Assembly (NCBI GenBank): GCA_041653515.1
Contig: JBAZFG010000001.1
Span: 74,332 to 138,331 of the forward strand
Direction: 5' to 3'
Source of the DNA: Candidatus Nanoarchaeia archaeon
Lineage (GTDB): Archaea > Nanobdellota > Nanobdellia > WJKC01
Length of the DNA: 64,000 nt
Every line of letters begins with the position of its first letter. Within the stretch, counting starts at the first letter, position 1. Positions 1 through 64,000 of this stretch are shown here, one piece after another. Position numbers and translations under genes: made by a program. The notes beneath the pieces are model-generated. The model made no database searches, was not told the DNA's origin, and was given only the letters and a program-made list of their open reading frames with translations.

Positions 1-756
1 AAAGCAGTTTTAGAAGATGTTAGTTTGTTGAGGGATTCACTTGATACTGTTAGTAACTTCATTAATGAAGGAACGTTTACTTTGAGTAATAATGGCTTGT
101 CATTAGTGGCGATGGACCCTGCTAACGTGGCAATGGTCTTATATGACTTATTGGCAAGTGCTTTTGTTGAGTATGAATGCACGGCTGAGTCAAAATTAAC
201 AATTAATATTCCTTATTTAGTTTCAATCCTTAAGCGCTCAGGCGCTGGCGACCGAGTTGAGTTAAAATTACTTGATGGTAGTAACTCCATGACTATTAAG
301 ATGGTTGGCGATTCAACCCGTACTTTCACTTTGCCGTTGCTGGAAGCTCATGGCAGCGCGGTTAACCCACCAGCTAAATTAAGTGATGGCTTCAAGTCAG
401 AAGTTGAGGTAGAAGCGTCAGTCTTGCGTGAAGGCGCTAAGGATGCGTTAATGGTTAGTGACTGTGTTTTATTATCAAGCACTAATGACTCGTTTGTGAT
501 GAAAGCCTTGAGTGATACTAATGAAGTTAACTTACAGCTCGGCAAGGACTCGCCTAGCCTGTTAAGGCTTGAGTCAAAAGAGCCTGTGAAGAGCAAGTAC
601 TCATTGGAGTACATTGATAAGATGATGAAGGTTTCAAAGATTGTTAAGACAGTGACCATTAAATTCGCTAATGAGTACCCATTGCAACTTGATTACGCTG
701 CGATGGATAAACTAAAAGTCTCGTTCATCCTGGCGCCAAGAATAGACACTGAGTAA
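1..756 (+). CDS. pcna: DNA polymerase sliding clamp PCNA, 5'-partial (gene starts before the window)
   Basis: Protein matches archaeal PCNA from its N-terminal region (…KAVLEDVSLLRDSLDTVSNFINEGTF… in frame from position 1). The reading frame is open from base 1 and stops at TAA 756-758. Confidence 0.85.
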   Translation, partial: KAVLEDVSLLRDSLDTVSNFINEGTFTLSNNGLSLVAMDPANVAMVLYDLLASAFVEYECTAESKLTINIPYLVSILKRSGAGDRVELKLLDGSNSMTIKMVGDSTRTFTLPLLEAHGSAVNPPAKLSDGFKSEVEVEASVLREGAKDALMVSDCVLLSSTNDSFVMKALSDTNEVNLQLGKDSPSLLRLESKEPVKSKYSLEYIDKMMKVSKIVKTVTIKFANEYPLQLDYAAMDKLKVSFILAPRIDTE

Positions 757-2322
757 AATTTATAATAAAGTTTATTTTAATATTTTACAATGAATGAAGA
801 ATATTATAATTATTGTTTAAAAAATGAGTGCTTTACTAATACTGAATTTAGTGATTACCTTTATTTTAGAAAGATTCCTGATTATATCAAAAATGGGAAA
901 ATTAGGAATGGTTTAATTAAAATTCATAAGAAGTATATCAAATATGTTAAAAGTGAGAATTTTAGTTTTTTTGAAGAATTTAAAAAGTTTAAGATAAGTA
1001 CATCTGATAAATTAATTAAATTTAATGATTCTTTGTTAAAGTTAACAATTAATAAAGACGAATTAAAGTTTTTACTTGATGTTAAAATCTTTTTAGTTAT
1101 CTGCAAAAAAAGAATGGTTTGGCTTAAAAAAAATTTTGATAGTATATTTAATGATTTTAATGATTTCTTAATTGGTAATAAACTAGCTAAAAAGAAGCTA
1201 AAACCTATTGATTGGGGTTTTTTTAAATCAGTGGATTTTTCAGGCGCTTATGGCATGACTTCTCTTTTTTCAAATAAAACTTATTGGGGTCTTTTTTTAA
1301 TCTGCAGTCTTTTAGGATTAGGTGCTTTTAGTTTTGTTTTGTCTTTATTACAAAATTGGAGAAAAAAGTTTATCAGTATTGCTAATGATTTTGTTAGCAT
1401 TACTGATAATGGTGCTGTAAAAACAGGTGAAGTTAAATTACTTCAAGAAGGGACAATTGAATTAGTCTTGATTCATGAGCTCGCCCATTACTATTCAATA
1501 TCCATTTTAGAGACATTATATCAGACGGTTAAGGGTGGCTTAAAAAGATTTAAGGGTAAAGCAATTGATATCAATTCAGAGCAGGAGGGGCTGGCCGAAG
1601 CCTTTGCAATCAGTTTTGCTAAAGCAAAAGGGATAGATTATACTGAGTACTGGGATTGCTCAACTTTTGATTATAAAAGTTATTTTTTCGAAAGAGTTTT
1701 GAAATATGATTCAATTACTGCTATGAAGAAAGTCTTTAATTATGATGATTACAGAGCTTACTCTAAAGAGGTTGTTATTTACCTTGAGAATTTAAAAGTT
1801 GATAGTGAATATTTTAGTGAGAGAGTATCAAAAGGGGGCATATTGAACGGTTTTAAATTGATTAAATCTGGAAAAATGAAAGATGAAGATACTTTGCGTG
1901 TATTATTTGAGATAAAAGACTTATTTTTACGATTTAATCAATTCTTTAGATCATTGAGTTATTATTTAAGCGAAAACTCATATATTTTAAAAAGATTTTT
2001 ATGTGCTCTTGGGGTTACTAGAAATAAGGATTTTAAGAATTGTGTAGATGAATTACTTGGTTTGACTGAAAATCAATATTCTTTTTTAAAGAACAAGGAT
2101 CATAATACCTTTTTATCTGAAGATAACCAGATTACTTTTTTAAGTAATTTGAATAATTTAGTGCGTAAAGTTAATGAATTAGAAAAAAAGAAGTTAAATA
2201 TTGATGCTGACGTAATTAATATTGTTTTGAATGCTTTAAAAAATATTAAATTGTTATTGAAAGGTTAGTTTTTAAGATGGTAACAATATTTCTCTAGCGC
2301 CAAGAATAGACACTGAGTAAAA
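733..2322 (+). mobile_element. 1.54 kb AT-rich insertion flanked by a perfect 26-bp direct repeat (733-758 and 2297-2322) that duplicates the last 8 codons and stop of PCNA
   Basis: gcgccaagaatagacactgagtaaaa occurs twice and the second copy still encodes LAPRIDTE*. The interior is visibly more AT-rich than the flanks and carries one ORF (790-2268). Confidence 0.6.
790..2268 (+). CDS. hypothetical membrane-anchored protein with HExxH zinc-metallopeptidase-like motif (HELAHYY, downstream EGLAEAF); cargo of the insertion
   Basis: 492 aa ORF, Lys/Asn/Phe/Ile-rich with very low GC. It has one predicted TM helix (YWGLFLICSLLGLGAFSFVLSLL) and an HEXXH motif. Confidence 0.5.
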   Translation: MNEEYYNYCLKNECFTNTEFSDYLYFRKIPDYIKNGKIRNGLIKIHKKYIKYVKSENFSFFEEFKKFKISTSDKLIKFNDSLLKLTINKDELKFLLDVKIFLVICKKRMVWLKKNFDSIFNDFNDFLIGNKLAKKKLKPIDWGFFKSVDFSGAYGMTSLFSNKTYWGLFLICSLLGLGAFSFVLSLLQNWRKKFISIANDFVSITDNGAVKTGEVKLLQEGTIELVLIHELAHYYSISILETLYQTVKGGLKRFKGKAIDINSEQEGLAEAFAISFAKAKGIDYTEYWDCSTFDYKSYFFERVLKYDSITAMKKVFNYDDYRAYSKEVVIYLENLKVDSEYFSERVSKGGILNGFKLIKSGKMKDEDTLRVLFEIKDLFLRFNQFFRSLSYYLSENSYILKRFLCALGVTRNKDFKNCVDELLGLTENQYSFLKNKDHNTFLSEDNQITFLSNLNNLVRKVNELEKKKLNIDADVINIVLNALKNIKLLLKG

Positions 2323-2361
2323 GAAATTCTTATAATGCATTAGTCCTTTAATTAATATTTA

Positions 2362-2853
2362 ATGGGTTTGTTAAAGCAGTTATCATTGAAAAGGAAATTC
2401 AAGAAATTTGATTCTTTAGATTTATATGACTTAGTTCATAAGGGTATTAACCTTAAAGAGTTTGATGGACTTAAAATAGGCCGTCGGACTAACCGATTAG
2501 ATATTTTAGAATGGGTTTATAGGGATGCTGCGCCTGAATTAATTAATCAAGATGAGTTAACAGGCATGCTTAATTATTTTGAATTAAAATCACAAAAATC
2601 GTATGATGATTCACATTTATACTCTGACTTAAAACATGAGTTAACAATATGGAATGGTAGTGCAATCTCTTTGGCTGAGACAATTCACTCGCTTCATAAT
2701 AAAATGGTGCCTGTTGTTGAAGATTATATTATGAATAGAACTGTTAAGCGTTTCAGAGAGTTCTACCAGCAAGGCATTAGGGAGTATGATAATAATAAGT
2801 CATTTGATTTCCCTGACCCTGATTGGTGTTTTGACGGTCCGTGCACTTGCTAA
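2362..2853 (+). CDS. hypothetical protein (163 aa, Cys-rich C-terminus CFDGPCTC)
   Basis: ORF with coding-like composition and no recognisable family. Confidence 0.4.
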   Translation: MGLLKQLSLKRKFKKFDSLDLYDLVHKGINLKEFDGLKIGRRTNRLDILEWVYRDAAPELINQDELTGMLNYFELKSQKSYDDSHLYSDLKHELTIWNGSAISLAETIHSLHNKMVPVVEDYIMNRTVKRFREFYQQGIREYDNNKSFDFPDPDWCFDGPCTC

Positions 2854-2898
2854 GCCTGAATAACTTTTATATTAGGAGAATTAATTAAATCTTTAATC

Positions 2899-4536
2899 AT
2901 GAAAACAATTAAGGGTAATTTAGTTGATGTTGATAAGAATGAGATTTACCCTGTTATCATTAAGTATGATACTAAGGTGCGACAAATTAATCGCTTGAAT
3001 GAGCCTTGTGATAATTTCATCCTGCCCGGCTTGATTGACGCTCACATTCATATTGAGAGCACAATGCTCACGCCGAGCCGTTTTGCTGAAGTAGTTATCC
3101 CACATGGCACTGTGGCAACAGTCTCTGACCCGCATGAGATAGCTAACGTGGCAGGGGTTAAGGGGGTTAAGTTCATGATTCATGACTCGCCAAGAGAAAT
3201 GAAATTAAATTATACAGCACCCAGTTGTGTGCCTGCCACCCAGTTTGAGACTTCAGGTGCAGAACTTGATTCAAAAAAAGTCAAACAATTATTAAAACTA
3301 AAGCAAGTAGTCGCGCTCGGTGAAGTAATGAATTATCCTGGGGTGATTAATCGTGACCCTGAATTAATGCGCAAGATAAGATTTGCTCGTTTAGCTGGTA
3401 AAAGGGTTGATGGTCACGCGCCAATGCTAACTGGCTTAAACCTTGATAAGTATATTAGTGCTGGCATAACAACCGAGCATGAGTCAACCAGTTATAAGGA
3501 AGGGCTTGAGAAATTAAGGAAAGGTATGAAATTAATGATAAGACAGGGGTTCTCTGAGCATAACATGCCTGACTTAATTCAGTTAGCGCGCCAATACCCT
3601 GATGATTGTTTTATTGTCAGTGATGACCGACACGCGCCTGATTTAGTGAGAGGTCATATTGATGAATTATTACGGCAAGCAGTGGCTTTGGGTCTTGACC
3701 CATTAATAGCTGTTAAGTGCTGCACTAAGAACCCGTCAATTCATTACGGGTTGAATACTGGTTTAATAAGGGTTGGCTTATCAGCTGATTTCGTGGTGGT
3801 TAATGACTTATGCCACTTCTATGTTGAGCAAGTAATAATTAATGGCCAATTAGTGGCTGAAAAAGGTGAATGCTTGGTTAAGTTTAAACAACATAATTTT
3901 CCATTAAGAATTAATTATTACCCATTAAGGAGGGATGATTTTGTTATTAAAGCTGATAGTGATTTTGTTAACGCCCGCGTAATAGGTATAATTAGGCGTC
4001 AGATAATAACTAAGGATTTAACAATGCGATTAAAGGTTAAGAATGGTTTGTTAATGCCTGATGAAAGTAAGGGTGTTAGTTATCTGGCTGTTGTTAATCG
4101 TTATAAAAAAACTAGTCCTGCCATGGCTTTAGTTAAGGGCTTATGGGTTGACGGTGCTATTGCGAGCAGTGTTAGCCATGATAGTCATAATATTATTGTT
4201 ACAGGCAATGACCCTGATGACATGCTTAAAGCAGTTAGGTTAGTGATGCGTCACGGCGGCTTAGCTTTTGCCAGCGGCAAGAAATCCTTTGTTGTCCCGC
4301 TTGAAGTAGCTGGGTTAATGACTAATAAACCATTAAATAAATTACTTGATGAATTATCCACTATTAAGAAAATGGTGCGGTCAGCTGATTGCGCGCTTGC
4401 CTCACCGTTCATGCAATTAAGTTTCCTCGCGTTACTAGTTATTCCTGAATTAAAACTAAGTGATAAAGGCTTGTTTGATGCTAAACGTTTTTGTTTAATT
4501 AAGCCCGAACAACGATTTAAAGAAATTAATGATTGA
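2899..4536 (+). CDS. ade: adenine deaminase (amidohydrolase superfamily)
   Basis: LIDAHIHIES…PHGTVATVSDPHEIANV metal-binding motifs typical of adenine deaminase, with a ~545 aa length. Confidence 0.85.
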   Translation: MKTIKGNLVDVDKNEIYPVIIKYDTKVRQINRLNEPCDNFILPGLIDAHIHIESTMLTPSRFAEVVIPHGTVATVSDPHEIANVAGVKGVKFMIHDSPREMKLNYTAPSCVPATQFETSGAELDSKKVKQLLKLKQVVALGEVMNYPGVINRDPELMRKIRFARLAGKRVDGHAPMLTGLNLDKYISAGITTEHESTSYKEGLEKLRKGMKLMIRQGFSEHNMPDLIQLARQYPDDCFIVSDDRHAPDLVRGHIDELLRQAVALGLDPLIAVKCCTKNPSIHYGLNTGLIRVGLSADFVVVNDLCHFYVEQVIINGQLVAEKGECLVKFKQHNFPLRINYYPLRRDDFVIKADSDFVNARVIGIIRRQIITKDLTMRLKVKNGLLMPDESKGVSYLAVVNRYKKTSPAMALVKGLWVDGAIASSVSHDSHNIIVTGNDPDDMLKAVRLVMRHGGLAFASGKKSFVVPLEVAGLMTNKPLNKLLDELSTIKKMVRSADCALASPFMQLSFLALLVIPELKLSDKGLFDAKRFCLIKPEQRFKEIND

Positions 4537-6003
4537 GTCAAGAATTGTTGGTTGTGATAATGCTTCCAGTTCAGCGAACTCATCATACTCAGCTGATAGT
4601 GAGTCACTCGCCCCAACCATTGTCGGCGCTCTTTCAGCATTAAGGCTGGACGCTTGGTCAACACCTTTCAGTAAGTAGTAGTAAACATTGCCTGTAACAC
4701 TCATGTTTAATTCCCAGTCACTGGTTGTGATATAAGGGTTAATAAAATCCCTTAATTTTTCAACAGCTAGCGTCATGTTATTATCATCAAGGGTTACTGA
4801 TGAGTAAACCCTATCATTAGTTATAACAAAATTACTGCCCCAATAATAAGGTCGTAATAATAATTCATCATCACTAATGCTTCTAACACCGGTCTCAGGC
4901 GCGAACACTTGAATGTAGGGCTCTGTTATCGTAACTTGATAATTATCTTTATAATAAAAAGTATTCATTATATCCTTGCTTGAATCAAAATCACTTAATA
5001 GTGCTGTGTTAAAATTAAAGTTATCAATAATCACTTCACCCTGCAATGAGTAATCATCGCTTGTTAGAGTCAGGCTGTAACCAGGGAAGTACTCATTGAG
5101 CACTGAATTAACCCAGTCACTGATTTTTTGCGCATCAAGTTCCTCACCATAAGCGCTGGCAACTATTTTTCCTTTAGCGCCGATAATGCCATAAACATTC
5201 AGGTAAGCCTGGTCATTATAAGCTGAGAAATAAACTCTTGTTTTGTCCTTGTAAATACCATAACAATTAGTGTCAATTTCAGGATAATAATAATCCCTCA
5301 TGCTTAAGTCACAATTAAGGCTTGTTGATAATGAAGCTAAATCATAACTGCCAGTTGAGTAACCAGTGAATAAGTACTTGACTTCATCGCTGAAGTAATT
5401 AACGTAATCAACACTGCTAACAACGAATTCTTTAATCATTGAAGTGCTGGTCTTAATAACAATTGAGCAATAATCATTATTAAAATATTTTTCACCATTA
5501 AGTGTTTCATAATAACTTCTTAATTCATCGCAGTCACCGCTTAATTGAATGTAATACTCATCGTTTGTCCCATTAACAACGTAATCAGCGTATTTTTCTT
5601 TTAATGAATAACCAATCATATTCATTTCTCTGTCGTTAAATAAGACACTATAATCATTAGTGCTTGAAGTGTAGAATGAAGCGCTCACTGACTTACCAGT
5701 AATGCTTGACTCACTTTCCTTGAACAAGAAATTAATGTTAATGCTCTGGTAATCGCCATAAGAGTAACAGTAAGAATTAGTCACGTTGCTAAATGCGTAA
5801 GGGCTCATGTTTAATTCTTCAATTAACGGGCCTTTTATTGATTCAATGAAAACCGGTGAAACATTGCACTCACTCTCAACGCCTCTTGAATCAACTGAGA
5901 TTAATGCAGGGCTTGATGCGGTTGATTCAGCTAAGACAACGCTCATTAACATCAAAATAATTAGCAAGACTGCTTTTCTCATAGTTTTAGTAGTAATCAG
6001 CAC
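4495..6003 (-). CDS. secreted Tyr/Ser/Asn-rich protein with N-terminal signal peptide
   Basis: MRKAVLLIILMLMSVVLAESTASS signal peptide, followed by a 502 aa low-complexity extracellular-like sequence. Convergent 42-nt overlap with ade. Confidence 0.5.
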   Translation of the reverse strand: MLITTKTMRKAVLLIILMLMSVVLAESTASSPALISVDSRGVESECNVSPVFIESIKGPLIEELNMSPYAFSNVTNSYCYSYGDYQSININFLFKESESSITGKSVSASFYTSSTNDYSVLFNDREMNMIGYSLKEKYADYVVNGTNDEYYIQLSGDCDELRSYYETLNGEKYFNNDYCSIVIKTSTSMIKEFVVSSVDYVNYFSDEVKYLFTGYSTGSYDLASLSTSLNCDLSMRDYYYPEIDTNCYGIYKDKTRVYFSAYNDQAYLNVYGIIGAKGKIVASAYGEELDAQKISDWVNSVLNEYFPGYSLTLTSDDYSLQGEVIIDNFNFNTALLSDFDSSKDIMNTFYYKDNYQVTITEPYIQVFAPETGVRSISDDELLLRPYYWGSNFVITNDRVYSSVTLDDNNMTLAVEKLRDFINPYITTSDWELNMSVTGNVYYYLLKGVDQASSLNAERAPTMVGASDSLSAEYDEFAELEALSQPTILDSIINFFKSLFGLN

Positions 6004-6074
6004 TGTTATTTAAATTATACATATACTTTTGTTCATAACAAGCTATTTTAATAACTATTGAGTATAATCTCTTT

Positions 6075-6353
6075 ATGTTATCAAACATACCAATTGACTT
6101 GAAGAAAGTCAGTAGTAACAGCATTGATAAGGAAGTCCTGCGCCTTGGCATGATTGCTGAGCTTGACGCTGTCAGCTTATACGAGCAATTAGCTGCTATG
6201 GCTACTAATAATAAAGTAAAGAAAGTGCTTCTTGACATTGCTAAAGAAGAGAAAACTCATATGGGCGAGTTCCAAACACTATTGTTAGGGCTTGATAAAG
6301 AGCAGGAACAAGAGTTAAAGAACGGCGAGAAAGAAGTTAAAAGCCTAACATAA
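6075..6353 (+). CDS. small ferritin-like/rubrerythrin-type diiron-motif protein (EncFtn-like, 92 aa)
   Basis: AELDAVSLYEQ … AKEEKTHMGEF (E…EExxH) ferritin-like iron-ligand pattern. Confidence 0.5.
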   Translation: MLSNIPIDLKKVSSNSIDKEVLRLGMIAELDAVSLYEQLAAMATNNKVKKVLLDIAKEEKTHMGEFQTLLLGLDKEQEQELKNGEKEVKSLT

Positions 6354-6388
6354 GAGTTTTTAAACCACTGTGGATAATCTTTTTAATT

Positions 6389-7069
6389 ATGAAATTAGGT
6401 ATTTTATTCTCTGGCGGTAAGGATTCAACTCTAGCTTTGCTTAAAGCAAGAAAACAACATGAAATTGCTTGTCTTATTAGCGTTGTGTCAAGAAACCCTG
6501 ATAGTTATATGTTCCACGTCCCAAACATTCATTTAACACAGCTCCAATCAGAAGCGTTAAGCATTCCGTTATTAACACAAGAGACAAAGGGTGTTAAGGA
6601 ATTAGAGTTAGCTGACTTAAGAAAAGCATTCATTAAAGCCAAAACGGATTATGGTATTGAGGGAATTGTAACTGGCGCTATCAGGTCAGTTTATCAGGCG
6701 AGCCGCGTCCAGCGCTTATGTGATGAGCTTGGTTTATGGTGTTTTAATCCTTTATGGCTGATTGACCAGTTAGAGCTGCTTAACGAAACATTGCTTAATG
6801 GTTTTAAAACCATTATTTCAGGCGTGGCTGGTTACCCTTTTACTAAGGATTTTCTTGGCCAAATAATTGATGAAGGAATTATTAGTAAATTAAAGTCTTT
6901 TCAAGAAAAATTCCTTATTAACCCCGCTGGTGAAGGCGGTGAGCTTGAGACAACAGTTCTTGACTGCCCATTATTCAGTAAGCAAATAGAAATATTGGAT
7001 AGTGATACTTCATTTGATAATTACGCTGGTGTTTTTAATGTAAATAAAGCAAGGTTGGTGAGTAAATGA
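6389..7069 (+). CDS. dph6: Dph6-like diphthine-ammonia ligase / MJ0570-family PP-loop ATP pyrophosphatase
   Basis: SGGKDS PP-loop, EGGELET motif, ~226 aa; collinear with the MJ0570 family. Confidence 0.75.
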   Translation: MKLGILFSGGKDSTLALLKARKQHEIACLISVVSRNPDSYMFHVPNIHLTQLQSEALSIPLLTQETKGVKELELADLRKAFIKAKTDYGIEGIVTGAIRSVYQASRVQRLCDELGLWCFNPLWLIDQLELLNETLLNGFKTIISGVAGYPFTKDFLGQIIDEGIISKLKSFQEKFLINPAGEGGELETTVLDCPLFSKQIEILDSDTSFDNYAGVFNVNKARLVSK

Positions 7070-7509
7070 TTTTATTAATTAATACTTGCGCTGATAAGTT
7101 AAGCGAGCACGAATTTGTTAAGCCAATCAAAGCATTAGTTCATGATGAGTGTTTCATTAAGCATTACTCTGAATTAACTAATAATGATTTATTGGTTGCT
7201 GATAAAATAATTATTTGCGGCACAGCGCTAATGGATTTTGATTACCTTAAAGGTGATTGGTCATGGATTAAAGCTTTTAATAAACCAGTGTTGGGCATCT
7301 GCGCCGGCTTCCAAGTGATTGCCCTGGAACTAGGCAAGGAACTAGTTGATAAGAAAATGATTGGGGTCTTTGACCATAATTATTTTGTTACCTCAAAACT
7401 AGTTGAGGGTGGCGTTACTGAATTAAGGCAGGGCTTATTCACTGCTTACGCTTTCCATCCTGAAGTCCTTAACCCTGAGCTTATTTCAGGATTCTGCCGG
7501 TCTCAATAA
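7066..7509 (+). CDS. class I glutamine amidotransferase domain protein (short, 147 aa)
   Basis: GICAGFQ nucleophile-elbow Cys and FHPE His-Glu motif. ATGA 4-nt overlap with the upstream PP-loop gene. Confidence 0.6.
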   Translation: MILLINTCADKLSEHEFVKPIKALVHDECFIKHYSELTNNDLLVADKIIICGTALMDFDYLKGDWSWIKAFNKPVLGICAGFQVIALELGKELVDKKMIGVFDHNYFVTSKLVEGGVTELRQGLFTAYAFHPEVLNPELISGFCRSQ

Positions 7510-8086
7510 ACCAGAGAACCAAATCCAGTTCCGCTAAATTACTTCCTAATAACTTTAATTGTTCTTCAATCAGCAAGTAATTATTCTTGTTTAAGACTTT
7601 TGGCTTCTTTATTATTCCTTCCCGTTCAAGCAGGTCAAGTATGTGAAAATCAATTATTGCCACGTTATTAAAACCAATGTTTCTCATGAAGTGGCTTGCT
7701 TCTTTCATACCTAAACCCTTGACGTTCTTAACTAACCACTCGCGTAATTCTGGTTCATTAAGAGAACTTATTCTTTCTTTTAGTTGTTCTATTACTTTTC
7801 TTGCTCCAATAATGAACTCAGCTCTCTTATTTGGGAACCGGTGGCTTAATTCCTTAAGTCTTAATGATAATTCCTCTTGACTTAATTCAAGGAACCCATT
7901 ACCAATTAACTTTTGAATCCGAATGGACCGTTCAGCATTAAAATTAGCTGTTAATAAACAAAAGCATAATTCATTGAATAATTTCTTACTGCTGGCTTTT
8001 TTAAGAACTTGAAACTCGCTTAAACGCTGTTTAAGTAATCCATCTTGTTTAACTCTCACTTTTTGCATTTTTTCAAGCAGGCTCAT
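7481..8086 (-). CDS. ogg: 8-oxoguanine DNA glycosylase/AP lyase, archaeal Ogg2-type (HhH-GPD)
   Basis: ~200 aa; HhH segment LGMKEASHFMRNIG…DFHI and size match archaeal Ogg. Confidence 0.6.
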   Translation of the reverse strand: MSLLEKMQKVRVKQDGLLKQRLSEFQVLKKASSKKLFNELCFCLLTANFNAERSIRIQKLIGNGFLELSQEELSLRLKELSHRFPNKRAEFIIGARKVIEQLKERISSLNEPELREWLVKNVKGLGMKEASHFMRNIGFNNVAIIDFHILDLLEREGIIKKPKVLNKNNYLLIEEQLKLLGSNLAELDLVLWFIETGRILK

Positions 8087-8640
8087 TTCTTAACCTCAAC
8101 TACTTTTTTGTTTGGGAAGCAGGCTTCGTAGAGTAATGTGCCTGTTAATTTGGGAACTTTGATTTTTTTATTAACCCACTTATTGCCTTTGCGGTAACTC
8201 ATGATTCCTTTGATAAACAGATTATAAGCGCCTTCAACGCAACTGTCATACTTCCGTGATTTTAACAGCAGTTCCCCGGCGAATAATAATTCCTTGTCTT
8301 TCAAGTGCTTGTTAATGAAATCATTTAATTGCTTGGCTGCCTGTTCTTGTTTGTTATAATCATTAGTTATGCTCATCGGCACTGGGTCGCCGCGTGGCGT
8401 AATTATCAACTCGGTTTTTTTTGGTTTCACTTTGCTTAACCAAGCCTTAGTCTCACTTTCAGCTTCCTTTGAAGTGAACACTAATGAGTCATATTCCTTT
8501 AATGCTTTCTTAACGTTGGTTAAGTAACGCTTGTATGAACCCTTAAGGTTTTTATTAATCTTGAAAGTCCATTTATTAGTAAGTTCTTCTTTGAGCAGGT
8601 CACCGCTGTAACCAGGGTGAATCAGGATTAATAGTTTCAT
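8083..8640 (-). CDS. hypothetical protein (185 aa)
   Basis: ORF overlapping ogg by 4 nt. No family recognised. Confidence 0.4.
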   Translation of the reverse strand: MKLLILIHPGYSGDLLKEELTNKWTFKINKNLKGSYKRYLTNVKKALKEYDSLVFTSKEAESETKAWLSKVKPKKTELIITPRGDPVPMSITNDYNKQEQAAKQLNDFINKHLKDKELLFAGELLLKSRKYDSCVEGAYNLFIKGIMSYRKGNKWVNKKIKVPKLTGTLLYEACFPNKKVVEVKK

Positions 8641-8675
8641 AAACTAAAATTAAAAAAATAGGAGTTAAAATAGTT

Positions 8676-9056
8676 TTATGCTTGCCATAAGCCATGAATG
8701 TTGCATAATTCTCGTGCAGTAACTTTGGTTGCTTTAATGCAGAACGTTGCTTCAGGTTTATCGCCTGGTTTTAAATGCTTGCGGTAAACAATGTTGTCAG
8801 CGATTAATTCAATCCACTCAATGTAATGTTTCTCTTCCATTGGGTGCATTACTGAGCCAACCTTAATCTTGTAGCCATCAATGGTTTGCTCAATCACTGG
8901 CACATGCTTTTCAGCCCCAACATCTTTTATTTTCTCTTGTTTTAGTTCCATTGGTTGGCCGCAACAAACCAGTTCGCCAACACCTTTATGAATTACTTCA
9001 ACAATATTCCCGCAGACATTGCACTTATAGACTTGTTTAATTTCAGTCATAATCAA
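8676..9056 (-). CDS. dfx: desulfoferrodoxin (superoxide reductase, 2Fe-SOR)
   Basis: N-terminal CxxC…CC desulforedoxin-like site plus EKHVP / [17 protein letters not shown] centre; ~125 aa. Confidence 0.85.
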
Positions 9057-9131
9057 TTATTATAACAAAAATCTTTATAAAACTCTTTATTGCAGTTATA
9101 TTAATAAAAACTAATTATATTAATTAATCAA

Positions 9132-10076
9132 ATGATTAACATAATAATATTAATCCTATCACTTAGTGTCTTAATGTTCTCAAGCGGCAAGGCTGTTAAG
9201 TACGTGATGAAATTATCAAGAATTTTTGGCATTAGCGAAATGTCAGCTGGTTTCATTATTTTATCAGTGGCCACTTCACTGCCTGAATTAGTTGTTTCAA
9301 TTAATGCTGCGATGATTGGTGAGGGCGCGCTCGCTGTAGGCAACGTTCTTGGTTCAAATATTGCTAATATTACTATCATCCTTGGTTTAGCAGTGATTAT
9401 TAGTCGTAAGCGAAAAATTGTTTTCACCAAAAAAGTGTTTGATAACTTGATTGAATTCCTTTTTATTTCATCATTAATCCCATTGTTTATCTTGCAGACA
9501 GGCCATGTTAGTCTTGTGCTTGGCATAGTGCTTATCTCACTTTTCATTTTCTTCAGCTTTAAGACCCCTACAAAAGTTAAAGGCATTGAGGGCATTCATG
9601 TCGTGTTTAAGAAAGATAAGATATTAGTTATAATAAAATTCGTGATTGCCGTAATAATAGTAATTATTTCATCTAACTTTGTGGTTGATAGTAGTGTTAA
9701 TATTGCTGCGTTATTTTCAATCCCACCATCAATTATTGGCGCAACAGTTATCGCTCTGGGCACGTCACTGCCTGAATTAACCACTACTGTTCAGGCATTT
9801 AGGAAAAGATTATATAACGTTGGTTTAGGCAATGTTATTGGCAGTTGTATTACTAACCTGACTCTGATTCTTGGCATTACTTCAATATTTAATAATGTTC
9901 AATTAAACATTGTGTCTTTTACTTCACTTACTTTGTTTGCGATAATGGCTTCAATGATTACTTGGTATTTTGTCAGCACTGGCCGTCGCTTGGATAAACG
10001 CGAAGCATTCTTACTAATTGGTCTTTACACAATATTTATATTGCAAGAGCTTGGTTTCTCTTTGTTTGTATTATGA
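9132..10076 (+). CDS. CaCA-family cation/Ca2+ exchanger (YrbG-like) membrane protein
   Basis: Two alpha-repeats (GNVLGSNIANITIILG; GTSLPELTTTV) and ~10 TM helices. Confidence 0.7.
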   Translation: MINIIILILSLSVLMFSSGKAVKYVMKLSRIFGISEMSAGFIILSVATSLPELVVSINAAMIGEGALAVGNVLGSNIANITIILGLAVIISRKRKIVFTKKVFDNLIEFLFISSLIPLFILQTGHVSLVLGIVLISLFIFFSFKTPTKVKGIEGIHVVFKKDKILVIIKFVIAVIIVIISSNFVVDSSVNIAALFSIPPSIIGATVIALGTSLPELTTTVQAFRKRLYNVGLGNVIGSCITNLTLILGITSIFNNVQLNIVSFTSLTLFAIMASMITWYFVSTGRRLDKREAFLLIGLYTIFILQELGFSLFVL

Positions 10077-10930
10077 AAATAGGTCGAGTTAAACTTAATA
10101 GTAATTTATTGTTGGCGCCAATGCTTGGTTTCACAAATAGTGCTTTTAGGCACTTATGTCATGATTACGGTGCTGGCTTAGTTACTACTCCGTTAATCAA
10201 TGAGAACGCTGTTCTGAATAACCCTTTAATTATTGACGCGGTTCCGGGCGAAGCGGTTCAATTAATTGGCAGTGACCCAATTAAATTATCAAGAGCAGCT
10301 GTTATTGCCCAGCCTCATTGTGATTTAATTGACCTTAATTTTGGTTGCCCTGCTACTCGCGAAGCCGTTTGTGGGGTTGGTGCTATCCTCTTGAAGAAAC
10401 CTGCTTTGATTAAAAAATTAGTTAGCAGTGTTGTCAAGTCAGTTGATTGCCCAGTGACTGCTAAGATTCGCCTTGGCTTTGATAAGATTAACGTGATTAA
10501 AGTCGCTAAAGCAATTGAGTTTGCTGGCGCGTCAGCCATCACTGTTCACGCCCGGCTTGCTAGTCAGGATTATTCAGTGCCTGCTGACTGGCCTTGGATT
10601 AAGCGAGTTAAGGAATCAATCAGTATCCCTGTTATTGGCAACGGCGACGTTAAAAATCAGGCTGACGCTAATCAGATGATTAGTGAAACTAACTGTGATG
10701 CTGTGATGATTGGCCGGGCTGCTATTGGTAACCCGTTCATCTTTAAAGGGGTTGAGCCATCAGTCAAGGATCGTCGCATTGCTTTTAAGAAATTAGTCAG
10801 TTATGATTGTCCAATGCAGGACTTGAAATTACAAGCACTAAATTTTGTTAAAGGACTGCCCGGTGCTGCGCGAATAAAACAATCAATAATGAAAGCAAGT
10901 AATGAAAAAGAATTAATCAATTTCTTATAA
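10073..10930 (+). CDS. dus: tRNA-dihydrouridine synthase (Dus family)
   Basis: LAPMLGFTNSAFRHL… DLNFGCP … TIM-barrel Dus motifs. Confidence 0.8.
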   Translation: MKIGRVKLNSNLLLAPMLGFTNSAFRHLCHDYGAGLVTTPLINENAVLNNPLIIDAVPGEAVQLIGSDPIKLSRAAVIAQPHCDLIDLNFGCPATREAVCGVGAILLKKPALIKKLVSSVVKSVDCPVTAKIRLGFDKINVIKVAKAIEFAGASAITVHARLASQDYSVPADWPWIKRVKESISIPVIGNGDVKNQADANQMISETNCDAVMIGRAAIGNPFIFKGVEPSVKDRRIAFKKLVSYDCPMQDLKLQALNFVKGLPGAARIKQSIMKASNEKELINFL

Positions 10931-10931
10931 C

Positions 10932-11051
10932 CCCAATTATCCTTGGGCTTGTGTTATCATCCCAAGGCGGGGGACAGATTCCCCCTCCTCTAGGCTACTC
11001 CGCCCCTTTCTGCTTAATTATCCCAATTATCCTTGGGCTCGTGTTATCATC
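10932..11051 (+). repeat. 30-bp direct repeat (10932-10961 / 11022-11051, 1 mismatch) flanking a 60-bp GC-rich hairpin insert that contains the gattccccctc core
   Basis: cccaattatccttgggctYgtgttatcatc occurs twice. The insert carries a GGGGGA-cagat-TCCCCC hairpin. DR1 begins 1 nt after the dus stop; DR2 plus the insert encode the C-terminus of the minus-strand gene. Confidence 0.7.
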
Positions 11052-11888
11052 ATATATTACTGATGGCCCAATCAATACTATTGTTTTTTCAAGCATTACT
11101 TTATCTTTTAATTCTGCTTGCCTTGATAGTAAACCGTTGATGACCATGAATTTTTTTAACTCGCCTTTGAAGAATCTTGATTTAATTATTTCACCACTCA
11201 ATTCTTTTGTTTCTTTTAGCTCGTTACTTAAGATTGAGCCTCGCTCTAAGTCCTTCACATCGCAGTTCTTGAGCGAGACCCCAACCCGCGCGGGCCAATT
11301 AATCTCTTTATAATCAACGTCCATTGATTGCATGCTGTTTAATTGGGCTGGCCTGCCACCAGGCAATAAAACAAATTTATCCTTAACCTTGATTGTCCCG
11401 CCTTTAGTGAAACCAAGCGCTACTGTGCCAACATTCTTGATGTTAAAGAAGTGGTCAATGATGATTAATGGTTCATTTCCATACACTGGCTCAATCATCA
11501 GTAAATCATCTTTTAATTGTTTGATGTCATCATTATTGTTTATTATTCTAAAGTTATAATCAAGGCCAAAACTCTTGACTTGCTCAACTAAGTGTTGCTT
11601 GTCTAGCGGCACAATGAAACAGCCTTTCTTGCCCAGCAAGTCCAATAGTATTATTATCTCGCCAAAGAATTTGTCAACAGCGCTTAACTCAACCACGACG
11701 TAGTCAGTCATGTTAACTGCCTGAATCAGGGTCTTGATTTTTTCCGGAAAACCAATCGGCCTAACAATTGTTAGCACTGAATCAGTTTTCTTATAATGAA
11801 GAAATTCAAGGTCACTAACTGTTGCTTTATTGCCAAGCATTTTAGCTGTCTCGTCACTACCAATAAAACAAGCGCAAACATTTTTCAT
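10995..11888 (-). CDS. EF-Tu/aIF2-gamma-fold protein with degenerate (non-canonical) GTP-binding motifs
   Basis: Domain order is collinear with translational GTPases (G-like domain, beta-barrel domain II GTVALGFTKGGTIKV…, domain III). However, the P-loop GHVDHGKT is replaced by GSDETAKM and no NKxD is present. Confidence 0.5.
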   Translation of the reverse strand: MKNVCACFIGSDETAKMLGNKATVSDLEFLHYKKTDSVLTIVRPIGFPEKIKTLIQAVNMTDYVVVELSAVDKFFGEIIILLDLLGKKGCFIVPLDKQHLVEQVKSFGLDYNFRIINNNDDIKQLKDDLLMIEPVYGNEPLIIIDHFFNIKNVGTVALGFTKGGTIKVKDKFVLLPGGRPAQLNSMQSMDVDYKEINWPARVGVSLKNCDVKDLERGSILSNELKETKELSGEIIKSRFFKGELKKFMVINGLLSRQAELKDKVMLEKTIVLIGPSVIYDDNTSPRIIGIIKQKGAE

Positions 11889-11890
11889 AA

Positions 11891-12895
11891 TTAATTCAAT
11901 AATTCCTTCTTTTTTAATCTATTCTTAGCAAGCCAGTAGAAAGCGTAAGTCAATGGGAATGACAGTGTTAGGGCGAGCCATTCAGGCAGTGAGTTATTAG
12001 CGAATAAGTAAACCCATTTGAGCAGTAATAAATTATGGCTTAAGTAAAGGAATAATGATGATAAGCCTGCTATTGTTAATGCTTTGGTGAATCCTTTCTT
12101 CTTGTTATAAGCCATTAATATTAATGAGAAAGTTACCATACAAGCGCCGATGCCATAAAGAGTTAAGCTCATGTTCTTGCCATAATAATCAATTGGCATT
12201 ACAGTGAAGTTAATCACCAACGAAGCGATTAGTATTATTGAGCTGATTAATAACAATTTATTAACCCTCATTTTTCTCGTTGCCTTGTAGAATAATACTC
12301 CAGCAAACATTAATGGCAGTAAATTATAAACCGAAAACCAACCCCTATAAAGTGCGTTAACAAAAACACTACCCAGCATTAAACTAATATTATTAAGCGG
12401 TGGGTGATAAGGGAATAATTCGCCGAGCGGCTGGATTAACAATAAAAAATGCCTTGTTATTGTCAATAATGGAATGCTTAATAATAATTCATAATCCTTT
12501 GGCTTCCAGCAGAGTATTATTAAAGCTGTTATCATAGCTGATAAACCAATGCCTTGTATTGCTTCATTCCACTCTAAGTAAGTGCTAAAACCCCACATAA
12601 AAGTTGTAAACGGGATACTGATTAGTAAGTACTTGCCGTAAGTCCATAACACTTTCCTGATAACATTAGCTTTAGTGTCTTTTTTTAATTTATTCTTTAT
12701 CATTAAGTAAACGCTCATGCCTGTCACGAAACTAAATAATATTGAAGGGGGCAGTGGCGTTACTGTGTGGATTGCTTCAATAAAGAACGGCGGGTCAGTG
12801 TAAATACTTGAGTAAGCCAGTGAGTCATAGATTTGTATGAAAACCATTATTAGTAATGTTAAGCCCCTAAAACCATCAACGTAATCAACCCTCAA
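11891..12895 (-). CDS. acyltransferase family 3 (OatA-like) integral membrane protein
   Basis: N-terminal RVDYVDGFRGLTLLIMVF signature of acyltransferase_3 and ~10 TM helices. Confidence 0.6.
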   Translation of the reverse strand: MRVDYVDGFRGLTLLIMVFIQIYDSLAYSSIYTDPPFFIEAIHTVTPLPPSILFSFVTGMSVYLMIKNKLKKDTKANVIRKVLWTYGKYLLISIPFTTFMWGFSTYLEWNEAIQGIGLSAMITALIILCWKPKDYELLLSIPLLTITRHFLLLIQPLGELFPYHPPLNNISLMLGSVFVNALYRGWFSVYNLLPLMFAGVLFYKATRKMRVNKLLLISSIILIASLVINFTVMPIDYYGKNMSLTLYGIGACMVTFSLILMAYNKKKGFTKALTIAGLSSLFLYLSHNLLLLKWVYLFANNSLPEWLALTLSFPLTYAFYWLAKNRLKKKELLN

Positions 12896-13560
12896 TTAAC
12901 ATCCCTCACAGTCATTACTTTGGCGCCTGACCCCTTGATTACTTCAAGTACTTGCCTTAACTCGTCTGGTGTTATGTCAATTAATCCTCTAGGATTGTTA
13001 GTCACTCCATGAATAGTGACTGCGACCCATCCATCCTCTTTAAGCCAATCCTTAAGCCAATTAATTCTTTGCTCGAAGCGGTCATGAACAATAATTAACG
13101 CCTTAACATTAAAATCACTTTTATCATTAACTCCTTGTAAGACTAAGCGCGCAGAAGTAAAGTAATCCCTTACTATTGATTCCTTATCAATTCCCTCACC
13201 GTAAGGGTATGCAAAACTATCAGCATTAATTATTCGCTCGCAATCAATTAATTCCTGCCTGAACGCATCATCACTAACACTTGAAGCATTAATATGCGTC
13301 ATTGTATGGCAACCAATCTCATGGCCCCTTGATTGTAAATTAACTATTTGTTCCCAACTCATTAACGCATAACCCTCAAATTCATTGAGCCCTGGGCAGA
13401 TATAAAAAGTGCCTTTGTAATCATATTCATCAAGTATTAATGACGCGTTGTATTGTGATTCAAGCCCGTCATCAAAAGTAATTGAAACAATAGACTCACT
13501 AGGTGGGATTAATAAGACAATTAATAACAAGCCTGTTATTGATGTTAATAATAATTTCAT
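12892..13560 (-). CDS. polysaccharide deacetylase (NodB/CE4) with signal peptide
   Basis: ITFDDGLESQY … HTMTH NodB motifs; 4-nt overlap with the acyltransferase gene. Confidence 0.8.
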   Translation of the reverse strand: MKLLLTSITGLLLIVLLIPPSESIVSITFDDGLESQYNASLILDEYDYKGTFYICPGLNEFEGYALMSWEQIVNLQSRGHEIGCHTMTHINASSVSDDAFRQELIDCERIINADSFAYPYGEGIDKESIVRDYFTSARLVLQGVNDKSDFNVKALIIVHDRFEQRINWLKDWLKEDGWVAVTIHGVTNNPRGLIDITPDELRQVLEVIKGSGAKVMTVRDVN

Positions 13561-13629
13561 TCTTTAGTTTACTCAGATTTTTTGATTAATAAAAGTTGTT
13601 ATAAACAACTATTTCTTATTGTTAATTTA

Positions 13630-15618
13630 ATGATTAATACTATTATTAAGCGTGACGGCACACCAATGCCTTTTGATTCATTAAGGATTACTAACGCAAT
13701 CATTAAAGCCATGAATAGTGTTGGTCGCGTTAATGACTCGCTCGCGCTTAAAGTAACCCGCGACGTTATTAATAAATTAAAAAATAAGTCTAATGTTGAT
13801 GAAGTGCTTGACGTGATTGAGTTAGTGCTTAAAATTAATGATTCCATATCAGCTCAATCATTAAGTCTTTACCGAGCGCGCCGTTCACTGGCTCGTGAAT
13901 TCGCAAAATCAGCAGGCATTAAGGATGACTTAAAGTTAAGCCTTAATTCACTCAAAGTTATTGCTAGCCGTTATTTATTAAGAGATAAGACTGGCAGTAT
14001 AATTGAGTCAACGAGCGAGATGTTCCGCCGGGTCGCCAGGTCAGTCGCTGTTGCTGAAAAACAATATGGCGGTGATGCCCGCGCGTTGGAAGAAGAGTTT
14101 TATAATTTAATGATTAAACTTGAGTTCTTGCCTAATAGCCCAACTATCATGAATGCTGGCACGTCAATTAACCAATTGAGCGCTTGTTATGTCCTGCCAG
14201 TTAATGACTCGCTTGACAGTATTTTCTCAACTTTAAAGGATGCAGTCCTTATTCATCATAGTGGTGGTGGGGTTGGTTTTAATTTCTCTCATCTAAGACC
14301 AAATGGTGATGCTGTTAGCAGTACTAGCGGAGTTGCTTCAGGCCCAGTTAGTTTTATTAGAATTTATGATATGGCGACTAGCATTATTAAGCAAGGTGGC
14401 CGCCGTAGGGGCGCTAATATGGCTGTGCTTAACCATAATCACCCTGATATTATAGAATTCATTAATGCTAAGAAGAATGGTGGGTTCATTAATTTTAATT
14501 TCTCTGTGAGCGTGACTGACTCTTTTATTCGTAAAGTGATTAAAGGGGGTGATTACTGGCTTGTTAATCCAAAGGATAATAGTCATGTTAAGAAAGTTAG
14601 TGCGCAGAAAGTGTTTAATCAATTATGCGCCAACGCTTGGACTAATGGGGAGCCAGGTTTATTATTCATTGATGAGATTAATCATCATCACCCATTAAAA
14701 GAATTGGTTGATTGCACTAACCCTTGCGGTGAACAACCATTATTACCTTATGAGTCATGCAATCTTGGCAGTATTAATTTATCAAAAATGATTGTTAACA
14801 ATGATGTTGATTGGGCGCGGCTTAATCGCGTGACTCGTCTGGGTGTTAGGTTCCTTGATGATGTGTTAACAATTAATGAATTCCCTGTTAAGCTTGTGAA
14901 AGATTTAACAATGGCTAACCGCAAGATTGGTCTTGGGGTAATGGGTTTTGCTGATTTATTAATCAAGTTAGGCATACCTTATGATTCTAAGGAATCGCTT
15001 AAGTTAGCAGGTCAGTTAATGAAATTCATTAATGATAAAGCTCATGATGAGTCAATGCGTCTTGGGTTAAAGCGCGGCTCGTTTACTAATTTTAAGAAAA
15101 GCAGGTTATCCCGCAAGTATAAAGCTATGCGCAATGCTACCCTGACTACTATTGCCCCTACTGGTAGTATTAGTTTGATGGCTGATTGCAGTTCAAGCAT
15201 TGAACCATTGTTTGCAGTAGCGTTTTATCATTCAGTGCTTGATGGTGATAAGTTATTAAATGTTAATCATTACTTTGAGAATGAATTAGTTAAGCAGGGC
15301 TTGTACTCTAATAAATTAATCAATAATGTTGTTAATAATAAGATTGAATTACCAGCTCATATTAAGCGTGTTTTTAGGACTGCTTTAGATATTAAGCCTG
15401 AGTGGCACGTTCGGTTGCAAGCCATGTTCCAGAAATATGTTGATAACGCTGTGTCAAAAACAGTTAACTTACCTCATGAAGCAACAATTAATGATGTGAT
15501 GAAAGTATTCCTTCTTGCTTACAAGCTTAATTGTAAAGGCATAACTGTTTATCGGTATGGTAGTCGTGATAATCAAGTACTAACTATTGGTTCCTGCCCG
15601 ACTGGTTCTTGTGATTAA
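13630..15618 (+). CDS. nrdJ: adenosylcobalamin-dependent ribonucleotide reductase, class II (NrdJ) with N-terminal ATP-cone
   Basis: ATP-cone IIKRDGTPMPFD…; active-site CGEQPLLPYESCNLGSINL; C-terminal CPTGSCD. The ORF track starts at 13582, but the in-frame ATG at 13630 (MINTIIKRDG) gives the typical ATP-cone N-terminus. Confidence 0.85.
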   Translation: MINTIIKRDGTPMPFDSLRITNAIIKAMNSVGRVNDSLALKVTRDVINKLKNKSNVDEVLDVIELVLKINDSISAQSLSLYRARRSLAREFAKSAGIKDDLKLSLNSLKVIASRYLLRDKTGSIIESTSEMFRRVARSVAVAEKQYGGDARALEEEFYNLMIKLEFLPNSPTIMNAGTSINQLSACYVLPVNDSLDSIFSTLKDAVLIHHSGGGVGFNFSHLRPNGDAVSSTSGVASGPVSFIRIYDMATSIIKQGGRRRGANMAVLNHNHPDIIEFINAKKNGGFINFNFSVSVTDSFIRKVIKGGDYWLVNPKDNSHVKKVSAQKVFNQLCANAWTNGEPGLLFIDEINHHHPLKELVDCTNPCGEQPLLPYESCNLGSINLSKMIVNNDVDWARLNRVTRLGVRFLDDVLTINEFPVKLVKDLTMANRKIGLGVMGFADLLIKLGIPYDSKESLKLAGQLMKFINDKAHDESMRLGLKRGSFTNFKKSRLSRKYKAMRNATLTTIAPTGSISLMADCSSSIEPLFAVAFYHSVLDGDKLLNVNHYFENELVKQGLYSNKLINNVVNNKIELPAHIKRVFRTALDIKPEWHVRLQAMFQKYVDNAVSKTVNLPHEATINDVMKVFLLAYKLNCKGITVYRYGSRDNQVLTIGSCPTGSCD

Positions 15619-15825
15619 ATATGAGACGACTACGATAAACCAATAAATGATATAATAATAAATGGTGGAGACTGTTACGACTACACATTATTTTATGAAA
15701 ACTTAACAAAAGAATTAGGTTATAATACCACAAGAGTAGACTTACACTTCACAAATAACACACACAGACTATTAATCATCTATGACAAGACAAGCTATTG
15801 CACACTAGACTTAATAAACAAACCA

Positions 15826-16059
15826 TTATGCTACGAAAATGGAAAGTAAATAAACAATTACTATTATTAAAAATACAATAAATACAACTTTTTTAGGACC
15901 ATAAATTTTTAATTTTTCACCTATTTTTATTAATAACTTATCATCTTTCTTTTTTTGCGATACTCTTTTTGAATTAATCTTAGTATTAACACTCATTACA
16001 CCTTTCTTAACTATGCCTGCTGTTTGATTTGTACCTTTTTGAATTATACTATCGCCCAT
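15826..16059 (-). CDS. small membrane protein (77 aa)
   Basis: Single C-terminal TM helix; first gene of a minus-strand cluster. Confidence 0.35.
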   Translation of the reverse strand: MGDSIIQKGTNQTAGIVKKGVMSVNTKINSKRVSQKKKDDKLLIKIGEKLKIYGPKKVVFIVFLIIVIVYLLSIFVA

Positions 16060-16061
16060 AA

Positions 16062-16271
16062 TTATCCTCTTCTAACTTCCTTTAAGAATTCCTCAAAATT
16101 GAAATAATATTTTTTCTTACCCTTCTTGTTCCAATCAACTAGACCTTTTTCCTCCCAATTTTGCAATATTCTATTTACCATTTGTCGCGTTATTCCTAAT
16201 TCTGATGCTAGTTCATCAAGGTCTTTTTTACCCTTACATAAATTAAACTCGTCCCACGTGTTAAAATTCAT
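16062..16271 (-). CDS. small helix-turn-helix DNA-binding protein (69 aa)
   Basis: LASELGITRQMVNRIL HTH segment. Confidence 0.5.
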   Translation of the reverse strand: MNFNTWDEFNLCKGKKDLDELASELGITRQMVNRILQNWEEKGLVDWNKKGKKKYYFNFEEFLKEVRRG

Positions 16272-16277
16272 AAAACA

Positions 16278-17204
16278 TTATTTAATATTATACTCAAAAA
16301 GATAATCATTCCAATTACTATCATAACCTAACTCAAAAACTAATCTAGCAGAATTTAAATCCTTAGGGACTTCTTCAAATAAAACATAACCTTCTTGCTT
16401 AGTATTTTGGTACATATTTTTCCATGTATCTAGTGTTCCACCATAAGATTTTTCATATTGATTACCTTCTAAATCAAGAATAGCCATATTAGAAGGTGAA
16501 AAATAATCACTTTCAGAACCTATATTTTTTACAAAAAAATCAACTCTAAAGTATTCTTCAATAGTGAAATATGAACTTGTCTTAAAGAAACCAAAACTTT
16601 TTAATGTTACTTGAAAATTTCCTTTTGAAATAGTTTGATTAAAAATTGTTTTATTACTTTCATATTCTTCTTCGTATATTTGTTCTATCTCTTCATCAGT
16701 AAAAGAAGGAATTGAAACAAAACTATTATTAGCATTAAGATTCTTGCCATTAGAAGCTAAAAAAGTTATTTCAGCTTTACCATAAGTTGAAAATCCTTTT
16801 TCAATATCACTTTTTTGGACTCTCCATTCAAAAGCCTTGCCTATACTTTGTCCAGTTAATACAATCTGATAATCAACGAATTGAGAAGCAGTTACTGAAA
16901 ATGAATCTTCATAAAGCAAATTATTAAGGTTATCAAAAACTTTAAAGTTTAATTGACCATTAGCGGGTATTTTATTACCAGAAGCATCTTGCAACTGAAA
17001 ATAGAATCTTATTAAATCTGTTTCGTCAGCAGATGAAAAATCTATAATAGTAACTGGATTATACCTTGAATTAGTAACTGTTTGAGTAGTAGATTCTTGA
17101 TTATCAGGCAAATTATTAACAACACTATTACCAGTAGTGCCTGTGCAACCAGCAATAACTAACAAACCAAGTAAGCATAAAGAGGCTATGAGCTTATTAT
17201 TCAT
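16278..17204 (-). CDS. secreted lipoprotein-like protein (308 aa)
   Basis: Signal peptide with lipobox-like LVIAGC. Confidence 0.5.
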   Translation of the reverse strand: MNNKLIASLCLLGLLVIAGCTGTTGNSVVNNLPDNQESTTQTVTNSRYNPVTIIDFSSADETDLIRFYFQLQDASGNKIPANGQLNFKVFDNLNNLLYEDSFSVTASQFVDYQIVLTGQSIGKAFEWRVQKSDIEKGFSTYGKAEITFLASNGKNLNANNSFVSIPSFTDEEIEQIYEEEYESNKTIFNQTISKGNFQVTLKSFGFFKTSSYFTIEEYFRVDFFVKNIGSESDYFSPSNMAILDLEGNQYEKSYGGTLDTWKNMYQNTKQEGYVLFEEVPKDLNSARLVFELGYDSNWNDYLFEYNIK

Positions 17205-17363
17205 AAATAAGATATTAAATCATTATCTTTATTAAGCTTTTGTAAACTAAAAATTAATCATTCTATGGGTTTTATTTCTCAAATTAAGGTCTTGGTAATT
17301 CTTAGCTGGTAAATATTAGTCAGTTAAGAATAGCTGATAGTTTAATTATTGATTTTAAGATAT

Positions 17364-17765
17364 TTAAGTTATTTTCTTAAATTCCTCAATCCTTTTTGAA
17401 TGTTCAATTTCCCAGTCTTTATCAGACTCATTAGGCTTATAGCATTCTATAAATTCAATATTATTACTTATTGTTCTTAATAATTCTCTTGCTTTTTTTG
17501 TTGGGTGCGAAGCACATATGATTACATCACATCCTTTTTCTTTTAATGGAATTAAATATTTCTTTAGCCAAGCAGGAGCGTCTCCAACGCTACAAATCCC
17601 TATTATTTTTCCATTATGGATAAAACTTAAACAAAAATCTTTTCTTATTTTTGGTCTCAAAACACAAATACTTGATTTAAAATATTCTTCCAGAATTTTT
17701 TTTATTGTCGTGCTTTTACCAATTTTTGCTTTACCTTCAAAACAGATTATTTTAGGGTTATCCAT
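17364..17765 (-). CDS. mini P-loop NTPase / NMP-kinase-like protein (133 aa)
   Basis: Walker A GKAKIGKST right after the start MDNPKIICFEG. The ORF-track N-terminal extension (MLLNLVLI x3) is read-through of the tandem repeat and is rejected. Confidence 0.5.
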   Translation of the reverse strand: MDNPKIICFEGKAKIGKSTTIKKILEEYFKSSICVLRPKIRKDFCLSFIHNGKIIGICSVGDAPAWLKKYLIPLKEKGCDVIICASHPTKKARELLRTISNNIEFIECYKPNESDKDWEIEHSKRIEEFKKIT

Positions 17766-17790
17766 AAATAAATCAATAAAATCACTTTTT

Positions 17791-17886
17791 AAAAGCATTA
17801 TTAATACTAAATTTAAAAGCATTATTAATACTAAATTTAAAAGCATTATTAATACTAAATTTAAAAGCATTATTAATACTAAAAAA
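17791..17886. repeat. 24-bp tandem repeat, ~3.75 copies (aaaagcattattaatactaaattt), immediately upstream of the P-loop gene
   Basis: Perfect head-to-tail copies at 17791, 17815 and 17839, with a partial copy at 17863. Confidence 0.9.
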
Positions 17887-17937
17887 ACATTTCTTTTATA
17901 CTTCGTATGATGTTACTATAATAAATAGCTCCAAAAG

Positions 17938-18474
17938 TCACTTTAAAAGAATATTCATTAATTCACTTAAAGTCTTAAATCCATATTCTACTGCAAATTT
18001 ATCTCTTTTTACCTCAGGGTCTTTTGCTCCATGAAAAAGATTATTTCTAATAGCATACCAGAATTCAACCATGTTTTCCCAATCATCAATAGACCGTATA
18101 ACACCTTTTCTTTTTACAGCTTCTTGAGGTGTTTGCTGATTTAACTCATCATGAGAACAATTCCACCATTTAATCTCTTGAGTATTATCTAAATCTCTTG
18201 AAGCGTCACCTAAAGGAATTTTATTTAACTCTTCAATTATTGTTTCCCAATTATTTTTTAATTTTTCATTAGATTTAATCTCTTCAAAATAATCATTTTT
18301 TATATTAACATCTTGTTTAAGCTTCTGAATAGCTTGTCTATCCTGTTTGGCATCATGATACAGTTGTGTCTTTAAATGAGCAATAAAAGCGAGATATTCA
18401 AAAACAAATTTAGAAAAATAATCCTCTTCTGTTGCTTTAATATGCCAAGCATTAATTAATCTTTTATAATTCAT
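17938..18474 (-). CDS. hypothetical protein with C-terminal HEPN-like Rx4H motif (AIRNNLFHG), candidate RNase
   Basis: 178 aa, alpha-helical, with an RNxxxH motif near the C-terminus as in HepT/Abi-type HEPN domains. Motif-level evidence only. Confidence 0.35.
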   Translation of the reverse strand: MNYKRLINAWHIKATEEDYFSKFVFEYLAFIAHLKTQLYHDAKQDRQAIQKLKQDVNIKNDYFEEIKSNEKLKNNWETIIEELNKIPLGDASRDLDNTQEIKWWNCSHDELNQQTPQEAVKRKGVIRSIDDWENMVEFWYAIRNNLFHGAKDPEVKRDKFAVEYGFKTLSELMNILLK

Positions 18475-18611
18475 AAGTTAACTAAAGTAAAATTAACTTA
18501 TATCCTTTTGTTAAAATAAGATAGGAATTAATAAATTACTTAAACAACAAATTAATTAATATTATTTAGAGCCTTTAATATTTAATTGGGTAATTCCGAG
18601 TTGAATATACT

Positions 18612-19223
18612 TCATTCTAGCATATTACTTGTTTTGTCTTCACGCACGTGCCAGAAGTAAAGCCAGTCAGGCCCTGCGCTGAACTCTATTATGTGATTCT
18701 TGATTGGTAAGCCTTTTAGTTTATCTAACACACTAAGTAATTCTTTGTAAGGAATTACTTCCTGACCATGTTTTATTAATACCCTGCCATCAGCACCTAA
18801 TCTTATGTGTTCATGCATTATTCCTTCCCTGTTAAGTTTGCTGACTGGGCCCCCATGCATTGCCTCAATTATTATTGAGGTAGTAAACACTAATATGTTC
18901 CCTGAATATTTATTGTTGAGCGGCACGTAATCCTGAACTATTGCCACATAACCATCATTATTTAATTTGCTGATGAACTCGCGCGCTTCATAAGGGCTGC
19001 ACTTAAGTTTTCGCGGACAATTAGTTGACTGGCCTAAACGCTCGCTTCGGACCATAACTAACTCACGGTTCATTAAGAAATTATTAACCTCCTCTTTTTG
19101 TGACTCATGGTTATTAACAAATAAAGTGCTTGGTGTTGGTAGGCCCCACTCTTTTAGTTTAATAATCCCTTTTATCTTATCATATTCATCAAAATTCATC
19201 TTAATTTTTCTCTTAATAATCAA
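18612..19223 (-). CDS. hypothetical protein (203 aa)
   Basis: ORF with coding-like composition; no family recognised. Confidence 0.35.
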   Translation of the reverse strand: MIIKRKIKMNFDEYDKIKGIIKLKEWGLPTPSTLFVNNHESQKEEVNNFLMNRELVMVRSERLGQSTNCPRKLKCSPYEAREFISKLNNDGYVAIVQDYVPLNNKYSGNILVFTTSIIIEAMHGGPVSKLNREGIMHEHIRLGADGRVLIKHGQEVIPYKELLSVLDKLKGLPIKNHIIEFSAGPDWLYFWHVREDKTSNMLE

Positions 19224-19237
19224 GTATTATTTAAACC

Positions 19238-19927
19238 TTAACCATAAATGCCCAGTAACATCCAGATGCCTAAACCAATTAGTAATAGCCCACTCATTAA
19301 TTTCATCCAATCCTTATATTCCTCTTTTAGTTTGTCCGCTTTCTTATGATTGTAACCTAGCACTATTGCGGTGAACATTATTATTAATGGGAGTACGAAC
19401 ATTAAATTATATAAAAGTAAGTAATTAACTGCTGTTAAGTAAGTGCCTGACTGGCTTAGTAAAGCTAGTATGACAAAATAAACACTCCCTGTACAGGGCA
19501 ATTCAAATAATGAGACAAATAAGCCAAGCACTATTGCGGCAGGCACACTGCCCTTATGAACCCACTCGCTGATGCGGTTCTTCTGCGATTTAGGTATCCT
19601 TAGTGTTATGCCCTGACCATAATAAAAGAAGTCCTTAACATTTATCACGCCAGTTATTATTGCAATGAAAGCAGCCACTAAATAAACAGTGCTTGAGATA
19701 CTTGGTAGTTGGACCACTGATAATAACCCTAACCCTATCAGCATGTAAGAAGCGTAAACACTTATTATGTAGCAAACGCCTGTGATGATAATCATCTTCT
19801 TATCCTTAACTACTTTAGTTAAGTAACCCATCATGAATATTAGTACTGCGAAAGCGCAGGGGTTAATGCCATCAATTAATCCTGCGCCAATGATTAATGG
19901 GATTGATACTTCTGGTAATGCCATCAC
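19238..19927 (-). CDS. ccdA: CcdA/DsbD-family thiol-disulfide transporter membrane protein
   Basis: Conserved Cys within TM helices (GINPCAF…; ELPCTG) and ~6 TM helices. Confidence 0.75.
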   Translation of the reverse strand: MMALPEVSIPLIIGAGLIDGINPCAFAVLIFMMGYLTKVVKDKKMIIITGVCYIISVYASYMLIGLGLLSVVQLPSISSTVYLVAAFIAIITGVINVKDFFYYGQGITLRIPKSQKNRISEWVHKGSVPAAIVLGLFVSLFELPCTGSVYFVILALLSQSGTYLTAVNYLLLYNLMFVLPLIIMFTAIVLGYNHKKADKLKEEYKDWMKLMSGLLLIGLGIWMLLGIYG

Positions 19928-19930
19928 ATT

Positions 19931-20272
19931 TTAGATTGAGTTGTTAATTAAATCTTTTACCTCTGTTAGAGTAAACGCGCCAGTCAAGCGGTTGCCGTTA
20001 ACTATCAGTGTCGGCGTGAACTCAATATCATTTAAGACGAATGACTCAGGGTTTTCCCGCAGACTTATTAAGTTAACACTACAGCCACGCTCTATCATTG
20101 AATCTATTATTGGCTCAGTTAAACCACAGGCATGACAGCCGGGCTGGTAATAATAATCAATCTCAACCCCATCAGGACAAGTAATTTCAATACTTGCCGG
20201 TTTATTATTGAATATTAATGTTAATCCAGCGATTACTAAGAGCATTACTGACAAGTAAATAATTTTCTTCAT
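19931..20272 (-). CDS. secreted thioredoxin-fold protein with CxxC (CHAC) motif
   Basis: Signal peptide, YYQPGCHACG active-site-like motif; adjacent to ccdA. Confidence 0.65.
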   Translation of the reverse strand: MKKIIYLSVMLLVIAGLTLIFNNKPASIEITCPDGVEIDYYYQPGCHACGLTEPIIDSMIERGCSVNLISLRENPESFVLNDIEFTPTLIVNGNRLTGAFTLTEVKDLINNSI

Positions 20273-20307
20273 TGAATAATAAAACTAAATAATTGTTTTA
20301 TAAATCT

Positions 20308-20637
20308 TTACTTTTTCTTGGAGAATTTGACTTTTTCAAGCTTATTCTTAACAATACCAATACTAAACATTAAGGTTGCTGCCATTAAGAAGAACATTTC
20401 ATAGATTAGCATATTGTTTAATAATTCAGTTTCAGTTAATTGTGAGGACGCAGTTATTAAACCGCCAAACTCACTTACTACTAATAATACTGAGAAGCTT
20501 ATCATGCCTAATAACACTAATTCAATTGAGTAATTTTTTGTTTTGAACACTGCCGCAACAGTTAGCAACCCAATAGTGAATATTAAGAATATTGTGAAGA
20601 ATTGAATTAAGAAGCTGACAAAGACGCTAATGATCAT
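20308..20637 (-). CDS. small membrane protein (109 aa)
   Basis: 3 TM helices; 4-nt overlap with the next gene. Confidence 0.35.
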   Translation of the reverse strand: MIISVFVSFLIQFFTIFLIFTIGLLTVAAVFKTKNYSIELVLLGMISFSVLLVVSEFGGLITASSQLTETELLNNMLIYEMFFLMAATLMFSIGIVKNKLEKVKFSKKK

Positions 20638-20909
20638 TTCTTGACCTCCAAGTAATTGAATAAACTAAACATTATTACTGCTAAGCCAATTAATTCAATT
20701 ATCTTATGATAAGAGTAAATAACATTGTTTAATGAATAAAGGTTTACTAACATATTAACTAATTCATAAGCACCGATTATTATTATCCCAATCCCAAAAC
20801 GCCTTATTAATTTTTCATCACTCTTTAATTCCTTCTTCCATTGGATTAATAATGAACCTGCAATAAATAGCAAACCACTAATTGTTCCTTGTATGAAAAC
20901 CTCAAACAT
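20634..20909 (-). CDS. small membrane protein (91 aa)
   Basis: 3 TM helices. Confidence 0.35.
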   Translation of the reverse strand: MFEVFIQGTISGLLFIAGSLLIQWKKELKSDEKLIRRFGIGIIIIGAYELVNMLVNLYSLNNVIYSYHKIIELIGLAVIMFSLFNYLEVKK

Positions 20910-20917
20910 TGATTATT

Positions 20918-21454
20918 CTATAAATTATTCAGCGTATTTATACATTTCCTCATGCTAACAAAAGGATTATTCTCAATATAAAAGCGATAAGGCAAGTTAT
21001 CCCCCTTTTTTAATCCAATCCTAGTTGTTTGAATAACTTTTTTTGGTTTAATATTATCAAGTATTTTCATTTCATTACCAATAACTAATCCATTATGGTT
21101 TCTATTAATGCCTAATGCTTTGGTGGTTAATCCTGGACCATTGGTCTTAGCTTTGAAGTTCAATGGCTCAACTGCCCTGATTAATACTGCGCTAGGCAAG
21201 CCTTTTTTATCAGTCACAATGTTCATTAAATTATACACGCCATAGCATAAGTAAACGTACAAACAACCACCTTCATGAAACATTAATTCATTCCGTTTGG
21301 TCCTGCCTTTATATGCGTGGCTTCCTGGGTCATTAATCGTGTATGCTTCTGTTTCAACAATCATTGCTTCCTTGCCATTAAAAATTATTTTCTTGCCAAG
21401 CAATTCACGAGCAATTGTTATTGAGTCGCGCGTAAAAAAATCCTTGCTAATCAT
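20918..21454 (-). CDS. mpg: DNA-3-methyladenine glycosylase (AAG/Mpg family)
   Basis: ETEAYTINDPGSHAYKGRTKRNELMF…GGCLYVY…LIRAVEP hallmarks. Start placed at the internal Met (MISKDFF) to limit overlap with gltX. Confidence 0.8.
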   Translation of the reverse strand: MISKDFFTRDSITIARELLGKKIIFNGKEAMIVETEAYTINDPGSHAYKGRTKRNELMFHEGGCLYVYLCYGVYNLMNIVTDKKGLPSAVLIRAVEPLNFKAKTNGPGLTTKALGINRNHNGLVIGNEMKILDNIKPKKVIQTTRIGLKKGDNLPYRFYIENNPFVSMRKCINTLNNL

Positions 21455-23114
21455 GTGTGTAGATATATTTTCCTTTTCCTTCTTTCCTAACAAAACCGTA
21501 GCGCTCGAATTGTATTATCTCACCTTCTTTGACTTTACTTGCGTAATCCTCACAAAGCCCTTTATCAATTAAGCCATCTGGTTTGAGCACGCTGCACTCA
21601 TGATTGCTCTTAGTCACGAATTGCACTTTCCTTATTTTATAAACCTCATCCTGGTCTTTAGCGTAAACCGCTCTGATTTCTTTGCCAACGCTCTTAACTT
21701 CAATATTCATTGAGTCCTTTAACCTAACCTGACATTCATTCTTGAGCAATTCAACATCACTTTCACTAATCCAGAAAGTATTAACCCCCTTCTCAATAAC
21801 ATAACTTCTGCTCTTATTAATCACGTGATGTAATGGTATTACCGCTTTCTTTTCCGGGCAACCACTTACTAATAATTTGACTGGGTCCTTAACAAAGAAG
21901 TAGCGCAGGCTCGCTGCGTCAATTAACCGACGGTTAATAGTGTATAATTTATCAACCGGGACTTTAACTTCATTCTCAGTTAAACCAATATCAAGCACGA
22001 ATTGCCTGACTGCTTCAGGCTTAATCCCCCTGCGCTTAAGACTCTGCAAACTCCACGTTCGAGGGTCATCCCAACCAGTGTACTCACCGCTTTTTACTTC
22101 GCGACTACTCTTGCTCTTACTAATCTTAACCCCTTCAACGCTAACTAATGAACTATGAACAATGACTGGTTCCTTCCAGCCCAAAATACCCCAGATTAAT
22201 CGCTCCATTTCATCCTCAATATACAAGTCCTTACCCCTAAGTATGTGCGTGATGCCAAGCAAGTGATCATCTACTGCCCAAGAGAATTCAAGCATTGGCC
22301 AAACACAATATTTAATCCCTGTCTTTGGGTGCGCTCGTTTGCTAATCCTAAGCAATACGCGGTCCCTAAACGCAGGGTTTTTGTGCTTCAAGTCAGTTTT
22401 TATTCTAACACAAGCCTCACCTTCATCATAACCCCCTGATAGCATCTTCTTCCATAAACGCTTATTCTCACTTACAGTATTATTCCTATGAAGACACTCC
22501 TTGCTCTTGGCTCGGTAATCCCTTATTAATTCAGTTGGGCACTCACAAACATAAGCCGCGCCTTTATCAATTAAGCTGGCCGCATACTTATAGAATAATT
22601 CCATTCGGTCTGACTTATAGATTATTGTTGGGTCAAACTTTACGCCGAGCCACTTCAAGCCCTGCGGTATCAACCTGTAAGCTGCTTTATCAATTGGCTT
22701 AGCTTCACTGCCAATAGTATCATCAATCACTAATATTAACTTACCTTTATACTTCTTAGCGTACTCATCATTCAATACTGCGGGCAATGCATTGCCAATG
22801 TGTAATGGCCCGCTCGGGAACGGCGCGAACCGCATGACTACTTTGCCTTTAATGCCTGGTAATTCTTTCAGGCCTTTGATTTCTTCTTTCTTCTCAAGCA
22901 ACTCAGGTGCTTGTGACATTAACTCATTAAGAATATTCTCAGGACTTAACTTATTAACTTGAGTAATAACCTCATTAATCCGTTTTATTAAGCCTTTAAT
23001 ATCCTTCTTTGATTCAGGCAATTCACCAATCACTTTAGGCATGACCGCGCCAAGAATTGCTTTGCCATGCTCATGAGCGTTCTTAAGTGCATACTTACGG
23101 ATAGTCTCATTCAT
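21447..23114 (-). CDS. gltX: glutamyl-tRNA synthetase, archaeal type
   Basis: HIGH motif FAPFPSGPLHIGNA and class I catalytic core; 555 aa. Confidence 0.9.
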   Translation of the reverse strand: MNETIRKYALKNAHEHGKAILGAVMPKVIGELPESKKDIKGLIKRINEVITQVNKLSPENILNELMSQAPELLEKKEEIKGLKELPGIKGKVVMRFAPFPSGPLHIGNALPAVLNDEYAKKYKGKLILVIDDTIGSEAKPIDKAAYRLIPQGLKWLGVKFDPTIIYKSDRMELFYKYAASLIDKGAAYVCECPTELIRDYRAKSKECLHRNNTVSENKRLWKKMLSGGYDEGEACVRIKTDLKHKNPAFRDRVLLRISKRAHPKTGIKYCVWPMLEFSWAVDDHLLGITHILRGKDLYIEDEMERLIWGILGWKEPVIVHSSLVSVEGVKISKSKSSREVKSGEYTGWDDPRTWSLQSLKRRGIKPEAVRQFVLDIGLTENEVKVPVDKLYTINRRLIDAASLRYFFVKDPVKLLVSGCPEKKAVIPLHHVINKSRSYVIEKGVNTFWISESDVELLKNECQVRLKDSMNIEVKSVGKEIRAVYAKDQDEVYKIRKVQFVTKSNHECSVLKPDGLIDKGLCEDYASKVKEGEIIQFERYGFVRKEGKGKYIYTHD

Positions 23115-23140
23115 AATAAAAAAGAGGAATTGTTTTGGAT

Positions 23141-24469
23141 TTATAAATCCAATTCTTGACCATCTTGAAGCAAGTGAACATCCTCGCCCAGTTTATACCC
23201 TAACTCATTAGCTAGTTTAACTGCACTGCTTAATTTCAGTAAGCCGCCATGACTTGGTATGTAATGCTGTGGCTTAATCATCTTCAAGAATTCCCGCATG
23301 CCTTCTCGGGCAACGTGACCACTAACGTGGACATCATCAAATATTCTTACTCCATGGCTTTTCAAGCTCTTAATTAACCGACTCTTGTTAGCTTCATTAA
23401 TCGGGCTTGGAATAGTCTCACTGCAGAAAACAACAATGTCATCTGGCAGTAATTTAAAACTCATTGTATCCTGAGATAACCTGACTAACATACTATTCGG
23501 CTCGCCTTGGTGGCCTGTCATTATTAAGAAATAATTACCCCTGCCATTGCGCTCTATTTCTTTAAACATCTTATCATTCTGCCTTGGGTGAACTAATATT
23601 GCTTCTTTAGTTATGTTAACCAAACCAACATTCTCAGCCGCAGTCACGTAATTAAACATGCTTCGACCAAGCAATACTGGCGTTCGTTTCATCTTAATAG
23701 CTGTTTTTATTAGTGTTGTTAACCTTGCTATATGACTAGCAAAAGTAGTGGTTATTACTGCTTTATTTTTTGAGTCAATAAAACTAAAAGTGTCTTCAAT
23801 CATGTTATTAAAAACACTTTCACTGTAAGTCCTGCCATCACGGTCAACCCTAGTTGAATCAGTGATTAAAGCTTTAACGCCTTTAGCAGCTAACTCCCTT
23901 AATCTTTTGTAATCAGTTTTCTGGCCTAACACTGGGTGTTCATCAAACTTAAAGTCAACTGCGTACAATAAATCACCTTCCGATGTATGTAAACAACTCA
24001 TCACTGTTTGAGGAATACTATGCGTAGCGTAGATGAATTCAACGCTTAATTTATCACTTATCTTGTAAGTGCTCTTAGCATTCAATTGAACTAAGTGCTT
24101 GAATAAACGGCTTTTCTTGCCTAATTTCTGTTTTAGTACTTCAAGTGTGAAAGCAGTCGCGATAACTGGTACGTTATATTTCTCAGCTATCTTATCAGCG
24201 CCCGCAACGTGGTCGAGGTGCGCGTGGTCAATAACTATTGCCTTGACTTGCTTGCCATACTTCTTGAAAAAAGCCCTATCATCAGGGATTACTTCCTCAA
24301 CATATAATGCTTCAGGAGGTAATTCCTCAGGATTAACACCTCTTTCTTGCAGTCTGATTAATTGGTCGACTGCTACACCAATATCAAATATCACTGTTTC
24401 ATTTCCGACAGTTACTGCGGTCATGTTCCTACCGAACTCGCTGTAACCACCTATTGCGTGTATTTTCAT
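23141..24469 (-). CDS. rnj: beta-CASP metallo-beta-lactamase ribonuclease (archaeal RNase J-like)
   Basis: HxHxDH motif (VIDHAHLDHVAG) and beta-CASP C-terminal His motifs; 442 aa. Confidence 0.8.
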   Translation of the reverse strand: MKIHAIGGYSEFGRNMTAVTVGNETVIFDIGVAVDQLIRLQERGVNPEELPPEALYVEEVIPDDRAFFKKYGKQVKAIVIDHAHLDHVAGADKIAEKYNVPVIATAFTLEVLKQKLGKKSRLFKHLVQLNAKSTYKISDKLSVEFIYATHSIPQTVMSCLHTSEGDLLYAVDFKFDEHPVLGQKTDYKRLRELAAKGVKALITDSTRVDRDGRTYSESVFNNMIEDTFSFIDSKNKAVITTTFASHIARLTTLIKTAIKMKRTPVLLGRSMFNYVTAAENVGLVNITKEAILVHPRQNDKMFKEIERNGRGNYFLIMTGHQGEPNSMLVRLSQDTMSFKLLPDDIVVFCSETIPSPINEANKSRLIKSLKSHGVRIFDDVHVSGHVAREGMREFLKMIKPQHYIPSHGGLLKLSSAVKLANELGYKLGEDVHLLQDGQELDL

Positions 24470-24585
24470 TTTAATATATCACCTTCATATTCTTTTATTA
24501 TTTAATAAGGTTTAGAATTTTTTCTCAAAACCCGTCTTATGGAAAAAGAATGCAATAACCTGTTTATAAGCTTTTTCATAAAAAT

Positions 24586-25086
24586 TTAATGGTTATTAAT
24601 AGATGGAACTGTTCCGTCATCAACTATTATTGAACTAATGTAATCATTTATTACTTTATAGTATAATTCGAGTTTTTTCTGTTTTTCAATACAATCATCG
24701 CATAACTTATTAGTGCAGGCGTCAATTATTGGCTGATAGGAATCTACAATCTTATCATATAATCTTTTGTAATTAACTAAGAATTCATTCTTGTTCTTTA
24801 TGTGCTCATTAGCTTTCCCACCATTATTAATATCTAAATGGTCTTTTATTATTTTATAAAGCACTTCATCAACGTTGGATAACTCATTAAATTCATAACA
24901 TAATTCATTTAGTGTTGTTAAGCAAATATCAAGCGTGTCAAACCTATCAAAACCTTTTATAGACTGACATTGCTTAACCCTTTTATAAGATTCTTTGTAA
25001 TTAATTATAAAATTCGCTATTGATAACCTTGCCTCGCCTTTCTTAAGCTCTATTCTGCCAAAAGGATTTTTATTCCTTGGTTTCAT
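24586..25086 (-). CDS. hypothetical Cys-containing protein (166 aa)
   Basis: ORF only. Confidence 0.35.
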   Translation of the reverse strand: MKPRNKNPFGRIELKKGEARLSIANFIINYKESYKRVKQCQSIKGFDRFDTLDICLTTLNELCYEFNELSNVDEVLYKIIKDHLDINNGGKANEHIKNKNEFLVNYKRLYDKIVDSYQPIIDACTNKLCDDCIEKQKKLELYYKVINDYISSIIVDDGTVPSINNH

Positions 25087-25158
25087 TAAGAGATTTTATT
25101 ATTATAACATTATAAAGATCATTGTAATTCAGTTCTCATTTTATCCCTGAACGCGCGA

Positions 25159-25340
25159 ATCATTAATGGGTGTATTAGTGGGTTCTTATCATACTCGACC
25201 GCAGGGAGAAGTATCCCCCTTCAGTCTTGAGAAACCCTGATTCCCCCTCTACGTTTATTTTGTCTTAATGGCGTTACTGATTAATTCCTTGAATTTTCTT
25301 ATCATTAGTGGGTGGATTAATGGGTTCTTGTCGTAATTGA
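25159..25340 (+). repeat. ~40-bp imperfect direct repeat (25159-25198 / 25301-25340, ~85% identity) flanking a GC-rich core (25199-25254) that contains ctgattccccctc
   Basis: The copy inside the gene encodes …YDKNPLIHPLMI of the radical-SAM/ArcS protein. The distal copy encodes the same peptide followed by an alternative tail, RAFRDKMRTELQ*. Confidence 0.65.
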
Positions 25341-26514
25341 TTTTATTCATTAATTGCTCGTCGCATAAATCTACTAATTTTATCCCCAGTTCCTTGCACG
25401 CGTTCTTCAAGCACTGACCTGACTCACTCTTTGGTTTATAATAAGAGAATACTTGCTCGTACTTATGAGCTGTTAAGTAATCCTTGACCCGTTGAGTGTT
25501 AATCCTAACATACTCTTTCATTACTTCTGGCGTCTCGTTCCGCTCATCCCAGTCGTAAGCGTTGAATGGGTACTTGTCAGCGAACTCAATTGGGATAACC
25601 CCTGGGTTGCTGATAACAATAATATGAGTATTCTTATACCAATCAAAACCAGTAATAGCGCGCCTGATTGAAACATGCGTCCGACTATTATAATAAGGCT
25701 TCTTCTTACTGCAAGGCAAGAACAAAGCAATAGTTTTGTTCAACGGCTTATTATACAAACGAACCAAGTAATCCTGCCAAACGTTAAAGTGAGGGTGAGT
25801 CACGAACTCAACCCCAACGCCATTTAAATCAGCCTTCTTCTCTAACGGGAATTTAGGCACGAACGCATAATTATTCGGCTCTAACTGAACGCTCTCATAC
25901 TTTTTTGTTCGCTTAAAAAACTCTTGCTCACTAATAGGCTTCCACTCACCTGCCACCCATAAATCAAACAAGCCTGACCTGGCGTGAGGAAAAGTATTAA
26001 TCAACACTATTTCATTACTATACTCGCGCGCTAAGGCAACGCTTTTATCCAATAACCCATCATAATCAAACGGGTGATTAATCAATAAGTATGACTTAAC
26101 TTTGAAGCCATGAGCGTGAACTCGCTCACAAGCCCTCTTATAAGCCTCAACCGTGATGCCCTTGTTTAATTTCTTCAATACTTCATTATCACCAGCCTCA
26201 AGCCCAATCGCCACTACTAATTTGACACCTTTGAACAAAGAGAGTTTCTCGTCAGTCACGTACTCTGGTCTTGACTCAATATACAAGACTCGACCCTGCA
26301 TTACTTTAGCCACATGAGTCTGGAATTTAATTGGGAATTGACAGTCATCCAATAATGAGCCACTGCAGAATAATTTAACATCACCCTCACCACTCTCCCT
26401 ATCAAACCTGTCAATTAACTCATTAGCACTAATATTAACATCATCCTTACCCCAACCACAAAACAAACACTTACCCCAAGAGCACTTGCCGGCGTTTAAC
26501 ACAATCTCTTTCAT
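25255..26514 (-). CDS. radical-SAM domain protein fused to an ArcS-type catalytic domain (PC-X3-KPY-X2-S-X2-H); putative archaeosine (G+) synthesis enzyme
   Basis: N-terminal Cys cluster CSWGKCLFC (Cx4Cx2C) and C-terminal LPCSKKKPYYNSRTH matching the ArcS signature. Divergent from arcTGT. Start placed at Met 26514 (MKEIVLNAGKC) to avoid overlap with tgtA. Confidence 0.6.
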   Translation of the reverse strand: MKEIVLNAGKCSWGKCLFCGWGKDDVNISANELIDRFDRESGEGDVKLFCSGSLLDDCQFPIKFQTHVAKVMQGRVLYIESRPEYVTDEKLSLFKGVKLVVAIGLEAGDNEVLKKLNKGITVEAYKRACERVHAHGFKVKSYLLINHPFDYDGLLDKSVALAREYSNEIVLINTFPHARSGLFDLWVAGEWKPISEQEFFKRTKKYESVQLEPNNYAFVPKFPLEKKADLNGVGVEFVTHPHFNVWQDYLVRLYNKPLNKTIALFLPCSKKKPYYNSRTHVSIRRAITGFDWYKNTHIIVISNPGVIPIEFADKYPFNAYDWDERNETPEVMKEYVRINTQRVKDYLTAHKYEQVFSYYKPKSESGQCLKNACKELGIKLVDLCDEQLMNKINYDKNPLIHPLMIRKFKELISNAIKTK

Positions 26515-26566
26515 AAAAAAATGGAATCCGTAACACTTTTTAAATACCTTGCGTATCACTTTGTTC

Positions 26567-28216
26567 ATGTCATTTGAAATCAAGGACCACGACGGCCTCG
26601 GCCGATTAGGCGTACTGACTGTTAACAATAAGTCAATCACTACACCTAACATTGCGGTAGTCATTAACCCTAATGACTTAACCATCCCCCCTGAAGAAAT
26701 GATGCGTGACTTCGGGGTTGATTTAATTATCACTAACGCCTACATTATTAAAAACTCAAAAAAAGCCAAGGACATTGAAGCTAAAGGATTGCACGAATAC
26801 CTTAATTTCCCCGGCATTATTTACACTGACTCAGGCACTTACCAGATGTTTAGCAAGGGCGGTGCTGCCATCACTAACGAGGAAACACTCGCTTACCAAA
26901 CTAAAATTGGGAGTGATATCCACACGCCACTTGATTTATTCACACTGCCAGATGATGACAGGGCAACCGCAGTCAGCAAACTTACTGAAACAATCAAGCG
27001 GATTAAAGCCATAAGAACAACTAATTTCTCAGCCCCAATACAAGGCGGCTCGTTCATGGACCTGCGAGCTAAAGCCTGCAAAGAACTAGCCAAGGTTAAA
27101 CCAACTGTTTACCCAATTGGCGGTATCGTACCATTAATGATTAGCTATGATTTTAAACGATTAATTGAAGTAATCCTTGAGTGCAAAAAACACTTACCCT
27201 TAAACACACCTGTTCACGCTTTCGGCGCTGGTCACCCGCTTATCTTTGCCTTACTCGCTTACGCAGGAGTTGACTTATTTGACAGCGCTAGTTACGCGTT
27301 ATACGCCAAGGAAGCTAAGTACATCACTGAGACTGGCACAATGAAAGTGGATGAGTTAGTCTCACTGCCTTGTAATTGCCCTATTTGCGCTAAGCATAAG
27401 CCAAGCGATTTGCGCGACGTTGGCTTACTAGCCCGACATAACTTGCACGCCTTAATGAGAGAAGTAAGGTTAGTTAGACAAGCCATTCAGCAAGACCGAT
27501 TATTTGAATTAGTAATGTCAAGAGCGATGAGCCACCCAAACGTTTACTTTGCGTTTAAACGATTGCTTGAGTATAAAGAATTAATCAGCGAGCATAACCC
27601 TATTCGTAAGAGAAACGCTTTATTCTGGACTGGAGCTTTGAGTAGTGAGCGACCTGAGATTAATTATGCTAATAACCAACTTAAATTACTTAAACTAAAA
27701 AAAGCACCCAAACCATTAAAACTAGTTTACCCTTTTGGTCAGAACGTTGGCTGGAGTATTGATTATTCAGTAAAAAATTATGATGACTTAGCAACCCTTC
27801 GATTAATGGCTGATTACCAATTCGGTGCTGGCGCTGGACTAAAATTAATCCCTGACAATGTCACCATTATTAAAAGCCGTAACCAGCGATTACATGAAGT
27901 ATTACTTAAAAATGAATTATTATTCATCGTCCGCGCCCGTGATGGTTACTTTGCACTACATAAAGCTGGCGCGAAACGATTAAAACAATACTTAAAAAAA
28001 GTGGTCGCGCCAGATGAATATAAAGAGTTTTACCAAAAAGGCGGCGACGTGTTCGCCAAACACGTGCTTAAAGCAAACAACATTAAGCCGCGCGAGGAAG
28101 TCGGTGTTTATTGCGGCAAAGAATTAGTCGGGGTCGGCGAGGCAACACTATCAAGCCGTGAGATGATTGTTTTTGATAAAGGCGTGGCTGTTAAGACACG
28201 TGAAGGAATAAAATAA
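26567..28216 (+). CDS. tgtA: archaeosine tRNA-guanine transglycosylase (arcTGT) with C-terminal PUA domain
   Basis: MSFEIKDHDGLGRLG N-terminus, Zn site CNCPICAKH, ~550 aa. Confidence 0.9.
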   Translation: MSFEIKDHDGLGRLGVLTVNNKSITTPNIAVVINPNDLTIPPEEMMRDFGVDLIITNAYIIKNSKKAKDIEAKGLHEYLNFPGIIYTDSGTYQMFSKGGAAITNEETLAYQTKIGSDIHTPLDLFTLPDDDRATAVSKLTETIKRIKAIRTTNFSAPIQGGSFMDLRAKACKELAKVKPTVYPIGGIVPLMISYDFKRLIEVILECKKHLPLNTPVHAFGAGHPLIFALLAYAGVDLFDSASYALYAKEAKYITETGTMKVDELVSLPCNCPICAKHKPSDLRDVGLLARHNLHALMREVRLVRQAIQQDRLFELVMSRAMSHPNVYFAFKRLLEYKELISEHNPIRKRNALFWTGALSSERPEINYANNQLKLLKLKKAPKPLKLVYPFGQNVGWSIDYSVKNYDDLATLRLMADYQFGAGAGLKLIPDNVTIIKSRNQRLHEVLLKNELLFIVRARDGYFALHKAGAKRLKQYLKKVVAPDEYKEFYQKGGDVFAKHVLKANNIKPREEVGVYCGKELVGVGEATLSSREMIVFDKGVAVKTREGIK

Positions 28217-28241
28217 AAAAAAATAAAAAATTAATTAAGAA

Positions 28242-28523
28242 CTATTTCCGCTTGGCTTTACGCTTTACTTTCCTGCTTGTTGTTTTCTTAACAACTACTC
28301 TCTTATAGCAGACCTTACCTAATATTAGTCCCGCTACACCAGCACTAACTAAGTTTAGTATTGCCATATCTAACAAGTTGCTCATAAAACCCTCAACAAC
28401 TAATAACACTACACCAGCGATATAAGTGATTAAAAACCACTTATTTAGCTCCTTGCCTTTAGTTAATTGTATAATCCAGCTAACTATTATTAATAGTAAG
28501 CCACTTATTGATATAAAACTCAT
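28242..28523 (-). CDS. small membrane protein with Lys/Arg-rich C-terminal tail
   Basis: 2 TM helices followed by KKTTSRKVKRKAKRK. Confidence 0.35.
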   Translation of the reverse strand: MSFISISGLLLIIVSWIIQLTKGKELNKWFLITYIAGVVLLVVEGFMSNLLDMAILNLVSAGVAGLILGKVCYKRVVVKKTTSRKVKRKAKRK

Positions 28524-28673
28524 TAGGATTAAGTAATCATCATTCTGTTATTAAAGTTTTTTATTAACATTAATGCAAAAGTATTAAAAAAACAATCCTT
28601 GTCTTAAAGAATCAAAAGCGACTGTAGTCCAAGCTTTTCTTAGCAAGAAAACCTTGACCAAAAGAACTAAAAG

Positions 28674-28681
28674 TTATATTA
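28674..28681 (+). promoter_or_regulatory. TATA-box-like element (ttatatta) with upstream A-rich BRE-like sequence ~20 nt before tRNA-Gly
   Basis: aaaagttatatta lies ~18-25 nt upstream of the mature tRNA 5' end. Confidence 0.35.
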
Positions 28682-28698
28682 CAGTCAATGTAAGAAAA

Positions 28699-28769
28699 GC
28701 GTTCGTAGTCTAGTGGTAGGATCTCAGCCTTCCAAGCTGATGACCTGGGTTCGAATCCCAGCGAGCGCA
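28699..28769 (+). tRNA. tRNA-Gly (anticodon UCC)
   Basis: Cloverleaf read by eye: acceptor GCGTTCG/CGAGCGC, anticodon loop CUUCCAA, T-arm GGGTTCGAATCCC; no encoded CCA. Confidence 0.85.
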
Positions 28770-28850
28770 TCAAAGATGCGAACTGATGGGCTCTGTGCGA
28801 GACTGAGCTGAAAGCGAAGAGCAAAGCGCACAGCAATCCCAGCAGTCGCA
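28754..28850 (+). repeat. partial duplication of the tRNA-Gly 3' end (aatcccagcgagcgca / aatcccagcagtcgca) flanking a 65-bp GC-rich hairpin insert
   Basis: 13-14 of 16 nt identical. The insert (28770-28834) has a CTGTGCG…CGCACAG inverted repeat and is unusually GC-rich for this genome. Confidence 0.45.
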
Positions 28851-28912
28851 GACACTTGCTCATTCTTGTTTGATAGCAATCTTTAATAAGTATTAGTTGT
28901 TAGTATTCTTTT

Positions 28913-29689
28913 ATGCCAGTTGCTAAAGAATTAACCCCTGTTAACGTGGTTGATAAAATTAAACTAGTGATTAAGAAAGGAATTACATTCAAGAACCCAG
29001 TTATTATTGAAGGGTTTCAAGGCGTCGGGCTCGTAGGCACCTTAGCAGCTCAATACTTATCATCCAAGAAGGATTTTGAAACCATTGGTTACGTTGAGAG
29101 TGAAGGTATTCCACCAATAGCCTTACTAGTTAATGGAGAGATAAAAAACCCAATTAAGATACTATCAAATAAGAATCATGATATAATTATTATTGAATCA
29201 GAGTTATCCATCCCGCGCGGAATAATTTACGAGCTAAGTGATGAGATTGCTAAATGGGCTAAACGAATTAAAGCCCGTGAAATAATCTGCTTAGAAGGCA
29301 TTAACGTGCCTGAATCAGAACGTGATTATGAGATTTTTGGCATGAGCACTGATAAAAAGATTATGGCATCACTTATCAAAAAAGGCGTTAAGAAACTTGA
29401 GAACGGAATAGTTATTGGTATGAGTGCAGCATTATTATTAAAATGCAAAGAGTATAACTTGCCAGCGACTTGCTTAATGGTTGAGAGCAGACCTGAACTA
29501 CCCGATGGCTTGGCCGCAGCTGCTGTTCTTGAAACACTTGGCAAAGTTCATTCTTTTAGCATTGATGTTACTGACTTAAAGAAACAAGCAAGTGTTTTTG
29601 AAAAGAAGATGCAGAAAGTTATTAGTCATGCTGACCACTTTAAAATAGATGAAGGAAAAAATCCTAATAAAACATCAATTTATGGTTGA
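28913..29689 (+). CDS. PAC2-family proteasome assembly chaperone (PbaA/PbaB-like)
   Basis: IIEGFQGVGLVGTLAAQ…IGYVESEGIPP matches the PAC2 N-terminal signature. Confidence 0.75.
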   Translation: MPVAKELTPVNVVDKIKLVIKKGITFKNPVIIEGFQGVGLVGTLAAQYLSSKKDFETIGYVESEGIPPIALLVNGEIKNPIKILSNKNHDIIIIESELSIPRGIIYELSDEIAKWAKRIKAREIICLEGINVPESERDYEIFGMSTDKKIMASLIKKGVKKLENGIVIGMSAALLLKCKEYNLPATCLMVESRPELPDGLAAAAVLETLGKVHSFSIDVTDLKKQASVFEKKMQKVISHADHFKIDEGKNPNKTSIYG

Positions 29690-29695
29690 TTAAAA

Positions 29696-30325
29696 TTGAA
29701 AGCCTTAATCCTTGATTTGGACGGGACTCTAATTGACTCCCATGTTGCTCATACTAAATCTTATGTTAATGCATTAAAAGGCCGCGACTTAGTTATTGAC
29801 AAAACTAAGATAATTAACCTCTTTGGCATGACAGCTGAGAACATACTCAAAACATTATTCCCTAAATTAACTAAGCGCGATATTGACCAAATAGTTAATG
29901 ATAAACGAGAACGATACCTTAAATTAATAAAATTAATTAAAGCACAACCTTGCGCTGATAAATTCATTAAGTCAATGAGTAATAAATTTATTTTAGCTAT
30001 AGCGAGCAGCAGCTCAATGATTGAGATTAAGCGATTACTCGACCAGTTTGGTTGGACAAATCACTTTAAATTATTAATGTCCAGTTATGATGTGCCTAAA
30101 CCAAAACCAGCACCTGATTTATTAATAGCTGTAGCCAAAGAACTTGACTTAAAGATTAGTGATTGCTTGTTTGTTGGTGATAGCCTCTTTGACGCTTTAA
30201 GCGCCCGCTCAGCAGGAATGACTTTTAAAGGAGTTGAGACCGGTAGTTTCACGAAGAAGGATTTTTTGAACAAAGGCTTTAATTCTTACTCGAACCTTTG
30301 TTCTTTATTGAAAGCCTTAACTTAA
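29696..30325 (+). CDS. HAD-superfamily hydrolase (beta-PGM/phosphatase-like)
   Basis: Motif I LDLDGTLIDS and motif IV GDSLFD. Confidence 0.8.
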   Translation: MKALILDLDGTLIDSHVAHTKSYVNALKGRDLVIDKTKIINLFGMTAENILKTLFPKLTKRDIDQIVNDKRERYLKLIKLIKAQPCADKFIKSMSNKFILAIASSSSMIEIKRLLDQFGWTNHFKLLMSSYDVPKPKPAPDLLIAVAKELDLKISDCLFVGDSLFDALSARSAGMTFKGVETGSFTKKDFLNKGFNSYSNLCSLLKALT

Positions 30326-30704
30326 AATGCGCTTCAAGGTCCTTGTAAATGATTAACGGAATCGAAGAAAACATTACTATCATACCAATAGCTGATAAGA
30401 AATAACCAAGCGTGAGTGAATAAAGCAGTGTTACGTCATAATAAATTGAATCCTTGTTAGTTAACACTAAGTAATTACCAATAACAAAAAAAATTAAGCC
30501 AGTGATTAATAATGCCCTAAAAGTATTGAGTTCATCCCGCTTGATTTTTTTACAAATAATTAACACTAATAACCCAGCAATACCGCAGAGTATGAACGTG
30601 ATTAATTGGGTGTTAAGTAAACTATCAATAACCATGTAACTAATAATTGTTAACATAACAATAGTCATGCCCTTGAATGAATCCATACCAATCTCTTGCA
30701 TCAC
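30279..30704 (-). CDS. membrane protein (141 aa, 4 TM)
   Basis: Hydrophobic ORF. Confidence 0.35.
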   Translation of the reverse strand: MMQEIGMDSFKGMTIVMLTIISYMVIDSLLNTQLITFILCGIAGLLVLIICKKIKRDELNTFRALLITGLIFFVIGNYLVLTNKDSIYYDVTLLYSLTLGYFLSAIGMIVMFSSIPLIIYKDLEAHFKLRLSIKNKGSSKN

Positions 30705-31474
30705 TTTTTAGATGTGTTCTTCTTTTTTATTCGTTTCCAGACGCGCTCCCAATCAACCATTATTAATAACATTGTTATTACAAAAGTTACTGTTAAAGTT
30801 ATTGTTGACACAAAAGTATTACCTGCACTAGTAACAGTCCCGTTACTAATATCAAGCCCGAATAAGTAGAGCACTACTTGGCCAATAAAAGTGTTCTTAG
30901 CTATGAATACTGCGAATATTAATGCGAGTACCATTAATAGTTTACCAATGAACGAGGCGATTAACGAGTTCTTTAATGAATATTTCTTCATGCCTAACGC
31001 GATTAATAAAATATCATCAGGCAATGGGGTTGCAGCGTAAAGGATTATTAATGGGAAACCATAACCTTTCTCAATAAGTGACTCAAGCCCCTTTATCTTA
31101 CCCATATAACGCTTCTTATCAATTAATTCAGCCGCGCCACGACCTAATAACCAAGCGCTTAATTCGCCAATACTAGCGCCCAACGCCGCGAACACAGCTA
31201 ATATTAATGGGTTAACAGGCATTACTAATAACGCAGTCATTATTGTTAGCATATAAGGCACTGGCAGTATTATGGTGAAGTTACCAAAAATACTGATTAA
31301 AAAAATACTAATGTAAATACCCCAAGGCCCTAGTAAGTTATAGAAATAATCATTAACGTTAATCATAGCCCCTATCAAGTCAATCCCGCTAAAACCAAGC
31401 AATAAGAATAAGCTTAATAAAACGATTACAATTATTATGCTAAGAGTCTTACTTAGTTTCATTTGATTAGTCAT
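30701..31474 (-). CDS. integral membrane protein, possibly DedA/TVP38-like
   Basis: Multiple TM helices; weak resemblance only. Confidence 0.3.
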   Translation of the reverse strand: MTNQMKLSKTLSIIIVIVLLSLFLLLGFSGIDLIGAMINVNDYFYNLLGPWGIYISIFLISIFGNFTIILPVPYMLTIMTALLVMPVNPLILAVFAALGASIGELSAWLLGRGAAELIDKKRYMGKIKGLESLIEKGYGFPLIILYAATPLPDDILLIALGMKKYSLKNSLIASFIGKLLMVLALIFAVFIAKNTFIGQVVLYLFGLDISNGTVTSAGNTFVSTITLTVTFVITMLLIMVDWERVWKRIKKKNTSKK

Positions 31475-31488
31475 TAATTGTTATTCAA

Positions 31489-32964
31489 TTAAAAGTCTAT
31501 CCTGCCCTCAATTGCTTTGTCAAGTAATTCCTCTAACTCATCAATTTTAACTATTAATTGTTTCATTGAGTCCCGGTCCCTAAGCGTAACCGTGTCCTTC
31601 TCTAACGTATCATGGTCTATTGTGATGCAGAAAGGCACGCCTTCCTCATCAGCCCTGCGGTAACGCTTACCAATACTACCTGTTTCATCGTACTCAGCAA
31701 ACAACCCTTCCTCAAGTAATAATTTATGCACTGCCCTAGCTTTATTATCAAGCCCGTCCTTCTTCATTAATGGCAGTACTTTGGCTTCGATTGGCGCGAT
31801 AACCGCTGGCAGTCTGAGAACTTTTCGCTCTTTTTCTTCCTCGTAAGCCTGCTCGAGCGAGACGTATAATAATCGCTCAACACCCAAAGCTATCTCTAAT
31901 ACATGAGGCGTTTCTTTCTTACCATCAACCTTAATTGTTAAGTCCTGACCAGAGTACTTGCTGTGTTGTTTTAAATCATAATCACCTCTGTCGTGGACGC
32001 CGCCTAACTCAATCCAACTAAAACAATCTGTCTCGTACTCAACATCCCAAGCGTCAAGCGCGTAGAAAGCGCGCTCATTAGGGTGGTGCTGTCTTAACCT
32101 TATTTTATCCTCTTTTAACCCTAACCCTATTATTGTCTTATAAGCAATGCCAATACTAGTAGCATAAGCTTTATTCATGATTATCTTCTTCTTGATGGCT
32201 TCCTTGAGTGTCATCTTGACTGGTTTATTATCCTTATAAGACATTAATGGTAATTCTAGTTCTGCATAATCATTAAACTTAGCGTACTTATTCTTATCAC
32301 TTTTTAATATGAATAATTGGGCTTCAGCTTGGTTGAACTCCCTGCCACGCAATAAACCTTGGCGCGGGCTAATCTCATTCCTGAACGCCTTGCCAATCTG
32401 GAACACGCCAAAAGGCAGTGTGCTCCTAAAGAAATCATAGTAACGCTTGAATTGTAAATAAGTAGTAGTCGCTGTCTCAGGTCGCAGGAATGCTTCAGTG
32501 TTAATACCAATAGTAGTCTTGAGCATCATGTTGATTGGCTCAGCCTTGCTTAATTGTGACTTGCACTTTAAGCACTTAATGCCTAGTTGGTCAATCTTTG
32601 TGTCATACTCCTCGTAAGTTAAGCCGTCAACTAATTCTTTTGGGTATAACTCACTTATCAGTTTGTCAGCCCTGTAATAAGCCCCGCATTTAGTGCACTT
32701 AATTAGTGGGTCTGTAAAACCACCCACGTGGCCGCTCGCCTCCCATACTTTGCGCGGCATGATTATTGGCGCACTAACTTCATAATAACCCTCCTCGAAG
32801 TATGATTCCCTGATAGTGTTAGCTATGTTGTGCCATAGCATTGTGCCGTAAGGCCCTAAGTCGTAGAAGCCGGCCAGGCCGCCCTCATAAATTTCAGGGC
32901 TCGGACCCCAGATAAAGCCCTTGCGCTTGAATAAAGAGGTAATCTTATCATAATCCTTCTTCAT
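31489..32964 (-). CDS. glyS: glycyl-tRNA synthetase (archaeal/eukaryotic-type alpha2)
   Basis: N-terminus KRKGFIWGPSPEIYEGGLAGFYDLGPYG and class II motifs. Confidence 0.9.
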   Translation of the reverse strand: MKKDYDKITSLFKRKGFIWGPSPEIYEGGLAGFYDLGPYGTMLWHNIANTIRESYFEEGYYEVSAPIIMPRKVWEASGHVGGFTDPLIKCTKCGAYYRADKLISELYPKELVDGLTYEEYDTKIDQLGIKCLKCKSQLSKAEPINMMLKTTIGINTEAFLRPETATTTYLQFKRYYDFFRSTLPFGVFQIGKAFRNEISPRQGLLRGREFNQAEAQLFILKSDKNKYAKFNDYAELELPLMSYKDNKPVKMTLKEAIKKKIIMNKAYATSIGIAYKTIIGLGLKEDKIRLRQHHPNERAFYALDAWDVEYETDCFSWIELGGVHDRGDYDLKQHSKYSGQDLTIKVDGKKETPHVLEIALGVERLLYVSLEQAYEEEKERKVLRLPAVIAPIEAKVLPLMKKDGLDNKARAVHKLLLEEGLFAEYDETGSIGKRYRRADEEGVPFCITIDHDTLEKDTVTLRDRDSMKQLIVKIDELEELLDKAIEGRIDF

Positions 32965-32999
32965 AAGATGATTTAGAACAAAATAGTCCTTTTTAAGGT

Positions 33000-33713
33000 T
33001 TATTTAAATTTTTGAAGAGTTTTAGAGAATATTTTCTTACTTTTTTTATTTAAACTTTCTGTGAAGTTAGCGAGTTGTTTCTCATAATTATTATTGTTTA
33101 GCTTTTTTAGTTCAAATAACATTTTAAGAAGTTCCATGTTTTCCTTTCCATTTTCAAGGCTTTCCTTAATACTCTCAAAATCTTTTGTTTTCCTATATTC
33201 ATCTACAAATTCAGATATATTTTTAATGTCTTCTGCGCTTTCATTTTTGTTACGCATATCAATCATCCACCCTAAAATCCACGCATCTTCATTTAACTTC
33301 TTTTTTTTATCTTCTTCATCAATAATACCACAGACCTTTCTATATAACTCTTTGTTATAATCACGTCTAATCATTAATGTAGTTGATGTTGATATCATTG
33401 TAGCCGCAACTACTGGCAAGAAGAGTGTTAGTATTCCTCCACCTATCATTAGACTACTACTTATATCTTTCTTTTTAGACTTCAACTCCTTGCCATTCAA
33501 GAATCCTTTTATTTCATTCCGAGTTTCTGTTTTAGAAAGTCTGTAAAAAATTCTAAATACCTCCAGTGCTAGTGTGTCATCTTTAAATTTATCTAAATTT
33601 TCAAACGCTTGTTTTTGTAATGGACTTAATTTATTTTCATCAATTACTTTTTTATATTGTTTTACAAGTTTTTTAATTATACTCATCTTTATTTTCTTGC
33701 CAAGACTAAACAT
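33000..33713 (-). CDS. hypothetical coiled-coil protein with one TM segment
   Basis: ORF only. Confidence 0.35.
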   Translation of the reverse strand: MFSLGKKIKMSIIKKLVKQYKKVIDENKLSPLQKQAFENLDKFKDDTLALEVFRIFYRLSKTETRNEIKGFLNGKELKSKKKDISSSLMIGGGILTLFLPVVAATMISTSTTLMIRRDYNKELYRKVCGIIDEEDKKKKLNEDAWILGWMIDMRNKNESAEDIKNISEFVDEYRKTKDFESIKESLENGKENMELLKMLFELKKLNNNNYEKQLANFTESLNKKSKKIFSKTLQKFK

Positions 33714-33893
33714 ATTATTCTTTTTTTAGTTTAGTAAACTATTTAAAACTATCTTTGCGTTCAATTGTTCACCACTGTGTCACCCCAATAATACAGTGAT
33801 GGGAAGCCATTCGTGGCTTCCCACTGTTTTATATTTATTTACCACTATTAGTGGTGCTAATGTTTATAAAGTGATTATTTACTAATTCATTTA

Positions 33894-34586
33894 ATGGATT
33901 TAATTGAATTATTGAAGGATAAGAAGGCTATCTTGTTTGATTGGGATGGAGTCTTGTTTAATTCATTGCCTGCTCATTTGAAGCACGCTAAGCATTGCTG
34001 TGAGGCGCGCGGCATTATTAATCACCCTGTTTTTGAGTCAATGAAGGCTTATCGTGAGTTCCTGAGTGATTGCCCGGGCCATTTCTCTGAGATTTATAAA
34101 AAACTAGGCATTGATTACATGCTTAATCATGAGCAAATAACTAATGATTTCATTAAGTTCATGAATGATTCTTCTCTTGAATTATTTGACGGCGCTTATG
34201 AATTGCTTTGTGATTTAAAAGAGCATTACTTGGTTGGCTTGGTTACTTCATCATTCCGCGAGAGTGTTATCCCGCGTTTGCCTTATGGTTTTAATTTTCA
34301 TAGTGAAGTTTTTGCTGGCGAGGCAGCGTCAAAACCAGCGCCTAACGGCATCATTAAGTGCTTGGCTGAGCTTGACGTTAAACCTGAGGAAGCGGTTTAC
34401 GTTGGTGACATGATTAGTGATGCCCAAGCAGCTAGTGCTGCAGGGGTTAGTTTCATTGGTGTGACGTATGGTTATAATAATCATCAAGCACTGGCAGCCC
34501 AACCGCACTTATTAATTGTTGACAGTGTCGAAACGCTTAAAAAGACCCTGCTTACTTATAGTAGATTGTCAGCGACCATAACTTAA
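33894..34586 (+). CDS. HAD-superfamily hydrolase
   Basis: Motif I LFDWDGVLFNS and motif IV GDMISD. The 3' end overlaps the 5S rRNA. Confidence 0.75.
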   Translation: MDLIELLKDKKAILFDWDGVLFNSLPAHLKHAKHCCEARGIINHPVFESMKAYREFLSDCPGHFSEIYKKLGIDYMLNHEQITNDFIKFMNDSSLELFDGAYELLCDLKEHYLVGLVTSSFRESVIPRLPYGFNFHSEVFAGEAASKPAPNGIIKCLAELDVKPEEAVYVGDMISDAQAASAAGVSFIGVTYGYNNHQALAAQPHLLIVDSVETLKKTLLTYSRLSATIT

Positions 34587-34682
34587 GGGGTACCACCCGT
34601 TCTCATCCCGAACACGGAAGTTAAGCCTTTAAGTGTTATAACCTGTACTGTGTAATACATGGGAACGTTATAAGTTGCCGAC
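34568..34682 (+). rRNA. 5S ribosomal RNA (stand-alone)
   Basis: CCACCCGTTCTCATCCCGAACACGGAAGTTAAGC matches the universal 5S helix II/III-loop C region. Terminal helix GTCAGCGAC/GTTGCCGAC; ~115 nt. Confidence 0.8.
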
Positions 34683-34751
34683 ATCTATTTTTTTTTAAAT
34701 TACACTAGTGCTAACTAAGAACTTTTATAAAATAGTACATTTTACTATAGA

Positions 34752-35729
34752 ATGATGACTTTATCTGAGACGCTCCCCGGTGTTAATCAAGGTAATCTGA
34801 AAGACATTTATAATTACATTTCACGCTCAATTAATGAGGATTATGTATGTGTTATCAAGTTAAAAAATGATGATGAGTTATTAATCCTTTTTGATTTAAT
34901 TACTAGGCTTTTTGCTTACACCAAAGAATCTGATAGTAAGGATGATGATATTAAGAAGTACATTTTAAGTAAAATTGAACATAAGTCAGGCTATGGCTTT
35001 TTGGTGAAATTATTTAGACTTGCTAACGATTGTTATAAAAAGTATTACAATAAAATTCCAAAAACCGTTTATAAAAACCTTATAGAAATAATTTATGATA
35101 ATAGAATATTTGATTCGGATGAGGGAAGTGGTTATGATACTAATTTAGAAAGTTGTTACGTCATTGCTGCCGAGCTTGTTGGTGATAATAAATTGTATCT
35201 TAATGATAACCCTGTTAATAAATGGTCTTTAGAACAAAAAAGGGTTTATGTTCATAAGAAATTGAAAGAAAAGATTGATTCAATAAAGACTTCCGATGAC
35301 TTGAATAAGTACTTCTTTAATAATTATAAAAAATTTAGTGATGAAGAAAGTTATCATGTGTTAAAAATGCCTTCTATGTTAATCTTCTTTGGTGGCGATA
35401 TTTATACCTTTAATAAGGAACAGCAAAGTGCTGTACTAGATAATTTCTCTTATTTTGTTAAAAAGATGCAACAGATAATTGATAGTATCAATAGTATTGA
35501 GGATTTGTATAAAGCTTATTACTTAACCCAGTCTGTCATTTCTGATGCTAAGGAATTGTATTATACATTTGATGCACCTGATTTTAAAGAAACGCTAAAG
35601 TTTAAAGAAAAGCTAAAGAATACTTATAAGTCACTTGAGGAATCACTTAATGATAAACTAAAGAGTTTAGGGCCTTTCCTTAACAGTTCGTATGAAAAAA
35701 GGATTAATAAAATTAAGAAATCTAAGTAG
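34752..35729 (+). CDS. hypothetical protein (325 aa)
   Basis: ORF only. Confidence 0.4.
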   Translation: MMTLSETLPGVNQGNLKDIYNYISRSINEDYVCVIKLKNDDELLILFDLITRLFAYTKESDSKDDDIKKYILSKIEHKSGYGFLVKLFRLANDCYKKYYNKIPKTVYKNLIEIIYDNRIFDSDEGSGYDTNLESCYVIAAELVGDNKLYLNDNPVNKWSLEQKRVYVHKKLKEKIDSIKTSDDLNKYFFNNYKKFSDEESYHVLKMPSMLIFFGGDIYTFNKEQQSAVLDNFSYFVKKMQQIIDSINSIEDLYKAYYLTQSVISDAKELYYTFDAPDFKETLKFKEKLKNTYKSLEESLNDKLKSLGPFLNSSYEKRINKIKKSK

Positions 35730-35731
35730 TT

Positions 35732-36358
35732 TTATACTTCGCAGTTCCACTCTGCTAAGAATCTTTTAACAAATTCTTTAACGTACTCGTATCGCTCTCG
35801 GGCTAGTTCTTGTCCTTTCTTAGTGTTGAATGTCTCTGGTTTTATCTTTAGTATTTTCTCATAAAAGTGATTAATCGCGGTAGTGGTGTTAGCCGCGCCC
35901 TTGTACTCACCTGCAGGTATGCTCGGGTCATGCATTGAGCCGTGGTGCTTGCCTGCTTGATAAAAAACCCTTGCTATTATCATCGCGCCCAAAGCGTCCA
36001 GTCGGTCAGCGTCCTGAAGTATTCCTGCTTCAATAGTTTCAGGTTTTATTTGAGTTGAGTAACGGTGAACTCTTATTGAGTGAACAATGTTATCCTGCTG
36101 TGCTGGGGTGTAATCATATTCTTTAAGTAACTCGCGCGCCATCTCAGCCCCTTGTTCAGCGTGACAAGGACCGTTTGGGTTGCTTTCATCAAGGTGTCGG
36201 GCAATATCATGCATTAACGCTGCTGCCTTTACTACTTCAACATCGCATTGCTCTATCTTAGCTATTCTTAAAGCATTATTATACACCCTGTTTATGTGCT
36301 CGGTGCCGTGACCGCCAGCGCTGTAATAATCCTTAAGGTCAGATAATTTTACTTTCAT
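35732..36358 (-). CDS. HD-domain phosphohydrolase
   Basis: HDIARH … DADRLDALGA HD motifs. Confidence 0.8.
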   Translation of the reverse strand: MKVKLSDLKDYYSAGGHGTEHINRVYNNALRIAKIEQCDVEVVKAAALMHDIARHLDESNPNGPCHAEQGAEMARELLKEYDYTPAQQDNIVHSIRVHRYSTQIKPETIEAGILQDADRLDALGAMIIARVFYQAGKHHGSMHDPSIPAGEYKGAANTTTAINHFYEKILKIKPETFNTKKGQELARERYEYVKEFVKRFLAEWNCEV

Positions 36359-36489
36359 CTTAAGACACTTAAGTTAATAAGTAGTATAAATATAATTTCA
36401 AGGCGACCGAAGCCGCCCTGAAACAGCGTTTGAGGGATAACAACACACTTTTGACAAGGAGCGTTGTTACAAGAATAGTTCTGTTTTAA

Positions 36490-37002
36490 TTACTTTATAA
36501 AGTTTTCGGGTGAGTGTTTTTTTAGTATTTTGCCTTGGATTATTTGTTGAGCTAATTCATTCATTGAGTAATTCTTTAATTGCTCGGCCACTCGCTCGTG
36601 CTCTTTTAATTCCTTAACTAATGGTTCAACGTTGCTCTTGGCCACGTAATCCCATTTATTGCTTGGCACGCCCTTGCAGCCATTATTCAACTCAAGTTTC
36701 ATTACTTCTGGGTAGAATATCATGAACGGGTAAGCGCGGCAAACTAACGGTCGGTCAGCGTAACGACTACATAAACCATCCTTTAGTAATGGGCATTTGC
36801 CGTTCTTATTAAGCAAGCCGTAAGGCAGGCCAGAGCGCTGGTCAAAAAATAAATCAATCTTTACGTTATTAACATAATAATTGCCTGCTTTGAAAATAAC
36901 ACCAAGTCGTTTCATATCAAACACTGATAGTTTAATCTCGCCTGAGCAACAAGTATTAACACATTCAGGGCCACTGCACTTAAAATCACGGCTTAATTTC
37001 AT
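36490..37002 (-). CDS. YkgJ/UPF0153-like Cys-cluster (putative Fe-S/Zn) protein
   Basis: N-terminal CSGPECVNTCC cluster plus CPLLKDGLC, ~170 aa. Confidence 0.45.
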   Translation of the reverse strand: MKLSRDFKCSGPECVNTCCSGEIKLSVFDMKRLGVIFKAGNYYVNNVKIDLFFDQRSGLPYGLLNKNGKCPLLKDGLCSRYADRPLVCRAYPFMIFYPEVMKLELNNGCKGVPSNKWDYVAKSNVEPLVKELKEHERVAEQLKNYSMNELAQQIIQGKILKKHSPENFIK

Positions 37003-37057
37003 GATAATATTAATATGAATAGTTTTTTATTTAAGCATTACATTATTCTTTTACTTA

Positions 37058-37297
37058 ATGAATGTTGGTTTTAAAATCGCTGGCGTTATCTGTTTAGTCC
37101 TAGGTGTTATTGGCGCCTTAGGTGTTTTAGGAACAACTAACCCATTGAGCATTATTAGTGACCCATTATTTAACCTAACTAAATTATTCCTCACTGACAG
37201 CGGCTCATTCTTCCTATGGGTCTTTATCATCGTGCTTGGCTTAACGCTCGTTGGCCCAAGTAAAGGTTTTATTAAAGGCATGGCTACGCGAAAGTAA
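37058..37297 (+). CDS. small membrane protein (79 aa)
   Basis: 2 TM helices. The stop codon lies inside DR1 of the downstream element. Confidence 0.4.
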   Translation: MNVGFKIAGVICLVLGVIGALGVLGTTNPLSIISDPLFNLTKLFLTDSGSFFLWVFIIVLGLTLVGPSKGFIKGMATRK

Positions 37298-37369
37298 GCT
37301 TTATTAAAACAAAGGGGCTGTGCCCCTCTTGACTCCCCCTTTCTTTGAAAGTAAGCTTTATTAAAACAA
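37290..37369 (+). repeat. perfect 23-bp direct repeat (37290-37312 / 37347-37369) flanking a 34-bp GC-rich hairpin insert containing cttgactccccct
   Basis: gaaagtaagctttattaaaacaa occurs twice and includes the stop codon of the upstream gene. The insert has an AGGGGC-tgt-GCCCCT hairpin. Confidence 0.75.
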
Positions 37370-37389
37370 GACTACTATGTTCTTAATCA

Positions 37390-37662
37390 ATGGGGCTTGA
37401 TGATTGGGAAGATATTATTCCAGGGATTGTTATTGTAATATCCATTTTAGCTTTAATTGGTGGGATAGCTAATTTCGTGCCAGCCATTAAGTCAGTGACT
37501 TGGCTTTATACTATCACTAATTTTTTCAACAATATCTTCATGTATGTAGCAGCTGTAATAACACCTTACATACCACTTCAAGCAATCTATATGGCAATAA
37601 TTATTGAGATATTAATGATAATATTTAGCATCATCTTCATACTAAAAGTAACAGTCTTATAG
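37390..37662 (+). CDS. small membrane protein (90 aa)
   Basis: 3 TM helices. Confidence 0.4.
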   Translation: MGLDDWEDIIPGIVIVISILALIGGIANFVPAIKSVTWLYTITNFFNNIFMYVAAVITPYIPLQAIYMAIIIEILMIIFSIIFILKVTVL

Positions 37663-37699
37663 TAAGGATTATTAAATCATCCTTCTTTCTAATTAAATC

Positions 37700-37924
37700 A
37701 TGGCGTCAAGAGTATTAGGGTTCTTCCTTGGTTTATTATTCATTGCCTTGTCATTAGTGCCTTTCGTTGACTCATACTTGAAGAACACTGTAATAACAAC
37801 CATTGCTGGTTATTACAGAACTTACTCATTATGGGTATTGCCAATACCAAGCATTGTATTATTCTTAGTAGGATTATTCTGCTTACAGAGTGCAATTAGG
37901 GATACATGGCCCTTTTATGGTTAA
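37700..37924 (+). CDS. small membrane protein (74 aa)
   Basis: 2 TM helices. Confidence 0.4.
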   Translation: MASRVLGFFLGLLFIALSLVPFVDSYLKNTVITTIAGYYRTYSLWVLPIPSIVLFLVGLFCLQSAIRDTWPFYG

Positions 37925-37936
37925 AAAAAAAAGAAT

Positions 37937-38701
37937 TTATTTATTGTAAGTTATTTTATCAGCCATCTTCATACCGTTATTAATATCACTTGATGTGACA
38001 GCGGTACCAAGATCCATTATTGGCACGTTAATAACTTTATCAGTTAATATTTTTTTATTAGTGAAAGAACCTTGGTCAAAGAATACAAAAATTCTTACAG
38101 TATTCTTTGTTTCAAAATCAATTATTGGCACAAATAAAGGCATTTGACCTGAATGGATTATTTTAAATAGATTAGGTTTAGTAACTGTTTTCTTACCCTC
38201 TTTGAATACTTTTCTTAAACCAACTGCTGGTTTATCAAAGTCATTTAAAACCTTTTCAAAATCACCTTTAGTTCCATAAGACTTGAAAATAATCTCAATA
38301 GCCCTTTGGCCCAAGCCTCTCTTCTTATTTTCCAATTTCTTCCAAGCTTTTTGTATATCATCACCAATTAGGTCATACAAATCAGCAGAAGGCCCTACTT
38401 TTAATTGAGGTATTGAGATTAATCCATTCTTTACAGATTCTTTAAAGTAATCTCTATTCTTGACACCTGAAATATCACTTGATACATCAATTAATACTAT
38501 TAAAATTGCTGTATTATGTTCTTTAGTTTCAGCGTAAATTACTGCAAAATTTTTGTAAGCTTCATCAAAGTGGTAATCAACATTTTTTAAGCCTCTGCCA
38601 ATACCAAATTTTTTCCCTTTAAGGTCACTAAGAACACCTTGCATATCGCCTGGGTTCTTAAAAGTAAATACCATGGTTTTTAATTCATTTAGGGCAACCA
38701 T
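37937..38701 (-). CDS. hypothetical protein (254 aa)
   Basis: ORF only. Confidence 0.4.
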   Translation of the reverse strand: MVALNELKTMVFTFKNPGDMQGVLSDLKGKKFGIGRGLKNVDYHFDEAYKNFAVIYAETKEHNTAILIVLIDVSSDISGVKNRDYFKESVKNGLISIPQLKVGPSADLYDLIGDDIQKAWKKLENKKRGLGQRAIEIIFKSYGTKGDFEKVLNDFDKPAVGLRKVFKEGKKTVTKPNLFKIIHSGQMPLFVPIIDFETKNTVRIFVFFDQGSFTNKKILTDKVINVPIMDLGTAVTSSDINNGMKMADKITYNK

Positions 38702-38781
38702 GTTTTATTCAAAGTTCTCTCTTTCTTATATATCTTTCTTTTAGAAATCTTTAAATAATTCATTGTCATTTCTTTTTCGGA

Positions 38782-38949
38782 ATGAAGTGCGAGTTATGCT
38801 CCCGTGAGGTTAGTCAGGTGATTCGGTGTCAAATCTGTGATACTCGTTTCTGCCCTGATTGTGGTGATTATGAGCGCTCGCTGTGCAGGGATTGCATTGA
38901 TTTTAATGACGCGCTTGACGGTGACATAGGCGACCTTAATGAATCGTAA
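38782..38949 (+). CDS. small double zinc-ribbon protein (55 aa, four CxxC pairs), absent from the ORF track
   Basis: MKCELCSREVSQVIRCQICDTRFCPDCGDYERSLCRDCIDFNDALDGDIGDLNES; GC-richer than its surroundings. Its 3' end overlaps the hydrolase gene start by 11 nt. Confidence 0.45.
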   Translation: MKCELCSREVSQVIRCQICDTRFCPDCGDYERSLCRDCIDFNDALDGDIGDLNES

Positions 38950-39607
38950 AGAATTAATTGATAGTAATGGTTTTAGGGTTAAACTAAATATTCATAACCC
39001 TTCAGCTAGGAAGACGGTTATTTTTAGTCATGGTTTTCTTAGTAATAAAAACAAATACTTTCTTCAGAGCACTGCTAAAGTAATGGCTCGGCGTGGTTAT
39101 CGTTGTGTTCGTTTTAATTATAAGACTGAGGATATTAGTGACCGATTATTAATTCTTGACGCAGTATTGAATCATATTAGTAAGTCCAGTGACTCAGTGG
39201 GTTTGGTTGGCTCTAGCTTGGGTGGTATGGTGTCCCTTATTACTGCTGTTAAACCAATCATTAAGTCTTTAGTTTTATTAAACCCAGTTTATTATCAGGA
39301 TAAAGTTTATCGTAATTACGTTGCTCATCACTCATTGCTTAAGCGATTGTTTAACAAAAAAGTAGGGTTAGAATTCTTTAAGTATGACTTGCAATCAATT
39401 GTTAAGCGATTAAATAAACCAGTATTAATTATTACTGGGGGTAAGGATGATATTGTTGATTACCGCACAATGAATGGTTTGTATAACGACCTTAAGGGTG
39501 AGAAGCGATTAGTAGTGCTTGATGATTGCGGTCACTCTATCTGGCGCCCAGACCACGTTAGGATTACTCGTAGAGAAATAATTGATTGGTTCAGGAAAAC
39601 ACTCTAA
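38939..39607 (+). CDS. alpha/beta-fold hydrolase
   Basis: GSSLGG nucleophile elbow and a C-terminal DDCGHS His region. Confidence 0.7.
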   Translation: MNRKELIDSNGFRVKLNIHNPSARKTVIFSHGFLSNKNKYFLQSTAKVMARRGYRCVRFNYKTEDISDRLLILDAVLNHISKSSDSVGLVGSSLGGMVSLITAVKPIIKSLVLLNPVYYQDKVYRNYVAHHSLLKRLFNKKVGLEFFKYDLQSIVKRLNKPVLIITGGKDDIVDYRTMNGLYNDLKGEKRLVVLDDCGHSIWRPDHVRITRREIIDWFRKTL

Positions 39608-39849
39608 TTTATTACATACTGTTTTCAGATGAATTACTTGATGTATATTTTAAAACAATTAAATAGCTTATAACTATTATAAGTCCAATTATTCCAATTA
39701 TTATCGAAAAACCGATTATATTCATAATATTTAAAAATATATCCAAGAAAAGTTTAGTCATGTCCATCATATTATTCTATGAATTATAGTTTATAAACTT
39801 TATTTTAGAATTGGTATATTTGTGTAATTCTTGCCGTCTTTTAGTGTCT

Positions 39850-40110
39850 TTATCCAAGGTCTTCTTCTTGGATGACAACGAAGTCGCCGACTGCAATAAC
39901 ACTGCTAAAAGGTATCTGGATGATGCCATCCTTATTGGCTTCTAATTCAAAAGTGCTGGTGTAAGATGTAGGTGAATCAAGCAGTATGTAGATTAACTCA
40001 CCAGTTCTCGTCTCAAAGACTACATCACCGACTTTACCGAAAGTCTTGCCAGTCTTACTGACAACTGTTTTACCAATAATATTCCTTGAGATTATTCGCT
40101 CATCAGCCAT
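39850..40110 (-). CDS. PRC-barrel domain protein
   Basis: 86 aa; IIGKTVVSKTGKTFGKVGDVVFE pattern typical of archaeal PRC-barrel proteins. Confidence 0.55.
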   Translation of the reverse strand: MADERIISRNIIGKTVVSKTGKTFGKVGDVVFETRTGELIYILLDSPTSYTSTFELEANKDGIIQIPFSSVIAVGDFVVIQEEDLG

Positions 40111-40159
40111 AAGAATTAATTATTGGCTCTTTTTATTTAAACCTTTCGAGAACTATTAG

Positions 40160-40816
40160 TTAAAAATCCTTGAAATAAGTTAAGAATAACATGGCAACCA
40201 TCACTATTAACCCGATGACCCCAGCGATTAAAGGGTTGATTAATAGTGTTAAACCAAAGATAACACTGGTTGAGATAATCATTGAAATCCAGACCATTCG
40301 TGACCACATAATTATTTTACTGCCGTCAAGCGGTGGGAACGGCACTAAGTTGAATAAAGCCAGGATGAAGTTAAGGGTGACGCCATAAATTAGTATAGGG
40401 TAATAAGGCGCTAATAAAGCACATATAACACCCATTAAAACATTACTTGCCGGGCCAGCCAGACTAATCTTACCCATTTCCTCAAGCGATAAATTAACAA
40501 ATTTATAACCAAGCCTTGTCTGGTAATAAGTGCTGATGCTAACAAAACCAAGTGCGGCGAAAATAAAGTTACCCCTAGTGATTAAACTAATAATTAAAGA
40601 GAATAATACTCCTTGCGGCCATAAAACGTACTCAGCTTTACAATCAAATGATTCAGCCACTAATTTATGGCTTAACTCATGAATAATAAAAGCTGTGCCA
40701 GCAATAATTGTTATTGGGAGAAAATAATTAAAGTTATTCATTGAGAAGATGAAGCCTAAAACCAAGGTTGATACTAATAAACTACCTAATTCCCGCCAAG
40801 TGAATGTGAACCTCAT
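40160..40816 (-). CDS. site-2 protease (M50) family membrane metalloprotease, minimal form
   Basis: HELSHK in a TM helix and PFPPLDGSKI second motif. Confidence 0.65.
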   Translation of the reverse strand: MRFTFTWRELGSLLVSTLVLGFIFSMNNFNYFLPITIIAGTAFIIHELSHKLVAESFDCKAEYVLWPQGVLFSLIISLITRGNFIFAALGFVSISTYYQTRLGYKFVNLSLEEMGKISLAGPASNVLMGVICALLAPYYPILIYGVTLNFILALFNLVPFPPLDGSKIIMWSRMVWISMIISTSVIFGLTLLINPLIAGVIGLIVMVAMLFLTYFKDF

Positions 40817-41661
40817 TTAATCACGCTGTTAATATAATAAATCTCTGGTTGCCCGAACCGATGCGTTATCTTACCGCATAATAAAATTACATCCCCATTG
40901 CTTAAATTGTTTTCCAACACCCACAAGCCTTTCCAGACAGTAATATTACTTGTCTCATCACATAGTTTGAATACTTGATATTCATTACCGCTTGATGAGT
41001 TAGTTAAGTTAATCTCACTACAAATAGTAGCGTTAACTAATACGTTATTCTCACCTGGTAATAAACTAATTAAATTAATTTTCATTAAGTCAGCGTTACA
41101 ACCAGTCACAGGATAAAAGAATAATATTGCTAACCAACTAATCATAAAAATATTAACCCCCCAGAAAGCCCTACCTTTTTTTAATGAAAACAAGAACTCG
41201 CTGATACTATCCTTATTAATTATTACGATAATAGCGCCAAGGATTAACCCGCCATTAACTAATAAGTCATCCCAAGAGGCTAGGTTGAAACTATAATTAG
41301 GCCCAATTGGCCATAATAACGGCACGCCCATTGGCGTTATGGTGTCAAGCATTAAGTGCGATGCTAAACCAATCAGTAACGCGTAACCGCTTCGCTTGCC
41401 TTTAAACTTCCATACAACTAAGCAAGTGATTATTACGAATAATAATGAGTGGGTAATTGTTCGGTGCTGGATGCCAATAACATAATCAAGGTCAGGTATT
41501 ATTGCGCCAAGAATAACAGTAATAGGATTAAGCATTAACGCCTCGCTTAATGCAACCCCAATTATTGCGTGAGTGATTAAGTTCACGTCAGGCTTCGCCT
41601 TCCTCTGTCCTGTCGGACAGCCATCACCCTCTCCAGTCGCTCCTTTGTTCCTGTTGGACAA
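40813..41661 (-). CDS. membrane-bound metal-dependent hydrolase (YdjM/COG1988-like) with extracellular C-terminal domain
   Basis: ITHAIIGVALS…IPDLDYVIGIQHRTITHS motifs. The N-terminal 30 codons are GC-rich and palindromic, so the true start may be the internal GTG (~41571). Confidence 0.5.
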   Translation of the reverse strand: MSNRNKGATGEGDGCPTGQRKAKPDVNLITHAIIGVALSEALMLNPITVILGAIIPDLDYVIGIQHRTITHSLLFVIITCLVVWKFKGKRSGYALLIGLASHLMLDTITPMGVPLLWPIGPNYSFNLASWDDLLVNGGLILGAIIVIINKDSISEFLFSLKKGRAFWGVNIFMISWLAILFFYPVTGCNADLMKINLISLLPGENNVLVNATICSEINLTNSSSGNEYQVFKLCDETSNITVWKGLWVLENNLSNGDVILLCGKITHRFGQPEIYYINSVIK

Positions 41662-41683
41662 CCGTTAACAATCACTTCTAGTA

Positions 41684-42184
41684 TCATAAGTACCTCAGCG
41701 AGTTTAATGCATTGAAACCATCCATGCCTGGTATTGGCAGTAAATTAATTATTGCTAACCACCAATTAATCACCCTTAATGAGTTAATAAAATCAGCGTT
41801 AGCCTGAACCCAGTTAACGTTGTTGAACTTTTTTAATAAGAGTGTTGTGATGCCAAAGATTGCTAAGTTAGTGAGTGGTCCTGCGAGCGCTGTTAAAACG
41901 TAAACTAATGCGCTAGCGTTACCACTAATACTAACGTAAGCTGGGACAAAAAATACTGGTGCTCCAATAAACCTAAGCACTAAGCCTAACCCCAACCCTT
42001 GATAATTAGCGTGGTAAACTGCTTGCAAGCCACCCGCTATTGCAACAAACTTATGACCTAACTCATGCAATACAATGCTTAAGCCTGCGAGCAGGAATGA
42101 TTGTTTTGGCTTGCCTTTAACTAAAGGCATTAGTATGAAACCCGCAGCTATGATTGTGATTATTATTTCAATTATTTCGAGCAT
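41684..42184 (-). CDS. M50-family (site-2 protease-like) membrane metalloprotease, short paralog
   Basis: LHELGHKFVA and LLPIPGMDGFNAL motifs. Confidence 0.6.
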   Translation of the reverse strand: MLEIIEIIITIIAAGFILMPLVKGKPKQSFLLAGLSIVLHELGHKFVAIAGGLQAVYHANYQGLGLGLVLRFIGAPVFFVPAYVSISGNASALVYVLTALAGPLTNLAIFGITTLLLKKFNNVNWVQANADFINSLRVINWWLAIINLLPIPGMDGFNALNSLRYL

Positions 42185-42275
42185 AAAAATAATTGATGTG
42201 TCATTTCATTAAAAGATTTTTCAAAAAAAACAGTTTAAGTAACATATATATTGTAAAAAGCATTATTTAATTACT

Positions 42276-43019
42276 GTGAGGGTGGAACCACACTTGCGTA
42301 TAAGCAAAGGTGATATTAATGAGCGTTGTATAATCGTTGGTGACCCTAGTCGAGTCCTTAAAATAACTAAGCACTTAAGCGATGTTAAAAAAATTGGTGA
42401 TAACCGCGGTTTCATCACTTATAATGGTGTTTATTCTGGTGTGCCAATAACTGTTGCTTGCACTGGCATTGGTGGCCCAAGCGCGGCTATTGTTATCGAG
42501 GAATTAATTAATTGCGGGGCTAAAATTATTATTCGCGTTGGCAGTGGCGGGGTGATGCGCGAGGAGATTGAAACCGGTGATTTAGTGATTAGTACTGGTG
42601 TTTGTAAAGAAGAGAAATCAACCAAGGCTTACGTGCCTCATGGTTTTGCAGCAGTGCCTAATTATGACGTGCTTAACGCTTTGATTAATAGCGCTTTTCA
42701 GTCAGGTAAGCGTTTTTATTATGGCTTAACTATGTGCACTGATTCTTTCTATGCTAAAACACATCATGATAAAATGGTTGAGTGGGGAGCGTTAAATGTA
42801 ATTGGCAGTGACATGGAGTCATCAATGTTATTCACTTTAGCTGCGATTAAAGGTGTTAGAGCAGGATTCATTTTTTATGCTGGGCTTAATATTTCACGCA
42901 AACAAAAACATGGTGATATTATTAAGCAGGAATCAAAGCGTTTAGCTGGTGAGGAAAACGCTATCATGGTTGCGCTTAATGCAATGAAGAAATTAAAAGG
43001 AGGTGATTTAATTGGCTAA
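42276..43019 (+). CDS. purine/uridine nucleoside phosphorylase (PNP/UDP family 1)
   Basis: GDPSRV…GIGGPSAAIVIEEL…SGGV…DMESS motifs. Confidence 0.8.
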   Translation: MRVEPHLRISKGDINERCIIVGDPSRVLKITKHLSDVKKIGDNRGFITYNGVYSGVPITVACTGIGGPSAAIVIEELINCGAKIIIRVGSGGVMREEIETGDLVISTGVCKEEKSTKAYVPHGFAAVPNYDVLNALINSAFQSGKRFYYGLTMCTDSFYAKTHHDKMVEWGALNVIGSDMESSMLFTLAAIKGVRAGFIFYAGLNISRKQKHGDIIKQESKRLAGEENAIMVALNAMKKLKGGDLIG

Positions 43020-43695
43020 GAAAAAGAGTAAGAAAGCAGTTGTTAAGTCAAAGAAAAAAGTTGTTGCTAAGTCAAAGAGCAAGACTGTTGCTAAGAAAGG
43101 TCTTTGGAATAAACTTAAAGCTGAGTTCACAACTACCGCAATAGTCCTGATACCAATCGCTATTGGTATTAATCAAGTTGGCAGGCTTATTTCAACAGCA
43201 CTTGGACTACCTATATTCCTTGATACTATCGGAACCGTTTTCATGGCAATGCTAGCCGGCCCTTGGGTTGCAGGCGTTGGTGGTTTCTTAACTAACGTGG
43301 TAACCGCTATTGCTTACGGTCGAGCGACATCAATTTTCTTTGGTGTAGTTCAGTTATTCGTTGGTTTGATTGCAGGATGGTTTGTCTATAACGGTTGGCT
43401 TAAGAAACTATGGTCTGTGTTCACGACTGGTGCTTTGATTGCAGTAATAGCTTCACTAGTTAGTGCTTTAATGGTTGTTGCAGTCAGGGGCGGAGTGTCA
43501 GGCACAGGTGTTGATGCTGTAGTAGCATTCTTCCTGGCTTCAGGAACTGGTTTCTGGACTTCAATAGTGTCTGCAAGGATTATTACTGAGATGATTGATA
43601 AGATTATTGCAGTGTTCGTTCCTTGGATTTCAATCAAGAGACTACCTGAGAAATACGCTAGATTGTTCAAGTACACTAGTAAGATTAGGGATTAG
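43012..43695 (+). CDS. ECF-transporter S-component-like membrane protein with Lys-rich N-terminal tail
   Basis: 6 TM helices, immediately upstream of ecfT/ecfA/ecfA'. N-terminus KKKSKKAVVKSKKKVVAKSKSK. Confidence 0.5.
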   Translation: MAKKKSKKAVVKSKKKVVAKSKSKTVAKKGLWNKLKAEFTTTAIVLIPIAIGINQVGRLISTALGLPIFLDTIGTVFMAMLAGPWVAGVGGFLTNVVTAIAYGRATSIFFGVVQLFVGLIAGWFVYNGWLKKLWSVFTTGALIAVIASLVSALMVVAVRGGVSGTGVDAVVAFFLASGTGFWTSIVSARIITEMIDKIIAVFVPWISIKRLPEKYARLFKYTSKIRD

Positions 43696-43719
43696 ACTAA
43701 ATAAGATACATTAATTAAG

Positions 43720-44520
43720 TTGTTTTTATTTTATTATTATTATATGGCGCGAGTTATACTTCTATCCTACATGTATAAGAATTCTTTTTTTCACAAGCTT
43801 AACCCATTAACTAAATTATTAATCACTACTTGCGTTATCATCCTTACTTTTATTCTGAGAAATTTTATTCATAACTTAATATTATTCGCATTATTCCTGC
43901 CAGTGGCTTATTACTCAAAAGTCCTAAGCAAGGTCTTTAAACCACTTAAGTACTTGTTCATTATTTTTGTAATACTATTTGGTATTCAATCATTTTTTTA
44001 CCCCTTTGGTCAGACCGTGCTGGTTGAATTGCCCTTTGGTTTTCATATCTGGCTTGAAGGGATATTATACGCTGCTGACGTGTCAGCCCGTTTGTTAGTC
44101 ATGATGATTTGTGGTTACTGGTTTGTCCTAACCACCCACCCCGGCGACCTTGTGTCTGCTCTTAGGAAGATTGGAATACCGCACGCTTTTGGTTATATTA
44201 TTATTACAACCCTGCAATTAATCCCTAAAGTCCAGTCGCAGATGGAAGTGATTATTGATGCTCAGAAGAGTCGCGGTTTAGAAACACAAGGCAGTGTGAT
44301 TAATAAACTAAAAGCATACACTCCTTTGCTTGGGCCATTATTTATGGGCTCGGTTCAGCAGGTAGTTGAGCGCTCAATGGCTCTTGAAGCAAGGGCTTTT
44401 AGCGCTGACTGCCCTAAGACTAGTTTTAGAAAAACAAGCATTAAGCGCGTTGATAAAATAATCATGGTTTCAGTAGTAATCGCATCAATTACAGGAGGAG
44501 TCTTATCATGGGTGTTGTAG
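43720..44520 (+). CDS. ecfT: ECF transporter transmembrane component EcfT (CbiQ family)
   Basis: AQKSRG signature; ~5-6 TM helices. Confidence 0.7.
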   Translation: MFLFYYYYMARVILLSYMYKNSFFHKLNPLTKLLITTCVIILTFILRNFIHNLILFALFLPVAYYSKVLSKVFKPLKYLFIIFVILFGIQSFFYPFGQTVLVELPFGFHIWLEGILYAADVSARLLVMMICGYWFVLTTHPGDLVSALRKIGIPHAFGYIIITTLQLIPKVQSQMEVIIDAQKSRGLETQGSVINKLKAYTPLLGPLFMGSVQQVVERSMALEARAFSADCPKTSFRKTSIKRVDKIIMVSVVIASITGGVLSWVL

Positions 44521-45356
44521 AATTCAAGGATTACTCATGGACTTATGCTGGTTATAAAAAACCAACACTTAAGAACATTAATCTTGAGGTTAAGAAAGGT
44601 GAGTTTATTGGCTTAATTGGCCGCGTTGGCTCAGGTCGTACATCGCTTTGCTCGTCACTGCTTGGCTTAATACCTCATTTCTATCCTGGTAATACTTCTG
44701 GCAAATTAATTGTTGATGGCTTGAATGTCAGTGAGTCAAGTATTGCTGAGTTATCACAACATGTTGGTCTTGTTTTCCAATCACCAATCAATCAGTTAAG
44801 TGGTGCTGGCACCACGGTTGAGGAAGAACTGGCTTTTGGGCTTGAGAACTTGGGTGTGCCCCGCAGTGAGATGATTAAGCGAATTGATGCGATGATTAAA
44901 TTAATCGGGCTTGAATCATTTAATAAGCGAAGCCCGTTCGAGTTATCTGGTGGTCAGCAACAAAGAGTGGCTATAGCTAGTGTAATGATTATGGAACCTA
45001 ATGTTTTAGTGCTTGATGAACCAACAGCCCAGCTTGACCCATTGGGCACTGAGCAAGTGTTTAGTTTTATTAAAAAATTAACGCGCAAAGGCATCACTAT
45101 TATCATGGCATCTAATAAGATTAATTATTTAGCTGAGTTCGCTGATAAAGTCGCGTTGCTTGATAATAAAATAATCGCGTTTGATGACGCGCGAAAAGTG
45201 CTCACTAATATTGAATTATTAAGAAAGCATAAGTTAACTCCTTCTGATTTAACAATACTTTCTTATAAGTTGAAATCACGAGGTTTGTGGAAAGGGCCAT
45301 TAGCACTTAACATGGCTGACGCTAAAAAAATGATTAAGCAGGTGACGCGCAAATGA
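44508..45356 (+). CDS. ecfA: ECF transporter ATPase EcfA
   Basis: Walker A GRVGSGRTS, LSGGQQQRVAIAS signature, Walker B LVLDEPT. Confidence 0.85.
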   Translation: MGVVEFKDYSWTYAGYKKPTLKNINLEVKKGEFIGLIGRVGSGRTSLCSSLLGLIPHFYPGNTSGKLIVDGLNVSESSIAELSQHVGLVFQSPINQLSGAGTTVEEELAFGLENLGVPRSEMIKRIDAMIKLIGLESFNKRSPFELSGGQQQRVAIASVMIMEPNVLVLDEPTAQLDPLGTEQVFSFIKKLTRKGITIIMASNKINYLAEFADKVALLDNKIIAFDDARKVLTNIELLRKHKLTPSDLTILSYKLKSRGLWKGPLALNMADAKKMIKQVTRK

Positions 45357-46165
45357 TTAGTGTTAATAACCTGACTTTTACTTACCCAATTGGCGTGACT
45401 GCTTTGCGTAACATTAATCTTGAGATTAAACAAGGCGAGGTAGTAGCGATTATTGGCCAGAACGGCAGTGGCAAGACAACACTGGTTAAGCACTTTAATG
45501 GCTTGTTATTACCTACTACTGGCGACGTTTTAATTAATGGCAAGTCAACGTTTAATTCAACCACTGCTCAATTATCCCGCGAGGTTGGTTACGTGTTCCA
45601 GAACCCTGATGACCAGATTTTTAATAACACTGTTTTTGATGAAGTGGCTTTTGGCCCAAAGAATCTTGGCTTAAATAAGCGCGAGGTCAGTAAGCGGGTT
45701 AATGACGCGCTTGAGGTTGTTGGGCTGAGTGCTGTTAAGCGCAAACACCCATTAGACCTTGATTTGAATCAGAAGAAATTAGTGGCTATTGCGAGTATAC
45801 TTGCCATGCACCCACAAGTGCTTATACTTGATGAACCAACCACTGGTCAGGACCATGAAGGTTTAATTAGAGTTGAGTCATTAATTAAGACTTTAAGGAA
45901 GGATCATACTATTATCATGATTTCCCATGACATGGGTTTAGTTGCCCGCGCCGCTGACCGCGTGGTGATGATGTGCAATGGTGGTATTATTTTTGATGGC
46001 TCACCGCGCGAGGCGTTCACTAAGAATGATTTGTTAAAGCGAACTTATCTTCAGCCACCATTAGTCACGCAATTAAGTCAGTCACTTGGCTTAAAAAAGG
46101 ATGTCTTAACTATTGATGAGTTCATTGATAGTATTCATTCTTCCAAACCTCGCTCAAAGGTCTGA
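45353..46165 (+). CDS. ecfA: ECF transporter ATPase EcfA'
   Basis: Walker A GQNGSGKTT, Walker B LILDEPT; 4-nt overlap with the upstream ATPase gene. Confidence 0.85.
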   Translation: MISVNNLTFTYPIGVTALRNINLEIKQGEVVAIIGQNGSGKTTLVKHFNGLLLPTTGDVLINGKSTFNSTTAQLSREVGYVFQNPDDQIFNNTVFDEVAFGPKNLGLNKREVSKRVNDALEVVGLSAVKRKHPLDLDLNQKKLVAIASILAMHPQVLILDEPTTGQDHEGLIRVESLIKTLRKDHTIIMISHDMGLVARAADRVVMMCNGGIIFDGSPREAFTKNDLLKRTYLQPPLVTQLSQSLGLKKDVLTIDEFIDSIHSSKPRSKV

Positions 46166-46646
46166 GTTTTTTCTTCACTGGTTTCTGGTCCGGGTAACCA
46201 ACGGTTATTAGGCAGACTACTTTAACGTGCTTTGGCGTTTTGAACGCCTTGCTGATTGACTGCTCTATTTCCGGGAATCCTGGGTCAAAGGCGCCAATAT
46301 AACAGGCACCCAGTTTGAGTGCGTGGGCCGCAAGCAGTATGTTCTCGGCTGCGACTGCCACGTTCTCAAGGTCATGGCTAGTCGCTCTTGATTTTTTCTT
46401 ATCATAACCGCAAGCGATTATTAATGGCGCTGTCTTGATGAACTGGCTTTTCTGGCTCTTCACGGCCGCGATGGCGTCCTTGACTGATTGTTTGGTTGAT
46501 GTGATGAATACCCAAGGCTGGTCGTTGTAGGAGCTTGGCGCGTTCCGGCCGGCAATGATTAGTTTTTTAACAAGGCTCTTAGGTACTTTCTTAGGCAAGT
46601 ACTTCCTGATGCTCCGTCGAGTATTGATGGCCTCAAGCGCTTCCAT
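46122..46646 (-). CDS. nitroreductase-family flavoprotein
   Basis: N-terminal RRSIRKY…, nitroreductase fold, ~174 aa. Confidence 0.8.
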   Translation of the reverse strand: MEALEAINTRRSIRKYLPKKVPKSLVKKLIIAGRNAPSSYNDQPWVFITSTKQSVKDAIAAVKSQKSQFIKTAPLIIACGYDKKKSRATSHDLENVAVAAENILLAAHALKLGACYIGAFDPGFPEIEQSISKAFKTPKHVKVVCLITVGYPDQKPVKKKLRPLSEVWKNEYYQ

Positions 46647-46731
46647 GGCTTAGGATGAAGCATTTATCTGCTAAATAAGTTACTATATAATATAGAAATA
46701 CTTTTAACCAACTAAGTTTGAGAATTCAATT

Positions 46732-47340
46732 ATGGGTGTTGAAGTTACTGATGGAGTAAACACTTTAGGGTCTAGGACTGGTCTTGACATTATGCTTGGG
46801 ATAATGGAGAAACTTGAGCCAGCAGATAAGCAGATTACTCCTTGTATTGAGGTTTATCAAACTGGTATGGCCGTAATCTGGAATGGTAAGGAGAACGCTT
46901 ATGTTTTTTCATGTGATAATGTTGGTTGGGATATCAATGATAGGATAAGCGCGGTTGAAGTATCTGATGAGACTCATAATATAAGGGTTGCTCGTTTAGG
47001 AACAAGAGAGTACACACCCTGCCTTGTTGAAAAAGAAGTTTCATATGCTTCTCTTGATTCTGTTATTGATCTTCTTAAACAGTCAGAGGAAAAGTTTGTT
47101 ACTAATGGTAAACCTGGGATTGATCTTGAGATAAGAAATCCAATAATTTCTTTAAAATTTTGTGATAGTGGCAGACCGTATACTTTTGATAAAGCTGAAA
47201 ACATCCGGTTAGATTTGTTGTATACAACGACTTTTGCAGAAGATGTTGGCCGTATGATTAAGTTCTTCCATGTACTTAAAGAGTATGAAGTTGACATGAG
47301 AGTGTTACTTGGGTCTTATTCAAAAGCTTTGAACAAATAG
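46732..47340 (+). CDS. hypothetical protein (202 aa)
   Basis: ORF only. Confidence 0.4.
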   Translation: MGVEVTDGVNTLGSRTGLDIMLGIMEKLEPADKQITPCIEVYQTGMAVIWNGKENAYVFSCDNVGWDINDRISAVEVSDETHNIRVARLGTREYTPCLVEKEVSYASLDSVIDLLKQSEEKFVTNGKPGIDLEIRNPIISLKFCDSGRPYTFDKAENIRLDLLYTTTFAEDVGRMIKFFHVLKEYEVDMRVLLGSYSKALNK

Positions 47341-47372
47341 TTTTTATTAACTAAATAACTTACTACTCACTT

Positions 47373-47777
47373 ATGGACTGGTTGTTTTATACCCTGCTCG
47401 CAGTTATTTTCATGGGACCTAATACTTTTATTGTTAAGAAACTCACTAAGACTATTAAGTGCCCGCAAGTAGTATTGTTTTACCAGTTCTTGACCGCAGT
47501 CATCGTGGTCTTCTCTTATGTGTTAATCACTGGTTTCTCTGATTTATCAGTCTTTGCTTTATTGTTGGGTGTGGCTTACTTCATCGCATTGACCTTATTT
47601 TATTTTGGTTTAAGCAAAGGTGATTTATCCAAAGCCAGCCCTGTTTTTAATATGAACCTGCTTGTAACCGCAGTCCTTGGCTTAGTCGTGCTTGGCGAGC
47701 AATTAACATTCAATGTTATTATTGGATTAGGGCTTGGCGTGTTAGGTATTTACTTATTAGGTGGTGAATCAAAATGA
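47373..47777 (+). CDS. EamA-like half-transporter (DMT superfamily, 4 TM)
   Basis: Paired with the next gene; 4-nt overlap. Confidence 0.5.
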   Translation: MDWLFYTLLAVIFMGPNTFIVKKLTKTIKCPQVVLFYQFLTAVIVVFSYVLITGFSDLSVFALLLGVAYFIALTLFYFGLSKGDLSKASPVFNMNLLVTAVLGLVVLGEQLTFNVIIGLGLGVLGIYLLGGESK

Positions 47778-48187
47778 ATGAATGGTTAAAGTACGTGCTC
47801 TTAGCATTATTAATTCAGGGCACAGTGGTATTCTTTGTTAAATTATTATCATTAACTATTAACCCACTATCAATATTATTAGCCCAGTACGTTGGTGCTT
47901 TAATCAGCACAGTCATTTACTTGTCAGTCAAACGGGTTAAGCCTTCTGTTAATAAGCGCGAAGCATTACTCGCAGTACTATCAGGTTTCTTGTTAGCAAC
48001 TGGTTTATCTTTTTATTACACTGCGATTAGTCTAGGCAGTGTGTCAGTGGTCACGCCAATACAGAGCGTTGGCGTCTCATTAGTGCCAGTCTTACTCGCA
48101 ATAATATTCTTAAAAGAGCGATTAACCAAGCGACTCGTTATTGGTTTAGTGTGCTCATTAGCAGGCATAATACTTTTAACAATTTGA
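47774..48187 (+). CDS. EamA-like half-transporter (DMT superfamily, 4 TM)
   Basis: As above. Confidence 0.5.
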   Translation: MNEWLKYVLLALLIQGTVVFFVKLLSLTINPLSILLAQYVGALISTVIYLSVKRVKPSVNKREALLAVLSGFLLATGLSFYYTAISLGSVSVVTPIQSVGVSLVPVLLAIIFLKERLTKRLVIGLVCSLAGIILLTI

Positions 48188-48203
48188 GTCATTATAATTA
48201 ATC

Positions 48204-49052
48204 ATGTTAGATGTACTATCTGTAGGGAATGCTAACGTAGACTTGATTGTTAATTCTGATAAGATAATCAGCGCCGAGCCATTAGTCATGCCTGGCGGCA
48301 GTGCTTGTAATTTTGCAGTTGGTTGCGCGCGACTAGGTTTGAAAGCAGGTTTTTTAGGTTATACTGGCAAGGACTCTTTTGGAGAATTAATTAAGGCTTC
48401 ATTGAAGCGCGAAAGAGTCATGCCTTTCATTAAAGTGGTTGACGAGCACACTGGTCTCGTGCTAGTGTTCACCAAGAAACGATTCAAGAAATTCATCAAG
48501 TACGCCGGCGCTAACAAGCGGCTTGAATTATTAAGGATTAGCCAGTCAGCTAAGCACTTGCACTTAGCGACCCCGCCATTATCCTTATTGAAACAAGCGC
48601 GCGGCAGCGTGTCAGTTGACCCTGGCGCTAGTCTATCAAAATACTCACTCGCAGAGTTAAAACCTTACTTAAGTAAAATCAATGTGTTCTTGCCTAACGA
48701 AGCTGAAGCCAAAGCAATCACAGGTCATTCCTATAAAAAAGCAGCTAATGATTTATTGAGCGCTGGGATTAAAATTGTTATAATCAAACTCGGCCGGGGC
48801 GGTTGTTACTTAAAGACAAGTGATGAATCAATTCGGTTACCATCAATTGATTACCCTGCGGTTGACACGACTGGTGCTGGCGACGCTTTTGATAGCGCTT
48901 TTATATCAGCGTGGCTTAAAGGCAAGTTACTACGAGAGGCCTGCCAGTGGGGTATTATCTCCAGTAACGTTTGCGTGACCCGATTAGGCGCGCAGAACTC
49001 AGCCACCATGAAGGAATTAAATGCTATTAAGGCATTACTAAAAACTTATTAA
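48204..49052 (+). CDS. PfkB-family carbohydrate/nucleoside kinase (ribokinase-like)
   Basis: GGSACNFAVG and DTTGAGDAF motifs. Confidence 0.85.
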   Translation: MLDVLSVGNANVDLIVNSDKIISAEPLVMPGGSACNFAVGCARLGLKAGFLGYTGKDSFGELIKASLKRERVMPFIKVVDEHTGLVLVFTKKRFKKFIKYAGANKRLELLRISQSAKHLHLATPPLSLLKQARGSVSVDPGASLSKYSLAELKPYLSKINVFLPNEAEAKAITGHSYKKAANDLLSAGIKIVIIKLGRGGCYLKTSDESIRLPSIDYPAVDTTGAGDAFDSAFISAWLKGKLLREACQWGIISSNVCVTRLGAQNSATMKELNAIKALLKTY

Positions 49053-49077
49053 TGAGTTCAACCAATAATGATTATTA

Positions 49078-49533
49078 ATGCATTTCATTTACGACCTGCT
49101 TAACCTTAAAGGAATACTCGAGTACGCTGAGATAAAACTAAGCTGGCTGGATAATAAGCGCTTCGAACATAATTGGGGTAAGTTAGCGCGCGAGAATAAT
49201 GATTATGCTTCACTGGTTGAGTTAATTAGTGAGTGCTTGCCAAATAAAATCAGGCCAGTCTTTGATGAGAAAGTTGTTGAGTTAGACTTAACTCAGAAAT
49301 TAGATAATGCTAAGGGTAGGGCTTATCGCTTACTAGCCACTGATCCTGTTACTGGCCGATTAAGTTTTGGCTTGATGGGTAACCTGGTTGATTTCACTAA
49401 AGGAATTGATGACCCTTATCACGAGTTCTTCTCGCCGAAACGAATGAAGCAATTAATAGAACCTATAAGTGAATCAACTTTTGATGTGTTAGGCCGTTAC
49501 TTTGAAGATAAATTCTCATTCTTAACAAAGTAA
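49078..49533 (+). CDS. hypothetical protein (151 aa)
   Basis: ORF only. Confidence 0.4.
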   Translation: MHFIYDLLNLKGILEYAEIKLSWLDNKRFEHNWGKLARENNDYASLVELISECLPNKIRPVFDEKVVELDLTQKLDNAKGRAYRLLATDPVTGRLSFGLMGNLVDFTKGIDDPYHEFFSPKRMKQLIEPISESTFDVLGRYFEDKFSFLTK

Positions 49534-49726
49534 TTAAACAATCCATTAATAATGTTATTTTAATGAAAAAATCATTGCTCTGCCGATTAGGTCTTCACCG
49601 CTGGGGTGTTAAGATTAATTACAATGACCCTAATAATAGTTTCATTCAACACTGGGAGCAAGAATGCACTGTTTGCGGTGTCAAAAGAAAAGGCACTAAT
49701 AAGATGGACTGGGATTACAGTTAGTA

Positions 49727-50092
49727 TTATTTGATGAAATTAATCTTATCCCCTTTTAATGTTCCTTTAGCGTTAAGAACTTCTATCACGTACTTAGCTG
49801 GCTTGTCAGGCATGTAACAACGCCACGTTAATGGGTTAAGAGTTGCTCGTCGGCACTTCTTAACGCTAACAACACGATGGTCATCATCAACCCAGATAAT
49901 ATGTAAGTCCTGGGGCACGAAGAACATGTGAATGCTCGCTGACAAAGCGTCCCGGCAGTCATTGGTTAACACGCAAGCGTCATCACTACTGATTCGCTTG
50001 AACATTAAGCCCTTGCAGTTCTCAAAAAAAGACTTGCAGAGCCAAGCGTTAGAAGCAAGAGTCTTATTGTTAGATTCGTTCATAATAATCAT
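49727..50092 (-). CDS. DUF192 (COG1430) domain protein
   Basis: KGLMFKR … IHMFFVPQDLHIIWVDDDHRVV motifs. Confidence 0.55.
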   Translation of the reverse strand: MIIMNESNNKTLASNAWLCKSFFENCKGLMFKRISSDDACVLTNDCRDALSASIHMFFVPQDLHIIWVDDDHRVVSVKKCRRATLNPLTWRCYMPDKPAKYVIEVLNAKGTLKGDKINFIK

Positions 50093-50162
50093 ATTACTAC
50101 TTAGTTAGTACAGTAATAATTATTAAGTTATTCATCCTATTAATATTACTGGGAGTGGTTTT

Positions 50163-50525
50163 ATGATGAGTGCTTTAGCAAGTACTGCGGAGTGGATTAG
50201 TAGTTCACTGCCAGTACTGGAAGGGTTAATAAGTGAGTGTAAGCAGGAACAGGATGACTTAGCTATTAGTGACTTCATTGAGTTCGCGAATGATTTATTT
50301 GACCAATACTTGTTCTTCAGCAAGTATTACCAAGACGAGATACCATTATTTACTAAGGCTTACAAAGACAGCCTTGACTTAAGCTTTAAATTATTAAATG
50401 ATGGTTTAATCACCAAAAATCGGTTAAAACAATTAGGCGGTTACTCAAAAAACATTAAAAGTTTATTCAAGACTTACACTAAGAGTTTCAATAACACTCT
50501 TAGAACACTTAACAAATACTTTTAA
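50163..50525 (+). CDS. hypothetical protein (120 aa)
   Basis: ORF only. Confidence 0.35.
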   Translation: MMSALASTAEWISSSLPVLEGLISECKQEQDDLAISDFIEFANDLFDQYLFFSKYYQDEIPLFTKAYKDSLDLSFKLLNDGLITKNRLKQLGGYSKNIKSLFKTYTKSFNNTLRTLNKYF

Positions 50526-50583
50526 TTCTTTTTTCCTTTTTTTATTAAATAACTTAATAAAGGGGTAATAGTCAGTTATTAGT

Positions 50584-51036
50584 GTGGACCGATTAAATGA
50601 AGTGGCGAACTTTTATGATTCAATAGATGACTTGCTCATAAAGATTAGTGATTCATCATTAAAGTTCAATAGGACTAATGAAATTGATACTAGTTTCATT
50701 GACGAGGCTTACAGTTTTTTTAATGAATACATAACTGAGCGATACTACGTTAATCTTGATAAGGACTGCGTGGTTAAGTGCACCGATGTTTACGAACGCG
50801 CCTTAAGACTTGCTGGTTATATAGGCACTCTTAATGTTCGCCTTAAAGCCCGAAAACTAATCAAATTAAAACCATTAATTGAAGCTGTTTATACCAGCAA
50901 TATTAAGACCTTAACAAGCGACTTGCATAATTCTTACAACCAATTAATTCACTTCCCTTGGCGCAAGGACCCTGTTTACAAGTGTAAGAAATTCATTAAT
51001 AAATTAATAAGGAATAGAAACCAATCTTTGAGCTGA
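50584..51036 (+). CDS. hypothetical protein (150 aa)
   Basis: ORF only. Confidence 0.35.
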   Translation: MDRLNEVANFYDSIDDLLIKISDSSLKFNRTNEIDTSFIDEAYSFFNEYITERYYVNLDKDCVVKCTDVYERALRLAGYIGTLNVRLKARKLIKLKPLIEAVYTSNIKTLTSDLHNSYNQLIHFPWRKDPVYKCKKFINKLIRNRNQSLS

Positions 51037-51483
51037 TTTTGAAGCCATTAATTGCTCTTGCTCAAGAATACTAGTAACCTTATTATTTGATAAATGGTCT
51101 TTATATAAATCAAATAACTGCCAGTAAGTAGGGCAACCCTTAACGTGCTCAATTGCAACACCTAAGTCAGTCTTTAAGTTATCGCAATTAATCGTTGTTG
51201 AATAATTATTACCCTCCTGGCTAATATTCTCAATATTCATTAAATTATTAACATACTTAACAGCAATGTCATTGAACTCGCATAACTTATCATAATCACT
51301 TAACAAGTAAGATAAGTATTTTTCAGGCATTATTAAACTAACAGCTGAGTCAACATCAACACTTTTATTGTGCGAAAAAATCATGTTTGACAGAATCAAG
51401 TCTAGGTTTGATTGTTTATTCTTATTAAGCGTCCTCTTAAAACCAAGTTTCTTAAGATAATCCATACCAAGTTGATTGGTCAA
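51004..51483 (-). CDS. hypothetical protein (159 aa)
   Basis: ORF only. Confidence 0.35.
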   Translation of the reverse strand: MTNQLGMDYLKKLGFKRTLNKNKQSNLDLILSNMIFSHNKSVDVDSAVSLIMPEKYLSYLLSDYDKLCEFNDIAVKYVNNLMNIENISQEGNNYSTTINCDNLKTDLGVAIEHVKGCPTYWQLFDLYKDHLSNNKVTSILEQEQLMASKSAQRLVSIPY

Positions 51484-51501
51484 AAGGGTTTAAAAGCGTT
51501 T

Positions 51502-52335
51502 CTAATCAAATATTATTGATGCATAAGAGACTACGTTCTTGTAGTCCTTGGTCTTGTCAGCGCTCGTTGAGTACTCAAGGAAACGGCTTTTAGCGCCTCG
51601 CCCTTTCATAGCTTCCAATAACACTGTGATTGGTTTATAACCGCAAATAGTTGATTGCTCGCCTAATGCGTGAAACTCATCAACCCTTAATTCTTGAATT
51701 AACTCAATCGCTTTCATGTCATGCTCCCGTAATTCTAATTTAATATTACTAAAAGGATTATAACCATAAACCTCGCCATGATGAGTGAAATCACTACTAA
51801 CAATAATAGTCGCGTCCAAACCAGTGAGTGCTAAACCAAGTCGTTTTAAGTCAGTGAGCGGTGCGTCACCAATAATAATAGGTACAATACTAAGCTTATC
51901 ACCATAAAGCGATTGAAGGAAAGGCAATTGAACCTCAACCGAGTGCTCATGAGAGTGCGCAAGGAAGTCATTAGTCAAGCCCATTGACTTGCAAAGACCA
52001 CGAGCCATTAACTGGTTAGTCTTAACTTTACCTAAAGGGGTTTTGTAACCAGCATTATACATAATGCTAATCGGGTCACCTAAACCTGAATGGCTTGGGC
52101 CAATAATTATCATAGTCCTTGGTTCATGCTTGCTTAACTCATAAAAGCCCCGCGCCATAGTCCTGCCAGAATAAGTGTAACCGGCGTGAGGTGAAATTAA
52201 GCCATTCATAAAACCAGCCCGCTGAGAATAAGGTTTCTTGCTAAATAAACCCTTTATTTCATCCTTTAACTCATCAGGGTCAGCTGGGTAAAACGAGCCG
52301 GCTGCAACCATATCACGAGTGTATAATAAGCTCAT
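51502..52335 (-). CDS. Memo-like protein (AmmeMemoRadiSam system protein B)
   Basis: GSFYPADPDEL… SPHAGYTYSG motifs. Confidence 0.85.
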   Translation of the reverse strand: MSLLYTRDMVAAGSFYPADPDELKDEIKGLFSKKPYSQRAGFMNGLISPHAGYTYSGRTMARGFYELSKHEPRTMIIIGPSHSGLGDPISIMYNAGYKTPLGKVKTNQLMARGLCKSMGLTNDFLAHSHEHSVEVQLPFLQSLYGDKLSIVPIIIGDAPLTDLKRLGLALTGLDATIIVSSDFTHHGEVYGYNPFSNIKLELREHDMKAIELIQELRVDEFHALGEQSTICGYKPITVLLEAMKGRGAKSRFLEYSTSADKTKDYKNVVSYASIIFD

Positions 52336-52359
52336 AATAAATAATTAGTTAATCATCCT

Positions 52360-53091
52360 TTAAGAAAATTGCTCAAGCGTGTAATTAAAAGGCAAACCAT
52401 TAGCTTTACAGTAATCACGTGCAATAATCCAATAAACTAATGATAAACTCTTATGGCCCTTATTATTACAAGGCATAATAACATCAACGTTACTAATAGC
52501 AGTATTAGTATTGCAAAGAGCAATAACTACTGCGCCACTCTTAACTGCGTCAGTTAACGCTTGCTTGTCATACCAGACGTCAGTGATAATAACCACTTTT
52601 GGTTCAATAAAATCATCATAATTAGGGTTAGTCATAGTGCCTGGTAAGTAACGACCAGTAATAGTCTTAATGCCAGTTGCCATTGATAATAATTTAAGTG
52701 GTTTAGTAGCGTTATCACGCTTGCAAACAATTAATAACTCACTAGGCTTGAAGTTAGTTAAATAATTATTAATATCCCTTAACCGTTCATCAATCTTCTC
52801 AACATTAAGGATTGCAAGACCATCAGGTCTGACTTTGAAAATATAATCACTCATTGATTTACTCCTAAATTTAGTGCCAATGTGAACCCCTGCGCTCAAG
52901 TAAGTATCATTAGGTGCGAGCATTCGTGATTCATCATTAACTTTCTGCTCATCATCAGATTTATTAACAACCTTAACTGGCTTCTCGGCTTTTTTAATAG
53001 GCTTATCAGTAACCTTACACTTATGTCGTTCTAAGTTCTTGAAGTGCTTGCCACAAGTCGGGCAGTCACCCTCACCTTTTAATTCAGCCAT
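52360..53091 (-). CDS. rps2: 30S ribosomal protein uS2 with ~55-aa N-terminal extension carrying a Cys2-His-Cys motif
   Basis: YLSAGVHIGTKF…YIFKVRPDGLAILNV matches the archaeal S2 core. The in-frame N-terminal extension contains CPTCGKHFKNLERHKC. Confidence 0.8.
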   Translation of the reverse strand: MAELKGEGDCPTCGKHFKNLERHKCKVTDKPIKKAEKPVKVVNKSDDEQKVNDESRMLAPNDTYLSAGVHIGTKFRSKSMSDYIFKVRPDGLAILNVEKIDERLRDINNYLTNFKPSELLIVCKRDNATKPLKLLSMATGIKTITGRYLPGTMTNPNYDDFIEPKVVIITDVWYDKQALTDAVKSGAVVIALCNTNTAISNVDVIMPCNNKGHKSLSLVYWIIARDYCKANGLPFNYTLEQFS

Positions 53092-53180
53092 GGTAGTCTT
53101 TTCAAAAACTAATAGGGCTTTTTAAGCCTTACTAAAAATAATAATAATAATAAAAAAAGAAAAAGAAAGAAAAAGCAAAG

Positions 53181-53369
53181 TTATTGCGGTCGCTCAACGT
53201 TAATAGGTATTTTACCCGCTTCAAACTCTTTAATAGCGATATCAACCGGGTCCATTAACTTCTTAACAATAGCGATTGCGATTAGTGGCGGAGCGCCCTG
53301 ACTAATTTGTAGGGATCTAGCACCAATAATCCTCGCAATTTCATACTTTGTTAATTCAATCTTACTCAT
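53181..53369 (-). CDS. rpoK: DNA-directed RNA polymerase subunit K (Rpo6)
   Basis: YEIARIIGARSLQISQGAPPLI. Confidence 0.85.
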   Translation of the reverse strand: MSKIELTKYEIARIIGARSLQISQGAPPLIAIAIVKKLMDPVDIAIKEFEAGKIPINVERPQ

Positions 53370-54136
53370 TTCTTAACACCTAATGCTTTTTCAAGAACCT
53401 TTCTTATCTTAAAAGACTTTTCTATTAGTTCTTTGACCTCGTCAACAGTGAAACCACCACTACCACTCTTTTGTAAAGCGTTGATTGAGTCAACACCACT
53501 AGTAGTGATGCTAAGCCTAGCGTCCATTAACTCCTCTTCCTTCAAGCCAGGGTCAACCACTAAGTGTTTACCTACCTTGACGAAACTAGTAGTTAGTGGA
53601 ATCTTATCCACTGGTAATTTCTTGTCAGTTAACTGACCATAGAGCACTTTGTCGTTCTCAACTTTAGGCATTCGGGCGTTAAGTATTGCCGCAACTGCTG
53701 CAAGCGATGAAGCGTCAATAATGTTGCCATCATAGTTCAATGGGTACACATCAATGAATACTTTCCAGATTAACTCTCCTTTCCTGATGCATAATTTCTT
53801 GAAGTCAACCATTTTACTTTCCCTAATGCCTCGGTCAACTGTTCGGGCAATCTCTATTGTCTCATTACTTGGCGGACCACCTTCCCATTCTGAGAAAGCT
53901 ATCTGTAATCGGTCAGTGTCAACCATTAACGCACCTTCGTCTGGTGTGTCACTGAACGGTTCGCCTAAAGCCATTTTAACACCAGCAATCACTTTAGTGT
54001 CGCCGATAGTTACCATGGCTGAGCCCTCAGCTTTCTTGGCAACGCCTAACTCAATTTTAATGTCACGAAAGTCATCAAAGCCTCGGCCATCAATCCTTAA
54101 GTTCTCATTACCTATTTTCTTAATGTAGTTCTTCAT
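53366..54136 (-). CDS. rrp42: exosome complex component Rrp42 (RNase PH-like)
   Basis: RNase PH fold; position after rrp41 in the conserved operon. Confidence 0.8.
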   Translation of the reverse strand: MKNYIKKIGNENLRIDGRGFDDFRDIKIELGVAKKAEGSAMVTIGDTKVIAGVKMALGEPFSDTPDEGALMVDTDRLQIAFSEWEGGPPSNETIEIARTVDRGIRESKMVDFKKLCIRKGELIWKVFIDVYPLNYDGNIIDASSLAAVAAILNARMPKVENDKVLYGQLTDKKLPVDKIPLTTSFVKVGKHLVVDPGLKEEELMDARLSITTSGVDSINALQKSGSGGFTVDEVKELIEKSFKIRKVLEKALGVKK

Positions 54137-54849
54137 TTAATAACACCTCTTGAATACTTTTTCTTTAAGGCTTCTTCCTGAACACTAACTATTTCAGTAG
54201 CTGACTTGATACCCATATCAAGTGCTTTGAATAAGTCCTTCTTACTAATCTCACCATCTAATTGTAGGTGGGTGATTAAACCTGTTTTAGGGCAGTAAGT
54301 TAACGGTATGTCCGTTGCTCCTTCAGCCCAATCTTCTTCTTCTTTAGTTAAGTCAACAACAACTGTGCTGCCTATCGCGCCAACACTAATACTGCCAGCT
54401 AACCCTTTCATTGGGATGCCTGCATCAGCTAAGGCGAGGCTTGCAGCGCAGATGCCTGCGCAACGAGTACCAGCGTCAGCCTGAGGTATTTCTATGAATA
54501 CATCAATAACTTGCTTTGGGTACTTATCAAGGAATACGATATCAGATAACGCATTGCTACTGACAAGGCTTAACTCCTTATCACGCCTTGATGGGCCAGG
54601 TCTCTTTCGATCAGTAACTGAAAAACTCATTAAGTTGTAATTACACCTTAATAAGCCTATGTCAGCTAATTGAATCCTTCTGGGGTGCAGTTCTCTTGGA
54701 CCGTAAACACCAGCTATTGCTATTGTTTCACCAATCTTGAACTTAGCACTACCATTAGCGTTCTTAATAACACCTAACTCAATCTCTATTTTCCTCGCAT
54801 CCTCTACTTTTCGACCATCAGGTCTAACATTTTTTGTCATTTCTTCCAC
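54133..54849 (-). CDS. rrp41: exosome complex exonuclease Rrp41
   Basis: RPDGRK…GSAKFKIGETIAIAGVYGPRE catalytic RNase PH subunit. Confidence 0.85.
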   Translation of the reverse strand: MEEMTKNVRPDGRKVEDARKIEIELGVIKNANGSAKFKIGETIAIAGVYGPRELHPRRIQLADIGLLRCNYNLMSFSVTDRKRPGPSRRDKELSLVSSNALSDIVFLDKYPKQVIDVFIEIPQADAGTRCAGICAASLALADAGIPMKGLAGSISVGAIGSTVVVDLTKEEEDWAEGATDIPLTYCPKTGLITHLQLDGEISKKDLFKALDMGIKSATEIVSVQEEALKKKYSRGVIK

Positions 54850-55529
54850 TCTCCTATTTTTTCTTTTATTGTATCAGTTAATCCTTTGAGGTGAGCGTTC
54901 TCTTCAATGAATTTCAAAGCCTTAACAGCTAATAATTCCTGCTTCCTAGTCTCACCTTTTATCCAAACAATGCCGTTCTGCCCGATGATGAAGAAACAAC
55001 CGGTCTCGTCTTTCAACGTGTTAACCATGCTGCCTTTCTTACCAATAACCCTTGGCACTTTCATTGGGTTTATTTCAACTACTAAACCGCCTTCAAGTTT
55101 CTTGAACATCCGATCTTTCATGTTTAATCTAATAAACATTGGTTTGCTGACGCGCTCAACTTCAGCGTACACATAGTCATTAATGGCGTAATACCTGGAC
55201 AAATCCTCTCCTAATTCAATATACGTGTTGGTTGCCTCAGCAACCCCTAGAATTGCCTTCACTGGGGCCTTAATATCAACATCCCACACAGAATAACCAG
55301 TGTCAATAACTTTGCCGATGACTTTATCGCCTGGTCGGGGCATGTAAGCGCCTTTCAGAGGGATTACTCTGATAACGCTGCCCTTAGCATCGACTAAGCC
55401 TAGCACTGACGAGCGAATCTCTTCGCTAATCCTGTGAGTTCCGTGGCCTGGAAGGAATTCCATTCCCTGAGCAATAACGTCGCCAGGGATTACCAGGTTC
55501 TTATCTTCTACTAAAATTCCTTTACTCAT
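54837..55529 (-). CDS. rrp4: exosome complex RNA-binding protein Rrp4 (S1 + KH)
   Basis: S1/KH architecture and operon position. Confidence 0.8.
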   Translation of the reverse strand: MSKGILVEDKNLVIPGDVIAQGMEFLPGHGTHRISEEIRSSVLGLVDAKGSVIRVIPLKGAYMPRPGDKVIGKVIDTGYSVWDVDIKAPVKAILGVAEATNTYIELGEDLSRYYAINDYVYAEVERVSKPMFIRLNMKDRMFKKLEGGLVVEINPMKVPRVIGKKGSMVNTLKDETGCFFIIGQNGIVWIKGETRKQELLAVKALKFIEENAHLKGLTDTIKEKIGEWKK

Positions 55530-55534
55530 TTTTT

Positions 55535-56236
55535 TTATTCCTCCTTTATTTTTATTAAACCGTGACTAAGACTTTTTAGCTTATCACGTAATTCATTAAG
55601 ATAACCTGCTGATAATTTAGCTGTAATACTCAGCGAACCATCTGGCAGGTAATCCTGTCCAATTACTTCAGCGCCTTTCTTAACAAGTGAGAACACTTGT
55701 CCCATGAACTGCGCAGGTGAAGTAATAATGACTGTTAAATCAGCGAATGATATTGGCATGACCTTCTTTAATTCATCCATTAACTCTTTGGCTTGCTCGT
55801 TAACTGTTTTATCAAAACGAATCTTATAACCAGTCTTTTCCATACCAAGCTCAACTCGTTGTCTTGGGATAGGATAATGCGTTTGCGGGTCAGATGCCTT
55901 GCTTGAGACTTCTTCTAATACTTGATTTCTTTTCTGCTCAACGATTTTATGGCGGTACTCCTCACTTAATTGTATCTCGCCTTTCTTAATAATTTCATCA
56001 GCAATTACTAGAATATCATTTGTGCCAAAGGACTCAATTAAATCACCAGCTAAATCACCAGTCCGCGCGTCCTTGAATATTTTATCAACTAATAATACAT
56101 CACTGATATTATTCTCGCCCCGCCTGAATTTAAGCGCTGCTTCAGAATCAATAATAATCTCATAATCCTCACCGTTCTTTTTTAACCGAGCAATATTCAG
56201 ATCGCTCTTCTTGTGTTCTGGCTTATACATAGTCAT
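55535..56236 (-). CDS. sdo1: ribosome maturation protein SBDS/Sdo1
   Basis: N-terminal ARLKKNGEDYEIIIDSEAALKFRRG FYSH domain. Confidence 0.85.
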   Translation of the reverse strand: MTMYKPEHKKSDLNIARLKKNGEDYEIIIDSEAALKFRRGENNISDVLLVDKIFKDARTGDLAGDLIESFGTNDILVIADEIIKKGEIQLSEEYRHKIVEQKRNQVLEEVSSKASDPQTHYPIPRQRVELGMEKTGYKIRFDKTVNEQAKELMDELKKVMPISFADLTVIITSPAQFMGQVFSLVKKGAEVIGQDYLPDGSLSITAKLSAGYLNELRDKLKSLSHGLIKIKEE

Positions 56237-56243
56237 AAGAATT

Positions 56244-56954
56244 TTATGCTTTCAACTGTTTTTCGATTTCAGTTTTAGAGTACTTCTTGAATTCACCATC
56301 AATAACCACTATTTCAATGTGGTCGCTGCTAAACTTATTTTTTAAGTAATACTTTAACGCGTTGATAGCCAGATTAATTGTTTGTTCAGTAGTTAATCCT
56401 TCCTTGTAATTTTTTTCTAAGTACTTATTAACAACACTACTACCCTCACCGATTGATATAGCTTTGTACTTAAAGAAAATGCCTGCTGGTTCAGTAACAT
56501 ATAACCTTGGCCCGTTTGAATCAATTCCACCCACTAATAATGATACTCCGAAAGGCCTTGTACCTCCATATTGTGTATATAATTGCTTGTAGTCACAAAC
56601 CCTGCTCACAAGGGTTGATAACTCTATAGGTTCATCATACATTAATTGATGTTTCCTAGCTTCATCCTGGGCTTTTTTAATTAATACTCGGGCGTCACCC
56701 AGTAGCCCTGAGCCCGCGCCAGCAACATGTGAGTCAATCTGGAATACTTTCTGCGAGCCTTCATCATCCATTAAAATAGTGGGGATTATTCGTTCAGCGA
56801 TGAATATAACACTATTCTTTGCTGTAATGCCTATTACTGTCGCACCTTTCTTAACTGTCTCACGAGCATACTCTACTTGTAATAACCTGCCGTCAGGCGA
56901 GAAGACCGTAATAGCGCGGTCATATCCTAACATATCAGTTGGTAAATTTGGCAT
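56244..56954 (-). CDS. psmA: proteasome subunit alpha
   Basis: YDRAITVFSPDGRLLQVEYA signature. Confidence 0.9.
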   Translation of the reverse strand: MPNLPTDMLGYDRAITVFSPDGRLLQVEYARETVKKGATVIGITAKNSVIFIAERIIPTILMDDEGSQKVFQIDSHVAGAGSGLLGDARVLIKKAQDEARKHQLMYDEPIELSTLVSRVCDYKQLYTQYGGTRPFGVSLLVGGIDSNGPRLYVTEPAGIFFKYKAISIGEGSSVVNKYLEKNYKEGLTTEQTINLAINALKYYLKNKFSSDHIEIVVIDGEFKKYSKTEIEKQLKA

Positions 56955-56957
56955 TTT

Positions 56958-57272
56958 TTATTGTTCCCCTATCATTATTTTCTTAGCTTTTTTTAATGAG
57001 CCTGTTGTTTTTATTGTTTTGGTTTTCATACCTTTAATCAAACCGAGAACGATTTTGAGCTCGTTAACCATTAAATAATTAACCCTTACAATTCCTCTTT
57101 TATTACTCCAGTGTTCTGGGAGGAATATCAAACCCATTTCCCCGGTTCCTTTCTCACCTAAGAACGCAAGGGACTCCTTATAAATGTTATCTTTCACTGT
57201 TTCGTAAGCCTTATCCTCAAGTGTTTCAAAGACAACGTAACGTTTTTTCTCCCGCAAAGCTGGGTCTAACAT
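56958..57272 (-). CDS. rnp2: RNase P protein component Pop5 (Rnp2)
   Basis: REKKRYVVFE N-terminus, ~104 aa, operon position upstream of psmA. Confidence 0.7.
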   Translation of the reverse strand: MLDPALREKKRYVVFETLEDKAYETVKDNIYKESLAFLGEKGTGEMGLIFLPEHWSNKRGIVRVNYLMVNELKIVLGLIKGMKTKTIKTTGSLKKAKKIMIGEQ

Positions 57273-57280
57273 AAAATTAT

Positions 57281-58063
57281 ATGGAAAATAAAAGACTTTA
57301 TAAATCCTGTTATCTAAGAGTATATCCTATGCTAACACAGCAGGATTTATTAAACACTAATAAAAGCTTTTTATTAAGTGATCTTAGGCAAGTTAAAGTC
57401 TTTAATGAAGTAATTGATTTATTACCCAAACCTGAGTTAGAATCTATTGCTGATTACCTTAACTTAAATTATGTTAAAAAAACTATATGGCCAACAATTT
57501 CTAAGAGCGAAATCGCGGCTAATGAAGAACCATTTGTTGATTTTATTAAAGCTTCAATGGATTGTTTAAAAACAGATGAATTAACTGCTTATTCAACAAT
57601 AATTGATTTAATTGATAACGCAAGCTTTAGGCTTCTTAATAAAGAATCATTAAAAGATAATCACTTGTTTGATTTTTATGCTAAGAAAAAAGAGCTTTTT
57701 GAATTAATTGACTCAGAGTCATTTGATGAAGTAAGAACTACACTGGGCTTTAATCTTGGCGCTAGCCAAGAATCAATTGATAATTATTTGGATAAAATAA
57801 TTAATTATTACGCTGCCAGCGCAACTTATGATGTGTTAAGAAAGAAAAATGTTAAGCATAATCATAAACTTCTTGATGATTGCATTAAACCTCTCGCTGC
57901 TGACGCTTACAGCCACTTCGTTAATATAATGACTGTTTACTCAAGCGGGCTTGAAGTTAAAGCAATAACTGCAACTAATCAAGGCGTGTTTGACATGTAT
58001 TCTGATGCGAAAGAAAATATTGAAAAAACTATTAGTTTAATGAAACCTTATCTCGCGAAATAA
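57281..58063 (+). CDS. hypothetical protein (260 aa) on the opposite strand inside the exosome superoperon
   Basis: ORF only. Confidence 0.4.
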   Translation: MENKRLYKSCYLRVYPMLTQQDLLNTNKSFLLSDLRQVKVFNEVIDLLPKPELESIADYLNLNYVKKTIWPTISKSEIAANEEPFVDFIKASMDCLKTDELTAYSTIIDLIDNASFRLLNKESLKDNHLFDFYAKKKELFELIDSESFDEVRTTLGFNLGASQESIDNYLDKIINYYAASATYDVLRKKNVKHNHKLLDDCIKPLAADAYSHFVNIMTVYSSGLEVKAITATNQGVFDMYSDAKENIEKTISLMKPYLAK

Positions 58064-58730
58064 TTTTTTCTTGAGCGTAATTTAATGCTTTCTTTGACTC
58101 GTCAGGCTTAAGACCAAGTAATTCACCCATTGCTAAGAGTGATTGAGCGCACGCTAAATCAGCTTCTTTTTCAGCCCCACTCGAAATAATGATTGGCACT
58201 TTTTTCTTAACACAAATCATTATCTCCTGCTTCATTCTGCCCCAGACTAGGGCTCGTTTTTGTCCATTAGTGCTTCTTAGCTCATTGAAAGTGAATAATA
58301 AACAAACTTTGTTGTGACTCATTATCTTAGCCGCAACATTATCAATAAGGGTCCATCGGTGATGAAAATAATCATGACCACTTAATCTGTTTGGCAGTAC
58401 TGCGTCAACCAATGATTTTTCAATCGCGTGCCTGAATACTTTTTCATCCGGGTGTTTTAGTACAATAAAGCCCTTAACCTCTGCAGTCTTGTTTTTTAAC
58501 TCCTTAATTGATTTAGCAGTAATGATTACTGGCTTCATAAACCCTTTAAAACCATACCAAGCGGTTTTAACAACTGTTGGGCTAAAATCATAAAACTTCA
58601 TTGAACCATAACTAATAATAGTAATCTTTAAAAAACCTTCATCGCTTCTGTTTTCTTTATGGCTAAGAAGTTCAAGGAAGCTCAGGACCGGTTGTTTGCC
58701 GGTGTCTTTGTCTGCCGTAAGTGCAAACAC
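58032..58730 (-). CDS. rnp3: RNase P protein component Rpp30 (Rnp3)-like. Start uncertain; likely the internal Met at ~58598
   Basis: C-terminal KKVPIIISSGA segment typical of Rpp30, and operon context. The N-terminal 44 codons of the tracked ORF overlap the eL40 gene on the other strand. Confidence 0.55.
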   Translation of the reverse strand: MFALTADKDTGKQPVLSFLELLSHKENRSDEGFLKITIISYGSMKFYDFSPTVVKTAWYGFKGFMKPVIITAKSIKELKNKTAEVKGFIVLKHPDEKVFRHAIEKSLVDAVLPNRLSGHDYFHHRWTLIDNVAAKIMSHNKVCLLFTFNELRSTNGQKRALVWGRMKQEIMICVKKKVPIIISSGAEKEADLACAQSLLAMGELLGLKPDESKKALNYAQEKIISRDKVSLN

Positions 58731-58835
58731 AAAGTTAAGAGCAGTCCTATGCGCGTTAAGGATGGTAAGACTAAGTGTCGTTTCTGTGGTCGACGCGCTC
58801 TTAGGCCTAAAAAGAAAGAAAAGAAAGCAGTCTAA
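58659..58835 (+). CDS. rpl40e: 50S ribosomal protein eL40 (58 aa), missing from the ORF track
   Basis: MAKKFKEAQDRLFAGVFVCRKCKHKVKSSPMRVKDGKTKCRFCGRRALRPKKKEKKAV carries the eL40 pattern RLF…CRKC…KCRFCG…LRPKKK. Confidence 0.6.
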   Translation: MAKKFKEAQDRLFAGVFVCRKCKHKVKSSPMRVKDGKTKCRFCGRRALRPKKKEKKAV

Positions 58836-59080
58836 ACCGTTTCTTTTAGTACAAGTAAGTTCTTTAGTTCCTTTTTGAGTTTAGCTCTGACAGGCACGAT
58901 AGATTGGCCGTACTCAAGTGATTCATCAAGGTTGTTAATCATAGTCTGTAATTGATTAATTAATTCATCAAGTTTTTTACCAAGCTTAATAGCATCCCTT
59001 AATTCACTTATATTAAGGTCACCCTTAACGCTTTTAAAAGCAGAGTAATCCTTTTTTAGTAAGGCAAGCTCTTTTTTCAT
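58832..59080 (-). CDS. small coiled-coil protein (82 aa)
   Basis: ORF only. Confidence 0.35.
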   Translation of the reverse strand: MKKELALLKKDYSAFKSVKGDLNISELRDAIKLGKKLDELINQLQTMINNLDESLEYGQSIVPVRAKLKKELKNLLVLKETV

Positions 59081-59118
59081 TAGCTTTAATTAATACTGTT
59101 GATTATTTTAAGACTTTA

Positions 59119-59865
59119 CTAAACTAAAGCTTCAATTGACTTTGCTTGTTCTTTAATCATTTCTGAGATGTTATTTATTTGGTAATTAATGCTTTTTTCA
59201 ATCTCTTCTCTTTTTGCCTTGTTAAACATTTTTTGGAGCCCTTCTCTCATTTCATTTAGAACTTCAGACTCACTCACCGCAGTCATGCCGGTTAAGTATT
59301 CATTAATCAGTACTTCTTTGTTACTTTCAAGTTGTTCTTTAAAAGATTCTAATACCCTAACCATAACTGTTAAGGATATCTTGTAAGTTTCTTTATACTC
59401 ACTTATATTAGATTTTAGTTTATCAAAAACATTTTTTCTAGCAATTGGGTCTGGCAAACTGTACAAATTATAAATTGTTTCCACAATAATCTTAATGAAA
59501 TTATCATCATCATAGCGGTTCATGTTGCGGAATTTATCTGTTAGTTTTTTTAAATTATTGGCTGGTTTCTTTATATCTTCAAACAACTTGTTGAGCTTCT
59601 CTACTTTTTTACTAACTAGACCATCCTTTAGTTCATTGGTTATTACTATCTCGTTTAATTCTCCTTTAACCTTAAGCTCGGATTTTATTAACATGTTACC
59701 AAGCCGGCCCATTTTTTTTGATAATTTGCCAATAATCTCCTTTGAGTCTGAAGACTTCTTAATGTTTTCAAGTAAATCTTCAAGCACATCAAGATGCTTC
59801 TTTAATCCTTCAGAGAATTCTTTTATTGATTCCTTGAGTTCTTCTAAGTTATCAATTAATTCCAT
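59119..59865 (-). CDS. coiled-coil protein (248 aa)
   Basis: Lys/Glu-rich heptad-like sequence. Confidence 0.4.
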   Translation of the reverse strand: MELIDNLEELKESIKEFSEGLKKHLDVLEDLLENIKKSSDSKEIIGKLSKKMGRLGNMLIKSELKVKGELNEIVITNELKDGLVSKKVEKLNKLFEDIKKPANNLKKLTDKFRNMNRYDDDNFIKIIVETIYNLYSLPDPIARKNVFDKLKSNISEYKETYKISLTVMVRVLESFKEQLESNKEVLINEYLTGMTAVSESEVLNEMREGLQKMFNKAKREEIEKSINYQINNISEMIKEQAKSIEALV

Positions 59866-59884
59866 ACAATATTAAAATAAACCA

Positions 59885-60121
59885 TCAATTTAAGTAATTT
59901 TCATTTTCAAGCAAATCAGTTTGTAGTAAACAATAATATGCTAGTAATAACTCGTTAGGCAAGTTATCAACCTCTTTTAATTGATTAGAATCAATCATTA
60001 ATTTGTAATCCAAATCCTGCTTGTCAAGAAATTTAAGGCCATCAGTAATGTTATTCATTAATCGCTGGTTATCAATCAATAAGCCAATACTCTTAGTTAT
60101 CTTAGACAAGTAATTGTTCAT
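59885..60121 (-). CDS. hypothetical protein (78 aa)
   Basis: ORF only. Confidence 0.3.
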   Translation of the reverse strand: MNNYLSKITKSIGLLIDNQRLMNNITDGLKFLDKQDLDYKLMIDSNQLKEVDNLPNELLLAYYCLLQTDLLENENYLN

Positions 60122-60157
60122 TAATTTTAATGACTTGACTAGCTCTTTTATAAGCTT

Positions 60158-61000
60158 TTACGTTCTGATGCTTGCGCTTGTCTTTCCTGTCACACCGCTT
60201 AGTAAGTCAAGCATTGAGTAAGTGCTGCCATGCTCAATGATTATTGGCTCAGTCACAGCGCCCAGCTCAATTGACTTATTTAAGGCTTCAGGCCAGCCGC
60301 CGAGCTCATCAATTAAGCCGTATTCAAGCGCTTCATAGCCCAGGAAGAAGGAGCCGTTAGCATAAGTTAGGAAATCAGTCTTGTTCATGCCCCTGTACTC
60401 AGCTGTCTTGTTAACAAATGAATCATAAACCATTTCCAATTTATTAATAATCCACTCGCGCTCCTCATCAGTGAGCGGGCGGTAACTGCTCATAATATCT
60501 TTATGCTCAGGATAAGATAAGTTAACATAAGTAATGTTATAACGCTCCATTAAACCTGAGTACTCAAGGTAATCCATAGCCACACCAATACTACCAACAA
60601 TACTGTATTCATGAGCCACTATGTAATCACAAGCACTCGCAATCAAGTAAGCCCCACTAGCACCTGCGTCCCTGATTAATGCTACAGTTGGTTTGCCAAG
60701 TTCACTAACTGCCCGCGCTATCTCAGCACTACCAACACTTGAGCCCCCACCACTATTAATATCAATAATAACTGATTGAATGATGGGGTTAGCCTTAATA
60801 TCAGCTAATTGTGATTCAATTGTTTTTAGTGAAGTGCCACTTGACAGTAAGCCTGAACCAGTAGTGGTTATCTCGCCAGTAATGCTGATTACAGCGATAG
60901 TGCCATAAGGCACTTGGAAGATTAAGCCAAGAGTGAAGCCGAGTAATACTGCGAATGATAATAATATTATGAAAACACTTAACACGCGGCCTAAATTCAT
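60158..61000 (-). CDS. sppA: signal peptide peptidase SppA (S49 family)
   Basis: SGGGSSVGSAEI…DAGASGAYLIASACD…GSIGV motifs and an N-terminal TM anchor. Confidence 0.85.
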   Translation of the reverse strand: MNLGRVLSVFIILLSFAVLLGFTLGLIFQVPYGTIAVISITGEITTTGSGLLSSGTSLKTIESQLADIKANPIIQSVIIDINSGGGSSVGSAEIARAVSELGKPTVALIRDAGASGAYLIASACDYIVAHEYSIVGSIGVAMDYLEYSGLMERYNITYVNLSYPEHKDIMSSYRPLTDEEREWIINKLEMVYDSFVNKTAEYRGMNKTDFLTYANGSFFLGYEALEYGLIDELGGWPEALNKSIELGAVTEPIIIEHGSTYSMLDLLSGVTGKTSASIRT

Positions 61001-61505
61001 ATTAATCCCTCAATTAGATTGATTCGCTTCTTGTATAAAACATTAACTCCAATTGATTGGTCAATCAATCGTTTGTTGTAAACCAATAAGCCTAACAAAT
61101 CAAACGGCAACGCTATTATCAGAGTTGATTTCAATAAGTTTCTTGCCACAAAAGACCATAAACTAGCTTTGCCCTCAACCCATATGTTCATTAATTCTTC
61201 CCAATCGTCCGACCAAAATAATACTCGCTTAAAGCCATGTAAAAACAAAAGATTACTGTAGCTGATAACAGTACGCCAAACATCACTGAAATAATGCTTT
61301 GGTTTAACAATAAGTAATCAACAGTCATTAACTCACTTGTCAACCCACTTGTTGATTGAAACACTGACATAAACGGTGTGTAGAATAATACATTAAAAAC
61401 TAATAAATCAATGAATAAAGCCAATGCTCGGCGCCATAAAGGTGCTGTGCCAGCCAGTAACTGTTCATCTGGTAATTCATAAGAATAATAATCAGGCTCA
61501 TCCAT
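60997..61505 (-). pseudogene. RDD-family membrane protein gene split by a 1-nt frameshift in a short A-run (61191-61505 N-part; 60997-61248 C-part)
   Basis: N-part carries the RDD motif (WRRALALFIDLL…GRTIGK). After a +1 shift the C-part continues with ELMNIWVEGKASL…RLIDQSIGVNVLYK. Restoring one A in gggaagaa(a)ttaatg gives a contiguous ~170-aa RDD protein. Confidence 0.6.
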
Positions 61506-61556
61506 TGAAGAAAGTTAAGTAACAATCTTTAAAAAACCTTGTCTTAATCCTCTATA

Positions 61557-63017
61557 TTGATGGACGCGCGCGAAATAGCAAAACAATTAGATGCTGGTTT
61601 AATAACTACTCGCCGAGCGCTTCATAACGCTTGCAAGAGCATTAAGTATACTGATGTGATGAAATGCGTTAAAAAAGAATCATCTCGTTACTTGCTTCAA
61701 CGAAAACCAACCCGTTCAATGAGCGGTGTTAGTGTTCTTGCGTTAATGTGCGCGCCTCACGATTGCCCTGGTAAGTGCGTTTATTGCCCTAAAGGTGATA
61801 ATGCACCCCAGTCTTACACTGGCTTAGAGCCTGCTGCGATGAGAGCAATTAATAATAATTACGACCCTTACAAGCAAGTAATTGACCGGTTAAAACAGTA
61901 TGAAGCAACAGCTCATGATAGTACTAAAATAGAAGTGGTGATAATGGGTGGTAATTTCTTAAGCACGCCAATTAATTATCAAACTGATTTTATTAAGAGT
62001 ATTTATCAAGCGCTTAATAACACTAAGACTGATAATCTGAGTGAATTAAAAAAAGAAAATGAGACTGCCCTTCATCGTTGTGTTGCAATGACTGTTGAGA
62101 CTAGGCCTGACGTGTGCGCTGATAGTGATATTAAACGATTGCTTGATTATGGCGTGACGCGGGTTGAACTTGGGTGTCAGAGTGTTTATGATAATGTTTT
62201 GGAAGAAGTTAATCGCGGTCATAACGTTAAGTGCGTTAAAGAAGCCATTAAGCGATTAAAGGATGTTGGCTTGAAAGTTGATTTGCACGTGATGATTGGC
62301 TTGCCTGGCTCAAGTGCTGAGATGGATGTTAATATGTTTAAAATTTTATTCACTGACCCTGATTTTAGTCCTGACGGATTAAAAATTTATCCCTGCTTAA
62401 TTGTTAAAGGCACTAAATTGTATGATGATTGGTTTGCAGGTAAATACACTGCTTTAACTGATGAAAAAGCAGCGAGCATTATTGCTCAAGGTCTTGAGTT
62501 CATTCCGCCTTGGGTTAGAGTTAAACGCGTGATGCGCGACATACCGACCACTGCGATTAGTGCTGGGCCTAAATTAAGTAACTTGCGCGAAGTGGCTTGG
62601 GCTAAGATGATTGTTGAGTGTAATTGTATTCGTTGCCGTGAGACTGGTCGCAAACGAACCGCGGTTAACCCATCATTAAGTGTTATTGATTACATAGCGA
62701 GTGGTGGTCGTGAATTCTTCATTAGTTATGAGGACTTTAACACTGGCGCTTTAGTTGGGTTTGCCCGATTAAGGCTTGGCAGGGAAGCTTTTCTTAGGGA
62801 ATTGCATGTTTATGGCAAGACCACACCAGTCGGGCTTCCAGCAAATGACTGGCAGCATAAAGGTTATGGAGCTCTTTTGTTAAAAGAAGCAGAATTAATT
62901 GCGTTTGCTAATGGTTACAAATCAATTAACGTGATGAGCGGTGTTGGTGTTAGGGGTTATTACAGAAAACATGGCTACTTGCTTGAAGGTGACTTCATGG
63001 TTAAGTATAATAATTAG
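61557..63017 (+). CDS. elp3: Elp3-type tRNA uridine(34) acetyltransferase (radical SAM + GNAT)
   Basis: CPHDCPGKCVYCP radical-SAM cluster and a C-terminal GNAT domain (HKGYGALLLKEAE). Confidence 0.85.
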   Translation: MMDAREIAKQLDAGLITTRRALHNACKSIKYTDVMKCVKKESSRYLLQRKPTRSMSGVSVLALMCAPHDCPGKCVYCPKGDNAPQSYTGLEPAAMRAINNNYDPYKQVIDRLKQYEATAHDSTKIEVVIMGGNFLSTPINYQTDFIKSIYQALNNTKTDNLSELKKENETALHRCVAMTVETRPDVCADSDIKRLLDYGVTRVELGCQSVYDNVLEEVNRGHNVKCVKEAIKRLKDVGLKVDLHVMIGLPGSSAEMDVNMFKILFTDPDFSPDGLKIYPCLIVKGTKLYDDWFAGKYTALTDEKAASIIAQGLEFIPPWVRVKRVMRDIPTTAISAGPKLSNLREVAWAKMIVECNCIRCRETGRKRTAVNPSLSVIDYIASGGREFFISYEDFNTGALVGFARLRLGREAFLRELHVYGKTTPVGLPANDWQHKGYGALLLKEAELIAFANGYKSINVMSGVGVRGYYRKHGYLLEGDFMVKYNN

Positions 63018-63036
63018 TGTTTTCTATTAATTATTG

Positions 63037-64000
63037 ATGATTGTTTCTGAAATAATGGTCACCGATGTTAAGATTATTAATGGTGACGCTCAAGTATCTA
63101 AAGCTTTATCTTTAATGACTCGTGAGCACGTGAAGGAATTGCCAGTAGTTAATAATGGCGTGGTCGAGGGTTTGATTACTGTTCATTCAATCATTAGTCA
63201 CTCGGGCGCTGATATTAAAATTAATAAATTAATGTTCATGCCACCGGCGCTTAATGAAAATGATGACTTACTGACTGCGCTCAGGTTAATGAAAGAAGCA
63301 GGGGTTCAAGGTTTGCCTGTGATTAGTGATACTTTATTGGTTGGTTTCATTAGTGATTATGATATTATTAACGCGTTAAAGAGCGAACTGAAAGGATTCA
63401 CTGTTAATGATTTAATGAGGCAGTTACCTTCATCACTAAAACCTTCTGATAATATTGCTCATGCTAAACAATTAATGGCTCAGGAAAAAGTTACAGCCTT
63501 ACCAGTAATAAGTGATTACAGATTAGTCGGCGTGTTAAGTGAGGATGACTTGCTTGATTTTTATAAGCCAGCTGAGAAAATGGGTTATGGTGCTGGTGGT
63601 GAGGGTAACTCAGTTAAAACCCTTAACGCGATTATTAAATCAGTTATCCCTAAGAATTTTGAGTCAGTGCGCGTTGGTGAGAAACTAACAAAAGCAGTTG
63701 ATTTAATGATTAATCATCATTTATCAATGTTATTCATTGTTAATGACTCTGACGAGCCGGTTGGGTGCTTGAATCGTTTTGAGTTAATCAGGCGCTTGTA
63801 TGATGAGCACCAACCAAAGGATTTAATGATTAACTTATCAGGCTTGGAGCTTGACTCAGTGACTAACGCGTTATTAATTAAAGTGGTCAATGACCACTTA
63901 GCGCGGATTAATTATTTAGCTAAGAGCATTAAAGAGATTAGTGTTTATATCAAACCATTGCACGCTGGTGAAGGCGTGCGCAAGTTCGAGCTTGACTTAA
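63037..64000 (+). CDS. CBS-domain protein, 3'-partial (runs off the window end)
   Basis: Tandem CBS pairs (…LPVVNNGVVEGLITVHSII…; …LPVISDYRLVGVLSEDDL…). Open frame to base 64000; start at 63037 or 63055. Confidence 0.7.
   Translation, partial: MIVSEIMVTDVKIINGDAQVSKALSLMTREHVKELPVVNNGVVEGLITVHSIISHSGADIKINKLMFMPPALNENDDLLTALRLMKEAGVQGLPVISDTLLVGFISDYDIINALKSELKGFTVNDLMRQLPSSLKPSDNIAHAKQLMAQEKVTALPVISDYRLVGVLSEDDLLDFYKPAEKMGYGAGGEGNSVKTLNAIIKSVIPKNFESVRVGEKLTKAVDLMINHHLSMLFIVNDSDEPVGCLNRFELIRRLYDEHQPKDLMINLSGLELDSVTNALLIKVVNDHLARINYLAKSIKEISVYIKPLHAGEGVRKFELDL

Follow-up and report, generated by a model that had tools for sequence, protein, structure and literature searches.

An orphan tRNA-Gly 3' end as a probable relic of tRNA gene remodelling in a Nanoarchaeia genome

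Analysis of a 64-kb stretch of Nanoarchaeia DNA (hereafter the window, meaning the whole stretch at its full length) revealed a second tRNA-Gly 3' end 65 nt downstream of an intact tRNA-Gly(UCC) gene. With moderate confidence, the feature is regarded as a probable duplication-insertion or recombination scar that keeps the 3' end of an older tRNA-Gly allele. The downstream copy can be read as the displaced end of such an allele because it lies at the ancestral position of the tRNA end, because its acceptor type is that of an orphan tRNA 5' end found upstream, and because the corresponding sites in relatives are empty. A scar of this sort would be ordinary in kind, as a tRNA fragment beside a tRNA gene, and unusual in its detail. 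The features of the locus are collected in Table 1.

Table 1. Features of the tRNA-Gly/PAC2 locus and of comparable inserts, in positions of the window.
Feature	Position	Strand	Description
GC-rich insert	10927-11051		Insert with its bracketing repeats; 35-nt repeat, 91% identity; 55-nt insert; 3' end of minus-strand gene abutting a convergent gene
GC-rich insert	25135-25340		Insert with its bracketing repeats; 64-nt repeat, 72% identity; 78-nt insert; 3' end of radical-SAM/DUF5591 gene
Archaeosine tRNA-guanine transglycosylase (TGT) gene	26549-28216		Neighbour gene; product with PUA domain
P1 promoter-like element	28572-28592	+	AATGCAAAAGTATTAAAAAAA; BRE/TATA type; precedes tRNA-Gly in relatives
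Orphan tRNA-Gly 5' end	28618-28629	+	GCGACTGTAGTC; "type II" acceptor; start of R1; 81 nt 5' of live tRNA
R1 hairpin	28630-28656	+	Imperfect 12-bp palindrome, CAAGCTTTTCTT-AGC-AAGAAAACCTTG
P2 and leader of live tRNA	28657-28698	+	Putative second promoter-like stretch, beginning CCAAAAGAACTAAAAGTTATATTA
tRNA-Gly(UCC), intact	28699-28769	+	Acceptor GCGTTCG/CGAGCGC ("type I-like"); ARAGORN; Rfam RF00005, 69.6 bits, E 4e-13
Direct-repeat copy 1	28754-28769	+	AATCCCAGCGAGCGCA; last 16 nt of live tRNA
GC-rich block	28770-28834	+	65 nt between the copies; 55-58% G+C
Palindrome 5' arm	28777-28799	+	TGCGAACTGATGGGCTCTGTGCG; inverted copy of 28827-28850
Inner stem	28793-28833	+	CTGTGCG/CGCACAG with 27-nt purine-rich loop
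Direct-repeat copy 2	28835-28850	+	AATCCCAGCAGTCGCA; orphan tRNA-Gly 3' end; "type II" acceptor; 3' arm of palindrome
PAC2 promoter-like element	28874-28890	+	TAGCAATCTTTAATAAG; conserved; adjoins tRNA 3' end in L013 and 12-nt copy in L002
PAC2-family (proteasome assembly chaperone) gene	28913-29689	+	Synteny anchor
5S rRNA	34568-34683		Stand-alone; Rfam/ARAGORN survey of 64 kb
GC-rich insert	37290-37369		Insert with its bracketing repeats; exact 23-nt promoter-like repeat; 34-nt insert

Orphan tRNA-Gly ends around the intact gene

The window is AT-rich (36% G+C over 64 kb) and carries tRNA-Gly(UCC) as its sole tRNA according to both ARAGORN and Rfam. Besides the TGT and PAC2 genes, its archaeal-type neighbours include a HAD hydrolase and a class II glycyl-tRNA synthetase. 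The last 16 nt of the live tRNA (copy 1) recur in the same orientation 65 nt downstream (copy 2), with 13 of 16 positions identical, a 9-nt exact core, and three mismatches, and copy 2 was the only other match to the 16-mer at up to three mismatches in the 64-kb window. Shuffled sequence gave 0.26 matches of this quality per 64 kb on both strands, which scales to a chance expectation of approximately 3e-4 when the count is confined to the tRNA strand and to the 150 nt that follow the gene, for a 16-mer that was picked post hoc. A degenerate copy at this place had been proposed in a sequence-only reading of the same DNA, which had named a match below chance expectation against shuffled sequence as counting against the proposal; the match is well clear of that level and the copy was confirmed.

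The three mismatches of copy 2 coincide with acceptor positions 67-69; no other positions of the 16-mer vary freely in an alignment of relatives, and by our own count about 1 in 560 placements of three mismatches would land there. Along with positions 4-6, these positions carry compensatory combinations that are distinct in most lineages (ACT, GCT, GTC, ATC, GCC, CCT, and TTC). Since the mismatches are confined to positions that covary with 4-6 among relatives, they represent a coherent allele difference, not decay. The acceptor strand and discriminator of copy 2 (CAGTCGCA) are identical to the tRNA 3' end of the related locus L006/L012, and its CAGTCGC is perfectly complementary to the upstream GCGACTG (28618-28624), the orphan 3' and 5' ends forming a predicted 8-bp duplex of -15.2 kcal/mol. 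The sequence after copy 2, GACACTT, is similar to the GACCCTT trailer of genuine tRNAs in L015 and L018, whereas the live tRNA is followed by TCAAAGAT. The distance to the PAC2 ATG is 62 nt from copy 2, approximately 40-52 nt from real tRNA ends (L005, L006, and L013), and 38 nt from a tRNA-end copy in L002.

Two features had been missed by the first, sequence-only reading, namely a longer palindrome of which copy 2 is the 3' arm and the orphan tRNA-Gly 5' end upstream. The latter agrees with the initial 12 nt of the L006/L012 tRNA-Gly at all 12 positions and with those of the live tRNA at 9 of 12, and it stands behind the conserved P1 element at the spacing usually taken by the tRNA itself. 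In this way, the two ends of a "type II" tRNA-Gly (GCGACTG/CAGTCGC) enclose the live "type I-like" gene. An offset of 81 nt separates the 5' copies (28618 and 28699) as well as the 3' copies (28754 and 28835), and point decay is absent from either orphan end. P1 is predicted to be a promoter from its sequence and position: its initial 20 nt recur unchanged in L002/L003 and almost unchanged in L006/L012, and at these loci it lies 34-36 nt 5' of the tRNA-Gly start. In P2, the AAAAG and A/T-rich box is found 34-36 nt 5' of tRNA position +1 in the window, L015, and L018, which equals the spacing between P1 and the tRNA at the simple loci.

The orphan 5' end opens an element termed R1 (motif GTAGTCCAANCTTTTCTTANNAAGAAAANCTTGAC), which in the window runs from the 12-nt tRNA start through CAANCTTTTCTTANNAAGAAAANCTTGACYAAAAGAAY, an imperfect 12-bp palindrome, to a BRE/TATA-like box. 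An invariant R1 block of approximately 45 nt is common to the window, L013, L015, and L018, always directly after GTAGTC, and at the three related loci it was located 72-83 nt 5' of a tRNA-Gly gene. R1 was identified in at least three genomes, one of which carries it at two tRNA-Gly loci; L015 is a tRNA-Gly UCC at the PAC2 locus of MAG Bin_444 and L018 a tRNA-Gly GCC elsewhere in the same MAG. The R1 fragments of L013 and L018 are identical to the 5' ends of their own tRNAs. The fragment of L015 has the acceptor type of the GCC tRNA and not that of the adjacent UCC tRNA, so tRNA-Gly cassettes do exchange parts, in MAG Bin_444 at least.

The 65 nt between the two copies had been described as strikingly GC-rich, as holding a 7-bp inverted repeat, and as lacking a tccccct core, and all three observations were reproduced (55-58% against 36% G+C in the window; CTGTGCG at 28793-28799 with CGCACAG at 28827-28833; TCCCCCT absent from the block). 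Around the 7-bp repeat extends a longer imperfect palindrome (28777-28799 with 28827-28850) whose arms differ at about 5 of 24 positions, and copy 2 serves as the 3' arm of the resulting 74-nt hairpin (28777-28850). The minimum free energy (MFE) fold of the RNA (-30.7 kcal/mol, z -1.67) was not better than those of shuffles; the DNA fold of 28754-28850 reached -20.3 kcal/mol (z -2.54), and pairing of the block with the 16 nt of copy 2 alone was not significant (p = 0.12). The block was matched by no Rfam family, even at E <= 10, and its only open reading frames are spurious antisense ones, with no integrase or mobile-element gene among them. It had no second occurrence in the window or in any fetched locus, where no donor sequence was found either.

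Three derivations of the block from tRNA sequence were considered and rejected. As a tRNA pseudogene, 28785-28834 aligned with the tRNA core no better than shuffles did, globally or locally (p = 0.28-0.59), and no second RF00005 match appeared at E <= 10. The 81-nt period raised the idea of full-length decayed tandem tRNA copies, and the interiors of the block hairpin (R3) and of R1 showed no significant similarity to the tRNA core. R3 was also weighed as a relic of an acceptor/T-arm minihelix, but one unbroken inverted copy of the 3' end is the better description of its 5' arm (pairing p = 0.12, as above).

The tRNA-PAC2 junction in relatives

Related loci were assembled from PAC2 homologues with their contigs and from two DNA-pattern scans, yielding more than ten with the TGT-tRNA-Gly-PAC2-HAD neighbourhood. 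The nearest PAC2 homologues in other genomes are 62-76% identical, L002/L003 being the closest at 76%. A scan of genome contigs with the PAC2 protein returned no match, and a metagenome scan with a 27-mer from the tRNA anticodon arm returned two loci only. Empty sites were observed in L005, L006/L012, and L013, where the tRNA 3' end is followed by the PAC2 promoter-like box TAGGAATNTTTAATAAG directly or within approximately 20 nt. Nothing similar to the 65-nt block was detected at any of the related loci examined (at least ten), and it showed no significant similarity to the spacers of relatives. Since it is absent from all of these loci, the block is not a conserved trailer or sRNA; such conservation in relatives had been named in the sequence-only reading as counting against its proposal. 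Homology of the block to the trailers of relatives was also considered on the basis of the 8-mer TCTGTGCG and ACAGCA, held in common with L009 at a similar position; the resemblance is suggestive without being significant and was set aside, with 33 of 200 shuffles scoring as well.

The L002/L003 locus carries an exact 12-nt copy of its own tRNA 3' end, CCGGCGGGCGCA, 49 nt downstream and adjoining the PAC2 promoter. In L002, the AT-rich spacer and the 12-nt copy fold into a hairpin unlike that of the window, with the copy in the 3' arm (z -3.3), and the tRNA-Gly of L002/L003 contains a 95-nt canonical intron that was missed by ARAGORN. This copy represents either an independent event or a re-homogenised one, built like that of the window. 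Across the clade, tRNA-PAC2 spacers range from 47 to 1097 nt, different small ORFans occupy the junction in L004, L008, L010, and L011, and the tRNA is inverted in L020/L021. The tRNA-PAC2 junction is a hotspot of insertion and rearrangement.

Competing explanations

The repeat had been likened to a classic integration scar at a tRNA att site, in which a virus or plasmid with a tyrosine integrase would have entered at the tRNA-Gly 3' end (attB), the two 16-mers would be attL/attR cores, and the element would have been mostly deleted to leave 65 nt. Part of this comparison stands, as a direct repeat of the tRNA 3' end brackets non-homologous DNA, relatives retain empty sites, and ORFan genes gather at the junction in the four loci named above. 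Fragments of tRNA genes from integrated elements are well documented in archaea, with the Thermococcaceae examples described as partial tRNA copies (attL/attR) left by integrative elements (PMC9897764). As in the fragments outlined in that source, the window has a direct-oriented 3' tRNA fragment beside an intact tRNA, bracketing DNA absent from relatives at an insertion hotspot; unlike them, it brackets only 65 nt with neither integrase nor gene, its repeat differs at three covarying acceptor positions, its orphan 3' end is a palindrome arm, and a matching 5' orphan lies upstream. The qualification "classic" did not hold: the insert is 65 nt long with neither integrase nor any other gene, the mismatches form a coherent swap, and four scans of IMG/VR with the block and both 3'-end types returned chance or coding matches plus one phage tRNA-Lys and no relevant attP. 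Moreover, after a crossover within the 9-nt core, the 5' acceptor strand of the host would no longer match the incoming 3' strand, whereas the acceptor of the live tRNA is fully matched and new on both strands. Because a 3'-core crossover predicts neither this matched 5' strand nor the upstream relic, and because no integrase, element, or attP was found in the insert and the IMG/VR scans, a classic att scar is a minority rival, unlikely although of some weight. Simple coincidence, by which a GC-rich hairpin would happen to end like a tRNA 3' end, draws on the non-significant complementarity between block and copy (p = 0.12) and on the post hoc choice of the 16-mer; it is set against the positional expectation of about 3e-4, the restriction of the mismatches to covarying positions where they restore complementarity to the upstream fragment, and the independent exact 12-mer of L002, and it is very improbable.

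Two further explanations would assign the feature a function. The block and copy 2 may be a structured RNA co-transcribed with the tRNA, such as an H/ACA-like or K-turn guide, a minihelix mimic processed by RNase P/Z, or a terminator or insulator hairpin. The lower helix of the 74-nt hairpin comprises 12 layers (7 bp containing a bulged A, then an A.G mismatch and 4 bp) and looks like an acceptor/T-arm stack; GA-rich motifs (CUGA...GAAGA) lie at the apex, and an ACA follows the stem on its 3' side. The G+C content is like that of stable RNAs in this AT-rich genome, and the L002 hairpin is of analogous architecture. Against these points stand the absence of Rfam matches at E <= 10, the unexceptional RNA fold (z -1.67), the lack of conservation of the block in relatives, and a T6 tract inside the L002 hairpin at which transcription would probably end before the 12-nt copy, so this explanation is doubtful. 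Even less credible, and improbable in the extreme, is a nested gene in which 28618-28629, 28711-28753, and 28835-28850 would be exons of a second tRNA-Gly isodecoder, with two intervening sequences of 81 nt removed. When the three pieces are concatenated computationally, they form a perfect cloverleaf whose acceptor consists of seven Watson-Crick pairs (GCGACUG/CAGUCGC). The intervening pieces are both exactly 81 nt, a genuine intron of 95 nt occurs in the corresponding tRNA of L002, and split and intron-rich tRNAs are a known trait of DPANN archaea. However, a bulge-helix-bulge scan with a crude script found no such motif at the permitted junctions (best H 3/4, h 3/4, and h' 2/4, compared with H 4/4 and h 4/4 for the L002 intron as control); the R1 5' fragment of L013 and L018 is identical to the 5' end of the tRNA itself, so that splicing would have no effect there, and in L015 splicing would give a mismatched acceptor and the 3' partner is absent. 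Split, tri-split, and multi-intron tRNA genes are described in Nanoarchaeum, Caldivirga, and the Thermoproteales (PMC3218864, PMC4033280). The window resembles the genes outlined in those sources in having separated tRNA-Gly pieces able to form a cloverleaf, and it differs from them in lacking a bulge-helix-bulge, in an intervening sequence that holds a complete, independently functional tRNA, and in relatives that are unsupportive.

Membership of known guide RNA classes was rejected on structural detail. In H/ACA RNAs, GA lies immediately 5' of the 3' strand of the upper stem and ACA lies 14-16 nt from the pocket top. The window hairpin is like archaeal H/ACA sRNAs in being a single irregular hairpin of approximately 70 nt with an internal loop, apical GA motifs, and ACA after the basal stem, but it fails the defining features: the pocket strands self-pair (UGGG/CCCA) in both MFE and centroid folds, ACA starts 18 nt after the upper stem in place of the expected 14-16 nt, AAAG precedes the 3' strand CGCACAG, and the only K-turn-like motif (CUGA-GC...GC-GAA-GA) is inverted with a C-stem of 2-3 bp. 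Such an RNA is also unconserved, being absent at the related loci (at least ten) and without an Rfam match, and the 5S is the only rRNA in the window as a source of guide targets. C/D box sRNAs join a C box (RUGAUGA) and a D box (CUGA) by a terminal stem and carry guides of approximately 12 nt. The block includes a C-like cUGAUGg (28783-28789) and an internal CUGA, but no D box near its 3' end and no Rfam match.

Proposed events and comparable inserts

In the favoured duplication-insertion or recombination model, copy 2 would be the 3' terminal 16 nt of an earlier allele (GCGACTG/CAGTCGC), still joined to its original trailer and the PAC2 promoter. At the tRNA/PAC2 junction, a short duplication-insertion would have put a palindromic, GC-rich 65-nt segment between the full tRNA and a duplicate of its 3' end, and a similar event would have occurred independently in the closest relative, L002. 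Two routes to the present arrangement can be envisaged. In route (a), the order tRNA, hairpin, and 3'-end copy would have formed in a type II gene, the tRNA body being exchanged later for a type I allele by recombination with an allele or a paralogue. In route (b), a type I tRNA would have come in with its 65-nt trailer and displaced positions 1-57 of the resident gene, with homology anchoring the left side and an illegitimate join in the T-loop closing the right side. By either route, the old ends would survive at 28618-28629, within the R1 leader, and at 28835-28850. In transcripts, the block and orphan end would make up a structured 3' trailer, with RNase Z cutting it off at the first discriminator, and they are most likely inert at the RNA level; at most, the hairpin would help to stop or insulate transcription ahead of the PAC2 promoter.

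Several observations count against the scar model. The equal 81-nt offsets must be coincidence under it and are unexplained, no donor for the block was found among the sequences searched, and no relative above 76% PAC2 identity is available to show intermediates. Point decay is lacking in the orphan ends, which would make the event recent or place the ends under selection. The tRNA-end copy lies in the 3' arm of a hairpin in two lineages (the window and L002), which could mean function or may reflect an insertion mechanism such as fold-back or template switch. Taken alone, the scar is small and serves chiefly as a caution to annotators: in DPANN genomes, a tRNA-like end close to a tRNA gene is not necessarily a gene itself. 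The favoured model also offers a dated-looking snapshot of tRNA gene remodelling in a reduced archaeal genome, with both acceptor strands swapped together and the old ends left behind.

A general mechanism in the bacterial literature, not known to operate in DPANN archaea, is homology-facilitated illegitimate recombination, or else gene conversion among tRNA cassettes that are paralogues. It would account for the matched new acceptor on both strands, for the old-type ends outside the exchanged tract, and for the mixed acceptor types in MAG Bin_444; in the window, both the donor and the exchange would be hypothetical. Template-switch mutations can create hairpins in a single replication event, as described for the origin of eukaryotic miRNAs (PMC10710096). 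In the window, the 5' arm (28777-28799) repeats the adjacent 24 nt, orphan end included, in imperfect inverted form, as would be expected of a local template switch of the kind outlined in that source; the window differs in arms that diverge at about 5 of 24 positions and in a 27-nt loop and a direct repeat that such a switch leaves unexplained.

The parallel drawn in the sequence-only reading with protein-gene cases was also substantiated, as direct repeats surround short GC-rich inserts at three further places in the window (Table 1). The long target duplication and short hairpin seen at the tRNA and at the protein genes may point to a common process. A broader proposal, tentative and rather unlikely, is that the tRNA case belongs to an undescribed class of miniature hairpin inserts in Nanoarchaeia, 27-80 nt long, with target duplications of 12-64 nt and placed at gene boundaries. 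Its members would be the three inserts with a TCCCCCT core, the 12-nt case of L002, and R1, in which the first 12 nt of tRNA-Gly and the promoter are duplicated around a conserved hairpin. If the class were real, a specific insertion mechanism would be implied, such as fill-in after widely staggered cuts, reverse transcription of small RNAs primed at the target, or a template switch, and R1 would retain a function in tRNA-Gly expression; a mechanism shared by the inserts would represent a new micro-insertion route in archaea. Both the R1 leader, a conserved pseudo-tRNA-start plus hairpin present 5' of tRNA-Gly genes in several Nanoarchaeia, and the short hairpin inserts with long target duplications are worth a survey. 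The tRNA insert has no sequence in common with the three protein-gene inserts; of these, two share GATTCCCCCTC and all three have TCCCCCT followed by a T-rich run.

A leader element upstream of tRNA-Gly

R1, the element upstream of the intact tRNA-Gly(UCC) gene, is a conserved leader element of tRNA-Gly genes. It starts with a duplicate of the first 12 nt of the tRNA that is spaced normally from a promoter, continues with an imperfect 12-bp palindrome (CAANCTTTTCTTA..AAGAAAANCTTG), and then has a second BRE/TATA-like box situated 34-36 nt 5' of the real tRNA. Approximately 45 nt of R1 were invariant in three genomes and, within MAG Bin_444, at two tRNA-Gly loci, one UCC and one GCC. The element could represent a second copy of the promoter accompanied by an operator or terminator, or else a small RNA.

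Features identified in the window and at related loci (L-numbers)
Feature	Position	Remarks
R1 leader	window 28618-28698; L013 1269-1340(-); L015 4086-4166(-); L018 1012-1091(+)	5' of tRNA-Gly genes
Exact 12-nt copy of tRNA 3' end, CCGGCGGGCGCA	L002 2902-2962 region	49 nt 3' of tRNA
Direct repeat, 35 nt, 91% identity, around 55-nt GC-rich insert	window 10927-11051	
Direct repeat, 64 nt, 72% identity, around 78-nt insert	window 25135-25340	
Exact 23-nt direct repeat GAAAGTAAGCTTTATTAAAACAA, promoter-like, around 34-nt insert	window 37290-37369	
Tandem array, 24-nt AT-rich unit TTTAAAAGCATTATTAATACTAAA	window 17764-17883	
Stand-alone 5S rRNA gene	window 34568-34683	72.8 bits

The 3' side of tRNA-Gly in the window and in relatives

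In the closest relative, tRNA-Gly(UCC) (L002 2734-2901, identical in sequence in L003) is interrupted at the canonical 37/38 position by a 95-nt intron, with a central helix and anticodon stem that were good in the bulge-helix-bulge (BHB) check; ARAGORN called no tRNA on the L002 locus despite this intron-bearing gene. The downstream copy of the tRNA 3' end at this locus adjoins the promoter of the PAC2 gene without a gap, and the spacer between the tRNA and the copy is AT-rich, includes an A6/T6 palindrome, and forms pairs with the 12-nt copy (z about -3.3).

In the window, the last four bases of the live tRNA plus TC form, with 28775-28780, a perfect 6-bp palindrome (CGCATC-AAA-GATGCG, 28766-28781) and the same TGCG therefore has two possible pairing partners: the end of the live tRNA, or the orphan end, the partial copy of the tRNA 3' end at 28835-28850.

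Among the relatives, the tRNA-Gly/PAC2 spacer ranged from 47 to 1097 nt. Unrelated small ORFs were identified in the spacers of L004, L008, L010, and L011, for which no Pfam match was found. In L011, CACACTCA(T/A)TT-like repeats stand on either side of the inserted ORF. The 7-mer CCGCATA is present again at both ends of the L010 insert. The tRNA gene was inverted relative to PAC2 in L020 (about 1875-1950) and L021 (1-30).

Repeat-bracketed inserts and other features of the window

The 55-nt insert contains a GGGGGA/TCCCCC hairpin and falls within the final 12 codons of gene 10995-11888 on the minus strand. The present terminus of this gene is the tail encoded by the insert, and its original 3' end was displaced and now adjoins the stop codon of 10073-10930, a convergent gene. 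The 78-nt insert, at the 3' end of the minus-strand radical-SAM/DUF5591 gene 25255-26733, has two TCCCCCT motifs and shares the 11-mer GATTCCCCCTC with the insert at 10962-11016. The 34-nt insert consists of the hairpin AGGGGC-TGT-GCCCCT followed by CTTGACTCCCCCTTTCTTT, and with its repeat is immediately 5' of an ORF starting at 37390.

The 5S rRNA gene is followed on its 3' side by a T9 tract, with no 16S or 23S gene found nearby and flanks lacking duplications of the kind at tRNA-Gly. The tandem array comprises three exact copies and one degenerate copy of its unit and overlaps the minus-strand ORF 17364-17870.

Follow-up and report, generated by a model that had tools for sequence, protein, structure and literature searches.

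The 64,000-nucleotide stretch of DNA analysed here, referred to below as the window, belongs to a Nanoarchaeia (DPANN) MAG and carries core archaeal genes, among them those for PCNA, the exosome, the proteasome and aminoacyl-tRNA synthetases, as well as Elp3, RNase J and ribonucleotide reductase. These genes are tightly packed: the median spacing between same-strand genes is 26 nt, and 3 of the 11 convergent gene pairs overlap by 32-44 nt. The locus described here (locus A) lies between two membrane-protein genes read from the plus strand and consists of the following features.

37058-37297, plus strand: ORF for a small membrane protein of 79 amino acids; its last two codons and TAA (37295-37297) lie inside repeat copy 1
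37290-37312, plus strand: direct repeat copy 1, GAAAGTAAGCTTTATTAAAACAA, containing the stop codon and, at 37300-37307, a TATA-like TTTATTAA that is now displaced
37313-37346, plus strand: GC-rich insert of 34 bp, with a hairpin at 37313-37327 followed by CTTGACTCCCCCTTTCTTT
37347-37369, plus strand: direct repeat copy 2, with TTTATTAA at 37357-37364, starting at -33 of the ATG at 37390
37390-37662, plus strand: downstream ORF for a membrane protein of 90 amino acids, probably leaderless

The 79-aa ORF has its own TATA-like box at -32 and gave no match in Pfam. The two copies of the repeat that covers its end are identical over their whole length (0 mismatches), and the bases bordering them differ (c/t before, a/g after), so that the repeat measures exactly 23 bp. 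No third copy is present in the window on either strand with up to 3 mismatches allowed, and 100 dinucleotide shuffles gave a chance expectation of 0.00 for such a repeat. The first-pass annotation of this DNA had described a perfect 23-bp duplication, including the stop codon of the 79-aa gene and bracketing a 34-bp GC hairpin insert, and had proposed a recent event. Each element of that description is borne out, the repeat does not behave as a generic AT-rich motif, and the perfect identity of its copies fits a recent origin.

The insert, which in full reads AGGGGCTGTGCCCCTCTTGACTCCCCCTTTCTTT, has a GC content of 59% compared with 36% for the window as a whole. Its first 15 bases form the hairpin AGGGGC-TGT-GCCCCT, with a 6-bp stem, a 3-nt loop and a predicted RNA folding energy of -9.6 kcal/mol. 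On the minus strand the insert reads AGAAAGGGGGAGT, a motif shared with other loci described below, and then the hairpin. Terminal inverted repeats are absent from its ends (AGGGGC... and ...CTTTCTTT), the internal hairpin being the sole inverted repeat. A hypothetical empty allele at this locus would read ...GGCTACGC, a single repeat and then GACTACT.

What the repeat is made of becomes apparent from the promoters of the window. Ahead of 15 start codons, matches to TTTAWWWW begin in a cluster at -28 to -34, which is the pattern of archaeal TATA boxes on genes that are leaderless or have short leaders. The TTTATTAA of copy 2 occupies this usual promoter position and, judged by sequence, is predicted to be the working core promoter of the 90-aa gene. 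Because it starts at -33 of that gene's ATG, the 23-bp repeat can be read as an upstream stop codon and a downstream core promoter packed together (TAA-GC-TTTATTAA). The equivalent box in copy 1 is probably a dead or weakened promoter, since the GC hairpin now lies where the DNA would melt. Removal of the insert and one repeat copy would leave a spacer of 35 nt between the two genes.

The first-pass annotation had also assigned this locus to a family, and similarly built loci are indeed found: two others in the window, B (10927-11051) and D (25119-25335), and a third, C, just outside it. Together with A, at least four gene-boundary scars of this build occur in about 70 kb. The features of these loci are as follows.

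10927-10961, plus strand: B repeat copy 1, relic 3' end of a minus-strand GTPase-like gene, reading DDNTSPRIIGVIRN and a stop
10962-11016, plus strand: B insert, 55 bp, GC-rich, with the hairpin GGGGGA-CAGAT-TCCCCC (10969-10985) and then ACTCCGCCCCTTTCT
11017-11051, plus strand: B repeat copy 2, functional 3' end of the GTPase-like gene (10995-11888, minus strand)
25255-25335, minus strand: D functional copy, last 27 codons of a radical-SAM/DUF5591 gene (25255-26733)
25194-25254, minus strand: D insert, about 61 bp, GC-rich, with TAGAGGGGGAATC and the hairpin AGGGGGA-TACT-TCTCCCT
25119-25193, minus strand: D displaced second gene-end copy of 25 codons (YDKNPLIHPLMIRAFRDKMRTELQ and a stop), with its TGA immediately beside the TATA box of the following gene
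L185 1997-2102, 4.5 kb upstream of the window: member C, a perfect 26-bp repeat around a 54-bp AT-rich insert

Repeat length thus ranges from 23 bp at A and 26 bp at C to 35-41 bp at B and about 75-81 bp at D. The inserts of A, B and D are the sole intergenic GC islands of the window, and from their sequences they appear to be related to each other. On the plus strand all three present a hairpin followed by RAYTCC(G)CCCCTYT, and all three have the same chromosomal orientation. Within 70.5 kb the pattern [AG]GA[AG]{1,3}GGGG has 5 matches, all of them minus-strand, and 4 of the 5 lie within inserts (A, B twice, and D). Only 21 of 2000 composition-preserving shuffles matched the similarity between the inserts of A and B. 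The hairpin sequences themselves are not the same among the three inserts, and a GTAG or CTAG stands ahead of the G-run in B and D and is absent from A. As at A, terminal inverted repeats are absent from the inserts of B and D. At C, the repeat contains the last six codons of the fibrillarin gene, its TAA and part of the TATA box of the thermosome gene, and the insert carries the hairpin CAAGCTTTT...AAAAGCTTG. This insert is AT-rich and unrelated in sequence to the other three, and the 'family' may therefore mix two things.

Locus B can be compared with relatives at two distances. Its 35-nt repeats are 91% identical, with one mismatch in a 30/30 core, and copy 1 overlaps the stop codon of the Dus gene (10928-10930) by 14 nt. 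The GTPase-like gene now reads into the insert, from which its last 6 codons and its stop come; the protein ends in GIIKQKGAE, the relic in copy 1 ends in GVIRN, and homologs end in GIIK, GIIKK or GIIDQ. In relatives with 64-67% protein identity (L178, L180, L181), the GTPase-like gene overlaps its convergent neighbour by 23 bp without a hairpin. As Dus lies 1.5 kb further off in these relatives, the GTPase/Dus junction of the window lineage is itself derived. The closest relative, at 85% identity and represented by five separate assemblies (L172-L176), carries an identical 17-nt B hairpin followed by CCTTGGGATGAT. Over this stretch 29 of 30 bases are identical to the window, compared with about 75% in coding DNA, and this better conservation of the hairpin than of the surrounding coding sequence suggests that it has been kept by selection. 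The same relative is without 21 nt of the B insert. Past a shared GATGAT, its sequence continues into its own Dus end and that of the window into the relic gene end, whose own first bases are GATGAT, an arrangement consistent with a joint at a 6-nt microhomology. These data allow two readings. In one, a 41-bp duplication is older than the split, and slippage cost the relative 29 nt; in the other, the 6-nt microhomology is where a compact resident was joined to a donor resembling the relative.

Locus D is informative in another way. No ORF with a start codon covers its displaced gene-end copy. The initial 13 codons (YDKNPLIHPLMIR) contain 8 nucleotide differences between the copies, and 8/8 of these are synonymous, including an AGA/CGC pair; for 8 random substitutions the probability of this outcome is about 1e-5. 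The synonymous-only differences imply that both copies diverged inside working genes, so that D would have been assembled from two diverged alleles and not by duplication in place with neutral decay. Furthermore, the tail of the relic (RAFRDKMRTELQ and a stop) has the same length as that of the L178 ortholog (RSFKEKIAKELT and a stop). In L178 the stop codon of the radical-SAM gene overlaps the ATG of the next gene, which leaves no insert; in distant relatives the B and D junctions are both compact and insert-free. The sense RNA of the D insert is predicted to fold into two hairpins that include G·U pairs (-23.3 kcal/mol, z = -2.3), compared with -11.2 for the other strand.

Logan contigs assembled from run SRR18595300 provided an independent check and match the window at 100% identity in every overlap. 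Contig L184 (8225-17817) runs across B intact and L186 (22267-26364) across D intact, and L062 corresponds to 37313-43216, that is, insert A, copy 2 and the downstream sequence. Because L062 is unbranched through the right flank, copy 2 and the whole insert, it argues against an abundant empty allele in the sample. Its left end falls exactly at 37313, the first base of both the insert and the hairpin stem, and copy 1 is seen joined to the insert in the MAG contig only. The end of L062 was considered as evidence of multiple copies and then downgraded, since it coincides with the start of the stem and since another Logan contig, L177, also stops within a hairpin, that of B. The stop at 37313 may reflect other copies or variants, or a hairpin-related assembly effect. 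Sequence other than that of A to the left of AGGGGCTGTGCC, if present, would point to recent mobility or to several copies.

Searches for relatives, donors and mobility genes were negative within their scope. No relatives of the 254-aa and 170-aa neighbours of A were found in JGI metagenomes, a search with the 254-aa protein returned only its self-match, and exact look-ups of the 170-aa protein, the 79-aa protein and a 50-aa alternative start found none on record. Neither an empty site nor an insert-free relative of locus A was present in the searched collections, and no donor copy of its insert was found within the window. Among the approximately 60 ORFs of the window there is no transposase (Y1 transposase, RAYT, included), integrase, Cas protein or reverse transcriptase. 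A family scan with the pattern CCCCTCN{3,12}ACTCCN{0,2}CCCTTTCT over 185,579 species genomes, the window's own genome not being one of them, returned 108 matches, approximately the estimated chance number and none with flanking repeats. Some bacterial matches have a similar hairpin plus ACTCCCCCTTTCT, again without flanking repeats, and were treated as unrelated. In IMG/VR neither the A repeat nor the A insert is present, and the 61 viral matches to a looser pattern proved to be one phage promoter-like family. Rfam gave no match at A, B or D (CRISPR-DR scored 13 bits against a threshold of 37). Three further ideas were set aside. A tandem duplication with a decayed middle was rejected because the repeats are perfect and the 34 bp are similar to neither flank, and translational bypass because the landing codon is again followed by TAA. 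An origin of the hairpins from a tRNA T-arm or a 16S 3' end gave no convincing match by eye.

We tentatively favour, at somewhat less than an even chance, the view that A represents a duplicative insertion, real and probably recent, between two genes, produced by illegitimate recombination or template switching and not by a dedicated transposase. We infer the compact ancestry of A, how the joint was made, where the 34 bp came from and what they do at the RNA level as follows. In the ancestral arrangement 2 bases would have separated the stop codon of the 79-aa gene from the next gene's TATA box downstream of it. A gene-end spacer, short and GC-rich and comprising a hairpin, a C-run and a T-rich tail, would have been joined after ...AAAACAA; it would have been copied either from a further copy within this genome or from a related strain's DNA. 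Synthesis or joining would then have re-entered the resident sequence 23 bp upstream of the point of exit, doubling the stop and promoter segment around the cassette. Copy 1 would have retained the stop and copy 2 the promoter at -33, and the 79-aa gene would thereby have acquired a 3' hairpin and a pyrimidine/T-rich tract. That the repeats always span a stop codon together with a promoter or a convergent gene end would be explained if only events that duplicate the packed signals survive. Ectopic single strands are known to integrate at microhomologies during replication and to leave indels whose size varies from 3 to about 100 bp (bioRxiv 10.1101/2023.11.22.568220). The inserts have no terminal inverted repeats and the window has no mobility genes; together with the variable repeat lengths, the small number of copies and the result at D, this argues against both a classical transposon and Cas1-Cas2.

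Several other explanations have to be weighed against this one. An assembly artefact or a chance repeat could be suspected from the junction of copy 1 and insert, which is seen in the MAG contig only, the Logan contig breaking there. Such an explanation is hardly credible, however, given that zero chance matches are expected, that Logan reproduces the insert, copy 2 and right flank of A exactly and spans B and D intact, and that the same architecture recurs at four loci with coherent gene ends and promoter spacing. The first-pass annotation implied a mobile element with a target-site duplication, and this stands as one option only. In its explicit form, a non-autonomous mini-element of about 34-60 bp (a G-run plus hairpin) would be moved by an enzyme encoded elsewhere, whose wide and variable staggered cuts would generate long, variable target-site duplications, of which selection would keep those covering a stop and a promoter. 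The perfect repeats of A and C are explained equally well by a transposition-type target duplication, and the motif shared by A, B and D, almost exclusive to the inserts, together with their uniform chromosomal orientation, is what would be expected of copies of one mobile element. The lack of inserts in distant relatives points the same way, the stop of L062 at the first base of the insert could mean other copies, and IS1634 and IS1549, with direct repeats of 8-514 bp and a family common in Euryarchaeota, offer a precedent for long variable repeats (PMC2266710). Against this, the inserts have no terminal inverted repeats, are not near-identical and, in the case of C, are unrelated; there are only 3-4 copies in 70 kb, with no transposase or integrase among the approximately 60 ORFs; and the scan of 185,579 genomes stayed at chance level without flanking repeats. 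In addition, the repeats range from 23 to about 80 bp, the L062 stop may be a hairpin-related assembly effect (as with L177), and the D copies differ only synonymously, which is unexpected for a neutral target duplication and shows divergence under coding constraint unlike that of a simple in-place duplication. We consider such an element unlikely, though still a serious competitor. A stronger version, in which these inserts would represent an unrecognised tiny mobile cassette of DPANN archaea (a stop-proximal G-run and hairpin of 34-60 bp with very long, variable target duplications), is likewise improbable. If true, its duplication of the stretch in which a stop codon overlaps the next promoter (or a convergent gene end) would separate the tightly packed genes of a streamlined genome and provide them with 3' hairpins, and its uniform orientation would hint at a replication-coupled, single-strand mechanism.

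The loci could also be scars of homology-facilitated illegitimate recombination (HFIR) that replaced a resident allele with that of a related strain or species, with an incoming gene end and hairpin spacer entering by homology on one side and illegitimately upstream of the resident gene end, the latter being displaced as 'copy 2'. Locus D speaks for this: its copies resemble orthologs that have diverged by about 20%, all changes in 13 codons are synonymous, and the tail of its relic equals that of the L178 ortholog in length. At B, the relic GVIRN is a typical homolog C-terminus and the functional copy reads on as GIIKQKGAE, the closest relative has the hairpin and CCTTGGGATGAT before a different flank, and the GC content of the relative's DNA (45%, against 36%) fits GC-rich imported spacers. 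The A repeat, however, is identical and reaches 15 bp beyond the stop into the next promoter, which would require an odd promoter-then-hairpin order in the donor; the 23 and 26 identical bases of A and C would each be only about 2% likely at B-like divergence (an estimate); no donor lineage for A was found; and local GC content does not decide the matter. Such a replacement is an improbable account. Off-target integration of a CRISPR spacer ('neo-CRISPR') would have Cas1-Cas2 insert the 34 bp at a repeat-like site and duplicate 23 bp as a new repeat. The 23/34/23 dimensions do resemble repeat-spacer-repeat, and E. coli offers a documented precedent (Nivala et al., 2018, cited in both PMC6698737 and bioRxiv 10.1101/148544). 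Nevertheless, sister duplications of 26, 35-41 and about 75-81 bp with inserts of 54-61 bp are incompatible with one molecular ruler, the 'spacers' are GC-rich with a common motif and hairpin, the window has no cas gene, IMG/VR gave no match and the Rfam CRISPR-DR score was far under its threshold, all of which make this origin very improbable.

Comparison with known systems helps to place the preferred reading, illegitimate recombination or template switching, among described processes. REP/BIME sequences, MITE-like elements and Rickettsia palindromic elements resemble A, B and D in being short GC-rich stem-loops at gene ends. These families also have a head motif beside the palindrome, to which the GTAG/CTAG before the G-run in B and D (though not in A) may be compared, and they can extend or replace protein C-termini, as happened at B. 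These elements, however, are high-copy, have conserved sequence or terminal inverted repeats and cause either no duplication or one of 2-10 bp, whereas the present loci number 3-4 copies per 70 kb, lack terminal inverted repeats and show duplications of 23 to about 80 bp. A MITE or other IS-derived transposon would have a fixed target-duplication length, in contrast to the 23, 26, 35-41 and about 75-81 bp seen here, where 70.5 kb hold 3 related copies and 1 unrelated copy, none near-identical. Yeast mitochondrial GC clusters are short hairpin-forming GC-rich inserts in a very AT-rich, compact genome and have small AT-rich target duplications; they are organellar and eukaryotic, their target duplications are only a few bases long and their copy number is high. 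IS1634 and IS1549 share with these loci the long, variable direct repeats formed on insertion, and are frequent in archaea (PMC2266710). They measure 1.5-2 kb and encode a DDE transposase, whereas no such gene or ends are found here. We know of no miniature derivative of IS1634 or IS1549 that behaves in this way.

Illegitimate recombination in its HFIR, short-patch double and template-switching forms produces, as here, variable inserts at microhomologies without an element-encoded enzyme (bioRxiv 10.1101/2023.11.22.568220). HFIR combines one side of long homology with one side of microhomology, as would apply to B, and displaces the old gene end, as at D, where the gene-end copies have diverged as functional alleles in the manner called for by HFIR or template switching. 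These systems are known as rare laboratory events in bacteria, whereas the events here are recurrent. To our knowledge, recurrent duplication of a stop codon and promoter that imports related hairpins has not been described for illegitimate recombination. The 23/34/23 arrangement of A is also reminiscent of a CRISPR unit, but its repeat is a gene end plus a promoter, the inserts are interrelated and cas genes are absent. The repeats of A include a gene end, as integrase attL/attR sites do, yet merely 34 non-coding bp lie between them.

Where a genome is ultra-compact, the bases of stop codons, promoters and convergent gene ends coincide, and a new intergenic signal should therefore be hard to add. 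The loci described here show a route by which this can happen, namely duplication of the shared segment with a hairpin spacer between the copies, and this route has been taken at least 4 times in about 70 kb. A sister species has retained older copies, and two of the cases involved rewriting of the protein's C-terminus. If an element drives these events, it would represent a new type of mobile DNA with long and variable target duplications. If they are recombinational, they would be readable scars of gene replacement between lineages in DPANN archaea, a group in which very little is known of recombination.

The hairpins may serve in termination, 3'-end protection or insulation. The A hairpin follows the TAA by 15 nt, and the U-rich CCCUUUCUUU starts 9 nt past the stem, where an intrinsic terminator would have its U-run directly after the hairpin. 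Relative to the sense of the upstream gene, the insert is C-rich at A and G-rich at D, so that a single function at the RNA level is not obvious. In L172, the B hairpin is directly followed by TTCTATTTAATTATT, a T-rich run on the sense strand of Dus.

A fourth locus shares the architecture of the others and lies in the same genome, outside the window:

L185:1997-2102, locus C, upstream of the window by about 4.5 kb

Its perfect 26-bp repeat, TTTGTGGTTAAGAAAAAGTAATTATT, spans the last 6 codons of the fibrillarin gene, the TAA and part of the TATA box of the thermosome gene, and encloses an AT-rich insert of 54 bp with a hairpin (CAAGCTTTT..AAAAGCTTG). This insert has no sequence relationship to the GC-rich inserts of the other loci. 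At family member B, comparison with the 64% relative (window 10995-11888 versus L178:10001-13374) reveals that two genes, one of 199 aa and one for a Na/Ca exchanger, have been lost between the GTPase-like gene and Dus, a loss common to the lineage of the window and its closest relative; the junction at which B lies is therefore a derived one, left by a deletion.

Logan contigs, which are short-read assemblies and presumably built on a 31-mer graph, break at or inside the GC hairpins: L062, identical to the window where they overlap, starts at window position 37313, and L177 ends within the B hairpin of the relative. Further copies or variants could account for such breaks, as could an effect of coverage or fold-back tied to the hairpin itself.

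Hairpin elements resembling insert A, but without flanking repeats, were found in bacterial genomes. The Dehalococcoidales MAG W31_56 carries a multi-copy element, GAGGGGGAAAGAGTTTGAGAGAGGGGC-loop-CCCCTCTCTC..ACTCCCCCTTTCT (L072, L092, L093, L098, L105, L106, L122, L140, L164, L167, L170), and hairpins of the form GGGGC-loop-GCCCCTCTGNACTCCCCCTTTCT occur in several further Chloroflexi and Firmicutes genomes; L096, L123, L125, L127, L066 and L165 are listed with these elements. A separate family, picked up solely through its match to the search pattern, is common to about 60 viral contigs from IMG/VR (L001-L061). Here cTTGACA-N13-CCCCTCAnACTCCCCCTTTCTTTTAGGGGTTTCTTTT consists of a -35-like box and, after it, a C-rich block that is conserved and a small hairpin with a T-run; it has the look of a promoter or leader conserved among phages.

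Further features of the window concern the surroundings of locus A, structured RNAs and a second kind of repeat:

37937-38701, minus strand, 254-aa protein adjoining locus A
34568-34683, 5S rRNA gene (Rfam, 72.8 bits)
28699-28769, single tRNA-Gly(TCC) gene (Rfam)
17764-17883, perfect tandem array, 4-5 units of 24 nt (TTTAAAAGCATTATTAATACTAAA)

Among 5.8 billion proteins, the 254-aa protein matched only itself. On the right of locus A the sequence is rich in orphans and, at 28-34% GC, AT-richer than on the left, where GC is 38-48%. The 5S rRNA gene directly follows a HAD hydrolase gene, apart from any 16S or 23S; together with the tRNA it accounts for all Rfam matches in the 64 kb. Read on the minus strand, every unit of the tandem array contains an ATG, so the start of ORF 17364-17870 is present in multiple copies, with MLLNLVLI repeated at the N-terminus. 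The end of L184, another Logan contig identical to the window, falls within this array.
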